Below, in pieces: positions 1 to 64,000 of a DNA stretch of 64,000 nucleotides; position 1 is the stretch's first letter, and each line of letters opens with the position of its first letter. The notes under the pieces were generated by a model, which was not told the DNA's origin, made no database searches, and was given only the letters and a program-made list of their open reading frames with translations. This DNA comes from Phoronis australis (taxonomy: Eukaryota > Animalia > Phoronida). The position numbers and the translations under genes are program-made. The DNA lies in assembly GCA_002633005.1 (NCBI GenBank), contig NMRA01000016.1:1717766-1781765 (forward strand). Reading direction: 5' to 3'.

Positions 1-525
1 GATAATTTATTGCCCTTAGTTCACAGTTTGTAAACCCAATATTAAAGCAATAAGTTTGAGTTTGAACTCGAAATTTCGAGTTTTTACTCGAGTTTGTAGC
101 ACGAATATAAGGGTCTTCAAGGGCAAACTTGAACTAGAAACTCCTATGCATAAACTATAATGTATTCGAGCACAGTCTGATAACCAATTATCTTAAGTTC
201 GCACAAAAGGAACATAGAAATTGCCAAAAACAGTTTCGAGTTCGTTTCGAGTACAAAGATTAGAGACCGGGCCCAGGTCGTGAGTTCGAGTCTGTGTTTT
301 TTTTCCCTTTTTTTCTTGGATAATACATCAGAAATCAAGGAAAATGCTTGATTTTTAGAGGAAAAAACAGAAAAATTTCCTGGGCGGGAGGGGGGCAAAC
401 CCCCCTCCCGACCTCCCCCCATTCGGTGCTATGCGCATCTACACTGTACAATCGTGGTTTGCGCAAATGCTCACAGCTGGACAAGATGTTGGCCCCCCCC
501 TTGTGATATCCTAGATCCGCCACTG

Positions 526-3500
526 GGCCATCACATGGTATCGTGCGATGACAAACGGAAAAACTCGCCTTTGCCAATTGTACGGACTATGGTCGATGTT
601 TGTTGATTTCAGAGTACCTAGAACCCGGCTGAGTGAGGTGTCTATTAGAGGCTTAACAGTATTTTGGGTTCATATTAAGTTCCTCGTTGTCCACGTATAA
701 TCCTTAAGCTTAGACGTATGGGTGTTGTACTGTTGACTGAGGTCGTTTTCGGCATTTCATGATGCAACTTCACTGAAATCTTAGATTCAACGTCAAGTTG
801 TTAAGTGAATATTTACAACTTAAAAATAAACTTTAAGTGCTGAACTCAGCTAAAGTATGTTGGCCATCAGGTCGCTGTTGACTGGAAGAAGACTTCCGCG
901 ATGTCCTTTAGTGTTCAGTTGCAATTGTTTTGTACACATGAAAAGTGGCTTGCACAAAGAAAGCGTTTGTAGCAATTAAGAGTCACGTCTAACTTTCTGG
1001 GATTTTTCACTCAAATATTGCTTAAACAGTGTCTGATGAGCTAGCTTTGGGTTCTAACCAGTTCATGCGAGGATTTTCGATGGTTGTTGATCCAAGTTAT
1101 ACCAATGCTTTCTAACTGAACGACAATTTTTACTTAATTAAGGGATGGGTCCAGCTACGTTGAAGTTAAGGAAAAAGTTAAGGAAAGCCTTAGCTAGATA
1201 AAGGAAACATTCGTGACTTGAGGAAAATTTTAATTTTTCTGAATATAAAGATAAACAAGGAAATTAACAAGAGATGAGGAAAACAACACAACTCAGGAAA
1301 AACTCAAAGTACATCCTCTGGTCTTTAGTTTGATTTGATTTGAAATTGAAACCGCCAGACGGCCATTTGGGCTTGATCTCCTTCGCGACTGAAACAGATT
1401 CGCAGTGACAAGCAATTTAATTGGGCATGTCTCAATGCTGGTAGTTCTCTAAAAGAATAGAAGTCAAAATAATCGTAGTACAAGGCACACTTTAAGCTGA
1501 GATCGATTTGATACCTGAATGTGACCTAATTGAAAATTGGTTTTTGGCAGAGGGCCTGAGTTTATCGTCGCTTTAATTTGCCAAACGCTACAATCAATAA
1601 CGTCAAGAGCCCAGGGCAATGATAGCGAAGTATTACAATAAAAACCTGTGTTACATCCTCTATACATATCTAGTGAAAACGTATGTACAGGAATCTGTAA
1701 CAGACGAGAATAAAAGGGAAAACTATTTGGGTCCACCAAAGAAGTTCAAAATTGTCAAACTTTGGCTTGCGGTTGTCATTAATTTCGATCTGCCAATGTC
1801 ACCATAGATCACCAGCACCAGAAAAGGTATCGCTTTCGCAACAGTTTCTCACACCCGGCACCACCCAAGCGTTGCAAATTAGGGGGAAAGGGGTGGAGTG
1901 CACGTGCCTCCCAGCTGCCTACGGTCCTGTATAATAACATTCCTTTGTTCAAAGTCTAGTTGTAGAACGTGACGTCATTGTAATTTTAACTTTGCTCAAT
2001 ACTCCAATTTGATTACAATACTTATCTCGTGATAAGAAATATCGTCACACGATTCTAAATCTCTACCGTCAGCAGCGACGATTTCGACTTTACATCGCGT
2101 AACAATTTTCCCAAATTTACAATGTAATTCCGCTGCCATATATTGAACGCTTCATACAGATTATGCATTTCGCTATCAAACTACAATTGATGAAGTTCAA
2201 ACGTTTCTTCGAGCAAAACTGGTCAAGAAAATTGATCATGGCAATTGCTTGAATTAGTTTAATTTTAAACAAATTGGTTTTTAAAAATGAATGTGTTGGG
2301 AGTCAGTTGACGATTAATGACAGAATTCGTTTTACATTAATTTTCATTAAACTTTCAGGGTATAGTTGACCCGTTTGAGGTCAACGGCATAGTTTTCTGC
2401 GGAGCGACAGCCTGTTCCAGGCGGAGAATATCAGAATTAATACCCAATCTTGTTACACGACCAAACGATGTTCTTTTGGCGGGTTATCCTAAGTGCGGCA
2501 ACCATTGGATGAAATACATTCTGGCCCTGATGCATTCCGAAGACGACTTCGACAAGGTTAATCAGTCATTTATTGGCGAACAGGTCGAATTTTTGGAGGT
2601 CGTCAGTTCTCGCAATGGCGAGAGTGACGATGATGCGATTGCGCGTTGGGAGGCATCAACGAAACCGCGTCTGTGGAACACCCATCTTCCATGGAATATG
2701 CTGCCGTCTAGCGTTCACGAGGGAAAGTGCAAAGTTATCCTCATGCTTCGAAATCCAAAGGACTTGTTAGTAAGCTATTATAATTTCCACAAATCATTTG
2801 TTTTGCTTGGTTGCTACCAAGGTACATTTTCGGATTTCCTTGATGTTTTTTTTAGTGATAAGGGTCTGGCTTTTGGCAACTATTTTGATTTGTACAAAAG
2901 TTATTGGAAACATCAATCAAACGAAAACATTCTTACTGTACATTTCGAAGACCTTTTAAAAGATTTGCGAGGTCAAATCAAACGAATAGCGGAATTTTTA
3001 GGGAGAAACCTGTCCGGAGATCAAATTGACAAAATTTCTAAGATGACGTCCTTTGCCGAAATGAAGAAGAGTGGTGCTATGGCATTGTGGGAAAATATGC
3101 CCGAGCAGTACCTCATCAAAGAAGTGTCACCGTTCATGAGAAAGGGTGTGAAAGGTGACTGGAAAAACGTGTTCACAGTTGCTGATAACGAGAGATTTGA
3201 CAAGGAATATAAGTCAAAAATGGCGGACATTAATATTGAAACAAGACATTGACATAAGTATTGTAGACGCTGACGGTTCATTAAAAAGACTGCATGTTAA
3301 TAGTCAATACTAGAAGAGAACTGGTGCGCATGAGTAGTTCAGTGCTGTCGTACATACAGTTTTCAAAATGTTTCGGTGTATTCAAGAGATTGCATTTTAG
3401 ATGAAATTTAGACACGTGGTGTAAACAGCATACAAACAATTAGTTGATATCAAGTACAAGCTAATAATTAACAGTCTATTATAAAAGTGCTTACAGCTGT

Positions 3501-3750
3501 ACTATTGGTGACGGGTATTGAAATAAGCCAATTGTAGAACGAGATGAATATTTTGTAACATTGTATTTTGATGAAAAAAACATTGACTTTTTTATCCGAA
3601 ATTTTGTAGCTACTAAATAAATCTTTAAGGGAATTATAGAAAATCAATGTGTTCAAGCAAAAATGTTTACTAACCTCGACACAGTATTTAGTAAACTCAC
3701 CTCTCACAAATTGTCCCGTTGAGACCACAATTATTTTCTATGTGGTATTT
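526..3750 (+). repeat. Tandem duplication unit 1 (intron + SULT exon + 3' flank)
   Basis: Homology to 11731-15680 begins at ggccatcacatggtatcgt and runs, with indels, through the exon to ttgt(c/t)ccgtt...gtggtattt. Confidence 0.85.
2359..3252 (+). CDS. Cytosolic sulfotransferase (SULT1-like, Sulfotransfer_1), copy 1; large terminal coding exon (297 aa); first exon not identified
   Basis: Acceptor ttttcattaaactttcag|GGT at 2358/2359, in frame with the ORF: GIVDPFEVNG...RPNDVLLAGYPKCGNHW (5'-PAPS loop), LWNTHLP (catalytic His), RNPKDLLVSYY (3'-PAPS motif), FEDLLKD, FMRKGVKGDWKNVFTVADNE (RKGxxGDWK plus KxxxTVxxxE dimerisation motif). Stop TGA ends at 3252. Confidence 0.93.
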   Translation, partial: GIVDPFEVNGIVFCGATACSRRRISELIPNLVTRPNDVLLAGYPKCGNHWMKYILALMHSEDDFDKVNQSFIGEQVEFLEVVSSRNGESDDDAIARWEASTKPRLWNTHLPWNMLPSSVHEGKCKVILMLRNPKDLLVSYYNFHKSFVLLGCYQGTFSDFLDVFFSDKGLAFGNYFDLYKSYWKHQSNENILTVHFEDLLKDLRGQIKRIAEFLGRNLSGDQIDKISKMTSFAEMKKSGAMALWENMPEQYLIKEVSPFMRKGVKGDWKNVFTVADNERFDKEYKSKMADINIETRH

Positions 3751-4103
3751 AGTTTCAGAACATGCTGTCCGTCAAGTATAGCTGCGCCATCTATTGAGTG
3801 TTGCTAGTAATAACTATCAGTGCATCGAAACCCTCGCCAGGATTATGAGTAACTACTGACCAATCTGAACGTAGCCTTCGTCTGCGTTTCCAAGCCGCCA
3901 TTTTACCCGACAAACACTATGTTGTCTTGTAAAACTCATTTAGTATATAGCTCACGAAATTGTGCGATAAGAATGGTGAAACGGTGTTGATATGGCGTTT
4001 GTCATCCCGACAGTCGCTATGCAGCTCGAGAAGAATATCCTGTGATTATTGGGCCTCTCCTGGGGCGAAGAGGGATGTCTAAATGTGTAAACTATGTGAA
4101 CAA

Positions 4104-4261
4104 CTGGCGTGCGTTCAGTAGATGTTAGGACCTACGCTAGGACCTAACTAAAACCTAGTCAAAGTCACGTGTTCTTATTTAAAATACACGGCAATATCTC
4201 ACGTAATCTCGCGAAGTCTTGCTTTTTAGCGAGGTCCTAGCGTTACTGAACGGGAGGCTGG
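4104..4261. mobile_element. ~150-bp MITE family copy 1 (TIR CGTTCAGTAACGCTAGGACC)
   Basis: Near-identical, reverse-oriented copy of 20523-20671 and 35884-36031. Confidence 0.8.
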
Positions 4262-7200
4262 ACTTGGCAATTTTGCTTGATTACTCGAAGGTTAAACACA
4301 AATACTATTTGTTCCAAGAAAAGCTCTTTTCAGTTTGTTGGCTATTGCGTAGGTTTATCTGATTTTGACTCTGGAGTTTCACCCGCCTGCTCGCATTTGT
4401 CTCGGCAAATGCTGGAACTCAGCATTAGTCTAGCTGTAGTCCCCGGAAACTGTTGTTTTTAAGGATTGTTTTTATTATTTTTCATTTATTTCGGCCTAAT
4501 GGACATCGTTTTTTTCGTAGCAGATGTACATTTTTGTTATTCATATACTTGTAGGCTGGCGTTCAACTGAATCTCTCTCCAAAAATTGCCTTGTTCGAGC
4601 AGTTAAGACGAAAAAATAAACAGTTGAATTACTTTTTGGTGGAAACCTCTAGTATACACTTCGACTGTAGATTTAGAGAGAGCTTATTTTGAAGTTGTTC
4701 AAGCATGATATTTAGATTGATGAAGCTTTAGAAAAATTTGATTTATTCTCCTTTTGTAAATAGCCACTACACTTTTCTGCACTACACCCGAGACTTGTCA
4801 TCTTTTGTAACCATATCACAGCTTAATGATCATGCTACGTCCAAAATTAACTGAAAGCTACTTAGCTACCTTTTGTGCAATGAAACTACAAAAATGCGAA
4901 GTTCATCAGACGGTAGATCTTATTTGTGCGATTACGGCCAATTCCATGCATTAATTTTACTTGGCACAGCCCTAGACCTACTGGAGTTAGCAGCTTGCCT
5001 AGCACAAGATGAAGGTGTATTTGTGCTGTGAACCTGATTTTTTTAATCAAAATATTTCGTTTGAAGATTACAAAAAGCGTAAACACTGCTATCGACTTGA
5101 CATACTTTACTCGGGGAGTTCCACCAGTTGTGACCTACTTTTCATCCGGCGGAATTTAGCAGACGGCAGAATAAAAATATCGGTGAATCTTCACTGACTT
5201 TATTCGAAAGATCCTGAAATCTACCGTGTCGTACAGATAATTTGACTTTAAGGTACATACCCAGCTTTTCATGAACATATCGCATCAGTGGCCTTGTCAT
5301 TTGTCAGGCGAAGGTGAACCCTTGGGATTCTTCGGGTTTTCGCTGGCTCCGAAATTGTTTTACTCGAACATATATATTTTCATCATCGGCTTTACAAATT
5401 CCCACATTATGAACGTACGATTCTGTGCTGAAAAGCATCGGCTATTGTCTTTGTCGAAGCCTTTCCGGTTAGTGCAAAAAAGACTTATCGATTCCACCTG
5501 GAACGTCGTTTAGCGACAATGTATTTGCCTCTGACATCTTGCTTGTTTGTCGGGTGTCACGTGACTTTTCTCAAGGAGTCGGAGCTTGCTATAGGTCAAT
5601 TACAAAATGACTTAGCCACCACAATAACTTTCTTGTTAATTCTCCTTCATTCTCGGTCATGAAGGAGATCTACTAATCAAAACTTTCAAATTTAGCTTTG
5701 ATGGCAAAGTCATGTTAGAAGCTAAAACTTACGGAGTAATAAACGTTTTAAGTTGGGATTACTGTCTTTAAATTTTCGTTATGATAATGAGGTGACTAAG
5801 TAGGTAATTCCATGTCGCTAAGTAAGCACACTAACACTGGTACATATCTGGCCAATATGATTACATTAACCAATGAAAAGCAGGGTCACATACAGAGAAC
5901 AACATAAAGCTGCGTAGCTCTAATGCAGTAGATTTGCGTAAATTAAGAACTAAAACCAAAGACTAGTATGTGTCAAAACCAGTCACAAAGAGTTGCCATG
6001 GCAACTACTTGTTTTCAATGTGACCCTGGTCGTAGGTTTGACCCCTCCCCCGGTCGCCATTCATTTAGAGCCACCTTGCATGGGTGTCACCTATACCACC
6101 GGTAGTCACCTACTTTTCTCCTCAGTCGCCACCTCATTCCAGCATCCGCACCCTTCTTCTGGCGCCCATTAGCAACTGTCCCACTCCCACGCTACAACGA
6201 TGGGACACATGAAAATGTAGGAATCTCGGACAAACTATACATCTACTGGCAGTGGCGTAGCCAAAGAGGAGAAGGCACACGTGAGCCATGACACCCCTGT
6301 TCATTCCAAAATAAGACCCCCGGTCAAAAATAAACCAATTTTAAGTTTTTGGAAAGTGTGCGCAAATTGCTCTTCCCCCATCGGCAACTACACCCCTAAT
6401 TTGGGCATGCTGTTGATTACTTCTCAGTACCACCATGGTAACTAGGGCAACCTATTCAATTTCTCTGAAATTCAGAATCAGTGTTACTATTTTGGATATT
6501 TCAATTATCCTGAAAGTAGCAAAACAATACATGACTGATTTTGGTCTGTGATACAACATCCGTGGATGACAATGTTTGCCGAAATAAAACCTTGACTTGC
6601 TCATCTGTCGTAGATGTCAAATCTATTGAAATGCTTGGCTGAATGTTTTTCGTGATTAATCAACGATATACACTATTCAACACCAGGAATTCCAGTAAGT
6701 CGAAATCATCTTCCAAGAGTGACGGTCAAATCCAGAGACCGTAGAGAGGGAGACAAGACTGCTAGCGAAATCCCATTGGACTATCACTGGCAGCCATTGC
6801 TGTTTCATGGACCGTAGAGACATCTAGCGGGCTGATACTCCTGACTATGGCAGATTTTAGTTTGTTAAATTCAAAACTGTGAAGTGTCTTTGTTTAAAAT
6901 ATTGAGAACAAAAAGATGAGCAGAGTATTGGAAAAATACCGAGAAAATCAAGAAAAACAGTTGGGCAGCAAGTGTGATATAAATTGCTAGAAATACATCA
7001 TAAATAAGCAAGAGGGTGTGTCTCAGTAATCAGAGGTGAGCAGGTGAGAGTAGGTGATTAGAGGGTGGGCAGGTACAGGGCCTGTAGGATTTTGTCCAAG
7101 GGGGGGCGGGTCAGGGAAGTAATAAACATAAGAGAGATCTGCTGAAGAAGAGGTAGGAGCAAAAACGGNTCGATCAACCAAAAGGTTGGGGGTGGAGATA

Positions 7201-7713
7201 GCTTTCTGCCCCACAATATTCCAGGTATTGATATCAATTAATTATAAAACTTTCAACACACAAACTATGTTTTAAAATAAAATGAAAAATTAACAGACTC
7301 TCCTCCCCCAACCATCAATTATTTCCTACATGTACGCCAATGTTCAAAAACTGCCCCCGTACGCCATCCAAACACGGGTCCAGATCTTTGTTTCGAACAT
7401 GCACACGTTACGACATTCTACACTCAAACAGGGGGAGGGGTCTGTGCCCAGTTACACGAAACAGTCTCAAATAGCCACTCAGCAGGGGCAGATGTAGGAC
7501 TTTGTAGAAGGGGGGTCGGATCAGAGACTTTTAAAAAAATGGTGGTCCAAGTCAACAATTTGGAAAATTCTGGATTTGATATCACTAAAATCAAGCGAAA
7601 ATGAGATCCGGACCCTTTGACTTCCCCAGCCCCTGCATGTACCTGTGCTCAACTTGGTTTACCTAAAGCTTTTGCATATTTGTTTGGTTCTCTATTCACA
7701 GTTGTTATATTTT

Positions 7714-10700
7714 TGTTATATTTTGGATGGTTATAAGAGACACTAGATAAACACAGATTGACTAGGAAAAGTATATGTGTGTTTTTTTCCAATATGGCTC
7801 AGACCGGAAGAAAAGGGAGAGAGCTCTCTAGTTCAGGAAATAGAGTATATAAAATGATAGTCCATAGACACTGGTAGAGTCCACCGAGGACGGTTTAATA
7901 CAATGACATCCCCCTTTCTGTAAAAGCTTTGACCATAGTCGTCGGATGGATATCAGGTGAAAATAGTCCACTGGCTGAAATAGTTTATAGCTACACATAA
8001 GTTTTGTTTATTGATTAGAATACATGTATGTCATGACTAACTAATGATACATAAATGATGCATTATCTACAAATAACTAACTGCCTGGACAGTGAGTGGA
8101 CTATCACTGCCTCTACAATCATACAAGGATTATTCTGCCTTATTGTATGATGTAGCTGGAAGAACAGTACTAAATAGCTAAATATGTAAATCTTACAGTC
8201 CAGCGTAGCTGGTGGTCGACTGGCACGACCAGATTGTGTCACGTAGACTCTTGGTTGGGTAGTTGGGTTTCTTTTGCTTGAAAGCTGAAGCTGAGGCTGA
8301 GGCTCTTTGTTGATAACAGGTTTGTCTGTAGACACGAGATGATTTGATGTAGTTGGTGGAGATTGAGCTCTTTCACGTATGGTTGGACAGGGCTCAATGA
8401 CCTTTGTTGTGGGTTTCTCTACAGTGGGTGCGTTATGGCGCGGTCTTAGATGAAAACGATTTCTACGAAAGAAACGATTTGTTCGGCTACATTGGATAGA
8501 GTATGATCTTGGCTCTGAGTACCGTGTGGAATAGTCTGATATGAGAAGGTATTCGCAGCCGTGGAGTTGAAACAAATCACCACTGAGTGTGTGCCACGGA
8601 ACATTTGATACGTCTTGGCTGATTGATTCGAAGGGCTACTTCGATTGAGATCACTGATATTGTTGGCAGGTTTGACAACTACAAACTAAGATGGTTATGT
8701 CGTCGGAAATCCCACAACAGAAAACAAGGTCTTTGGCAAGCTGTTGACACCGTGTGATGCCTTGATGTCCTTCAAGAATTTTGCCAGATGAATTTGTTGA
8801 TGACGCGTTTCCCATTCAGGCTCAGTTCGTATCTGAAAACTCCAGTATGGCCGGAGACTTGCTGGGAGTTCTCTCATGTTACTTGATAAACCGGTACTTA
8901 TGATCTCCCTCAACAATGAAAGTTGGACATCTTTTTGTGTCTTGGAACGAATTACATTCAGTCGCTCAGATGAGAACTGAACAAAACAGACTTGTATGTC
9001 GACGTGGATTTCACGATCCGTGGATGTCTTTGGTAGACGCGACAGGCTGTCAGCTAATAACATTTCTTTATTTAATGGTATAATCATGCCTCTGTAGTCG
9101 TAGAAGACGTTGGGGACAAGATGGGGATGCAGACAGGGTTTTCTTCGTGTTTACTTCTAGGGGCTTGCAATCAGACTCCAAAGTAAACGGACTTCCATAT
9201 ATGTATGCGTGGAATCGTTTGGCATCAAAAACACATGCTAACAATTCGCGCTCAATGTTAGCATATCACTGTTCAGTTGGTGTTACGCTTTTGAAGGCAA
9301 AGGCTATCGGCTTCTGAGGGCAGCTCCCAAGGATGTCTGTGACGCATCGACTTGGATTGTAGTTGGTTCTTTTGGATTGAAATATCGTAAGCTACTAGCA
9401 CGTTGGATGATAGACTTCACTTTGTCAAAAACCTGTTGGTGTTCTGGGCACCGCTGATAATCGGCATCTCTTCCAGGAGCTGTCGTAGTGGTCCTGATGT
9501 GTTGCCCATCATAGGAACATATGGTGCCAAGTACGTAACCGTTCCAAGAAAGAACTGTAGTTCAGTGACGTTGGAAGGTTCTTTGAGTTCGAATGATGCT
9601 TGTACCTTCTTGGGGTCTGGTCGAACACCATCTTTGGAGTAAATGTTTCCGAAGGTGAATGAGCTTTCAGGAATCTTGATCATGCCCTTCCTTGGATTGA
9701 ACACAAGGCCCATCTTGCGAGCTCTATGCATCAGCGCATGAAGATTGTCGTTGTGCTCTTGACCATTGATGCCAAATACTGTGGTGACGTCCACTATAGA
9801 TATGAAGCTCTGTAAACCTGTAAGTATTTCGTCCATGGCTGCTTGAAACTGATCTTGGCTTGTTCGCAATCCAAACGGAAGTCGATGGAAACAAAACCGG
9901 GCTGTTAAATGTGGTAAGGAGCTGGCTCTCTGCATCGAGTTGGACAGAGCAGTACCCGGACTTGTCGTCGAACTTGGAAAACACAGTTGCGCTTAGGAAT
10001 TTGTGCGTTGTTTCTTCCAAGGTAGGAATATAATGCTGTCACTGTTTTAAAGTTAATGTCAAGTCCTTGGGGTCAAGACATATACGCAAACTGCCATCTG
10101 ATTTTTGGATGTATGTGATGCTAGATACCCAGTCAGTGGGCTCATCTATCTTCCGGATGACACCGAGGGTCTCCATCTGGTTTGACTCTGTCTTGATTTT
10201 ATCTCTTAGCTGAACACGCACTCGTCTGGGTTGGTGTTTCACAGGTCAATGAGGGTAAGTTTACATGGTTTTGCAAACTTACCTATTCCGTCAAATCTTT
10301 CAGGGTAGCACCGTCTGAGGTTTTCGTTACTGTTAATGATGTGTCTTGGTGGAACCGAACAATTGACTGTGATGTGGCCAAGGGTTTGGCACAACTTTTT
10401 ACGTCAGTTACTAACAAATCTAAGCATTTTTTGGCACACGCTTGTCAATATGAGTGACCCCCGGGTCGACATTCGACCATTGGACTCTCGAACAACCGGG
10501 CATGCATATTATCTTTCGCAGGCTGCTTGTGTTTTTTTAGCCGTGACTCGTTGATAAACAGCCATTTGGTGTAGAAGCGTGTGGGAACTAGTGCAGCGTT
10601 TCTTATCGTCACCAATACTTCGTCGTTACAGGTATGTTGGCTTTCGTTAGGTGCACTCGTTATTAGTATGTAAATTTGTGTCACACTTGTTTCACTGTTT

Positions 10701-10750
10701 TTCGAACTGCCACCGTTTCACTGGCTGGCCTACTCTTGGGGACTATGACT
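7714..10750 (-). mobile_element. Degenerate Ty3/Gypsy LTR retrotransposon (pol relic, PPT, putative 3' LTR)
   Basis: Frameshifted minus-strand ORFs: RT (IDEPTDWVSSITYIQKSDGSLRICLDPKDL; FSKFDDKSGY; RLPFGL; decayed YxDD; PDPKKVQA; LQFFLGTVTYL), RNase H/linker (LADSLSRLP, LRPYW), integrase fragment (YLLISDY) and C-terminal YVTQSGRASRPP. Polypurine tract GAAAGGGGGA is followed by TG at 7908, the candidate 3' LTR start, running to about 7714. No 5' LTR seen; element sequence may extend to ~11600. Confidence 0.88.
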
Positions 10751-11730
10751 CCCGATCACACCTGGGTCTCGATTATAATGACTATAATATATTTTGCTTT
10801 CAGAAATCTATCTAGGAACAAAATGTCCATTGAAGAAAACCTCGATCAGTATTACAAGGTGAGTATTATCGGTTCTGCGTTTTGTACGTTCCCGAGATAA
10901 CCCAGGGCTCATTCGCTGACGCCACGCATACTGTAGCATGTGAAGGCCCCCCAGTCAGTCTAGAGGCTCTGTGCACGAGACAACCCGCGACACAGCTATG
11001 GTCTGACCAAGCCACAGTCAGTTTCTCACGAGTGAAAGATGAAGGTTTCGTGAATAGGCTCTGCTTAGTCACCTACCGTAGCAAATTGGCTGCGACTATG
11101 GTGAGGGGGAGGGGTTGTTACGAACCATTTTTATCCCTCGAAACCCCGGTCGCCACCAGTTTCAAACCATAACCCTCTATTCAAAATGTCTGCAATCAGA
11201 CTGGTTCATCAAGAAAGACACGTGCTGGCTAAGTTTTCTTCTTTAAGTATCTAACTTGATTTTTAGTTCTTACGCAGCTTAAAGTACACATAATCGCGGT
11301 GGTAATCAATCACGAAATCGTTCTGAAGACACTGAAGTAGAATTGTAATCACTAGTGTATAACAATGGAGCAAGGGTGTCACACTTGGCCCGGTTCCCGT
11401 TCATAGTAGAAGCCCCCCGGCTGGTCGAGACACACGTCAATATAGCGCTTGGCTCTTCAACTCAGGTCAATTTCGCGTTTGGCCTCCTGTGTTGTGCAGC
11501 ACTGAATGCTGCACTAGTGCTTATAAAGAACCACACTACACAGTCCCTTTACACTGACATTATATTCTTCACATCTACTGTTGAAAGTTGCTGTAAACAG
11601 GGCTCGCGATGTTGTGAAACGCCATTTTTCTTACAGGCGTATTATATTTTGCCCGTATAAAATCGGTCTCTGTTAGAGGGGGCGCTAATGAGAGACCCGG
11701 CGTTTATTACTTACTTTCGGTCCCACCGTA

Positions 11731-14700
11731 GGCCATCACATGGTATCGTACGAGGACGAACGGAAAAATCGTATTTGCCAATCGTCCACCCTATGGTCAT
11801 CAGGGTCTCCTATTAGAGACGATGTTTATTGATTTCAGCTCACCTAGACCCCGGCAGAGTGAGTTGTGTATTATAGAGACCTGGCTTCTATTAGAATCAA
11901 GCTTAACTGTATTGTGGTTCTTAGTTGTCCTTAAATCTATGGGTCTTGCATTGTAGACAGACTGGGTTGTTTTCAGCATGTTATAATGCAACTTGACCTA
12001 AATCTTAGATTAGGGGAAGTGCAACGTCAAGTTGTTAAGTGGATTTTACTATTTCAAAAATAAACTTGAAGTATTGAGCTCGGGATAAGTGTGACGGCGA
12101 TCACGTTGCTGTTGACTGACGTAAGACTTCCGTAATCGCTTGCCGTGTTCACTTGTAATTGTTTTGTACACGTGAAAAGTGGCTTAAGCGAAAAAAAACA
12201 TGGGTCGTGATTCGAGTCACGTCTAACTTTTCAACACGGATTTTTCACTCAAACATTTACTTGAACAATGTCTGATGAGCTAGTTTTGGGTTCTAACCAG
12301 CTCATACACTGTACGTGGATTCGATGTATGTTGATCCAAAATGTACCCATGCATTGTGATTGAACGACAACTTTTGCTGATACGCCACCGTTCGGTCACT
12401 GTTGTGAGATTTTCATCAAACATTAAGGGAGGTGTCGAGCTCCCTTGAAGTTAAGGAAAAGTTAAGGAAAGCCTTAGCTAAATAAATGAATCTTCCGTGA
12501 CTTGAGGAAAAACTTAAGATTTTTCTAAAGATAAGAATAACTTAAGGAATTTGTCAAAATATGAGAAAATCACCACAACTCAGGGAGTTTGTTACCGCGT
12601 TAGCATGCCAAGCGCTACTATCAATAACTTCAAGCCCTGGGCAGTAAAAATAAAATGCTGCATTAAACACCTGTCTTACATCTCCTGTCCAATTAGAATG
12701 TACATGTATATACAGACATGTGTAACATACACGTAAGAAAGGGAAAGTATTTGGAGCCACCAAGAAGTTTAAAGTCGTCAAACTTTGGCTGCGGTTGTCA
12801 CTAATTTTGACCCGCCAATGTGACCGTAGATCCCCAGTCCCAGAAAAGGCATCACTTTCACACCCACGTTGCCACCAAGTTCACGCACCCGGCATCACCC
12901 AAGCGTTGCGAATTAAGGAGGGGGGGGGGGGTTGTGCACGTGCCTCCCAGATCCCAACGGTCCCGCATATCAATATTCATTTAATCAATTCTAGTTGTAG
13001 AACGTGACGTCGTTGTAATTTCAACACTGTTCACACTCTTATTTATTTACAATGCTTATCTCGTGAAGAGTTAAGCGCCATGATAAGAAATATTGTCACA
13101 CGATTCTCGCTCACTACCGTCAGTAGCGACGATTTCGACTTAATATCGTGTAACAATTTTCTCAAATTTACAATGTAATTCCATTGCGATGTATTGAACA
13201 CTTCATGCATTTTACGCACTTGGCTATCAAACTACAATTGATAAAATTGAAAACTTTTTTCGAGCGAAACCGGAAAAGAAAGTTGACCATGGCGATTGCT
13301 TGAATTAATAATTTTTAACAAAGTGTTTTTTGAAAACGAATGTGTAGGGATTCAGTTGACGGTTGATGACAGAAATTATTTTACGTTAATTTTAATTAAA
13401 CTTTCAGGGTATAGTTGACCCGTTTGAGGTCAACGGCATAGTTTTCTGCGGAGCGACGTCCTGTTCCAGGCGGAGAGTGTCGGAATTAATACCCAACCTT
13501 GCAACGCGACCAAACGATGTTCTTTTGGCGGGTTATCCCAAGTGCGGCAACCATTGGATGAAATACATTCTGGCCCTGATGCATTCCGAAGACGACTTCG
13601 ACAAGGTTAACCAGTCATTTATTGGCGAACAGGTGGAGTTTTTGGAGGTCGTCAGTCCTCGCAATGGCGAGAGTGACGATGATGCGTTTGCGCGTTGGGA
13701 GGCATCAACGAAACCGCGTCTGTGGAACACCCATCTTCCATGGAATATGCTGCCGTCTAGCGTTCACGAGGGAAAGTGCAAAGTTATCCTCATGCTCCGA
13801 AATCCAAAGGACTTGGTAGTAAGCTATTATAATTTCCACAAATCATTTGTTTTGCTTGGTTGCTACCAAGGTACATTTACGGATTTCCTTAATGTTTTCT
13901 TTAGTGATAAGGGTCTGGTTTTTGGCAACTATTTTGATTTGTACAAAAGTTATTTGAAACATCAATCAAATGAGAACATGCTCATTGTACATTTCGAAGA
14001 CCTTTTAAAAGACTTGCGAGGCGAAATCAAACGACTAGCGGATTTTTTAGGGAGAAACTTGTCCGGAGATCAAATTGACAAAATTTCTAAGATGACGTCC
14101 TTTGTCGAAATGAAGAAAAGTGGTGCCATGGCGTTGTGGGAAAATATGCCCGAGCAGTACCTCAACCGGCAAGTGTCGCCGTTCATGAGAAAGGGTGTGA
14201 AAGGTGACTGGAAAACTGTGTTCACAGTTGCTGATAACGAGAGATTTGACAAGGAATATAAGTCAAAAATGGCGGATATTAACATTGAAACAAGACATTG
14301 ACATAAGTATTGTAGACGCTGACTGCTCATTCAGAAGACTGCATGATAATAGTCATTATACTGGAAGTGAACAGGTGCGTACGAGCATGCAGTCCAGTAC
14401 TGTTGTACATGCCATTTTCAAAATGTTTCGGTGTATTCAAGAGATTGTATTTTAGGTGAAAATTAGACTCATGGTGCAAACAGCATAGATGGTTTCCTCC
14501 GCTGGACACGCCTTTACTTCAAAAACGCACACTCAGGGGTCTCAGTTCGAAGAGAATGCCGCATCAGTGTCGATAACGCAAAACAATGTCACCATTGCCC
14601 TCCTTGGTTCTGCCAAGGACGAAATGTCTAAAATAAAACAGTGGTTATCTTATTTTTGCATACAAGCTGTATAACAAAGCTAACAGTGCCAATCGGGCTA

Positions 14701-15680
14701 TTGTCTCGGGTGTTTACAATGGTTTATATGGAGGTATCAAGCTATAATCCAAACATAAACAAACCGCCATTTCCCTGACTGTTGGCCAATGGAGGGAAGC
14801 AGTGTTTCCATTTGAAACCGGCTCACTGTCAGAATGTGAACACAAGTTTGCAACTTTATGTGATTTCACTTTCATGAAATGTTTATTTTTCAGTGAAACA
14901 TACAGGTTAACTGTGTCCTAGCATATAGGTTTAAGATCGCTGCGCATCCTTGGTTATAGGCCACAAATGTGGGGGTGTTGGCAAATCGCACTGACGTCGC
15001 TGTAATCGAGGTAACTCAGATCGCGTTTCGGCGTTGTTGTGCAGTTCTGCGTAAGGTCATTCTGTTTGCTGTCCGTGACGCTGCGTTGTATCCGATTCTC
15101 GCCTGGGGTAGAGTTGTTTTCTAATTGTTCCATTTGATCGTTTCCGCAATAAAAAAATCTGTGTAATGACCTGACACCACGTCCACTGACGTTCTTTCCT
15201 TTTGACTGCAATTACGTAAGCCTAAAGCCTACACTGTACGTACCTCGGTTGTGCGCTTCAAACGCAATAAAGAGTGAAAGGAAAGTCATCGTTTTTACGA
15301 CTGAGAAACGCATTTTTTGTATTACAATTGGTAGTTTTCTGATTATACTGTGTAGCACAGCACGTGGTTCATAAACCTAAAACCACAAGCTAATGATTAA
15401 CAGTCTAATATAAAAATATGTATAGCTGTACTACAGGTGGCGCGCATTGAAATAAGCCAATTATAGAGCGAGATGAAAGTTTGCAACATTGTATTTTGAT
15501 GAAAAATAAACGGATCGGCAAACTTTGACTTTTTAATCCGAAATTTTGTCGCTACTAAATAAATCTTTCAGAGAATTGCAGAAAATCAATGTGTACAAGC
15601 AAAAATGCTTAATAACCTCGACACACAGTATTTAATAAACTCACCCATAACAAGTTGTTCCGTTCAGACAAGTGGTATTT
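11731..15680 (+). repeat. Tandem duplication unit 2, with a copy-specific ~0.9 kb insertion at ~14487-15383
   Basis: Collinear with 526-3750. Homology breaks after aaacagcata (~14487) and resumes at acaagctaat..ttaacagtcta (~15384). Confidence 0.85.
13408..14301 (+). CDS. Cytosolic sulfotransferase (SULT1-like), copy 2; large terminal coding exon (297 aa)
   Basis: Same acceptor (aaactttcag|GGT), same 894-nt length and the same motifs as copy 1. About 20 aa differences by manual comparison. Confidence 0.93.
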   Translation, partial: GIVDPFEVNGIVFCGATSCSRRRVSELIPNLATRPNDVLLAGYPKCGNHWMKYILALMHSEDDFDKVNQSFIGEQVEFLEVVSPRNGESDDDAFARWEASTKPRLWNTHLPWNMLPSSVHEGKCKVILMLRNPKDLVVSYYNFHKSFVLLGCYQGTFTDFLNVFFSDKGLVFGNYFDLYKSYLKHQSNENMLIVHFEDLLKDLRGEIKRLADFLGRNLSGDQIDKISKMTSFVEMKKSGAMALWENMPEQYLNRQVSPFMRKGVKGDWKTVFTVADNERFDKEYKSKMADINIETRH

Positions 15681-18600
15681 GTCTGGTTATATCGGCTGCG
15701 TACGTGACGATTGGAATGGACGCTATTACTTACGAGGAGACAGATGGTCTCTGCGGATTGAGCTGCTTACTGCTCTTTGGAAAATCCGGGTTCGAATCCT
15801 GGGTTTACTGGCCTACAATCGAGCATTGGACAAGGGTGTCTCCCTGTTGTCTGATTTCGGTACTTGTGACTGTATGTAAGGGAGTGTATGAGAACACGAT
15901 GTGCAAATATTTTTTGGTATACTAGTATTTTTGCTTTATCTAGTAGTAATTATATTTTGGGCATTATCGATTTTGAGGCCGAAGCATGTTATATTTGGGA
16001 TCATTCTGTGATGGGATAAACTTCTGGAAAATATCACCTTTGACCAGAGCTACAAAACAACACAATTCGTTGTGTTTTTGTGATCTTATTACAAATCGCC
16101 TATTCTCGCCGTTGACGCCAAATCCAGGTTAGTGATTGCAGGGCCGCCAAGCGTACGAGTTTCCATTGGGTGCGCTTGAGAGGATTCGGCAAGCTGAAGG
16201 TGAAGTCAACCGTCAATCCTTGTTACCCCTCTCTAGTCACCACCTTATCCTGTCATTAAATTTAACCCCTCTGGTCATACAGGGAGACTGTCTGTCAGGA
16301 TACTAGCTGGACCGTTCATGGAAAGGGGGCCGCAATGATGGAATCAACTGCCTCTTTTCCTGGAGAAATCGTCCATCACTTCTTGGAGGGTCATGCCGTG
16401 TTAACCGTCATTTTCCCCCATTTTTAACAATACAGCATTTCATTTCAAGTAGCCCCATTTCAGACGGGGTCTTCACTTCGAGAGGTTGCCTATTTACCCC
16501 GCCCAAATCTAACTATTCACGAAGGAAGTAGATAAGAATTCAAATTCGTCAAAAACCAAAAATGTTCTTGTATGGCAGAGCAACATCAGGATCTGCGGCC
16601 CAAATGACCAAAAACGTAAGCTTGCATTGAAAAAAATACAACTGAATAGACCACTATTGAAAGTATGTCATGGGAGTTTGAAGAAGGTGAAGACCAATAA
16701 TTATGAATTATGCATAGGGAATATTTCCATTGTTCTATACTGACGAGATTATAGATACTTTTAAAATAATTCCAAGAATAATGCTTCTTTTGAAGATCGT
16801 TATTACGAAAACACTGTTGGTGAAGAGGGAGCAGTTGCTAGGAGACCAAAGAATGTCGATCAGATTGCCGGCCTTAATTTCGGTGAATGTCTGGTAGACA
16901 ATGGCGATGATTGGCGTTTTTTGATATAAATCACAAAAAAAAAATATATATTATTGTCTCATTACCCTCGTGAAAGCTAATAGCTTCAAAATGGCTGCCA
17001 CATCCACCAAGTATGAATGCGTTTCTTAGGTCCTAACAATAATCATATCCGTTTAAATACGCTTAAATTACTCTTCCAATGCTCGAGTGAGATTGATGTC
17101 CAGCAGAGAGTTTGGCTGCGTCTGTGAAGTTTCTGGGCCCTTTTCGGGTTTCTGGCGTGTCCTTACAGAGTGCAATTTTTCTGTCATGGCTTATTCGATG
17201 ATCAGTGTGGTGCTATTGTTAATTCTAAAACTGTTTTGGCCAGTACATCGAATATCTAATACAGTTCAGTTTTTGAGTCCTTTGCAAGGTTCTCTGGGAC
17301 CACAACCAAAGTGCAGACACTGGAAGACATCTATTTCCGTGCATACGGGAGTGCACTGGAGCGCTCCTGTGGTTAGATGTTGACATGGTAAGTGCTCTGG
17401 GTTGCTAAGGCAGGAACTGGCATTAGTACTAACGTATGGGTGCATTTATGAGACACCCTGTACAGTGGATATCACTTAGAAACTTGGCGGCACTTCCGTT
17501 TAAACAAGGGATTTTGAAAGAGCCCCAAAGGCAATGCGCCAAGAACCCAGGAAACCCCACCCTCCGATGAAGTGACCGTAGACCTCATTTTTACTATCTG
17601 TAAGATTTTTTTGAAACATGCATACTGAAGTTTCTGGTGGCTAACGCGACGGGGTTTCCCCCGTGCCTACGGTGACGACCGTGGTGTGAGGTGCAGAGGC
17701 GGTGACTATGTAAAGTTATCTGAAATTTGGGAACCCAGCAGGGGTCAAACGTTTGGCGAAATCGTAATGGTTTGTCCCCTTCCAATAATTTGTCACTTCT
17801 CATGGGCCTGTTAAGGGACGACCTCCTTTTTTACTTGATGTTGGCTCTGCGATCAATTTGATTTTTAGAAAACCGCATTTTGTTTAAAAAACACAGTCAA
17901 ATCAACAATGAATCTAAGAATTCTGAAATGTTCTCAGTCTTTGGATTATCAAAACTGCAAGAAGTGAATGTCAGTTCCTTCCTGATTTTAAAAGACGGTG
18001 CGACGGATTTGACACTTGAAAGTTTAGGGTTCACTTGAATGTTGTTAAATTAAAAACATTCATTGTTTACCAAGTGTAACATTAATGTTGTATTGACGTA
18101 AGCATTACAAGAGTTAGAACGTTCTTGATAGATTTGGAAGCAAATAGTAAATTTTATGTTAAAGTTTTGAAAGAAGTCATTCCCAATTATACAGGGTCGT
18201 TATTTATGTTACCAAATTAACTGGCGACAATGTCATTTTCGTAACACTTTTCTGGTAACAATTTTAATAACATAAATGTTTAGAATGGTTGTACCAATTT
18301 TCATCACCCAGAGGGGCTCATGAATTCAGCAGTCTGTTTTAAATTTGTATTCTAATGTCAAAAATAACAAACTGCGCGTCTAAATTTTGTGGAAAGTTCA
18401 AGCACGGGGACTTTTTACTTCTATACAAATACAAAAGTTTGTCACACCAAAACATGAAAACATATATACTCCCAAAATGGGGACAAGTTATTTTATGACA
18501 CCATGTGTTTTACGGTACAAGCATAAAACCGACTGTGTCCATTACAAGTCACCGACAAACTACACGAAAAACGCGGCCTTCATACATGTAAATCATTAAC

Positions 18601-18807
18601 AACAAAAACAATCCACTCAATCATGACTTTCAACAAACCACATTTTTTCACGCAAGCAAAGGCAGAAAATAACTTAGACCGCAGTAGACCAATAGGTTGC
18701 ATATCCAACATCGCATATTCCTTAAAATATTCAACAAAAACACATAATGGTAACTAGAAATAAAGTTAAAAGTAAAAAAATATACTATTTAATGAGAAAA
18801 AACAAAC

Positions 18808-18813
18808 TTTATT
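18808..18813 (-). promoter_or_regulatory. Candidate polyadenylation signal of TNF gene A
   Basis: The minus strand reads TGA-G-AATAAA directly after the stop codon. Confidence 0.35.
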
Positions 18814-18814
18814 C

Positions 18815-21800
18815 TCACTGAATCAAAAATGTACCGAAAAAGCTATTTTCCGGGGAAAGGTTATACTTCGTATGTGGCGTGAGTGGTCTCACGTAGAGTC
18901 TGTCTCCAAACTTTAAATAGAAAACACCAGCGTGATAATTCGAGTCCTGAGGTTCGGCGCCTCGCCTACAAAAAGAAACAAGGAGTTTAATTTGAATAAT
19001 CACGGTGTTTGGGGACAAGAATTTTTGTGCAAATTTAATGTCTCAAAACTCGTCCAACATTAACGCGACTGTAATCCCTCCTTCTGTAACAAACATGTGC
19101 TTTTGACATAGATCATTCACCGCTACGGAATTGGTCTAAAGTTCTACTCTTATTTATTCAAGAAATAAGCAATTTTTGGTGTTGAAAAGAATTGACAGTT
19201 TGCCATTGCTTGAGACCAGGCACTACAAGTTGTCTTATCACGACCTGTCAGTTTATTCTCCGAGCGCNNNNNNNNNNNNNNNNNNNNNNNNNNNNNNNNN
19301 NNNNNNNNNNNNNNNNNNNNNNNNNNNNNNNNNNNNNNNNNNNNNNNNNNNNNNNNNNNNNNNNNNNNNNNNNNNNNNNNNNNNNNNNNNNNNNNNNNNN
19401 NNNNNNNNNNNNNNNNNNNNNNNNNNNNNNNNNNNNNNNNNNNNNNNNNNNNNNNNNNNNNNNNNNNNNNNNNNNNNNNNNNNNNNNNNNNNNNNNNNNN
19501 NNNNNNNNNNNNNNNNNNNNNNNNNNNNNNNNNNNNNNNNNNNNNNNNNNNNNNNNNNNNNNNNNNNNNNNNNNNNNNNNNNNNNNNNNNNNNNNNNNNN
19601 NNNNNNNNNNNNNNNNNNNNNNNNNNNNNNNNNNNNNNNNNNNNNNNNNNNNNNNNNNNNNNNNNNNNNNNNNNNNNNNNNNNNNNNNNNNNNNNNNNNN
19701 NNNNNNNNNNNNNNNNNNNNNNNNNNNNNNNNNNNNNNNNNNNNNNNNNNNNNNNNNNNNNNNNNNNNNNNNNNNNNNNNNNNNNNNNNNNNNNNNNNNN
19801 NNNNNNNNNNNNNNNNNNNNNNNNNNNNNNNNNNNNNNNNNNNNNNNNNNNNNNNNNNNNNNNNNNNNNNNNNNNNNNNNNNNNNNNNNNNNNNNNNNNN
19901 NNNNNNNNNNNNNNNNNNNNNNNNNNNNNNNNNNNNNNNNNNNNNNNNNNNNNNNNNNNNNNNNNNNNNNNNNNNNNNNNNNNNNNNNNNNNNNNNNNNN
20001 NNNNNNNNNNNNNNNNNNNNNNNNNNNNNNNNNAGAAATACTAGAGAGGCGCCGTGAACAAGCTCTGACAACGGAACGTATGGAGTTATTTGGTAAGCCG
20101 GCATTCGTCAGGCACTGTCGACGTCTGCAGGCCACAGACACGGAGATGTTTCACGGCCTCATACTTGCTATTTACAGCGTACATTTCATTCTTCACTACC
20201 ATGAGCCACTTCCTAAGCAGTTCGGACTCTCGAGGAAGTAAAAAACGATATGCCCGCTTTCCTCGCAGCTGCTTCGTTCGGACAAGCGGGAACGATGCAC
20301 CGCAACAAAGCGGCATTCTCTCTGCATATGAACCACTGACGTCGCTAGCGTCGTTTCTCACATTCCTCACAGGTTAACGCGACACCTCTTGGCAACGTAA
20401 GGTCGACCGTATGCGAGGCGATGTGGATATAGACCGATTAAGACGACAAAAAAGACTAATTAAATCGGGTGGCATTCTCCTTTAAGGGATACTTAGCCCT
20501 ATACTAGGTATTTCACACCAAACCAATCTCTCGTTCAGTAACGCTAGGACCTCGCTAAAAAGCAAGACTTCGTGAGATTACGTGATATATGACCGTGTAT
20601 TTCAAATGAGAACACTTGATGATTTTAGCTAGGTCCTAGCATGGGTCCTAGCGTTACTGAACGCACGCCAGTCTTCCTTTCCGTAGAAGTGAAAATTTAG
20701 CGAACACGCCAGACTGGAAGATATCACCATGTATCACAAACGAAGCAGGTGCTCACAATAGGTTCCTCAGCGATGTCCTTGCGAAACTATGTTCAGTTTT
20801 GCCACGCGCTGTCGTACAAACAGCCTGGGCGACAAAATTGTTCAGTATAAGGCTAGAATTCTCACAAACCACATTGGTTCTATATTGTTCTTCCAGTCAT
20901 GTTTTGTTGTAGCCAATTATCTATCGCAAACTGTTAGTCAGGCTTGCCCTTCTTAATAAAACGTTTCAAACTTGTTATTATTTTTGAGGAGTTAATAAGT
21001 TGAAGAGGGATACACGGGATTGGATTGTTGCAAGGATTGACGGGATTTACTTTTTAATGGCATAAAACAGGATTCAGTGAAAGTTACGTGAATTCAGGCA
21101 AGCGTACATGTAATAACTTTTGTTGCAATCATCGGTGATTTTAAATTACAGTTTTATGGGTTCATAATTGACACTTTGCCTCTCGATTTCGCTAGATATC
21201 TTATTAAAACACACTGCGTTTCAAAATAAAATTTTACCAGACAACAACTCAACAGGTAGAAAGACAGATTACGGGCAAGTGAACGCGTGCTAGACTATCC
21301 ATTTTCGTGACAGCAGGTGATTTTTGGTTTCGAATCCATTCAGTTTGTTCTAGTAAAGGACCAATAAAGTGTATGCACACATCCTTCATGACCTGTCATA
21401 AATAAGGAGATTTTGTATGTTTTGTCCAGCATCGAAACTGCAACCATCACAAGGTCATGAATTAATGGTATTACCACTTGAAGGTTTCGCTAGATGCGTG
21501 CATACACAGAAAAAAATAGCCAGACTGACTCTCAACATATTTTTAGGAAGTGTGCCAAAGTAAGCGTTGTTCATACCCAAGGTGAGGGTTTAAGCACTCC
21601 TTGGTTGAATAATGTCTTGATCCGTAGAAGTTGGTTGTTAACGGATGCGGAAACCAGCGTGCCTTCAAAAACTTCTGGTTGGTGTGTCCTCCACTAAGAG
21701 GAAACCTCTTCTTTACCACACGTATGCTCAATAACATTGTAAAGAGGAACTTGCACGCTAATTCATTATCTCTGTGACTGCTTGGTCAACTTAGTTAGAA

Positions 21801-24800
21801 ACAACAACATATAGCGACGGCGTGCATATGAAGTAGGTTGAAAATTGCGAACATTTTCAAGAAAAATTTTGTGTCGAAAATGATCCGCGAGTAAGTATCG
21901 TGACTTGGAGTTAGGGAACGACAGTGCATGATGCAGGTTATGTAAGCTACCAAGCTCCCGTCATTTGTGCAGAGGCCACTAATTTGTATATTTTTCGTTT
22001 TCACACTTACAAGTTGTCAATGAATACAACTGCACTTTGTTTAGCGTAGAAAAAGTTCAAACTGCATCGGTTTTTAGTTCCTGCTACACATTAGCGTACT
22101 TAGGAGCATGCAAATGCAACTTTAAAGTAACACTGTCGTTTAGTTCCTTCTACGCATAAGCGTGTTTAGGAACGTGCAAATACATCTTTAAGGATTTTGC
22201 ATGACGTCAGCACGTCTTGTTCATTTGAATGCCATAACTTTCTCACTCTTAGTAGGCAGCAACATTCTTAGTGATTTCACTGTATGCAGACGGTCCAATC
22301 TCATTCTCTATTGTATACAGCCAACCCCAAAAGGCAGGTGCATATTAATTTTGAGTTGTAATTAGAATGGGCGATGCGAAAAATTTGTCAAGTTGGCTCC
22401 AGCAGGCTCACTTGAACCAGACTGTGCGTGGTGCTCGTTTGTCACAGGCATTCAGTGTACGAGTAGGGTGATAGTTATACAGAAGCGCGCGCGGTGAGTT
22501 CAAAGCAAGACATTCACAAGACACTTGCGGAGAGACATTTATGGTGATATCTCGCAAAGACTTGCGTGATCTCGACAAACTCGCAATAAGCTACTAGCTT
22601 ATGCTCTTATGGAACGCAGCCCTATTCTTAAAGAAATAATATTCACAGATTTTAAAGTTGGATTTAGGCTTGTACTCTAATAAAAGTGATATGATGACCT
22701 TCCTTGCCTAACGGGATTCTACGAAACTGCCCGCGACTCAAGAAAACGCTGCAGAATGTATATGAGCTGACCACACCGGAAATTGCGAAAATGAGAAAGG
22801 CGCATGATTCCTTGCCAGTGACTTGAGTTGGCATCTCATTCGGCAGTAATTTCAGATCGGTTAAACGCGGTACGTTTTTTAAAGATCAAAGCGCTTCAAA
22901 ATTCACAGCTAAGCAACAGGGAAGTGCCTATTTAGTAAAAACCGTACCTTTTCACTGTCGTATGAACACTTCTCATTAGGACTGTAGTCGTGTGGCTTCC
23001 ATAGCGTCTTAAGACGGTTTCATGACCGACCTGCTTCGTGCTGGAAGAGACAAAGTAGCGCGCATCAGACGAATCACGCTGAACACAGATTAAGCTTTGG
23101 AATGATTGGTATAGGCATTGGTAAAATTAAACTGCGCCTTAAACTATCAGAAAGGAGCCGTTTAAAACTCATACTTTTCAAATTTTATCCAAGATGTATA
23201 GCCACCCTAAATAAGGTAGGTTTTGAACCGTTTCATATCAATCGCAGGTGATGTTTAGATAATTTCATAGTAGAAACCAATAGCTGTAGATTAATGTTTG
23301 GGTCAGATTTTTTAGCCCGACATCATATTTCATAACTTGTCTCGGCTATCAATAGGAAGGACACGTCATTTAAGGATATGTGATATTCTTGAAAAGTGGC
23401 CAAAATTGGCAAACTTTGGACCATCATATCTCAGAATGGCTGATTGGACTCATATGACACTTTCAGATACTACACTTTATCTCCTGTTCTTCAAAACGCT
23501 TTAGGAATTGTTTTGTAAATGCTCCACCTTTGCGATTTTTATGTGGGATAAAACGAAAACGAAACGATAAATTAGGAACTGTACATGTAACAGCGTTTTT
23601 GAGATTTCATCTTTGACATTTACAGTATATTAAACACGTTATTGATAATGCCGTTTTGCTATAGATGTACCTTTCTTTTTTGATCCAAAAAATAGTAGAT
23701 TGCACAGGCTTTTTATGTTCAGAAAACAGGCACTTTTAGAGAGTTAAAACTGTTGTTTTGTACATGGCTCTGGTTTTAGGACAAATCAATACAATAACAC
23801 AAATATATCATAACGACACTATACTGATGCGCTATGTCTATTTACATGTATTCTCTTCTCAAGTGGTCAGGATTCGTGCATACGAGCACGACGTGTGTTG
23901 AAATTGGGTGTTCAAAAAAGCTCTGGCGTTTCGCTCTCTAAAAATAAATAATTCATATTTCCATGTGCAGCCCACATGGTAATGAAGTCTGTACAGTTCA
24001 TTCAGCGTATGGATTAAACGTGTATCTATCAAGTATCAACTGGAAATTAAGAAGCTCCTCGTAGAGCATAAGTTTAGGTGGCACTGAACAGTTAGACTGC
24101 GGCCGCAGCCACTTTGCACTCCCAAAATATTAAAATCTAGGGGTAGGCCAGTCTTGGGAGCATTTTTTAGTTAGATGTTGTGTGTAGGCCCAGTGAATGT
24201 GGTTTGCTTGTATTTGTGAACATGCTGGGAACGAAAAAGACCACTTTCACTGGCTCTTGCTGCACTCTTCTTCAAGATAGTGGCCCCCTGTTGCAATTGT
24301 GCATTGCTGTGTAGCAACTGAGAAATTGGCTGCGATTTTTCAGGTACCCCTCAAACAAGCCAGATTTGCAAAAAACAACTAATTGGTTGCCAGTACCTTT
24401 GGACCATACTTTTGGAATCGGTAGGAAATTTGCTTTCGTAATCTAATGCTGGATTTAGCATCGGCAGGGAAGTGGTGGTTTTGGAGTGAAAAGTGCCGAT
24501 TTTGCATTTTTGCCCTTATTTTTCTTAGTATAGCTTGGTTTCCACTGCGAGTGAAAGGGCCAAAAATACAAGAGAGAATAAATTTTCTGTGCTCATCTGT
24601 AGGGCTTGTGATGTGAAATGACTCAAAACTTTTCTTTATTTGCATGCAGTTTTGGACAAAGTGAAGAACGGGTGAAGAGTCCATTGACGTTTTTTCTGAG
24701 AGGCAAACCACTGTGAGAACTGTTCAGTGCCTCCTTATCCATCCCGTTCACATAGTGTGGAGATCAGCCATACATGGCGGCGCTTTGTTTTGTTATTGCT

Positions 24801-27800
24801 CCACTAGACTATACCAACGAATTGAATCAATGCTGTCTTTGCAATGTGATCCAAAAGATAAGAAATATCTGATCATAATCGAATTAAAAAAGCCTGGGTA
24901 AAATAAACAATATAAATATAAATATAACGAGAATGAAATGAATAAGCTGAGAAGATCATGTCATCTATGAAGTGTCACCTGCACAATATATGAAGATGAA
25001 CAACTTCTTCATTTCTCATTTTCCGGAAAATTCAGTCATTCGCAAAACCGAGAAAAAAGATGTTAAACCAAGAAAATGTCCATCATCTTCAGCTGGCCCG
25101 CGCAGAGACATTGGCACATGAAAATACCCCTTATACACCGAAAGCTCTTCTGCAAATTACGCTATAGACCTCCTCATGACTAAACCATCGTAGTCATGTT
25201 GCTATAAGTACCTTTCGGGGCGTAAAAAGATATCTTTGGTGATCGCCACCTTGAATGAATACTTCGAACGTTCTGTTTTTAGACATTTAGCTTCAATTAC
25301 AAGGATTCTCAGATGTGCGCGAATGTTGACGTCTGCAACGCCTAGTTTTCATTATATTCCAGTGCACTGTTGCGTGAAACATGTCCAATAAGGACTCAAC
25401 TAAGTTCCCTAAACCTTTTGCGCATTTGTTTTGTTCTTTACTCACAAATGATTTACTTTTTACATCATTTTATCTTTATTATGAGGTCCTCTGACAATTG
25501 ACATCTTCTAATAATATAACTGAACAGAGTCCTTAATTTAGTCGATATAATTAGGGACTTAGTCCTTAATTTAGAGGCGTTTCACGAATAGATCCACAAC
25601 TTTTTCAATGATATTTAGAACTCAACGTAGAGTTCACTCTCCATTTGTGACAAAGCCAAACACTAAATTAGTAATGATACTCAAACAGAATAATAAAGAA
25701 CAATTAATGTTCTTACAAGTCTGCAAATACGTAACAGATTTAGGGACTTAGTTCAGCCCCTACTCGGGAATGTTTCATGCAACCGGGCACAGAAGACTTA
25801 CCTCTACTCTAACGTTTTCGTTAGTGCAAGAAGGCACCTGTCGGAAATAAATTGTGATTGCCGAAGTATTTGTTTAAGTTGGAAGGACGAGGCGTAATTT
25901 GCCGAAAAGTTTAACACTTTGTGAAGTCCTGTCAGCCGATCCGTTTTAATTCCAAGTTTCATTTCCTTTGTAATGAGATTACGTCCCAAGATTTAAGATA
26001 AAATCGTTAAATTGTCCCTCATTTTGAAAGTTTTGTGGAAGGTACATTACCCGGACGCGCAGACCTCTCATAGTTTAGGGTCCAGCGAAACAATGATCCG
26101 GCTGTGGCAAGTTTTCAGTTTATGACTAATTTATTGAAACGCCTTAAGAATGACAAGAGACGCTTACAAGGCAAAGGGACTCAACGCAAGTCGATCATAT
26201 GTATGTAAACTGTGACACCTGACCCCGTCTTTAAGTGGAGGTTGTGTGCATACTCAGAGAAAATGGTAGTTTTGAAAAAGAAAACGCATGATATTGTATG
26301 GCTATACGGTATAGAGTCGATGTGCACTGACTATATTTACCTTCTCTCTCGAGTTTCAGCGTCGTCTGCTCTGGCATGATTCCTCCCGTGTAGGCTGGGA
26401 TGGCCAACGTAGGTCACTTGGGAGTAGACCATGTACAGACCAGCCATGTTTATTTTTATTGCGGTGAGTTCGTCTTCAAGTATCATGTTTGTGAACCCCG
26501 AAATCGCAGGTGAACGTTGGCTGGGTTGCCGCCACTGAAATACAATCTCTGAAAAAATGAAATAGTTCCTTTGCTTATCAAAACAACATTTTGACGTCTT
26601 CAATCAGGCTCCGCAACACAAGTTTGTTCAGAAACATATGCAAATTTGTACTTAGCATGAATTTTTCGTCAAAGTCAGGATTAACATTTCAGAGATTGCC
26701 ATGTAAGTTCATACACGACAATATTTCAGAGACACGTTGTAAGTTCATTCCATACGTTCAATATTAGGCCGGCGTTGTAAAGTTGCGCACTTGTAAGTAC
26801 CATTGCAAAGCCACCAATACTACTGTCCTCTAAGTTGAAAAACACAGTACGGCAACTTCCGTTATGAGGTGTTGTAGGCCGGGCTTGTCATGTGATGTCA
26901 TTTTTCAATCAAGCCACCCGGACGACAGGTGTCGCTTTTCGGGAACTGCCGGGCCAAACAGACATTGTAGAAACCATAAACCCTGACTTTTTACTTATGG
27001 TCAAAGCGAGAAAACGAATCTAACAGTATATTTACTAAGATGCGGAAACATCGGAGAAAGAAGCACCAGTGACCGTGTAGTGAAACAAATACACACACAC
27101 CTACTCCTCAGGCATATCAGGTCATATGGGCGTCAGGAGAGCTATGATGCATTCAGTTCGTACGTAACCTGATATCACCGTCGGGATCGGTACATGTTTT
27201 ATGAAAGGTACGACTTGACACTTGGGCGGGTATGCACATTTATGCAAAGTGGAATACGTACTTTTATACTTAAGTTACAAACATTTTAAACAATTTTGCG
27301 ATATCCACTATAACTGCCACGAATCTTTCTTCTGCCAAAAACGACTGGCAAGAGCTAGGGCTACACAACGATGTCGCAATCTTTTCATATGCTGTCAGTA
27401 AACGTGACGCAGACGGGACTTATCAGACACTACTTAGGAGGGGCACTTTCCATTGCGAGCTCACGATAGTATACGTTTGGACTTTATTACGAGAACGATA
27501 AATAACCTGGGAATGTGTGGCACACGAATAGTAGGCCCTGAAGTCGAAACCTTGCTAAATTCCGTGGACTTACATGCGGCAGAGCTAACTGTTGAGAGGG
27601 CGCGAGGGGGGGGGGGGNNNNNNNNGGTTCATCCACCGTAACTCAAGACAGGGGAAATTTGATGGACTAATATGAAAGCCTTTTTGGAAACGCTCTCTCA
27701 GCTCCCCTTGCCAGCAGCTCATAGCTTATACTCATTGTTTAAGTCCGATTACTAGCGTTTGTGTACGTACGCTATTGCGCAAACACCGTTAACGTGATCG

Positions 27801-30800
27801 TTTCCTCTCTTGCGTCCGAGTTTGGTTAAACGTATGGTTAACACGGAACCAGATGACTTGGTGAACCTTACTTTACCTAAAAAAAACAAGTAACAACACC
27901 GTGATGTCAACTCGAGCCGTGTCAATTTGTGACCTTTGCATAATGCGACATCAGGGACTTATAAGAAACACCTGGTCAATGTCGAATAAATTAGTATAAC
28001 AAAAAATGATTTTCAATGCGACGATCAAGGTGGAAAGGTAGAGTGGAGAATGAAATGAGCGTCCGGGCGCTAATACGCGACATTATTGTATATCTTATAA
28101 CTGTTGATAGCAGTTCGTAAATCATTCGCTGTGGTGGTGCCACTATGAGGCAAAACTATGTGTATTACAATGGAGTTCACTGCAGGAATGGCATCTATGC
28201 CAGACCACGCAGTTGAGTAGGCTAACATTGGATGTTCCCAGACTCAAAGCACTTCTTCGAGATCGTGTTGTATCTCTTGGAAAACGCAGAAAGCAAGCAA
28301 TAGTTGGGAGTCTGCTCGGAAGTCTGAAGGGCCTTAGGTCCGATATTCCATTAGGCCGAAAGGCCCATAGTCCGAAACGAAATGAAATTTTCTATCAGAT
28401 CTTTGGTGGACAAGCGTTCAGCCCCATGAACATATGATATGTAATGCGGAGGGGAGGTTTCAACTTACTGGTATAAACAGAGTTTTAACACTTTTCCTGA
28501 TATCCTAATACCGACAAATTTCCACTGCAATGCGGTGGGGTGTATTAATGCCTTACGGAAAAAGGTAAACCTTTCGAAATATCAAAGGATGAATAAGCAC
28601 GATGTTCCATACATTTCTCACGGCCAAGAAAAATCCACCACAAAGCCATTCACTCGCGTGCTTTCATTACTCTACAGAGAACCAATATGAGAAGTTACTT
28701 TATAAATGCTACTTAAAATAACCGATCGTTGTATTTCAAAACCCAATTGAGCTAATCTTTTTTCTGTCTTTCAATTTTTGAGTAATTCCGTGAAATGACA
28801 AATCAAAACAAGATTTTACATCGTCCAATTCCATATTTTTCCGAGAAAATGTAAATTAAATAACCTACTATCGAAATACATGCAAGTCAACCTTTATCAG
28901 TTTATTTCAAGTTTTTCGCGAGATCGCGCGGTTGACATTTATGAGAACATGTTTGAGGAGTTTCCGATTACTTATGCACGTTTGTCATCGTTACTCATCT
29001 TTATTCTTATCGATTACGATTTTCCTGACATCTCTACTGTTATCTGTAGTAGTGTAAACAATGACTGATTTCAAGTAGGCGGGAGAAATAAACGGGTGGG
29101 AAGGGGTTCTGTGCCGTGGCAGGCAGGAAAACCCGAAACGAGAATGCTTGGGACACGGCTTTTGGCTTATGCGACACCTATTGGGTATTTCAAAAAATCG
29201 CTCACTAAAAGTGTGATCCGGAAAATGTGCTAAACACATCGCTCATTTTTAAGACGTTTAAAATTTCAATTTGCTTCTAAAAGGGCCCAAATTTAAGAAA
29301 TACATAAACTGGATTTTCAGAAAACTTGTTTGTGTCTCTTAAAAATCTGCTCAACAAGTCACACTTTAAACTCAATTGTGTATTTTTATTCTACAATTTA
29401 AACCGAGTCTTCAGTTTGCGACGACGAAGACGATATGCTAGTTAAAAAATGCGTTCATGGTGATGTTGATGGAACTCCGGCTAGAAGTCATCGTTAATTG
29501 ACTTATCGCATGCTCCGCCTCCTTGCGAAATATCGACAAATGACCAATAAGTTTTACCCGGCAACGCGTTGTTTGTCGGGTAAAATGGCGGCTTGGAAAC
29601 GAAGGTGTGTCAAGAATGCTGCGTTCTGATTGGTCAGTTAAGTTGTCACTCAAAATCCTTGTGATAAATCAATTATGTGTGTGTACATTGGCTTACCTTG
29701 CGAGTCGTCCAGGATGTTGCTGATAAGGTGAACGCGTTTGGCACCACCGGGAGTACCACTGCCCGTTAAATGAGATACGGGTGTATATGCACCTGCGTGG
29801 GAGAAAATCAACAAGTAGTATTTGTGTGAAAGATACTTTGCTGAGTCCAGAGCGTGGTTCCGTTATCAATGAATTTAATTCCATCATTTCAACCAGAATT
29901 TTGAAACACATTTAAGCAGTGATTTGTTCCAGCACAAGTGCATGTAATTCTTGTCGCTTAAAACGATAAAACGTGAGAGCAAGTGTTGCATAGCGCTCAG
30001 CTGATTGTGATGTGACCTTGTGTTTTATTGTATATACAACAAAGCGATGAAATTTTAGAATAAATATCCTTCAGTTATTTTTACTGGATCAAGTGTCCTC
30101 AGTGAACGGAAAACTGTCGACCTATGAAACCGTTTGGACACCCTTGAATATCATTAGATAAAACACGTAACTTAATACACGCCCCTGCTCGATCGATACA
30201 ATTAGAAGCAAAATACTTTCAGTAAAGGCGCGTGGGCCTAAATAATAATCGCGTAAACAGTACTTCCTGCAAGATATTTTATCTGCGTGAAATAATTAGT
30301 TTCAGGGCGTAGAATAATGATTGAAACTAGCTATTAAGTGTACACAAAAAACATTGAATAACTTTTCTGATTCACCAACTCATAGTCAGACCATTTAGTT
30401 ATTAACAGGCATTTCCTTTACATTCGCCAATTAAGACAAAATCATGCGTTTCATCAGTCGAAGGATATCACTCCAAAATAAACACTTCTTAACTTTCAGC
30501 CCTGTTTGTGATTGCCATATTTAATTATTGATTTTCATTTTTTTAATAAGCGGGCGGGGTCTCCGTGGATACCTAATTACATGTAGCTACAGTTCAGTGA
30601 ATACCCACAATGCATGAGCCAGCTGTCATTCACTACGGCGGCCATTTTAGGTTGTGGTGCACCACCAAAAGTAAAAAATTAAACTAAAGAAACCACATTT
30701 AACTCATTCTTTTTGCAAATATTTGGAGTTGTATGGAATAAGCGTAATGTGGTTAAGTTTCGACTGAACTAACTTACTTTTAAATCCGTTTTATGAAGTT

Positions 30801-33750
30801 CGTAACTAAAATGGAGCGGACAGGGTTTATTAAAGCTTCGAAAAGTTACTGATTAGTGTAGGTCACTAGGCGAGAAGAACTTAGCATTCTTGTTGGGGTG
30901 ACGCATAACGTTAATAACGTTGACCTACAGTCTCAACACAACGATAATTTATCGTGGCAAGCCTCTGGAAAATGCGGTGTGGGTGTTAATCTTGCTAATC
31001 AGAATTCAATCTATTCTGATTAATATTGGAAAGAGATACACAAAATTTCACACGTCTCAGGTTTATCGAAGCTGAAAACAGTGCAGCAACTTACTTGAAA
31101 ACAAATGACGCAAAACACTGTTCATGTTTTGCTCAATTTTGGCGTTTGATCTCAATTCTGCTCGGCTTAGTGAAATTGAGATGATTGTATAACTTCGAAT
31201 CAACTGTGAGTCACTTGAAACCAATCTCTACTAGTTGGCTTGCCACGGTGTGCCATTTTATGCGGCGTAACATGGTCCAGACAACGAGTAACGAACTGTT
31301 AATTATTTGTAAATTCAGGAATCACTTTCCATCTGAGTTAGAAAAGTTATACTGATACTTCTTTGACCACACATGGGTTTCTAGTCGCGTCTACCCAAGA
31401 TACAATTCTTGAAGGAAAACTTGTCTAAATACTTTAATCATTGTGACATTCCCGATGCTCAACGGATAATTGAAAAAGCGTAGGTATATTACCAGTAAGA
31501 TGTCGTCGAAGTCGACTGTTGTATGTCTTCTTGAAAAACGAAACTCCCAAGTTCTGCTGAAAAAAACAAGAGGGTATTAAGTAATTCGTATGAGATATGC
31601 GCGAGTGTTCGCATCAGTATACGCATGCGTTAGTGACGTAACGAGTGGAGTGGCTAAAGCTACAAATCCCATGTCCAGTTAACTCCAAATTATTTTTGAC
31701 ACTTCCCGTTTTCCTTTAGCACTATCTTAAAATAACTGAGCTCGAGTATGTCACAATCCACGCAGATGACTGTCTAGTCCCAGTTCGCAATTTAGATTAT
31801 TTAAGTCCTGATCCTTGGGTCATCAAGTGCACAAGGACTAGATAGTCATCGAGCAAAAATAACAGAAATGTACAGTTATCTCCAATTTGCAAAAAAGTGG
31901 AATGGAAAAAAATATAGAGTTCGATTTTGAGTACAAGGATTAGAATGGTGGGAAGGTAGATCAATCGTCTTCAAAACGGAATTCCCATCAGCCGTCTTAC
32001 GAGTACTGTAATCAGCGTAATCACCCGGATTATCTCAAGTGTTCGCGTAGGTCCAAATTTTCGTCGATCGGGGGTGAGCGTTATCAGTGCACTGGTTTGG
32101 CATTACAATGGGCGAACGAACACTAGCATACTAGCAGAGCCTCTCACGGCGGTAAGAAGGCGGGCCTGCCGTCTAATTGATTTGAGGTTCAGCGAGGTCA
32201 GTAGCACTCAATCATGTACCTTTTTTAGCCACGGTTTAATTTGTCACGCTCAGTTTCATAAAAAAGTTGGTTAGATGAGGTCAGTTTTAACTTTTGAGCT
32301 GCATGTGAAGGGTACAAATGGCATTTCCTTGGTTTTTGATCCTGTTCTAAGTGAAAGATTGCCCCCTTGATCCACAATTGCTCAGCCGTGGCTTTTCTGA
32401 AACGTTTACTACTTGCAACAGGGAAGTTGAAATTTAGCAGGAAAAATCAGGTACCCTCCATTCACTTTGGATTTGTAAAAACGTTTTGTATATCCTGTGG
32501 TACACACTGTTGGAGTTGAAATTTCAAACCATGCTTAGTAAGTGCCTTTGTGTAGGTTTTCATAGGAAACAAGAAAAACACGATGCCTTGGTTGCAACTA
32601 ATGCAGGTGGGTGTTTCCTAAGTCGGTGAGCGCAGGTCTCAAAATAAATTTGCATACAAACCAAGGCTATTTATGCATATGTATAGTATCCAACGCTGTG
32701 GAAATAAAAAAATAATGTTATGTTAGTGATTCGGCACGACGCCGGGTTTGCAGGCTTTACCTTGGAGGCTGTGTCTTGTCGTTTTTGTTATTAGGACGAG
32801 ATTTTTCAAAGACTGGTTACTGGTTGCCAGACTAATAGATGTACTGTTTATATATGTGTGTACGTCTCGACGTACATGTACATGTACTACTACGGTGTGG
32901 GCTTAGCACACTGTTTTCATTGTGTAAGACCTGTTCAGAACAACAGCTCTCTTATATATACATGTACATGGCATTGTGGCTCACTTTCAAGGGACAGGGA
33001 GTACTATTCTTTGTTGTATTTGTTTTGTAAAATAAAGGATTAATTCATTGTTAAAACACATGCGTAGGCAATTCTATAATCAAACAAGACAACCGTTTCC
33101 CAACACGCGGGCGTATGCTGTCGTTACCTTGATCTCCGCAACGCCAAAACCTAAGATAATAACACTTCACCGAGACTCACTTTAAAACCAAGCTCCAAAT
33201 GAACTGTCACAGATTGAAGTCCTTTCCAAAGATTTCGCAATCTATTACGTTTAGAGGGCAACTCGAATGGTTTCAATATACCTGGGAGTGATATACATAT
33301 TGGTCCTAGATATAAACGAATGGATTTTTTTACCCGGCTTGACAGACAGATTCGTACATGTAAGCTTGATGTAACTAATACGTGTCAACCTATTTCGTAT
33401 CCGTCGGATTCTCAAGAAGATAAAGTACATTTTCGAAGAAAACAAATCACCGCTGGACCTTAATCAATGAGGCGGGTATAACATAAGTATTCTTTACTTA
33501 CCGGAGAAGACGATATTAGAGATTTCTTGTCAACCGTCAGCCCTTTTTCTAGCGTATCCAATTTTGAGTTCAACTCATCTATCCTGATTCGTAGACTACA
33601 AACCATATACGTTGTAAACGTAGCTACCAACAGCAATGGTAAGAACAACAAGGTGATCATAAACCACTTGTTCAGAGAATTCCGTGATCTTTTGTCGCCT
33701 GAAGAAGCCTCATCACAGTGTTTACATGTTGACAACATTGGTTTTTCCAT
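18815..33750 (-). CDS. TNF superfamily ligand A (type II membrane, furin site, conventional TRAIL/FasL-like TNF domain), 6 exons, 286 aa
   Basis: Exons 33750-33502, 31556-31493, 29792-29697, 26548-26341, 23040-22948, 18965-18815. All introns are GT-AG, phases 0,1,1,2,2, total 861 nt with an open frame. TM segment FMITLLFLPLLLVATFTTYMV, coiled stalk, RLRR, then PVSHLTG / FQW / KINMAGLYMVYSQVTY / TVLMRS / DSNYHAGVFYLKFGDRLYV / SFFGTFLI. Confidence 0.88.
19268..20033. other. Assembly gap (N run)
   Basis: Direct reading. Confidence 1.
20034..20481 (-). mobile_element. Second THAP-bearing Kolobok-like element end, truncated by the assembly gap, in the last intron of TNF gene A
   Basis: Minus ORF MPLCCGASF...RFLLPRESELLRKWL...LRVCGL (degenerate THAP). 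Terminus ...ggcattctcct|TTAA at 20481/20482-20485. The other end probably lies in the N gap. Confidence 0.6.
20523..20671. mobile_element. ~150-bp MITE family copy 2
   Basis: Perfect 20-bp inverted repeat cgttcagtaacgctaggacc / ggtcctagcgttactgaacg. Confidence 0.8.
25360..25792. mobile_element. MITE (GTTGCGTGAAACA...TGTTTCATGCAAC); diverged relative at ~50760-51377
   Basis: Inverted termini with AACTAAGT(T)CCCTAAA / TTTAGGGACTTAGTT subterminal motifs. The interior resembles 50790-51060. Confidence 0.65.
32290..32530. repeat. Dispersed repeat; copies at ~54340-54660 and, more diverged, ~24190-24400
   Basis: Shared gca.gtgaagg.tac..atggcattt.cttg.ttttt..cctgttct.agtgaaagattg...ccccttgatccac...aaatttagcagg...ctttggatttgtaaaa. 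Confidence 0.75.
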
Positions 33751-35883
33751 TTTTCTGACAAAACGTAGCAGCAGATGACGAAAGACGAACCTTTAGTCAA
33801 TGGTCGCTCTTACTCGGACTGAATGGGGAACCGAAACCACTAGTTTCGATGCGTGGGCATCACTATAGCCTATGACCACTTCCTCCTAGCCGAATCCCTG
33901 AATGGGCTGTCAGCTTTTGCTNTACCTTTCTTGTTGCTAAATTGCACTTAAAAACATTATCATGTGACCTAATTAGTAGCAGAATGGCATAATGCTAATC
34001 ACCAAATTGTACAATCTGTCTGCTTCCAGAAAACATACACTTCTACTGGCTTAAAATCTTTAGTTCAGTAGACATTAACCTAAACACCCAATGAGTACCT
34101 ACAAAACTTGAAACTATTGTATAGCCTTTTGTGCCCCTACTCGTAAATTACTGTGAAGATACGAGCACAACCTCCGAAATCGCTTTTGCATTATATCCAG
34201 GTTTCCATTCGGTCCCTTGCAGACATTCACTAGTAAAACCGAGCTCAGAGGAATGGGAGCCATATTTGTGCAATGCAAGATTGTCAAAAAGTGAGGTCAG
34301 GATTGACCCCTGGTCACCCAAACGAGGGTCCGGAGCTCAAGCCACGCTGTCTCCTCAACTCCTGTGATACATGTACCTATCACAGGCATGCTTCTCCAAG
34401 AAGACAGATTGCAATACCAAGTCATAATTAGAGCATAGGAAGGATCCAACATAATCAAGGTTCTAAATAGTCTAAATATGAATACACTATCTATCCTTAT
34501 CTCCACGGGGCTTTTGATGAACCTTTAACGTCTTTGAAAACTTTAATTGAATTCTTATTTAGCACTTACAATTGACAAAACTCGATACCTGGACTACGAC
34601 ATTGTAACCCGTACCCTACTGCAACCCCCTCATCCAGGCCTCAGGATACCCGCCACAATAACTTGCATTGGTGACTGAAATTTCTTACCGACAAAGATAA
34701 AAGAAAGAACCTAAATCGTACCACTCAAGCGTAACTTTAAACAGCATTCCGATGCTTCAGACTTGCTAGTGCTTGTAACATTATTTCAACTTAGAAACCC
34801 TTGCAATCATGAAATTAGCTTTTACAGACCAAGATGCGGATTTTCCCTAACAGCGGCAGATTCCGACACAATTATAGGGACATGTTCTTCATGTGCTGCT
34901 GCTGACACCTGCAGGCAAGCGCTCGTATCACATCTCCTTTGATTGTACAGTTAACGAAGATCAGAGTACACAGCTTTTCTAGACGTTCGATCAATACGAG
35001 ATATTTTACTCCAGTATCATACATTTATATCAAAATTTATATCTAAATCTTTTTTTGCATTTCTGATGATTATGTATATATATATATCACTGAAATTCTT
35101 GTTGCATTTGTATGAATTTGCATTCAAATGTATGTATATATATAAATATGTATATTGGTACATATCGATAACAAGTATGCAATATTTTGACAACGAGATA
35201 TAATTCTTTCTAGAGCACTCTAGACTTCATTCCAGTTATTTTACATTATTTTAACATTTAACTCCGTTGTTGATTGCCATAGTGGGATAACTGAAACATA
35301 CAACTCTTCATTGCTCTGTAGATATACAGTTTTCTCGGAAATTTTACGCTAAGAACGTGTTTTTCAGTAGCGCAGGCGACCAGTTCTGTGAAATTTATAA
35401 AGTTGGGTACGTTAGGGCCCTCAAAAGGAAAATCCATCACTGGTAGCCGACAGATGTTCTCTAAATTGTTCTTTCCCTTAGGCCTGCGCTGGTAGCCACG
35501 AAGATTTCACCCTAACCCCTAGGGGGGTGTGGCACGTACCTTTGCGGCACAAAGAAAGACGAGCCCCGAAGCTAAGCGGATTGAAGTAATATATTATACA
35601 ACAGAAAGACGCACAGATGCAATCCACAAGCCTTAAAAGTCGCGACAAATAGTGGCGCCGACTAAACCAAGCCATGTGGATTTTTAGAGCACAGCCCAGT
35701 GAATCATTTTCAGGCAACTGTGTCAGGGACTTACCTTTGTGCTAATACCTGTAGCAGTGTAACTTCAAAAAATAACATTGATTAAAAACACGAAACCTGA
35801 CTGAAATTGAGCACAGGTCTCAAAAAGAGTCGGTGTGGAGAGCAAAACCAACTAGGCTTCCTTGGTCTAATTTCCAGTTTACA

Positions 35884-36031
35884 CCAGCCTCTCGTTCAGT
35901 AACGCTAGGACCTCGCTAAAAAGCAAGACTTCGCGAGGTTACGTGAGATATTGCCGTGTATTTTAAATGAGATCACGTAACTTTGGCTAGATTTTAGCTA
36001 AGCCCTAGCGTAGGTACAAGCGTTACTGAAC
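35884..36031. mobile_element. ~150-bp MITE family copy 3
   Basis: cgttcagtaacgctaggacctcgctaaaaagcaagacttcgcgag...gcgttactgaac. Confidence 0.8.
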
Positions 36032-36169
36032 ATACTTTGTTTTTGACAGTTCCTGGTATCTCAAAGTTTTAGTGTTATTAGATATTCTCCAAAATGTTTA
36101 CTTTCCGACATCATCCATTTCATTGACAATAAGTGTGACGATATTAATGTTAAGGAAGGAGAGAGTTCA

Positions 36170-36820
36170 GTTTTAGCTGATACTTCGAATATCTTATCTA
36201 GCTCAAATTTCCAATGGCATGCGGTGGTTGACATCTTTGGGAGTTTCTGGTGGGCATAACCCAGCGTGTATTTTGTCTGTCATGGGGCGTTTAGTTATCA
36301 GTGACATGTATTGAATCATATGAAATTGTTTTCTGTGGTTCCTCGAATGTATGAGCTAGCTCATTTTTGGGGGGTCCTTTTTGGGTTTCTGGCGGACCCT
36401 TTCCAGAGTTCAATTTTTCTGTCATGGGTCTTTCTGTGTTCAGTGGGGTGCCATTGTTCGTCTTAAATCAGTTTTAGGTGGTACCTCGAATATCTAATCT
36501 AGCTCAAAATTTCAATGGCATGCGGTGGTTGACAATTTTGGGGGTTTCTGGCGGGAGCAACGCAGAGTGCATTTTGTCTATCATGGTTCATTTAGTGATC
36601 AGTGACGTGTATTGAATCACATTAAATTGTTTTTTGTGGTTCCTCGAATGTATCTGCTAGCTCATTTTTGGGGGTCCATTTTGGTTTCTGCCGGACTCAT
36701 TCCAAGCCGGAGTGCAATTTTTCTGTCTTGGGTCATTTGGTGTTCAGTGGGATATTATTGTGCGCTTTAAATCAGTTTTGGCTGGTAGGCCTACCTCGAA
36801 TACCTAGGCTAGCTCATTTT
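36170..36820. repeat. Degenerate tandem repeat with ~300-bp period built from two ~150-bp subunits; a single subunit also at ~17120-17280
   Basis: tcgaatatct.atctagctcaaa.tt.caatggcatgcggtggttgaca occurs at 36186 and 36486. ttcctcgaatgtat..gctagctcatttttggggg occurs at 36339 and 36640. Confidence 0.8.
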
Positions 36821-39800
36821 GTTACCCCCGTACAGGCAACGGCAGACGTCCATTTCCGTATATACTGAAATGGACTCTAAGTGTTCCTATGGTCAGATGT
36901 TGGTATCTCGTTCATCTATGCTAAGAGCTCGCAGGCAACAGCTTGCATAAGGAAGGCGGGGGCGATGACCGGGTTCCGCGGTTGCTGAAAGACAAGCAGC
37001 ACGCTTGCCTTTGCAGCGACTTAAACTTCACAAAACGCCTGTTTACTAATAGTTTGATACATTTTGGATTGCACTCTATTCCTTTTATACGCTTTCCTGA
37101 TTCTTTGAATATTTATTACCAAGAAGTCAATACAATACACATGCAGACCTAGAAAGCGCTGAGAAGTATTGTAGCTGGGTTAAGCAGTACAATACAAAGA
37201 AATCTGTGTACAATTACACACACCTACATGTACATAAATTGATAAACTAATGTTAAGATTACAATGAAATGTTTTAAATATAAATATGATTACGAGTATA
37301 AATAAATCATTTTCATACACAATAGGCGCTTTTTAGTGATGATCCAAAAATTAGCACATGCATACGATGTAATCAACTCACACAAAGACATTTAATATTA
37401 AAAAGAAATTTTGAAAATATTTCGTGTAAAACCTTGTTTTCATTTAAGTGAAGATCTTTATATTCATAAAGGAAAAAATTGTTATAAATTTGAGGAATAT
37501 CTGAATATTGTTTTTGAACATTGGTGGAATTGTTCGAGTGTTTGGAAAAGCTTTGTCCTCAGCTCCCCGCAAAGAAAATATAAATAATTGTCTGAGAGTC
37601 TCCACAGGATCACAGAGGTGAAATTATAATTATGTCTAAATTTGTCGTTTAGGTACAGTCCGCATCTTGATCTGTATTGGATGATTCATGGTTGCGAGGA
37701 AGTTGGAATGATATCAGTGGGACTGGCAGGTCTAGAGTACTGATATGCAGTTTAAAGTTATTTTTGAGAGGGACAATTGAAACGCTTTCTTTTATTTTGG
37801 TTGGTAAGGAATTTCAGTTGTTAGTGCAAGTTAATATCGTAAGTCTCCTGTAGGCCACAATCCTTACCCTGTGTTATGTCGTTTGTACCAGGATTTTCCG
37901 TAGATACATGTAAGCCCACCCGATGAAACGCCCATGTGCGTTTATTCGGCGTTACAAATTCTGGTGTCAAGTGTCCAAATAGTGGAGCGAAAAATTATCC
38001 TCTTAATATCCACTCAGCGTCAACTTTTTGTAACAAATTCAGTTTTGTGGAGCATTTGTCATTTGTAAAAACAGACAAAGTGTCGGTGAGCTATGCAATT
38101 AAAACATGTCAAAGGCAGCAAAACTATGGTTTTCCGTTTAAAAGCACCAGTTTTCCAAATAAACGCCCGGGCTAAAGCTGCTTGGAATTGTAGTCTTTCT
38201 GATCGAAAAAGTATGCCATCATTTGCTGATTGATACATTGTAGATTATGTCGCAGTGAAATAAATGTGGAACTCCAAAATACTTGATGCATGGAGTTGAG
38301 ATGACGGGAGACGATTCTAATTGGATTAATTTTTGTATTTTTATGAACGAGTTCGCGACAGTGGGGAGTACATGGAAGCTTATGGGCCTAGTAGGAAGCC
38401 AAGGTGTGCGCTTTTTGTGAATAGTTTTCCCATGAGTGATATATCCAGCATTAGATTTGTTTGGAAATGAGTGTTATTAGGCTTAGAAAATATCGACACT
38501 TTTTCAGGATCATCAGGTCAAGTTCAGTTTCCATTCGTGAGACCAGTCCGAGAATTTGTTCAGGTGAGTTTGTAAGATTTGTGAAAAAATAAGGTTGCAT
38601 AAAACGAAAATGAGCCAAAAATGTTGAAAATTGTAACAGCGTTTTTGATATTTAATTTTGAACAGTTATATTATACAAAATATGGACATGTTATTGATCT
38701 TTGTGTTATCCTGTGAATGTACTTTTTTTGATAAAATTTGATAAAAAATCAACGTCACGTTTTCTAGTTAGTGGCAGATTGGTACCAGATCAAAAAACAA
38801 ATTCTACATAATTTTTTGCCGAATTATAGTAGTATAGTTTTGTAACTATTTGTCTAAATGTACAGACTTTTAGATACATTCTAACATAACCTTAATAACT
38901 TAGATGCACAACAAAACGTTTTGAATGCGAAATCAAATTTGTGATGCTTTGAAATAGTCCTCAAGGTATGTGTGACCCTTTCGATAAGTCTCTGTGTTTA
39001 GCCAAATATCAACAGAACTGCAGACTTTAAAACACCATAACTATAAATTATTCTAAGGTAAAAGCGCTGTAGAATTTGACTTTCAAATGATTTACGAATT
39101 GGCTACGTGATCAAGTATTTTTTAGTAAAATCTAGCAAAAGGAAAGGTACATTCACAGCGTAACAACGGTATCTATAGCCTGACAAAATGTTCGAAATGG
39201 AGTCCCAAGAACGCTGTTATAATTTTGAAAATTATATTTTGTTTTCGTTCACCACAACTTTGCCATTTTGCCATGAAAATCATAAAAGTATTATTTTTGA
39301 CAGCCCCTCATCAAATAAATTGGTACTAAGAGTTACTTTGGTTTCTGCACGAAAACTTGTTACCAGTCCATAAAAAACTTCTTAACCAGTTTTACTGTTA
39401 CAATATAGAGATTGCAATGGTGACGTGAAAAACTGGAAAACTATATGAGGTGTAGTAAAAAGCTATTCACTTGCTCGCTCGACTAAGACTGGTATCTCTC
39501 GGAAACTAGGTAAATGGCGCAGTGTGACTTTTACCTCCGCTGTAGTAGAAGTTCACGGGTAATGTGGGCAATAGCAGCGTTAGTTAATGTATAGATAGGA
39601 AGTGCAGGCTGAAAAATCCTTTCATGTACATGTATCACGTTACCTTGGTTTGTAAAAGTAAATGACATTGGACCGTTTTGTAAACATCACTCAATGCAGT
39701 AATTTTAAAACGAACGTTTTAGCTGTGATCGTAATTATTATAGAAATCATATAAACGCACTCCTTTTACGTAAACGCCTCAGTCTCTTATAGTCCATAGG

Positions 39801-40321
39801 GTACTGTGCATACACGCTATCACAAGCACACACTCACACATGCATACACCTGACAATGCGTATTGAAGCGGGTGCATAGCTGAAGTATGACGTGAAGAAC
39901 AATTGACAAGACACAGGGCTCTCTCATTTTTTCAATGCATTCCCGCAAGGAGAAGTCTCTGAGAATTTCTGTCGTTTCTGCTTGACAACAGTAACCAAGC
40001 GAGGCAGACATAGCTTATCCATTAGTAGAAGACCAGAGCCACACGGCTCGCCACTGCCTTCATTAAGGGAACAAACGCTCATTTAATCCCAGAAAGAATC
40101 ATTTGATTCACCATCTCACTGTACAGCCTGAAACAACTTGGTTTTATAAGAAAAGGTAACAATCAATCAGGTTAGGTGATGAAAGGCTGGCCGGGTTGGC
40201 TTATTACGAGTGTACAAATCCCGCGGCTCTTCAGCACGGAAGCCGAAACGATTTGGGCGCAGGTACAAAGGCCTCATGTTGGTATGGAGCCAGTCGCTAA
40301 GTACGAGTCACTACTGAAAAT

Positions 40322-43300
40322 TCAGGAAGAAGAAACAAGAAAAACGCCGAAGAATGTCGTTTCACCTGTTGAGTTAATACGCAATCCGTCAGGAACATCA
40401 GTGTTTTCACTGCTATTCGTACAGTGTGGAGACAGTTTAACAAACAACTTGTCGCCATACTTCAAGCGGAAAACTCCAGCCTGGTACAGAGAATCCCATT
40501 TACTGAAAAAAAACATCAACAAACTTTAAGAGTATTAGCTACGAATGACTCGTTTAAAGCCTGCTTCAAATGACGTTATTTTAGATGCATTGGGCTGACG
40601 AGATTGTCCTAGGAAAGCCTTGGCAAAATAAAAAATACTCGAGTTCAGTTGTGTTAACTATGGGTTTGTATATAACATCAATGTGCGCCGGCGATGTTCA
40701 TTAACGTCGACAATTTATGACAGTGGTGGGCTCTGAGCGATGCTCTAACATACTGTAAGAATCAAACTTACATGTGTTATCGTTCAAGACAGGCTTCAAT
40801 GTTATGAGACATTGGAAAATGGCCTAAGAATATCTCAGAAATGGCTAATCGGACTGATATGAAAGTTTTAGATTCAATGCTTTATACATTATTTTTCTTT
40901 AAATGCCAATTTCGCATGATGTTTTACTAAAAATAGGAGCTTTACGATTTTTACAAATATCAAAAGTTGCGTAAAACTAAAACGAATTGACAACTTAGAA
41001 AACTGAAAAAGCGTGATATTTCATCTTGATCATTGTTTTGCTTCAGAGCAATAATTCCAAGTGAACTCACTTTCTTTAAAAATCAAATGAAAAGCAAGGT
41101 AGGCGTTTATGCGGGCAGTTGGTTGCGAGCTCGGTGAGACTGTAAAGAGCAGTCTTTTCAGTGCCGGCAGAAACAAAAGGAGCAAAATGACCGTCACTGA
41201 AATAACTGGAAGGTGGCAAAAGGTCTGCCCGCGCTTTCCTAACATACAGCCAATAGCTCACTTGCGAGTTTTCAGTTATTCAATGTGACGCCACCGGAAG
41301 AAGGGCAAAACCCGCCAAATTGCCCTTGTTTTGCACCCGAGACTTTGCTACACGCGCTAAATCTTACTGTTTTTCTGGAGAATTTTACATTTAAAACGTC
41401 ACCACAACATAAGAGGTAGTTGATGGATCGTGGAATAACTATGATTGGGCGGAGAAAAGGTGAACTTGTTATGTTGTGCGAAGCTGTGAACGGACTGAAA
41501 TTGGAACTCGACTCGGACTAAGCAGTTACATCGCCCTGAATGCCGCAAGCATACGTTTACTGGGCCGATAGTAGGTCCCCATAAAAAGTCAATCATTTCA
41601 AAATACAGCAAATAAAACCAAATGAAACATGCATATATATTCATGGAGTCATAATTAACACATACCATGATTATGGGTATAATTTAGTCAACAAATAACT
41701 TAAACATATCCATGTAAATCTGTCCCGGGACACAAATCCTACAAATTTCAATTGATATCTTCCCATACTTATTTGCATGTGTCACGCGAAAGGTCACGCG
41801 CTTTGCTCAGTCTCGAGATAGCCTTTGCCTAACTCACGTAACTCAATTGAAATTCTTTGTGGTTATGGCGCGCTCGGTAAAAAAAGTTAACTGTAACCAA
41901 AAAGTGGAGTTGGAATTCTGTGCAAAAGTCACCTTAATTCTCATAGCTATGCTTCATCGAAGATATATATGAGCAAAAAGAATCACTGAAGAATGTAAAC
42001 ACTTTTAAGTGATAGTTTTAAGTGATAGTTTTAAATGTAGCTTGTATTTTTGACGAGGTGAAAACTCTTATTCGGTGAGCGGATTTCACCTACCGCCCGT
42101 TAAAATACACGAGACGAATCTTAAATACATTTCCCATAACAGCGATGGTAGTAGGCATTTTTCACTCTAAAAGCTTAAAAACTCGAAGTAAACTTAACAA
42201 AATACACTCTGCTAACGTATCGGGCAAATGGCCTAAGGACTAATTTTAGCCCTAGCTCCGATGACGTCACAGTTAAGTCTCACAGAATTTTGCGTTATTG
42301 TTATTAAGCCGCATAATGACTATTAAATGGTCAAGTCATAAGTTACTCAACCTGATATATCTGATTAAGGTTTTATTTTGCGTGGAACACGATTGTCCCA
42401 TTTTATGGAATACATTGTATGGCGAAGTGGCTGTATGGTGTCCTCCCATTTTTTCTGTGTAGCTGTACGGGCACGATCTCTGTTAATGAATTGGTGTGCG
42501 TGAACTTGGAATCCGGCTTAATCTCAAGATTAAGTGGAAGTAAGTGTTGCGTGAACTTGGAATTGAGTATTCTATAAGGCAAAATGGTGAAATTTTTGTT
42601 CGGTGAAAAGAATTTTTGTAATTATTGGCCTCGCGATCAACCATTTCCTCCTTTACTGTAACTTATGTCGCTGACCCGGAGGAATATGTGAATGGATAAA
42701 TCGATTATTGTTTGGTAAAACTGATTGCCCGTAGATGAAAAGGTTGGTTAAAATTGACATTATTTTATTCAAATATAACCTGGTTTAGTGCAGTGCAAAT
42801 TTTTATGAACATGAACGTGAATATTTGAGTGAACTTGTCAAGTTGCCTCGCGTATTCCAAGTTCACTCAACACTCACTTCCGCTTAATTCTGAGATTAAG
42901 AAGGATTCCAAGTTCACGTACAGCAAAATAACCGCAATGCCTTTTGTCAGGTTTTGGGTAATCAAATCCACCTCCACAAGAGTTGTTATTCACCGACAGA
43001 GGTCGAGCCGGTACATCTACAGTACAACTACATCGAATCGTTAGCACAATGCCATATATTTTCATTGCCCTATCAGTTATCCTGCTGTCTCATTTACATT
43101 ACCTCAGTGGTTCTTCTGTGCGCGTGATAAAGCTGCTGATTAGTGTATATTTTGCCTCTTGACGCTTTAGTTTTATGTCATGACCGCATTTCCTGAATGA
43201 AGTACACGGAGTACTGGAAAGTAAGAGCGCCATGCATTTAATACAGCCACATTTGCAAAGAGCTAGTTCTGCAGCACATCGCAAAAATGCGATTTAAAAA

Positions 43301-46300
43301 CACACAACAATTTCAATTTCAATTCCTTCATGATGAGTTTACAAGAGTGCTTTTGACCGGAATGTCCTGCAATCCACATATCGTTTGTAAAAGAAGGTTG
43401 CATAACAGGTAGCACAGATTATTCAAGCCAGTAAAAGTTGAGTACAGCCATGATGAAGGTAAAGCTAGTCGAAATTCTCCCCTAACGTCACCACTTCCTG
43501 CCGGTCGTCAACATCTTTCCCTGACTTAATTGCTATAAGAACAATATATTTATAAAAGCACTGATGCAAAAATTAAATATTTTTATCTGTTCCGTACCTG
43601 CGTATCATTTTTTGAAGTTGAATGCTTGCTTCCTTAACATTTTGATTGGGTTTGGACCGTTTGGAATTGGAACTAGATAAGGTTGAACGAGTTTTCATGG
43701 CTTTTTTCAACAAACACATGTAGGCCCTAAGCATTCGGATGTCAATATTGTACACTTTTGGGGACACCGTTAAAATTTTACGCAACTACTGTTAGAGAAT
43801 GTAAGGACACGCGACTTTGTGATGTTTGTAGCCGTTCAATGATCGTGATCTGCCTCGATTAAAGACACACAGAATATTCTGTTTCATTTGAATTTTAACA
43901 GTTTTGTACGCCAAGCTCGGGTCCAACCACTTTAAATAAATGAAGAGATATCGTTTTCATTTGAGGTGGGCCAAGTCTGTCACAACTCCGTCGACACGAA
44001 TGAGGCCTTGTGAATGTGTAACAATATCAGAGATAACAGCCAACTGCACGTCACTGTATTTCAGTCAGCTCATGATTCTAAAACGGGACACGTGAGAATA
44101 ATCATGACGACGGTACTTGAGAAAGCGTCGAAAAGGGGAGTATGTGCTAGCGTATTTGCACGGGCTGCAAACTAGGCACAACACTGGAATGATTTAAAGC
44201 GGCTATAAACCCGCCTTCCATCTCAAAAACAATTTTAGACCTAAAACTATACGCGACCAGCGAATATCATCTCAATTCTATGACTAAACGGGAATCCTTT
44301 CTATAAACTTATCAGAACGTCTCTGCTAGAATAGTAGCAAAGTTATTTGATTCTCAAAATGTGCGCATTCAGGGAAGGAGAAGGAGAGAGGTTCTCGACT
44401 TAATGGTTAAGTGGATAGTGTTTTGCGGACAGAGAAGTACATGTGTAGCCCTGGGGGCCACCGCGATGATTCCTACGAAAATGTAAATAAAGGTAATTTA
44501 AAGGCTTTGGTAGACTTTAGAATAGAAGCAGGTGTCGTTGTACATGTTGAGAATCTGGAAACGTGCCCTAAGAATGCGTGATACACATGCAAGACTACTC
44601 AAAACAGCATTCTTGGATGCATAAAGAGATTACATCAAGACAAAAGTTATCCACAAAGTGGCGAGTCGGCATTTTGGGCCGTGTTACGGGATTCAGTGCT
44701 ATGAGGTCACAGTGGCAGTATAATCTATGGTGGCAGTCAATATGCGTGTGGTATGTTGTTGTGAAAAGGAACTCACTGATATCTGTATACGAGGTGATAA
44801 CAAAAGTTACCGACAGAAATGTGAGCATAGTTATTTTTCACAGTCCGTTTCGAAACGATTCCAAACTAGAACAATCACTTGAAAATTGCAGGTTTTAAAT
44901 TCTGTCGCCATCATCTCTTTTCGTTCTCTACAGTCGTGTATACCTTCGCATGCCCAGTTAAACATCTTGCACACACAGACGTTATTTCGCAGCACTTGAA
45001 CTTAATGCAAAGGAAGAAGATTACGGTTAAGTTTACTATTGTTTTGCGTCTCCAGTTACAGCACGATCACTATGTCGCCGCAAATGCGTCACAGGTTCCT
45101 ATTCACATAAGACATTCTCAAACGCATTCGGGATAAGAGCATGATTGTGCAAGTCACGAATTATGAACTTTTTGTCAGTAACTTAGAAAGTTGAAATTTT
45201 TACTTTGGATTAAGATTCCAACTCAATATGAAGGGCGGTGAGATTTTGTCGCGCTCCACGCAAAGTGCATCCTAGCACTTAGAAGTATCGCCGAGCGCTG
45301 ATTATACTTCAGAAATAAAGAAACATGCGAGACACTTAATTAAAACTTCTCCTAGACGGGAGGAGGAAATCCACCTCCCCACCTCTTCCCCCGTTTGGTA
45401 GTTTGGAGACACAGTTGTATGACGGGCAAAATGTAATTCATGGCTAATACTCTACCTTGCCCCCTAACTCAAACCCTGGATCCGCCCGGGCCTTGCTTTT
45501 TCAAGTTTTTGTCGAGTTCATTAACTGAGGATAGGTTTTACTGCTATGCTGTGGGCTGCAACTCCGAGAGCAGAAATTTGGATGAACTCGATACATACCT
45601 GTGGATGATTCCTAAAGTAAACACGACATTTATAAAATGACGGCAATGTAACAACGAGTTTTCCTACCTCCAGGAAAAAGAACCTTTCTATCTGGTACCG
45701 TTCTACTGCAAGTTTTTAGAATCCAAATCCAAACATTTACATATTAGATTGTACCTTTCAGAATGACATTTGTACGTCACTTGTGAGTAAACTTGATACA
45801 GGCCTTCCTTATTAATCTTTAGGAATTTTCTGCTCAATAACATCATGTTGGTGAAGACGAACTGGTGTGGTTGGGTCTGATCATTCCAGGAAAGAATTCC
45901 ACCATGGTCTGCAAAGTAGGAGTAGAAGAATTTCAACATAAAGATGATGGAATTTAATAATTACGGTTAAGAATTATCTGCACGTACAATGGAGATAATG
46001 AAATTGAGAACCATGACTGTGACTATATTTGTAAGAAGGCAAAGGCTGAAGGGCAAGTTTAACTCGGCGCAACAAAGGAGCCTAGAAACATTTAATGTAA
46101 AAAGAATTTCATACGTACAGTGGCAATACCAGCAGCTGAAATCTTGGAACTTATCTGTCAATCATAATGGCAAATGTTTTGAAAACAACATACTTAAAGG
46201 CGAAGACAACCTTTTTTCATGTCATTTTTAGCAAAAATAGGGTTCGTTGATTATCCCAGACATATTTTTCACTTATTTACAGCTTTTCGTAATTCAATTA

Positions 46301-49300
46301 ATTACTCGTCGTCTAAACAGCTCCAATACAAGTCCACAATAAACTCATCAAACTTAGGTTCACCGATCTGTTCACTGGATGACGAACTGTCCTTTTCACT
46401 GGGTGTCAACCTGGGCCTGTATTCACTCCCACTACTCAAAATCAGGGCTACTTACAGGTTCTGGAATGCAGACAACAGCACACGGGGAATCACTGCTAGT
46501 TCCTGGAATTGCAAGCTATGGGGGTACGTTCGGAAGCATGGGTGACAGTAGATGAAGTGCCTCCAGTCACTGTTTATAGTAGCTACAGCTCGCGAGGCTT
46601 CTCGCTTCAAAAACGCACTTCTTGGGGTGGCGACGGGGCACTGCCGGGAATCAACAGTGACGTTATGGAACGCTTCTTCAGGCGTTGTTTCGCAGGGACC
46701 TTCATCAATTCAGCGTACATATCTCTGTCGTAATCTGACAGCTTTCTACTTCTTTGTACGTTGCGTGAACGGATAGCGCTGCGTTCTTCACACGAACGAG
46801 CTAGCCAAGTACGGCGAAGTGTGTCACCCTTCGGAAAGCGATGCAAGGTACCCAAAGCGCATGTGAGACGATAATGAGTACATCCTGGTACGCAACAACA
46901 GCGTGGCATGTTGATTGACTCGTAAGCAAAAGCAAACGACGACCGAACATATCACATCCGAGGTAGAACAATGACCGACTCGACTGCTCTCATAGTCAGA
47001 CTGTATGAAAAGAAATTGGCGCGAAATTCTTGCCTCCCAAAACGTCACTTCCGGAGTAGAGGACGAGAAATGAATTAAATTACGAAAACCTGTAATTGAG
47101 TGAAAAATATGTCTGGGATAATCAACAGACCTTATTTTTGCTAAAAGTGACATGAAAAAAGGTTGCCTTCGCCTTTAAGGACAAAAGTTAAAACGATACA
47201 AATTTTCTTGCGAATCAAATTCACTCAACATCATGTGTCGATTGTTTATAAATTTTGTGACACGTCACAAAAAGAGTCTTGGAATAAAATATTCTTGTTT
47301 TCTATAAATATTCTAGTAGGAGCGCAAAAATTCATGAAACGTTCGTTACCATGTAAAATTCTTTTGTATTGTGACTCTGGACCACTCCCAATATGGACGA
47401 GGAGGTGCGAGACTGGTACGTAAGCGCCTGTAAGAACAAAAACATACATTTTCACTAATAATGCGACAAAGGCTTGAATAAGCAAAAACTGCGAAGACGT
47501 CGGATGAATTTTATACCAAAACAAATGTATCTCACGATTCATGGTTAAAACACATTCCGTAAAGCAGTCTCCCGTTTTAATGATAGTGCTTCTTGCCAAG
47601 GAAGTGTATAGCATCTACGTGTAAATGATTAGTTATCTTGAAATTTTAAAGTCAAAAGACAAATGCCAGTTTTCAAATCTCCCATCTTGTGACGTCTTGA
47701 GTGGAAAAAGCTTTACGATGCAAACAAGATTAATGCACTACCCAGTGGAGGATTTGGGGGGGGGGGGGCAAGGGGGCCATGACCCCCTAAATTTAATTGT
47801 CCAGATACCATTTGACAGTTCGGGGTGCGAATTGCTGACTAGCATATGCTCGCATCCAGGGGGTCTCGGGGAGGGGGAATGCACAATGCATAGGCCTTGA
47901 ACGAACACCGTTTACCGGTTTTTTTAGTAATAAGGTCCACAAACCCAAAAATTTAAGACCCCTGCATCCCTACATTTTAGGCTGGGCGCGCGCATGTAGC
48001 GAAATTCTGATTATTCCTGTGTCCTGTCCCCCAACTCAAAATCCTGGATCCGCCCCATTACCGATCAAAGTGAAAACTGCAGACAACTGGTGTTCTGTCG
48101 CCTTGCGTACGATATGGGAGACATGGCTANTATAGCCTCCACTTTTTTCAGCGTTACGCCGCCCATGACCGTACAAACCTCATTGTCGTGCTTGCTCACC
48201 GAGGAGTCTGCTCCTACTGTGTGGAGATCAATGAGTCGATTAGTGGTGGTTTAACGGATAAAATACTGGCTTAAATAAATTGATACAGCTGTACAATAAT
48301 TAAATTCCTCAACGTAAATTTGTAATCATTTCTACCCGAAGAATTACGATAAGAAATAGCCAAACCAGATTCATTAGTTTTCTATCCTCTGGTACCAGTT
48401 AATGATGGTTTTAGCTCTTTCAATCCTTATGAATAATCGGCCGGCAAATAGTGACATCACATAGAAGACTGCGGGAACGCTTAGCAATGGACAAGATATC
48501 TTGACTAAGCCTCGATTAAGAAACCACTGTCGTCAGAGCTGAAACCAACCGAGAGGTTTCTGTAATGCATATTTTGTTGATAACCATCTCCAGACGCCAT
48601 AATACAATACCCGGATCTTGGTATTATATTGTAAAACCAAAATCTTGATATTATAATATAACACCAAAATCCTGATATTAAAACATCATGATCTTGATAT
48701 TATATGACATCAATATCACAGGCAGAAATTCAAAATTTTAACATACGTATGCTATTGGCGATAAATCTCAAGATTTGCTATTAATATAATGTTCATTATC
48801 AGCACAAGCGATATACAGTTTAGGCATCTGCAGAAGCAGTCAAACTTGTTGACCTTTTTGACATTTTGAAGGAGAAAATGAAGAATTTCTGAAAACAGCC
48901 GGGACTGGGTGACCTTGATGTGATTTTCGAGGTTTCGTATAAATGGTTATGCAAGATGAAATTTCGAAAACGCTGTTTCAGTTTTCTAAATTATCATTTT
49001 TTTCGAAAAGATCATAAAAGTCCCACTTTTGACAGGTCCTCATGAAAAGTGAAACATTTCAAAAAACGCCCTAACAACCGATAGGAGAGAAGTGAATGTT
49101 TCTCATGAATACGACCAGCCTGGATTTTCTGAGACATGATGAAATGTCCGATTCTAGCCAAATTTGGATATGTAGATTGTGCTGTTTGCACACAGCGTTG
49201 GCTGTGAAAATGGATTTTGGACTCTGCCACGTGTTAGTGCAACACGATGGACACAATAGTCACCACCATCCGTCCGTCCGTCCGTCCGTCCGTCCGTCCG

Positions 49301-52044
49301 TGAGTCCGTCCTTTCGTCATACACACGTATGAGACATTTCACGAACGTCACCAGGCGAGTTTTTTCGATAGAACTATTAACAGAATTCAGAATTTTAACC
49401 AAGTTACTAAGAGGGCGTGGTCTCCAGAGGTCAATGGATTTTGGAAAATGGGACAAAGGTCCTAACGACAAATTTAAGATTCTAATCTAGAAAACGCGTT
49501 GTTCGCGTAGTAACTCCAGACGGATTATTTAGAATTTGTTCACAATTAGTACAATGGTACACATGCATGGTGTTCAGAAACAAATCAAATTTGTTTAGCT
49601 TGACCTCATTTTGGTCAGTGAGAAAGGTTGATTAAAAAATATAGTTGACCGTACATTACAAGAAGGAAACGCGTATCCTTAACTATAGATCTCTTGATGT
49701 GACCAATAGATGGCGTGTAAAAAGACTAATAATAATTCTTACTAATACCAATCTACGCGTTGTTTTATGACAGCGCCATTCATATTTTGCATTATTATCG
49801 ACCTGAATTTATATGAAATTATTTCCTTGGAGACAGGAGCTGAGGACCATGGCGTACTCTGAATGAATAAGGCATGTATGAATTTTTGGCATTGTTGCTA
49901 TTTTTGGAAATTGAGTCATTAAATTTCCTTTCCATTCCAAGCCAGGCCTACTAATGACTCAGTTCTTCTTTCCATACACTCTGAGGTGCCTACGGTTTAA
50001 AAGATTGTTACATGCAAGAAATGCGCGCCGCTGTGATTGAATATCTCAAAAGGGCGCACAAACGAACAGTTTAGATCACGTTGTGTACAGGAAAGCTATC
50101 AGAGTTAAGATTTACCAGTCCTAAGATAGTTCTTAGCCAGCGAAACATAGTAATCAAACCACAGCCTGTAATTGAACAAGCGCGGCATTTTGATAATCCC
50201 GGCTTTGTCCTTCTGCACTGACCAAAATGCATCGAAGATGCATATTATTTCATTTGTTCATGTATCTCTTTTGTATATTAAGATCTGCACTTCGACGAAG
50301 GGGCACAAAATATTGCAATTTACGTTTTCTGTGTACAGCAGACTAACCTCTTTTCGATCTTCGCGGCCATTTTTTCTGGGTTCCCAACTGGAGACTTGAT
50401 GGAAGTGGCTGAAACAGCGAAACATCTGTTGTTAAATAATGGTTAGAAGTAATATACATCAAAATAAGACAGGATAAAACGTGTGGAAATTTACTTTGCC
50501 TTACGTAGTCTCAACGTGCAATGACCTGAGTAAATTTTTGTTACATTTGGAAATTTATTAGTTTTGAAAACAGGATAATGACAGCTTATACAAATTAAAA
50601 CCTCTTCATACTAATAGAGCAGGACTCAAGAAGTGGTAACTCTATTGTCTGAAGAGTGTTTTTCTTAATACAAAAATTATATGCAGAGTAAAAATCTTCG
50701 ATCTTGATCTTGGAGCGAGAAGTTTTATTCATTTCATTGGATTGATATGAGATAAATATTCTACGCATTTGTAAAGCTCTCCATTGACAAATTTCATGTT
50801 TTTTCTGTCGTCTTATCTTTTTATGTTAGCTCCTCTTTGGCTATTGATGTTCTCTTATAAGATATCTTAATTCCGTGCCCATATTTCAATGATCATAAAT
50901 AGGGAGTCAAGCCCTTAAATTAAAGACGTCTGCATGAAAGGAACCCCAATTATTGTATTCAGAGAACTCAACTTAGAGGTTGCTCTCAGCCAAAGCCAAG
51001 TGGTGACTAAGTAATGAAAATTAAACAGCATACGAATTAAAAAGTTCTGATAACACAGCCAAAATAAACTCTATGATTTGTTGACAAACTGACCCACAGG
51101 TGGCGCCGGTCGTCGACATGAGTTGAATCGCTTGTCGGCCGCTGCTTCTCCTAAGGATGCGATCTTCACAAAACTGTCCAGGAATATCAATTTATTTTGT
51201 CTGTGTTACCCGAACGTTCTAATTCATGCGTTCTACCAGCCAACAGAACTTTTTTAGTAGCAAAACAGCGTAAGAGTGGGCAATCATATGCACTTAAGTC
51301 CACAAATCTGGTGAAAAATTAAATTAGGAACATAGCCGAGTGCCCATTTAGGACTGTTTCACGCAACCACGAACAGAATTGAATAGTTTGAAAAGCACCT
51401 CGGCTTTCAAAATCTTCCGTAAGAAACACCCGCGGCAATATAGAACATAATGCGTCACTAAACGTAATTCAATTCCGTGCTTATTGAAATCAATTAGACC
51501 AAAACGTTTCTCGTGCCACCATGGCAATTGAATCGAGTGAGCCAGCAGCTATCTGTAGCATTCTACATAATTTTTGATGTTCGATTGTATACTTTTTAGT
51601 CTCTGTCATGGACGACGGGTTCTCACCACCCTGCATTCTGACGTGTGCACAGTCAAAATTGCGAATGTGCAATCAACATTAGATCATTGAATTTGTGCAG
51701 TTTACCGTGCTTACGATATGAATCTTCAAACACAAATTCTGCTAACCTGAGCTAGTTGATACGTGCAAAATTGCTCTCTTCAATTAGTTCTAATTTCTCA
51801 CCTGGCCATTGACATTTCGATCCGCCGCGAATTCTGCAGACAAAGCGTTGACTTTTTTCTGAAGTTCCGCGACCTCCTTTGTGAGAGTTGAGAAGTAGAT
51901 CACCGTTAGCACAGCTGAAATGGCTAGAAAGAGAGTCAACAGGCTGACAGCATGTCTTTTCAAGAACGACACGAGACAACACTGCTGATGCAGCGTCCCA
52001 GTTTTATCGCCTGAATAACGAGGAAGTTCACCTGCAGTCGACAT
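40322..52044 (-). CDS. TNF superfamily ligand B (paralog of A), 6 exons, 268 aa
   Basis: Exons 52044-51802, 50408-50348, 47427-47350, 45908-45755, 43192-43103, 40502-40322. All introns are GT-AG, phases 0,1,1,2,2, total 807 nt with an open frame. TM segment AVSLLTLFLAISAVLTVIYF, coiled stalk, RRSKR, then GAYVPVSHL / LSW / KINKEGLYQVYSQVTY / TLISS / DSLYQAGVFRLKYGDKLFV / TFFGVFLV. Confidence 0.88.
42495..42922. mobile_element. MITE with ~70-bp inverted arms containing a duplicated GTGAACTTGGAAT motif
   Basis: gcgtgaacttggaatcc..ttaatctcaagattaagtggaagtaagtgttgcgtgaacttggaat versus attccaagttcactcaacactcacttccgcttaattctgagattaagaaggattccaagttcacg. Confidence 0.75.
44120..44650 (+). mobile_element. 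hAT transposase relic (THAP12/PRKRIR-ZMYM-like, DUF4371 region), pseudogenised
   Basis: From 44403 the plus strand reads MVKWIVFCGQR..VAL(frameshift)GHRDDSYENVNKGNLKALVDFRIEAG...LETCPKNA*YTCKTTQNSILGCIK, matching the family motif FCGRQxIxLRGHRDD...GNFxALxxFR...KNAxYxSxxxQN. Confidence 0.75.
46198..47174 (-). mobile_element. Non-autonomous Kolobok-type DNA transposon carrying a THAP domain relic, in intron 3 of TNF gene B
   Basis: Imperfect TIRs of ~125 bp (AGGCGAAGACAACCTTTTTTCATGTCA... / ...TGACATGAAAAAAGGTTGCCTTCGCCT) with TTAA on both sides (46194-46197, 47175-47178). Internal ORF 46909-46607 reads MPRCCCVPGC..LHRFPK..RRTW...DYDRDMYAEL...RLKK (THAP). TTAA TSD, RR..YY termini and THAP together fit Kolobok. 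Confidence 0.85.
47743..48056. mobile_element. Short non-autonomous hAT-like element (CAGTGG.GGAT...GGATCCGCCCC); relatives at ~300-527, 6250-6396, 7483-7647 and ~45150-45490
   Basis: GC-rich termini of the CAG(G/T)GGCGGATC / GATCCGCC(A/C)CTG type with G/C runs, recurring in the window. Confidence 0.55.
49250..49700. repeat. (CCGT)n microsatellite at 49269-49310, within a probable DINE-1/HINE-like interspersed repeat
   Basis: catccgtccgtccgtccg... followed by sequence with the layout typical of invertebrate Helentron-associated repeats. The family assignment is inference. Confidence 0.45.
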
Positions 52045-52199
52045 TTTGTGTGGACACTGATAACAGCGTAGTTATCTTGCATTGGCAATGGTAACCAGAT
52101 GACCGTTAACGGACCGTGAGTGAGGTCTTCTGTTGCATGCAGTCTGTGCAGGATTACAATAAACAAGCATACACTTTTTCAATTCATAACTGCGGACAA

Positions 52200-52430
52200 G
52201 TGACAAAATCGAAAGCACCAATCAAATGCTACATGTATAACACGGGGCGTGGTTACGATTGCAAAATATACAGTAAGTTCACCGCCACGCCTCTCATTGT
52301 TTACTCAAAACACCGATTTTTCGCGGCACAAAACTGTGGAGGTCAATAATTTTTTGATATTTACGGTTTAAGTTTTTAACATTCCACAACCACCGCTCAT
52401 AAGTCTCGTAGCAACCAATGAAAAGCTTCC
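52200..52430 (-). promoter_or_regulatory. Putative proximal promoter of TNF gene B
   Basis: GC/KLF boxes (ggggcgtgg 52244, ccacgcc 52284) and CCAAT motifs (52218, 52415) lie 170-370 bp upstream of the ATG. Motif evidence only. Confidence 0.3.
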
Positions 52431-55400
52431 CATAAACACGCGACAGCCACTACAACAATTTTACCTGTAAACCCCTAACCCGAGTATCTTAATTTCGAAA
52501 GAAAACGCTGCGTGAACTATTGAGCACACGTAACTAAACAGTGTAAAAACGATTGATTCGGCGAGATCTGGCGAGATCTCTGTCGCACCCTAGACACAAC
52601 ATAATTCGATTTCAAAATTTAAGACTCGTACAGTCAAGTGCAACTGTGTTGTAAATAAACATTGACTTATCAGAAAACTCAATTTGTTACTGGACTTTCA
52701 AAAGTTAGCGCCTCTCAATGAGTTACGAAGAGATATCTCTATCGCAAAAACAGAAAATCACAACGACAACTCGGTCAATCATGTGGTATTTAAAATTCAA
52801 GTTTAAGGTTACATGTACGTGTACCCCAGTTTAACAAAAACACCACTAAAGCATTGGCACTAACTATAGAAAATTCCAAAGTTTTCATACAGAAAATTTG
52901 GTGAATGCTGGAGGACAGACTTTTTTCACATCAATGTAACTTTTAAAACGACATTTTTGACTAAAAAGCATGGTCACGTGACCACGAGAATGGCACAGTG
53001 TTGAGAATGACATTATTTGCATCGATGCCTAGTTTCAGAAAGAAATCCATTCATGAATTTACAGTCACTAGAAAAGGCACCATTCTAATCAAGAGCACAC
53101 GTCACCTTAAATCTAGAAAACCGTAGAACATACTCTAAACGAGTTATTACAACATCAAATAATCAATCCACAAGTAATGTATTGGTGATTATGAGTGCGT
53201 AGTTTCATAACCTGTTTGTGTTTTGGATCAGATTTTACTTGACACAAAGAGTTCGGCGATTTTTAATTCTAACCATGATTTTAAGTCAATAAATGAGTCC
53301 ATTGATAAAACAGGAGAGCACTAAGAATATTTAAATAAGAGTATTTTCAAGTTTACATGAGTTTTCGTGGTTTTAGAACTGCCACGGAACTTGACTGGGG
53401 GATCCTTAGGAATCCCCGTCAGTTCGTTAGTGTTGAATGAATCTGTCTGTGATAAAAACATGACAGTATTGCAGAGAGCGTAAGAAAGAAGTAAAGAACG
53501 CAACTCGATACGACAGCGTAGGTAAATATCACGGGAAGATAACATATGAATTGTATTCTACAGACGATTACGTTAGTGCCGTTGTTGGACTACATTCAAG
53601 TTGAGGTTCACAATATCTGACACCGACACATACAAGAAATCATCAGTAATGTTCTGTTTTTTACTAATTTTTTGTCCCTTGAAACTACGCAGTTGAATAA
53701 ATGCCAGTGATATCTCCGTTTTCCGACAACGAACATTGGGATAAGACCTGTTTACAGATCTGACCTCAAATAAAGTTCTTTGGTCAAAGCGAACGTCACG
53801 AAACAGTTTTAACGACTATTTTAAAAACTTGATCGAAGGTGCACATATAATTTCCAGAAACTTAGAACAGAACAACACAAAATCATTTTCTATTTCTTTT
53901 ATTGCCAACTAGACATATCATCGTTGCTAAAACCAAACTCAATTTAGCCAACTAATTTACTTCCTCATTACTTATGAAACACTTGCAAAAAATACCACTT
54001 GAACCATTTTCACGTTTACGTTTCCTTAGCCTTATATTATACTCGAGAATCATGCGGGTAATGTTAACACAGAAAGTGGCGTCATGCTGATATCACGAGG
54101 GCACTGGAACAATGAAGCAATTACAATGAACCGGTAATAAAATACGTAGCGTACATTATCCTTCTAAGCTTGAATGGCAAAGAACTAACGTGTAATAACG
54201 CGACATGTACGACTTGATCCATAGCGAGGCATAAGGTGGCACTCAATATTTTTTTGAGTCACAGTTGAATAAATCTCCCGGAATTTCATAAGAAAACGTG
54301 ACACCGGCTGGGTTGGCCGGGCATTTCAAACTCTGTGCTGCACGTGAAGGCTACGGATGGCATTTGCTTGATTTTTGCACCTGTTCTGAGTGAAAGATTG
54401 TCAACTGTTGACCCCTTGATCCACTTTTTGCTCAGCTATGGCTTTTCTTAAACCTTTTCTGCTTGCAAGTGAGAAGTTCAAATTTAGCAGGCAGTTCTTT
54501 CCAAACACTTTGGATTTGTAAAAAATCTCGCTGGTAGACACCCACTTTCCACCTGATTTCTGGAATCTGGAGAGTTTTGACAGTCTGAATGCACTTTCTC
54601 TCAATTATGGTGGTCGTCACACTACCGAACAGTAAACTGAAAGGGGTTTCCCAGATTTCAAACAATGGGGCTGACTGAATGTTATGACGTAAGTTTCGTT
54701 ACTTCAACCAATGGGAAGCCATGATAAACAGCATTCCACAGTGCTAGCTTTCGTGGCACAGTGGAAGAGTGTACTTTCCAAGTGAGCCAGGTGCACTTCC
54801 AGTATAATCGCAAAAGGTGAAATATTAACTTTAGAATCAGTTTCAATAGACTTTATGCAATATACTCTTCAAATTTCCAGATCTTGTACATCCTGAGGAG
54901 ATTGGTGGAGCTGAATCGACCTGGTTTTTCAATTTCCAAATCAGCGACTCTGAACTGTTGAGTGCCAAAAGATGACAACAGTGAAGCACAACAGGCTCTA
55001 CAGATGGCGCTCACATGTACTGTACATTGTACGACTTGATTCACTGCGCAGCATAGGGATGAGCGCAATAATGCACAACCAAGTTTGAAAGGGCAATAGT
55101 CGGATATAGTGTGCCCGTATTTAGAGAACCACTTTGATGCCCGTTATTCAGTGGAGAAAACTGGTTCTCAAAGTTCGGGCACGTTATACCTGACCATTTC
55201 CGAGTTTTCTTAAGTTTTTTCTCAACAGATCCTCGGCTCAGCAGATATTTGCCGTATCTAGACCACTCGTTCGATTAGTAGGAATTCCTCGGGTCAGTCC
55301 GCCTCTGTCATTATCAGGCTCGGGCGTGTAACAACCAACATATTGACCTCAGTGAAAACTGATGAATAGTTGTATATTTGTATGACCGTATCCGACGTAG

Positions 55401-55619
55401 GTACATGTGTATTGATACTATCACCAACAATGACACACATGTCCTCGTTGCGTCAACGGATGACTTACATCTCAAAAGTGTATATTATTTCACACGGTTT
55501 ATTTCAAATTTCATAAATAACATTATCATGACATTATTCAGTTTTAAACTGATAACCAGAAAATCTCGTTCAAAAGGTATGGCATTGTGACATTTGATGT
55601 CTCTTACTGATTCGAGCCG

Positions 55620-55960
55620 ACAAACTCAATTAAAATCTCTAGATTTCCATTCGAATCTCTAGAGTTGAGTTCAGACTTCAACTATATTTCTGGAGTGTTG
55701 GGGTACTCAGGTCCAAATTAGGACAGACCAAGGCCATCAAGATGTATTATATTCAAGCGCTCAAGCTCAGAATAGACACTTATCTAGGGTTCACACTACA
55801 AAGCAGAACGGAAATGATGCTAAAAATAATTCCGAGCCCAGTTTTGAGTACAAAGATATAACCCCGGCCCTGCACCCGATCTCCTGGTTGATCTAATCTT
55901 TGTACTCAAATTCATGCACCGGTGTACTGCCATTGTGTGTCAAGTTTCAAGTTCGGATTT
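55620..55960. repeat. Dispersed GAGTACAAAGATTAGA-family repeat with a local inverted arrangement; relatives at 50-300 and 31740-31945
   Basis: tttgagtacaaagat (55843) ... atctttgtactcaaa (55896). The same motif occurs at 249 and 31929. Confidence 0.55.
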
Positions 55961-56281
55961 GAGGCACTGGCGACGGGTCTCTTCGTTGGTAAGTTCTGTG
56001 AATAATTTCGGTTGGCTATTCAATAAATAGAACGTGTCGTGTGTTCGCGGCGATGTGTTGATAAACAAATGGCAATCTTACGAAATACGTTATCAGGTTC
56101 GAAACATGACCTACGTGATTTGGCACACAGCTAATGCGTTCACGTGGGTTCCATACGCGCACCCAGCATAAAAGGGGGGGGGGGGCTCGAATTTTTGAGA
56201 ATGTGGACCTTTTACTTAGTTTCACGGGGTACGTGCTATGGATTGTGCATTCGCCAAATTTTGTTATTCCCTGACTTTTTA

Positions 56282-57018
56282 NNNNNNNNNNNNNNNNNNN
56301 NNNNNNNNNNNNNNNNNNNNNNNNNNNNNNNNNNNNNNNNNNNNNNNNNNNNNNNNNNNNNNNNNNNNNNNNNNNNNNNNNNNNNNNNNNNNNNNNNNNN
56401 NNNNNNNNNNNNNNNNNNNNNNNNNNNNNNNNNNNNNNNNNNNNNNNNNNNNNNNNNNNNNNNNNNNNNNNNNNNNNNNNNNNNNNNNNNNNNNNNNNNN
56501 NNNNNNNNNNNNNNNNNNNNNNNNNNNNNNNNNNNNNNNNNNNNNNNNNNNNNNNNNNNNNNNNNNNNNNNNNNNNNNNNNNNNNNNNNNNNNNNNNNNN
56601 NNNNNNNNNNNNNNNNNNNNNNNNNNNNNNNNNNNNNNNNNNNNNNNNNNNNNNNNNNNNNNNNNNNNNNNNNNNNNNNNNNNNNNNNNNNNNNNNNNNN
56701 NNNNNNNNNNNNNNNNNNNNNNNNNNNNNNNNNNNNNNNNNNNNNNNNNNNNNNNNNNNNNNNNNNNNNNNNNNNNNNNNNNNNNNNNNNNNNNNNNNNN
56801 NNNNNNNNNNNNNNNNNNNNNNNNNNNNNNNNNNNNNNNNNNNNNNNNNNNNNNNNNNNNNNNNNNNNNNNNNNNNNNNNNNNNNNNNNNNNNNNNNNNN
56901 NNNNNNNNNNNNNNNNNNNNNNNNNNNNNNNNNNNNNNNNNNNNNNNNNNNNNNNNNNNNNNNNNNNNNNNNNNNNNNNNNNNNNNNNNNNNNNNNNNNN
57001 NNNNNNNNNNNNNNNNNN
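56282..57018. other. Assembly gap (N run)
   Basis: Direct reading. Confidence 1.

Positions 57019-57074
<56 letters not shown>
57019..57074. repeat. (TC)n microsatellite at the gap edge
   Basis: Direct reading. Confidence 0.95.
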
Positions 57075-57429
57075 ACACAGACACACTCATGTTAATAAAG
57101 AATATACAGAACAACTCGAACACTTTTTACATTTCCAGGTCAACGTCCTTTGATAACAACAAGCGTAGAGCGTAGATAAAGTACAACGTATGATAAAGAC
57201 ATTTAAAATACAAGATAGAGATTGTAAACACGGTAACCGATTACACTATTTACAATATACACAGTCACATGTTCTTCAATCGGTGTCAGTCAAGGCATTT
57301 ACAAAGAATCAAACTCATTAGTACGTATAGACCTTTCTACATGCCAATGAAAGCCCAATGCTATTCCTTATGTGCCATTCATTGATTACCCGACTTGTCT
57401 CCATTGAGGTGCTGGGAACATCTCGGCAG

Positions 57430-57848
57430 AGTTCAGTTGCTATCTCGCGGCAAGAAAAATCTAGCCAAAACCACGCGTGTTCTCATTTTAAATACACATC
57501 AATATCTCACGTAATCTCGCGAAGTCTTCATAGCATTATATTGTCGTGATAGACCCTATGGAGTTGGCGAACACGGAACTCTGTACTGCCAGAAAACCGC
57601 AAGTCCTTCCGTTCCATGACTCTTTATTGTACTTCAATCTGACAGCATTAGGATAAGAGCTGCCTGAAGAATTTTAATCTTAAAAGATGCTGGATTTCAC
57701 TTTCCGCCCTTTTCGTGAAAGGAAACAGATCCAGTGGTAATAGTGTGTCCAGCGTATACTCCCTCAAGCCCCTAAGTTCGCTTCACAGTCAGAATAGCGC
57801 TTACTGATTTTTAGCAAGGTCCTAGCGTACCTAATAGCCTTACTGAAC
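57430..57848. mobile_element. ~150-bp MITE family copy 4, split by a ~280-bp insertion
   Basis: The family sequence stops at gcgaagtctt (57528) and resumes at g.tttttagc.aggtcctagcgt (57806). Confidence 0.7.
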
Positions 57849-57989
57849 TCTACCCCGGATATCTCAATGGTGTTCAGTACTACTGGTGAGAAGTCAGATG
57901 CCTTTACTGCAGATGGGGAATGGAATAATCTATACACCAGCTACAGGAATAATACGGCGGCTCACACGGATGAACATAGCTGTTCAATT

Positions 57990-58515
57990 ACAGTACACAG
58001 GCCGTTCAACTCGATCAGTTCACTCGTACTCTTAAACCGTTGCCCGGATTCACAAAACAGGGCTTGCGTCCGCGCACCCAGAAAACACGGATCTCAGGCT
58101 CACATCAACTATAGAACACGAGTGACGGACTGGAAACACGGCTCTAGTACTTATAAACGCGGCTCGCAGATTCTTTGCCGGCGTCGCTGCTCACCCAATA
58201 GTCCACCAGATGTGTGACCGTGTGAATAGTGCAGACAGCTTCGCGGAGAATCAAGATCGCCAAACCAAATTTTGCTATTGATTTCACAACAGAGAAACAA
58301 TTTTTAATTACCTTCATTTTATAATATTTGATTAGTAAAAGACGAAGTTAATGATACCACGTTACAGTGAAATATGTTTAGAAAGTAGACATTTTGTCTA
58401 CTAAGAGCCGTATTTGCAATCTGTGGGCCGTGTTTCAGTGTTAGTGGGTGCGAGTCCATGAGCCGTACTTTTCGAGTGATCAAGCCGTGTTCTGCAAGTC
58501 CGTGAGCTGCGTACA
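57990..58515. mobile_element. Degenerate foldback element with AACACGGCTC-like subrepeats
   Basis: Repeated aacacgg(a/c)tc motifs on the left arm are mirrored by gagccgt(g/a)ttt motifs on the right arm. Confidence 0.5.
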
Positions 58516-58794
58516 CAAACGAAGAACTTATTGTGTGAGCAGTGTTGTTCGGTTAGCCTGACACGTCACTGTGATTGTATTATGGGGCTGTCGCAAACCC
58601 ATTCAACAATTCCCCACCTTGTCCTACTAAATAATAGTCTACACTTTTGCTTATTGAAAACTCGGAATAGCTTTAGAATTGCATTCCATTTTTCATATTA
58701 TTCGAAAATTTAGAATGTGAGCGATGTTTGAAACTGAAGATTTCCCAGTCAGTCGCAGTCATTTTTGTCTTTTTACGCGAAACTGTGATGCGTT

Positions 58795-59061
58795 TTACGG
58801 TGAAAGCCGAATAAGTCCGAAAAATGTGCGATCTTTCTCGAAGTATATTTGAGCCGAGGGGAAGTAATGGGATACGACGATGACGTCGTCAGCTTGAAAC
58901 CGATGGAGGGCGCCCCCGACACATGTCTCAGAAGTATCCCCATCCTTTTCAAAATCGCTAAACACACACGTAACAAGGTCCAATAAAACTTCACCACCTC
59001 CTTTCGCTTTCTTGATCTTCACAAACATTGCGTTGGAGTCCATGTCGTTGAAAAACACCAC
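58795..59061 (-). CDS. Terminal exon encoding the C-terminal part of an Eiger/EDA-like TNF domain (exon C)
   Basis: Acceptor tatcgttgcag|GTG (phase 0). VVFFNDMDSNAMFVKI...LVTCVFS...SETCVGGALHRFQADDVIVV...IYFEKDRTFFGLIRLSP*. The Cys pair in strands E and F and the TFFGLIRL ending are typical of the EF-disulfide TNF class. Confidence 0.82.
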   Translation of the reverse strand: MVFFNDMDSNAMFVKIKKAKGGGEVLLDLVTCVFSDFEKDGDTSETCVGGALHRFQADDVIVVSHYFPSAQIYFEKDRTFFGLIRLSP

Positions 59062-60208
59062 CTGCAACGATACACGTCGACGGAGTCTGAAAAGTTAACT
59101 CAAGTTCTTTTTAAAACTTAGCTGATCCATACAGTTCTCGGTTCTACATTTGTGGTTTGATTCAGCGGCAGGTGCGGGAAAAAATTACCAAACCATTGAA
59201 GAGTTGGAATGCAGAAAATTGCAGTTCAAACGTACTGACAACAGTAAAATCAGCCCCCCGAGACGACGGACTTTATGTAGACCTATGTTTGTTGTTTTAC
59301 TGCAACAATATTTGCTGAAGTGGCGTGTGAAGATGATTTTTTCTTTGGCGTGCCCAACACGGTGCTAGCCATACGACCGGGCGCACATAACCTTCGACAA
59401 AAGGGGCCCCGAAACATGATAGTCTGCTCATTTATGACGATTGGTTGTTTGGCACGTCTGAAGTCAATTCATTTAACAAAAACATGTAATAATGGTCGAC
59501 AAGGACAACAGAGATAGAGAGAGGATCGAGGGAGGATGGGAGCGAGGGGAGAGGGAGGGATCAGTGAGGGAGGGAGGAGAGAGTGAGGGGGAGAGAGAGT
59601 CTATAGGGGTTCGGAACACCTTGCTAAGTCACTTAAGCCACCTCCTCATTACTGTCAGGTTAACTTTCTATTATTACGGTGGATATCCACGTGACATTCC
59701 CGATGGGGCATTTGGCTTTGTCAATAGCTATACATTCGAGTTTTATATCGTAACACGATCTTCTGAAGCAATGCGAAGAGTTGCTATTCAAAATGCAGTG
59801 TCGGGAAGCAATCGTTTATTGTTGTGTTTTTTCGTGCAGTCTAATTCGCTCAGTGCATCCAGACCACCTCGGATATGTTCCCAAGTCTCAACTTTCTTCT
59901 CGAAGTGAACGTTATCTGCACATCCCACGAAATTTGTAACATGTAGTGTGCATGAGCAAAACTTTGCCAGCAGCTCCCCGGCATCGGAAAGAACAATCGC
60001 TAGCAATGTAAAAGTTAAGGGGATAACTACTCAAGTTGTCAATAGCATGTATAGACTATAGTACACTGTATATGGACCGCCAACTCCGTAACTATACTTT
60101 CAATGGACGAAATCTGTGCAACAACGTCATATTCACTAGCGACACCTGGCCAAGTTATCTGGTGTTATTTCCGGCAAGCACAACGTCTGCTAATCACGGT
60201 CGCAGAAT

Positions 60209-60801
60209 GGTGAATGTTGGCCAAATCTCCTTTTGTCCCCTGACGTCACAAGCATACTGGCGCCCCCAGTGGAGGCCCTGAGAACTCGTAAATAAACCGA
60301 GTTCATGAACCCGGTAGTTTCTAGCCTAGCAACGGCCGAGCCAGGCTGGCGAACAGACTTGTATTTATTGTAGGACGTTGAGTATCGTTTTTTTTCTAAA
60401 AACATAATGCATGGTATATAATAATGAATGGTATATAGCATCAATTAATTATGATTGAAAGATTCCTTTTTAGTCGAGCATAAATAAGGCTATTTCGCGT
60501 GGGGATAAAACTTTGGCTCTGCCGTGTGTAACACAGAAGAACATTTGGATGGTGTTGCAGGATTGCGAGAATGAATATTCCAATTTTGTTAATTTATTGG
60601 AACAATATTAATTTTCTGAAAGGTATGACATGCAACATTATTCAAAAAACACACTAAAACATAGCGACTCTAGAAAAATCATACAGAATACTTTAATCAC
60701 AGTCGCCAGCATGCTTGTTTACGAGTTCTCAGGGCCTCCACTGGGGGCGCCAGTATGCTTGTGACGTCAGTGGACAAATGGGGATTTGGCCAACATTCAC
60801 C
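60209..60801. mobile_element. MITE / foldback with ~85-bp near-perfect inverted arms
   Basis: ggtgaatgttggccaaat...tgacgtcacaagcatactggcgcccccagtggaggccctgagaactcgtaaa is mirrored at 60718-60801. Confidence 0.85.
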
Positions 60802-63036
60802 GGCTGTTGTGTGGTCACAATACACTAACCGGAAACTGGGACAGATAATTTAGGAGAGTGGCGGCTCCTCTAGGATATTACACAAGAAAATGTCGGAGTT
60901 GCGAATCTGTTGTCTATAATCCATGGTTGCTCAGAGTACGTTAGGATTGCCAAACATCAGCGCTATTGGTGACGTTAATCTTAAGGTTTGAAATTTGCCC
61001 AATCCAGGCTTATGTAAACGGTTTGAGCGCACAACTAGTGTTAAAGTTCATTTCGCCTCGGGATAGAATTTGCCGATAGTTTGCCGACGGGCAAAGTTTG
61101 CTGATCTCAATTGCTTGTGACTTTCTGAAAAATTGTCCACATTTCTTGTGCTCAGGAAATGATTCAACGCACCGAGTTACCGATCGCCTTCTTGGCTTGG
61201 AATGGAATTTGCATTGTGTTGTAGAGAGATTAGCTCACAAACGGAAAGAAACAGTGATGTATCCATTTTTGTAATCTAGGATGAACCTAGATGGTGAAAA
61301 CTTTCAAAGTTGGCGAAACGCTGGATTTTAAACAGAATTCTACACGTTTCCGCGGCCTGCAGGTAGACGATTTAGCAACAAGAAAGTTCCTGTGATTTAA
61401 CCTACAAATTATACCCCCGAAAACAGCAGTTATTTGTTTCCCCCATTGAATGTTTCCAATTGTTATTCTGATGCATAGACGGCCAAAGATCATGGCTTCA
61501 CGCAAATACGTCTCAAAAGTCGTCGGAATGCGACGTCTTTCTACATCCTCATTATGTACTGAATAAATCTTGTTCAGCCTGTTATCACAGGGTTATCATA
61601 CCAGCGCACTCGTCGACATGCTACGCACATGCGCAGATAACATTCAACCCCAGGGCATTTGAAACGAATTCGGCAAATTTCGTAGCCTCAAACTTCCCCT
61701 CGGAGGTGAACGTTATCTGGCCATGTTCGGATTTTAGTCGTGAGGTAAGCCGTGTGTTTTTCAAACTGGAAAGTGATTGACCGAACACGTATGTGTCTAA
61801 ATTTAGCACATGAGCATGTGTAACGCTCACTGACAGACGTATAATTTGACGGTACGAAATTACTGAAAGCATCCATGTTAAAGCTGGAACAGGCGAAACG
61901 CAACGCTATGTAGACGTACCAAGTGTCGTGTACACGAAGAAAACACCTTTTGAAGAACGATAATAACACACATATATTTGTTTACATAAATAACAGTTCA
62001 GCATTCGTAGGCCTATGTGCATGCACAAGTATATAACAAATAACATCAGAATAAAAATATATTTCAAGCCCCGAGGTTTGTTTCCACAAACGGGACAGGA
62101 ACTTTAAGCTGCATTTCCCCTTGTTGTTTAACAACCAACGTTGAATTCTTAACCGAAGCGCATTGGGGTTTAAAACATCACACTTGTCCGATCTTGATTT
62201 ATTGACAAAAGAGCCGGCAGCACAAGCCACAGGAAATATGTACATGCACTATTTTCCGTTAGCAACTTGAGCACACGCCAATTTGAGTACAAAACACAGA
62301 AGCCTATTTCTTCAATCGCCGATGACCACGACTTTCTTATACATAACGGAAATAGAACCCTATTGCGGAAAGGAATATTACGACTAATTCAAATATTAAA
62401 GGTTAAAGATATTTAAGTAGAAGAAAATGAACATCCAAGGTCTTTTGTAGTATGATATTCTAACATGAATGACAATGAGTTTCTGGTTGTGATGAATTAA
62501 TTAGCAGAAAGCAGACAAGTACAATGTATTGTGGAACTTTGTTGAAATCACATTATCGGAGGGAAAAGTGGTTTTCCGAGATCAACCCCAACGCGCTTAA
62601 AAACCTGGAACCTTTGCGATATAAACCAAATGCTATCTGTGGTGACAGACCTAATCGTATTAACTGGCAGTCAACTGGCGGTTTGTAATAAAAACACAAA
62701 ACCACAACGGCTTTTATTGTTTTACAGCCCTGGTCAAAGTTAGTACCTTCAAAAAGTAGAGCAATATTTACAAAAATAAGTTTATGGCCGTGAAAATGAG
62801 AAAGTTTTTTACTTTCAATACTCTGTGGTAAGGAGACGGTCAGTGCTACATTCTGCAAGTGTGAGCCATGCCAGCTTATACAAAAATAGGCAAATTGGTT
62901 TGCTGAATGTTACACAAGTATAAGCCCATTGGAACTTCACGCACAAGTTTAGCACTGAATAGTCCAAAACGTATAGCGCAGAAAGAGAAGTTCAGAGCTG
63001 ATATATCACAGAGAGGCTCCGCCCGGATCCCGATGG

Positions 63037-63312
63037 TTATGCCAAGCGAACGAGTCCAATGAATGCTCGGTCTTTCGTCCAGTACGTGACAGCACCTTTG
63101 TTTGCCTCGACAACTTGTACCTCATCCCCAGCTTCTAAGCGTGTAAGTCCGCCACCGAAGCACGTGTGAGCTTGAAGGACCTCTTCAGGACTCTTATCGA
63201 TCGGAACGGGTGCGTTGCTATGGGAACATGATATAAACCTGCCCTGCGCTTTTCCTTTCACCGTTATTTGAACGTACATAGTGTTTGATGACTCGGAGTT
63301 GTAAAACGAAAT
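63037..63312 (-). CDS. Terminal exon encoding the C-terminal part of an Eiger/EDA-like TNF domain (exon D); upstream exons presumably beyond 64000
   Basis: Acceptor tccgttttacag|ATT (phase 0). ISFYNSESSNTMYVQI...FISCSHS...AHTCFGGGLTRLEAGDEVQV...YWTKDRAFIGLVRLA*. Clearly homologous to exon C. Confidence 0.82.
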   Translation of the reverse strand: MSFYNSESSNTMYVQITVKGKAQGRFISCSHSNAPVPIDKSPEEVLQAHTCFGGGLTRLEAGDEVQVVEANKGAVTYWTKDRAFIGLVRLA

Positions 63313-64000
63313 CTGTAAAACGGACATGAACTAAAAATTCCGTCACTGAAAAGACTAGGTAGTTCAAGTGCTGCTCAACAGTCTTGTTCGGTGTTACTTC
63401 CGAGGAAGCAATCTATTTTGCGGGTTGTACTTCGTCAACTACCTGTCTCTTGATAAACGGCCTTTTAACTGAAGACGGCAAATTGATTACAAAGCTGGAC
63501 GTGACCATCTGGTCGAGAAACGACAGAAAACCCCATGAGCTCTAAGAGGTAATCGGATCAAATTTAAGATGGTACTGTGCCACTGAAAATAAACGCCTGT
63601 CCCATTGTCTAGCCATTACTTACCTGTAGCAGGTTTGTCCCAATTTCACTCTCGTCACTAAAATGCTACCACCATGTTCGTTTTCTTAAGAATGTAACAT
63701 TAATACGGTGGTTAATAGCTCACCCATTGACATGGACCACAGGGTATGTTTTTTATTGAAAAGGCCTGAAAAGTGACACAATCCCGACATCCAGTCAATC
63801 AAAAGTTTGGTATTTAAACACGGCAGAAGTGACATGGGTCATTCGTAACCTGGTTAATTACTGTACATTGTTGACAATGTGTAACACAGGATAGATGAAA
63901 TTGCGCTTAAGTCATTAAGTCACACACGTTATTTACAAAGGATCAAAGCCATAAGTCATATACGCAGCTCTTGTCCTGGAGTTTTCTCGTTCCAGATAAA

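What the first reader, a model, noticed from the sequence alone, without database searches (positions are those of the whole stretch)
58795..63312. Two tandem Eiger/EDA-type TNF-domain terminal exons with no visible gene body between them: candidate alternative last exons that swap the receptor-binding surface
Seen: two homologous but strongly diverged intact exons on the same strand, about 4 kb apart. Each starts at a good phase-0 acceptor just after the expected Y-x-Q of strand C and encodes the rest of the domain to a stop. Each has downstream minus-strand AATAAA motifs (e.g. ~62714, ~57623). Scanning 59062-63036 by eye, I found no TM exon, no strand-A exon and no GxYxVYxQ|GT exon to serve exon C. 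Known: the D-E loop and other surfaces in strands C-H contribute to TNF receptor specificity, and EDA-A1/A2 switch receptors by a small splice change. Inference: one upstream gene body beyond 64000 may splice to either exon, giving ligands with a shared N-terminus and different receptor-binding halves, or heterotrimers. This would be a modular TNF diversification mechanism.
Basis: partly seen in the sequence, partly recalled or inferred. Interest (0 to 1): 0.8.

Follow-up and report, generated by a model that had tools for sequence, protein, structure and literature searches.

The report
TNF cytokine with two swappable ends
RNA reads show that one invertebrate TNF-family cytokine gene splices the same upstream exon onto either of two very different last exons, which likely gives two signalling proteins predicted to differ in most of their receptor-contact surface, a much larger version of the small splice change that switches receptors in human ectodysplasin.

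Summary
Exons D (63312-63037) and C (59061-58795), minus strand, are intact, homologous (33 of 83 aligned residues identical) C-terminal halves of an Eiger/EDA/BAFF-type TNF domain, each with the E-F cysteine pair. Both are transcribed. Reads leaving each acceptor carry the same 30 upstream letters (K-E-G-G-L-Y-W-V-Y-A, then Q): 95 reads at D and 13 at C in run X4, 4 at C in X2. That sequence is absent from the window, so the shared gene body most likely lies beyond 64000. D has its own poly(A) site at 61948. Five of six allelic differences in exon C are silent, so the minor exon looks constrained. By analogy to the Eiger-Grindelwald structure most receptor contacts fall in the swapped half; in EDA-EDAR a main patch falls in the shared half. 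Different receptor use is therefore inferred, not shown. Alternative homologous last exons are a known mechanism. Six searches found no paper on it in a TNF ligand, and the human catalogue lists none. An unreviewed note of this scan reports the same swap in acorn worms, so it is probably not unique.

The parts
63037..63312 (-). Proximal last exon D, coding part: end of strand C to strand H of a TNF domain, 91 aa plus stop; Cys29 and Cys51; major form
   Evidence: 95 junction reads in X4 and an X1 contig that leaves the window sequence at 63315
61948..63036 (-). 3' UTR of isoform D, ending at a poly(A) site at about 61948-61951
   Evidence: minus-strand RNA depth 90-102 in X4 over 62194-63101; X1 contig with a 19-letter non-templated tail at 61948
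61973..61978 (-). Non-canonical poly(A) signal AATATA about 25 nt before D's poly(A) site (inferred to be weak)
   Evidence: only one of 13 known hexamers found in 62000-61940
63313..63360 (-). Acceptor of exon D (pyrimidine tract, ends in TTTTACAG)
   Evidence: used in RNA
63313..64000 (-). 3' part of the intron that follows the shared exon; the shared exon (ends K-E-G-G-L-Y-W-V-Y-A-Q) and the rest of the gene are inferred to lie beyond 64000
   Evidence: loose ends; 0 matches in the window
59062..61947 (-). Spacer between the two last exons; repeats only, no exon found
   Evidence: depth 0 in all four runs at 59470-59923; reads at 59924-61058 lie on both strands
59062..59110 (-). Acceptor of exon C (ends in TTGCAG)
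   Evidence: depth 0 at 59084-59119 in all four runs and loose ends at 59064
58795..59061 (-). Distal last exon C, coding part: 88 aa plus stop; Cys32 and Cys47; minor form
   Evidence: 13 junction reads in X4 and 4 in X2; 5 of 6 alleles synonymous
57200..58794 (-). 3' UTR of isoform C (extends at least to 57200; end not mapped)
   Evidence: X1 contig of 1849 letters over 57200-59039 and minus-strand raw reads

Best explanation
RNA reads join the same upstream exon end to either of two homologous last exons of an Eiger/EDA-type TNF ligand, so one gene likely makes two proteins that share their front part and are predicted to differ in most receptor-contact loops and hence in receptor preference. 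Shown: both exons are transcribed, spliced in phase 0 to identical upstream letters, and each carries a stop. D ends at its own poly(A) site, so a mature transcript holds one or the other. Inferred: the shared body (membrane anchor, stalk, strands A to C) lies beyond 64000 as one gene. Choice works by competition between cleavage at D's non-canonical AATATA site and skipping of D to the distal acceptor; D is the default (C is 13 of 108 junction reads in X4). The swap replaces the CD, DE, EF and GH loops and strands D-H, changing receptor affinity or identity while keeping the fold. Split confidence: one gene with two alternative last exons 0.92; both give folded, functional ligands 0.8; they differ in receptor preference 0.55.
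For: Identical 30-letter loose ends at 63315 (X4, 95 reads) and 59064 (X4, 13; X2, 4), agreement 1.0. No match in the window. Poly(A) tail at 61948. Both exons keep two cysteines; exon C has the same spacing as Drosophila Eiger (15 between, 41 after). PDB hits are BAFF/APRIL, Spodoptera Eiger and EDA. Five of 6 exon C alleles are synonymous, P=0.0025 against a 0.22 expectation. All Eiger residues named at the Grindelwald interface are numbered 333 or higher, at most 20 residues before the first cysteine, while the exons start 28 and 31 residues before it (PMC8024323 passages). Divergence between D and C is highest around the E-F region (2 of 12 identical in two blocks) and lowest in the last strand (7 of 12).
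Against: Only 30 upstream letters are displayed, so a single gene body is inferred, not seen. No genome was held and no DNA reads were laid. The C junction rests on 17 displayed reads from one study. Junction rows for D in X2 and X3, and for C in X3, were not among the rows shown. In EDA-EDAR the patch giving most electrostatic contacts (residues 256-273) lies upstream of strand C, in what would be the shared half (PMC9918506 passages). No receptor, protein or binding evidence exists for this animal. The allele test rests on six sites.
Confidence: 0.8

Rival explanations
1. Same gene architecture, but isoform C is a tuner or decoy: it binds the same receptor with another affinity, or joins D in mixed trimers and damps signalling, as deltaBAFF does for BAFF.
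For: C is the minor form (13 of 108 junction reads in X4). deltaBAFF and BAFF/APRIL heterotrimers are precedents (PMC3880999 passages). Shared strands A-C could keep a receptor patch constant, as in EDA-EDAR.
Against: C is a complete, constrained half-domain with Eiger-like cysteine spacing, not a deletion form. Strands F and H, which line the trimer core (recalled), are in the swapped half, so mixed trimers are not assured.
Confidence: 0.3
2. Two paralogous genes with near-identical front halves (recent duplication or gene conversion); the second body is interleaved beyond 64000 or was collapsed by the assembler, so C is the ordinary last exon of its own gene.
For: The window is a tandem TNF cluster with two more genes. 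Only 30 shared letters are seen. The assembly has gaps elsewhere.
Against: It needs 30 of 30 identical letters over ten codons upstream while the last exons have lost DNA similarity. There is no gap between D and C and no matching exon there.
Confidence: 0.06
3. Exon C is a decaying orphan duplicate, reached only by leaky read-through, with no function.
For: Low read depth (1.75 to 10 in the coding bin).
Against: An intact frame despite saturated divergence; 5 of 6 alleles silent; exact splicing in at least two runs; a long UTR seen in both studies.
Confidence: 0.04

Closest known systems
Vertebrate ectodysplasin A, splice forms EDA-A1 and EDA-A2 (PMC9918506; PDB 7x9g, 1rj7, 1rj8)
   Same: One TNF ligand gene, two splice forms that differ from strand C on; the same TNF subgroup (E-F disulfide). 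EDA-A1 and A2 bind EDAR and XEDAR. That the EDA splice point is the same intron after Y-x-Q is recalled, not tested.
   Different: EDA differs by two residues (Val307-Glu308). Here a whole duplicated exon of about 90 residues, 40% identical, is exchanged, with its own stop and 3' UTR. Receptors are unknown here.
Tandem exon duplication-derived C-terminal substitutions in human genes (PMC8373072: 77 of 236 events; GNAO1, MASP1, NECTIN2) and FGFR2 IIIb/IIIc
   Same: Homologous duplicated 3' coding exons chosen through alternative poly(A) use. In FGFR2 half of a binding domain is swapped and binding specificity changes.
   Different: No TNF ligand gene name was found in that catalogue (controls found). 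FGFR2 is a receptor and its swap is internal.
Drosophila PGRP-LC 3' variable region (PMC6191721, abstract and outline)
   Same: An immune protein whose recognition end is chosen among alternative 3' cassettes.
   Different: A receptor, not a ligand. It is controlled by competing RNA pairings, for which no convincing sign was found in the part of the locus available.
TWE-PRIL (TWEAK-APRIL read-through) and deltaBAFF (PMC3880999 passages)
   Same: Splicing changes the receptor-binding part or activity of a ligand of the same TNF subgroup.
   Different: TWE-PRIL joins two complete neighbouring genes and takes the APRIL receptor-binding domain; exon C has no gene body of its own. deltaBAFF is an inhibitory splice form, not a swap of homologous exons.
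Drosophila and Spodoptera Eiger (PMC8024323, PMC6684607; PDB 6i50)
   Same: E-F cysteine pair; exon C matches the Drosophila spacing exactly; 6i50 aligns over profile positions 13-95 (E 0.019).
   Different: No swap of this kind appeared in the passages read; orthology was not tested with a tree.

Membership tests
TNF ligand superfamily (PF00229) | TNF homology domain above the Pfam cut-off | tested here: inconclusive
   Half domains give 15.0 and 19.2 bits against a cut-off of 23; supported by PDB hits (4zch E 1e-8 summed over its repeats; single chains E about 0.02) and Atlas first hits TNF at 0.94 and 0.92
TNF ligand superfamily (PF00229) | Strand-C motif G-x-Y-x-x-Y-x-Q directly before the matched half | tested here: met
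   RNA loose ends read G-L-Y-W-V-Y-A-(Q) in frame with both exons (translated by hand); the same motif is seen in CD40L and TRAIL
TNF ligand superfamily (PF00229) | Type II membrane anchor, trimer formation, TNFR binding | not testable with these tools
   The front of the gene is outside the window; no genome held
Eiger/EDA/BAFF/APRIL/TWEAK subgroup | Cysteine pair in strands E and F | tested here: met
   Exactly two Cys in each exon, aligned to the pair of 6i50; feature as defined in PMC6684607
Eiger/EDA/BAFF/APRIL/TWEAK subgroup | Orthology to EDA or Eiger by phylogeny | not tested
   No homologous sequences were retrieved
Tandem exon duplication-derived C-terminal substitution | Homologous tandem 3' coding exons | tested here: met
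Tandem exon duplication-derived C-terminal substitution | Both exons spliced to the same upstream exon, one per transcript | tested here: met
   Identical 30-letter loose ends; no D-to-C joint among the joints shown (2 not shown)
Tandem exon duplication-derived C-terminal substitution | Separate poly(A) ends | tested here: inconclusive
   D end seen in one contig at 61948; C end lies outside the laid stretch
Tandem exon duplication-derived C-terminal substitution | Both isoforms translated | not testable with these tools
   Indirect only: synonymous excess in exon C
PGRP-LC-type control by competing RNA pairings | Docking site pairing with a selector at each cassette | tested here: inconclusive
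   No long pairing between 63313-64000 and both acceptors among the 25 longest of 55 inverted repeats; most of the upstream intron is missing and no relatives were available
TWE-PRIL-type intergenic read-through | Downstream partner is a complete gene | tested here: not met
   No body for exon C in 59062-63036

The most novel reading that the evidence does not exclude
The intron after strand C of EDA/Eiger-class TNF genes is an old bilaterian receptor switch. Invertebrates swap whole duplicated last exons there (this animal, and by an untested note acorn worms, a feather star and amphioxus), vertebrate EDA-A1/A2 is the two-residue form of the same switch, and co-expressed isoforms build mixed trimers with new composite receptor sites from a single gene.
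Probability: 0.22. Interest if true: 0.82.

Novelty: new variant of a known kind. Interest (0 to 1): 0.62.

Why it matters
In the papers read, invertebrate TNF diversity is treated as gene duplication or in-frame domain repeats (PMC12843592, bioRxiv 10.1101/2024.07.27.603686; neither main text contains 'splic' or 'isoform'). This locus shows a third route, supported by RNA: duplicate only the last exon and keep one promoter, anchor and stalk. Gene counts would miss such ligands. It gives a natural pair of chimeras for asking which half of the domain sets receptor choice. It also makes testable whether the EDA-A1/A2 switch has invertebrate counterparts at the same intron.

Tried and rejected
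No whole genome was held, so nothing beyond 64000 could be read. Homologue searches found no relatives: 0 of 207 candidates; 0 of 1263. One search gave 4 hits, all repeat proteins without a TNF match, and I dropped them. Conservation of the two-exon layout in related species is therefore untested. Metagenome scans found nothing (177 pattern matches, none confirmed; 0). The run search listed no RNA holder on record; the raw-read runs came by species label. A sulfotransferase search for the taxon gave only 32-41% identities across animals, so the clade is unresolved here. AlphaFold2 on exon D with a two-row alignment gave pLDDT 46.8: uninformative, no fold search run. No third last exon of this type: a profile of C and D over 2165 six-frame segments found only the two (next E 2.8). 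The strand A-C exons of the two neighbouring TNF genes are not the shared exon: they are downstream and differ in sequence. Inverted repeats gave no convincing docking/selector pair; the 87-nt arms at 60209-60801 look like a multi-copy element (reads on both strands). The D:C depth ratio differs between runs (1.8, 6.2, 9.4; rough Fisher P 0.03 for X2 against X4 on estimated fragment counts); this is too thin to claim regulation. No complex was predicted because the shared half and the receptors are not in hand. Supplements of the bioRxiv preprint were not seen and might hold relevant gene models.

Full report
OBSERVATION. Two minus-strand frames, 63312-63037 (exon D, 91 aa) and 59061-58795 (exon C, 88 aa), start after CAG acceptors and run to a stop. 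They align with 33 identities in 83 paired codons. The local score is 117 against a shuffle maximum of 42 in 2000, and blastn finds no significant DNA match, so the duplication is old. Pfam TNF matches both below its cut-off, as half domains. PDB searches return BAFF/APRIL, Spodoptera Eiger and EDA first, and the ESM Atlas ranks a TNF cluster first for each. Each exon has exactly two cysteines. They align to the strand E-F pair that PMC6684607 (passages) gives for Eiger, BAFF, APRIL, TWEAK and EDA. Exon C has 15 residues between them and 41 after, the same as Drosophila Eiger (Cys353, Cys368, end 409); exon D has a loop 7 residues longer.

NOTHING SERVES EXON C LOCALLY. None of 15 minus-strand Y/F-x-Q|GT sites lies in 59062-64000. 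There is no N gap between the exons. RNA depth between them is zero, near zero, or on both strands (repeats), apart from D's UTR. A hydropathy scan gave two stretches that score like real anchors, so it is not decisive alone.

RNA DECIDES. The run search gave one contig set (X1, RNA by guess) and three raw RNA-Seq runs of the same species label from one study (X2-X4); about a fifth of each raw run was read. On 57200-64000, both exons and their UTRs are covered from the minus strand: D 8.5, 10.9 and 93.6, C 4.8, 1.75 and 10.0 in X2, X3, X4. At D, 95 reads of X4 leave the window at 63315 with one 30-letter consensus (250 loose-end rows were not shown). On 58400-59450, 13 reads of X4 and 4 of X2 leave at 59064 with the same 30 letters, agreement 1.0; one row was not shown, and depth drops to zero in 59084-59119. 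Translated by hand, these letters read K-E-G-G-L-Y-W-V-Y-A. The three extra aligned bases (CAG) are read as the Gln codon that ends the upstream exon, in frame with both last exons. A 21-letter part has no match in the window at three mismatches. So both exons are joined to the same upstream exon end, most likely beyond 64000. An X1 contig carries a poly(A) tail at 61948, with AATATA at 61978; D transcripts therefore end before C. C's UTR reaches at least 57200.

IS THE MINOR EXON MAINTAINED? One search lists six alleles in C's coding part. Five are synonymous third-position changes and one is Gly to Val; with 22% of single changes silent, P is 0.0025. Six sites are few, but with an intact frame after saturated divergence this argues against a dead duplicate.

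MECHANISM. Shown: shared upstream letters, two acceptors, two stops, a poly(A) end for D. Inferred: competition between D's poly(A) site and skipping to C, the route that PMC8373072 (passages) describes for homologous C-terminal swaps. No docking/selector pairing of the PGRP-LC type stood out, but most of the intron is missing. Predicted effect: in the Eiger-Grindelwald complex the ligand residues named are Asn333, Asp337 or Asp377 (the paper prints both), Arg369, His388, Arg391, Arg396 and Arg401 (PMC8024323 passages). Those after Cys368 lie in the swapped exon by construction. Residues 333 and 337 are 20 and 16 before the first cysteine, and the exons begin 28 and 31 before it, so they probably do too. 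Against this, in EDA-EDAR the patch with most electrostatic contacts is at 256-273, before strand C, although A1/A2 specificity is set by residues 310-314 and loop EF, after it (PMC9918506 passages). A change of receptor is thus likely but not certain; a tuning or decoy role for C, like deltaBAFF (PMC3880999 passages), is the main rival.

CONTEXT. The exons head a tandem TNF cluster. Two more genes lie downstream on the same strand, with anchor, strand A-C and last exons, and a different intron layout and last-exon type. No third exon of the C/D type is in the window. No relatives were retrieved and the clade is unresolved; unreviewed notes on the same genome call it a likely mollusc, which I did not confirm.

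WHAT IS KNOWN. Alternative homologous last exons are a known mechanism: 77 of 236 human events are C-terminal, and Drosophila PGRP-LC and pip are examples (PMC6191721 abstract and outline; PMC9013439 passages). In the supplementary table of PMC8373072, no entry begins with TNF, TNFSF, EDA or C1QTNF, and none is LTA, LTB, FASLG, CD40LG or CD70, while four control genes were found. Six literature searches aimed at such a swap in a TNF ligand listed no paper describing one, judged from listings. Term look-ups in three TNF evolution papers found no 'splic' or 'isoform' (PMC7674686; bioRxiv 10.1101/2024.07.27.603686; PMC12843592). The preprint describes in-frame multi-domain ligands instead. The library lacks most subscription journals. 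One unreviewed note of this scan, e1-10597329, reports alternative last exons in acorn-worm EDA-like genes and says database models of other deuterostomes show the same. I could not test it. It lowers the claim of uniqueness and raises the chance of a general, overlooked feature.

VERDICT. Observation confirmed; architecture supported by junction reads (0.92); receptor switch inferred (0.55). New variant of a known kind. Interest 0.62.

Noticed in passing
window 52071-51793, 45908-45740 approx., 40502-40322 (minus): A second TNF gene (B): anchor exon, strand A-C exon (Pfam TNF E 1.9e-7, weak PDB hits TRAIL and CD40L) and last exon (E 7.8e-5). A middle exon for strands D-E was not located.
   Followed up: partly
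window 33792-33460, 26603-26337, 19042-18815 (minus): A third TNF gene (A) with the same layout as B (Pfam E 2.2e-5 and 1.6e-5); its middle exon was not located, and an N gap at 19268-20033 may hide part of it.
   Followed up: partly
window 63657-63624 (minus): A strong donor (CAG|GTAAGT at 63624/63623) with several possible acceptors 25-95 nt upstream; X4 shows depth 4 at 63556-63782. It could be a small cassette exon before D (34 nt would shift the frame; 27 or 42 nt would not). No joint was among those shown.
   Followed up: partly
window 2341-3252 and 13396-14301 (plus): Two intronless cytosolic sulfotransferase frames (PF00685, E 1.8e-67 for the first) in a 1.9-kb duplication at 86% identity; nearest database proteins are only 32-41% identical.
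   Followed up: partly
window 8063-10457 (minus): Broken retrotransposon-like pol fragments between the two sulfotransferase copies (recognised by eye from ORF translations).
   Followed up: no
window 60209-60801: 87-nt inverted arms, 95% complementary, 419 nt apart, with RNA reads on both strands: probably a multi-copy MITE-like element in the spacer between D and C.
   Followed up: partly
window 46607-46951 and 20086-20373 (minus): Short frames with a C-x-V-x-x-C ... H-x-F-P pattern that resemble THAP-domain transposon remnants (recalled motif, not searched).
   Followed up: no
window 58321-58464: The X1 contig lacks 144 bases of exon C's 3' UTR (ends not splice-like; not seen in X2-X4), probably an allelic deletion.
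   Followed up: no
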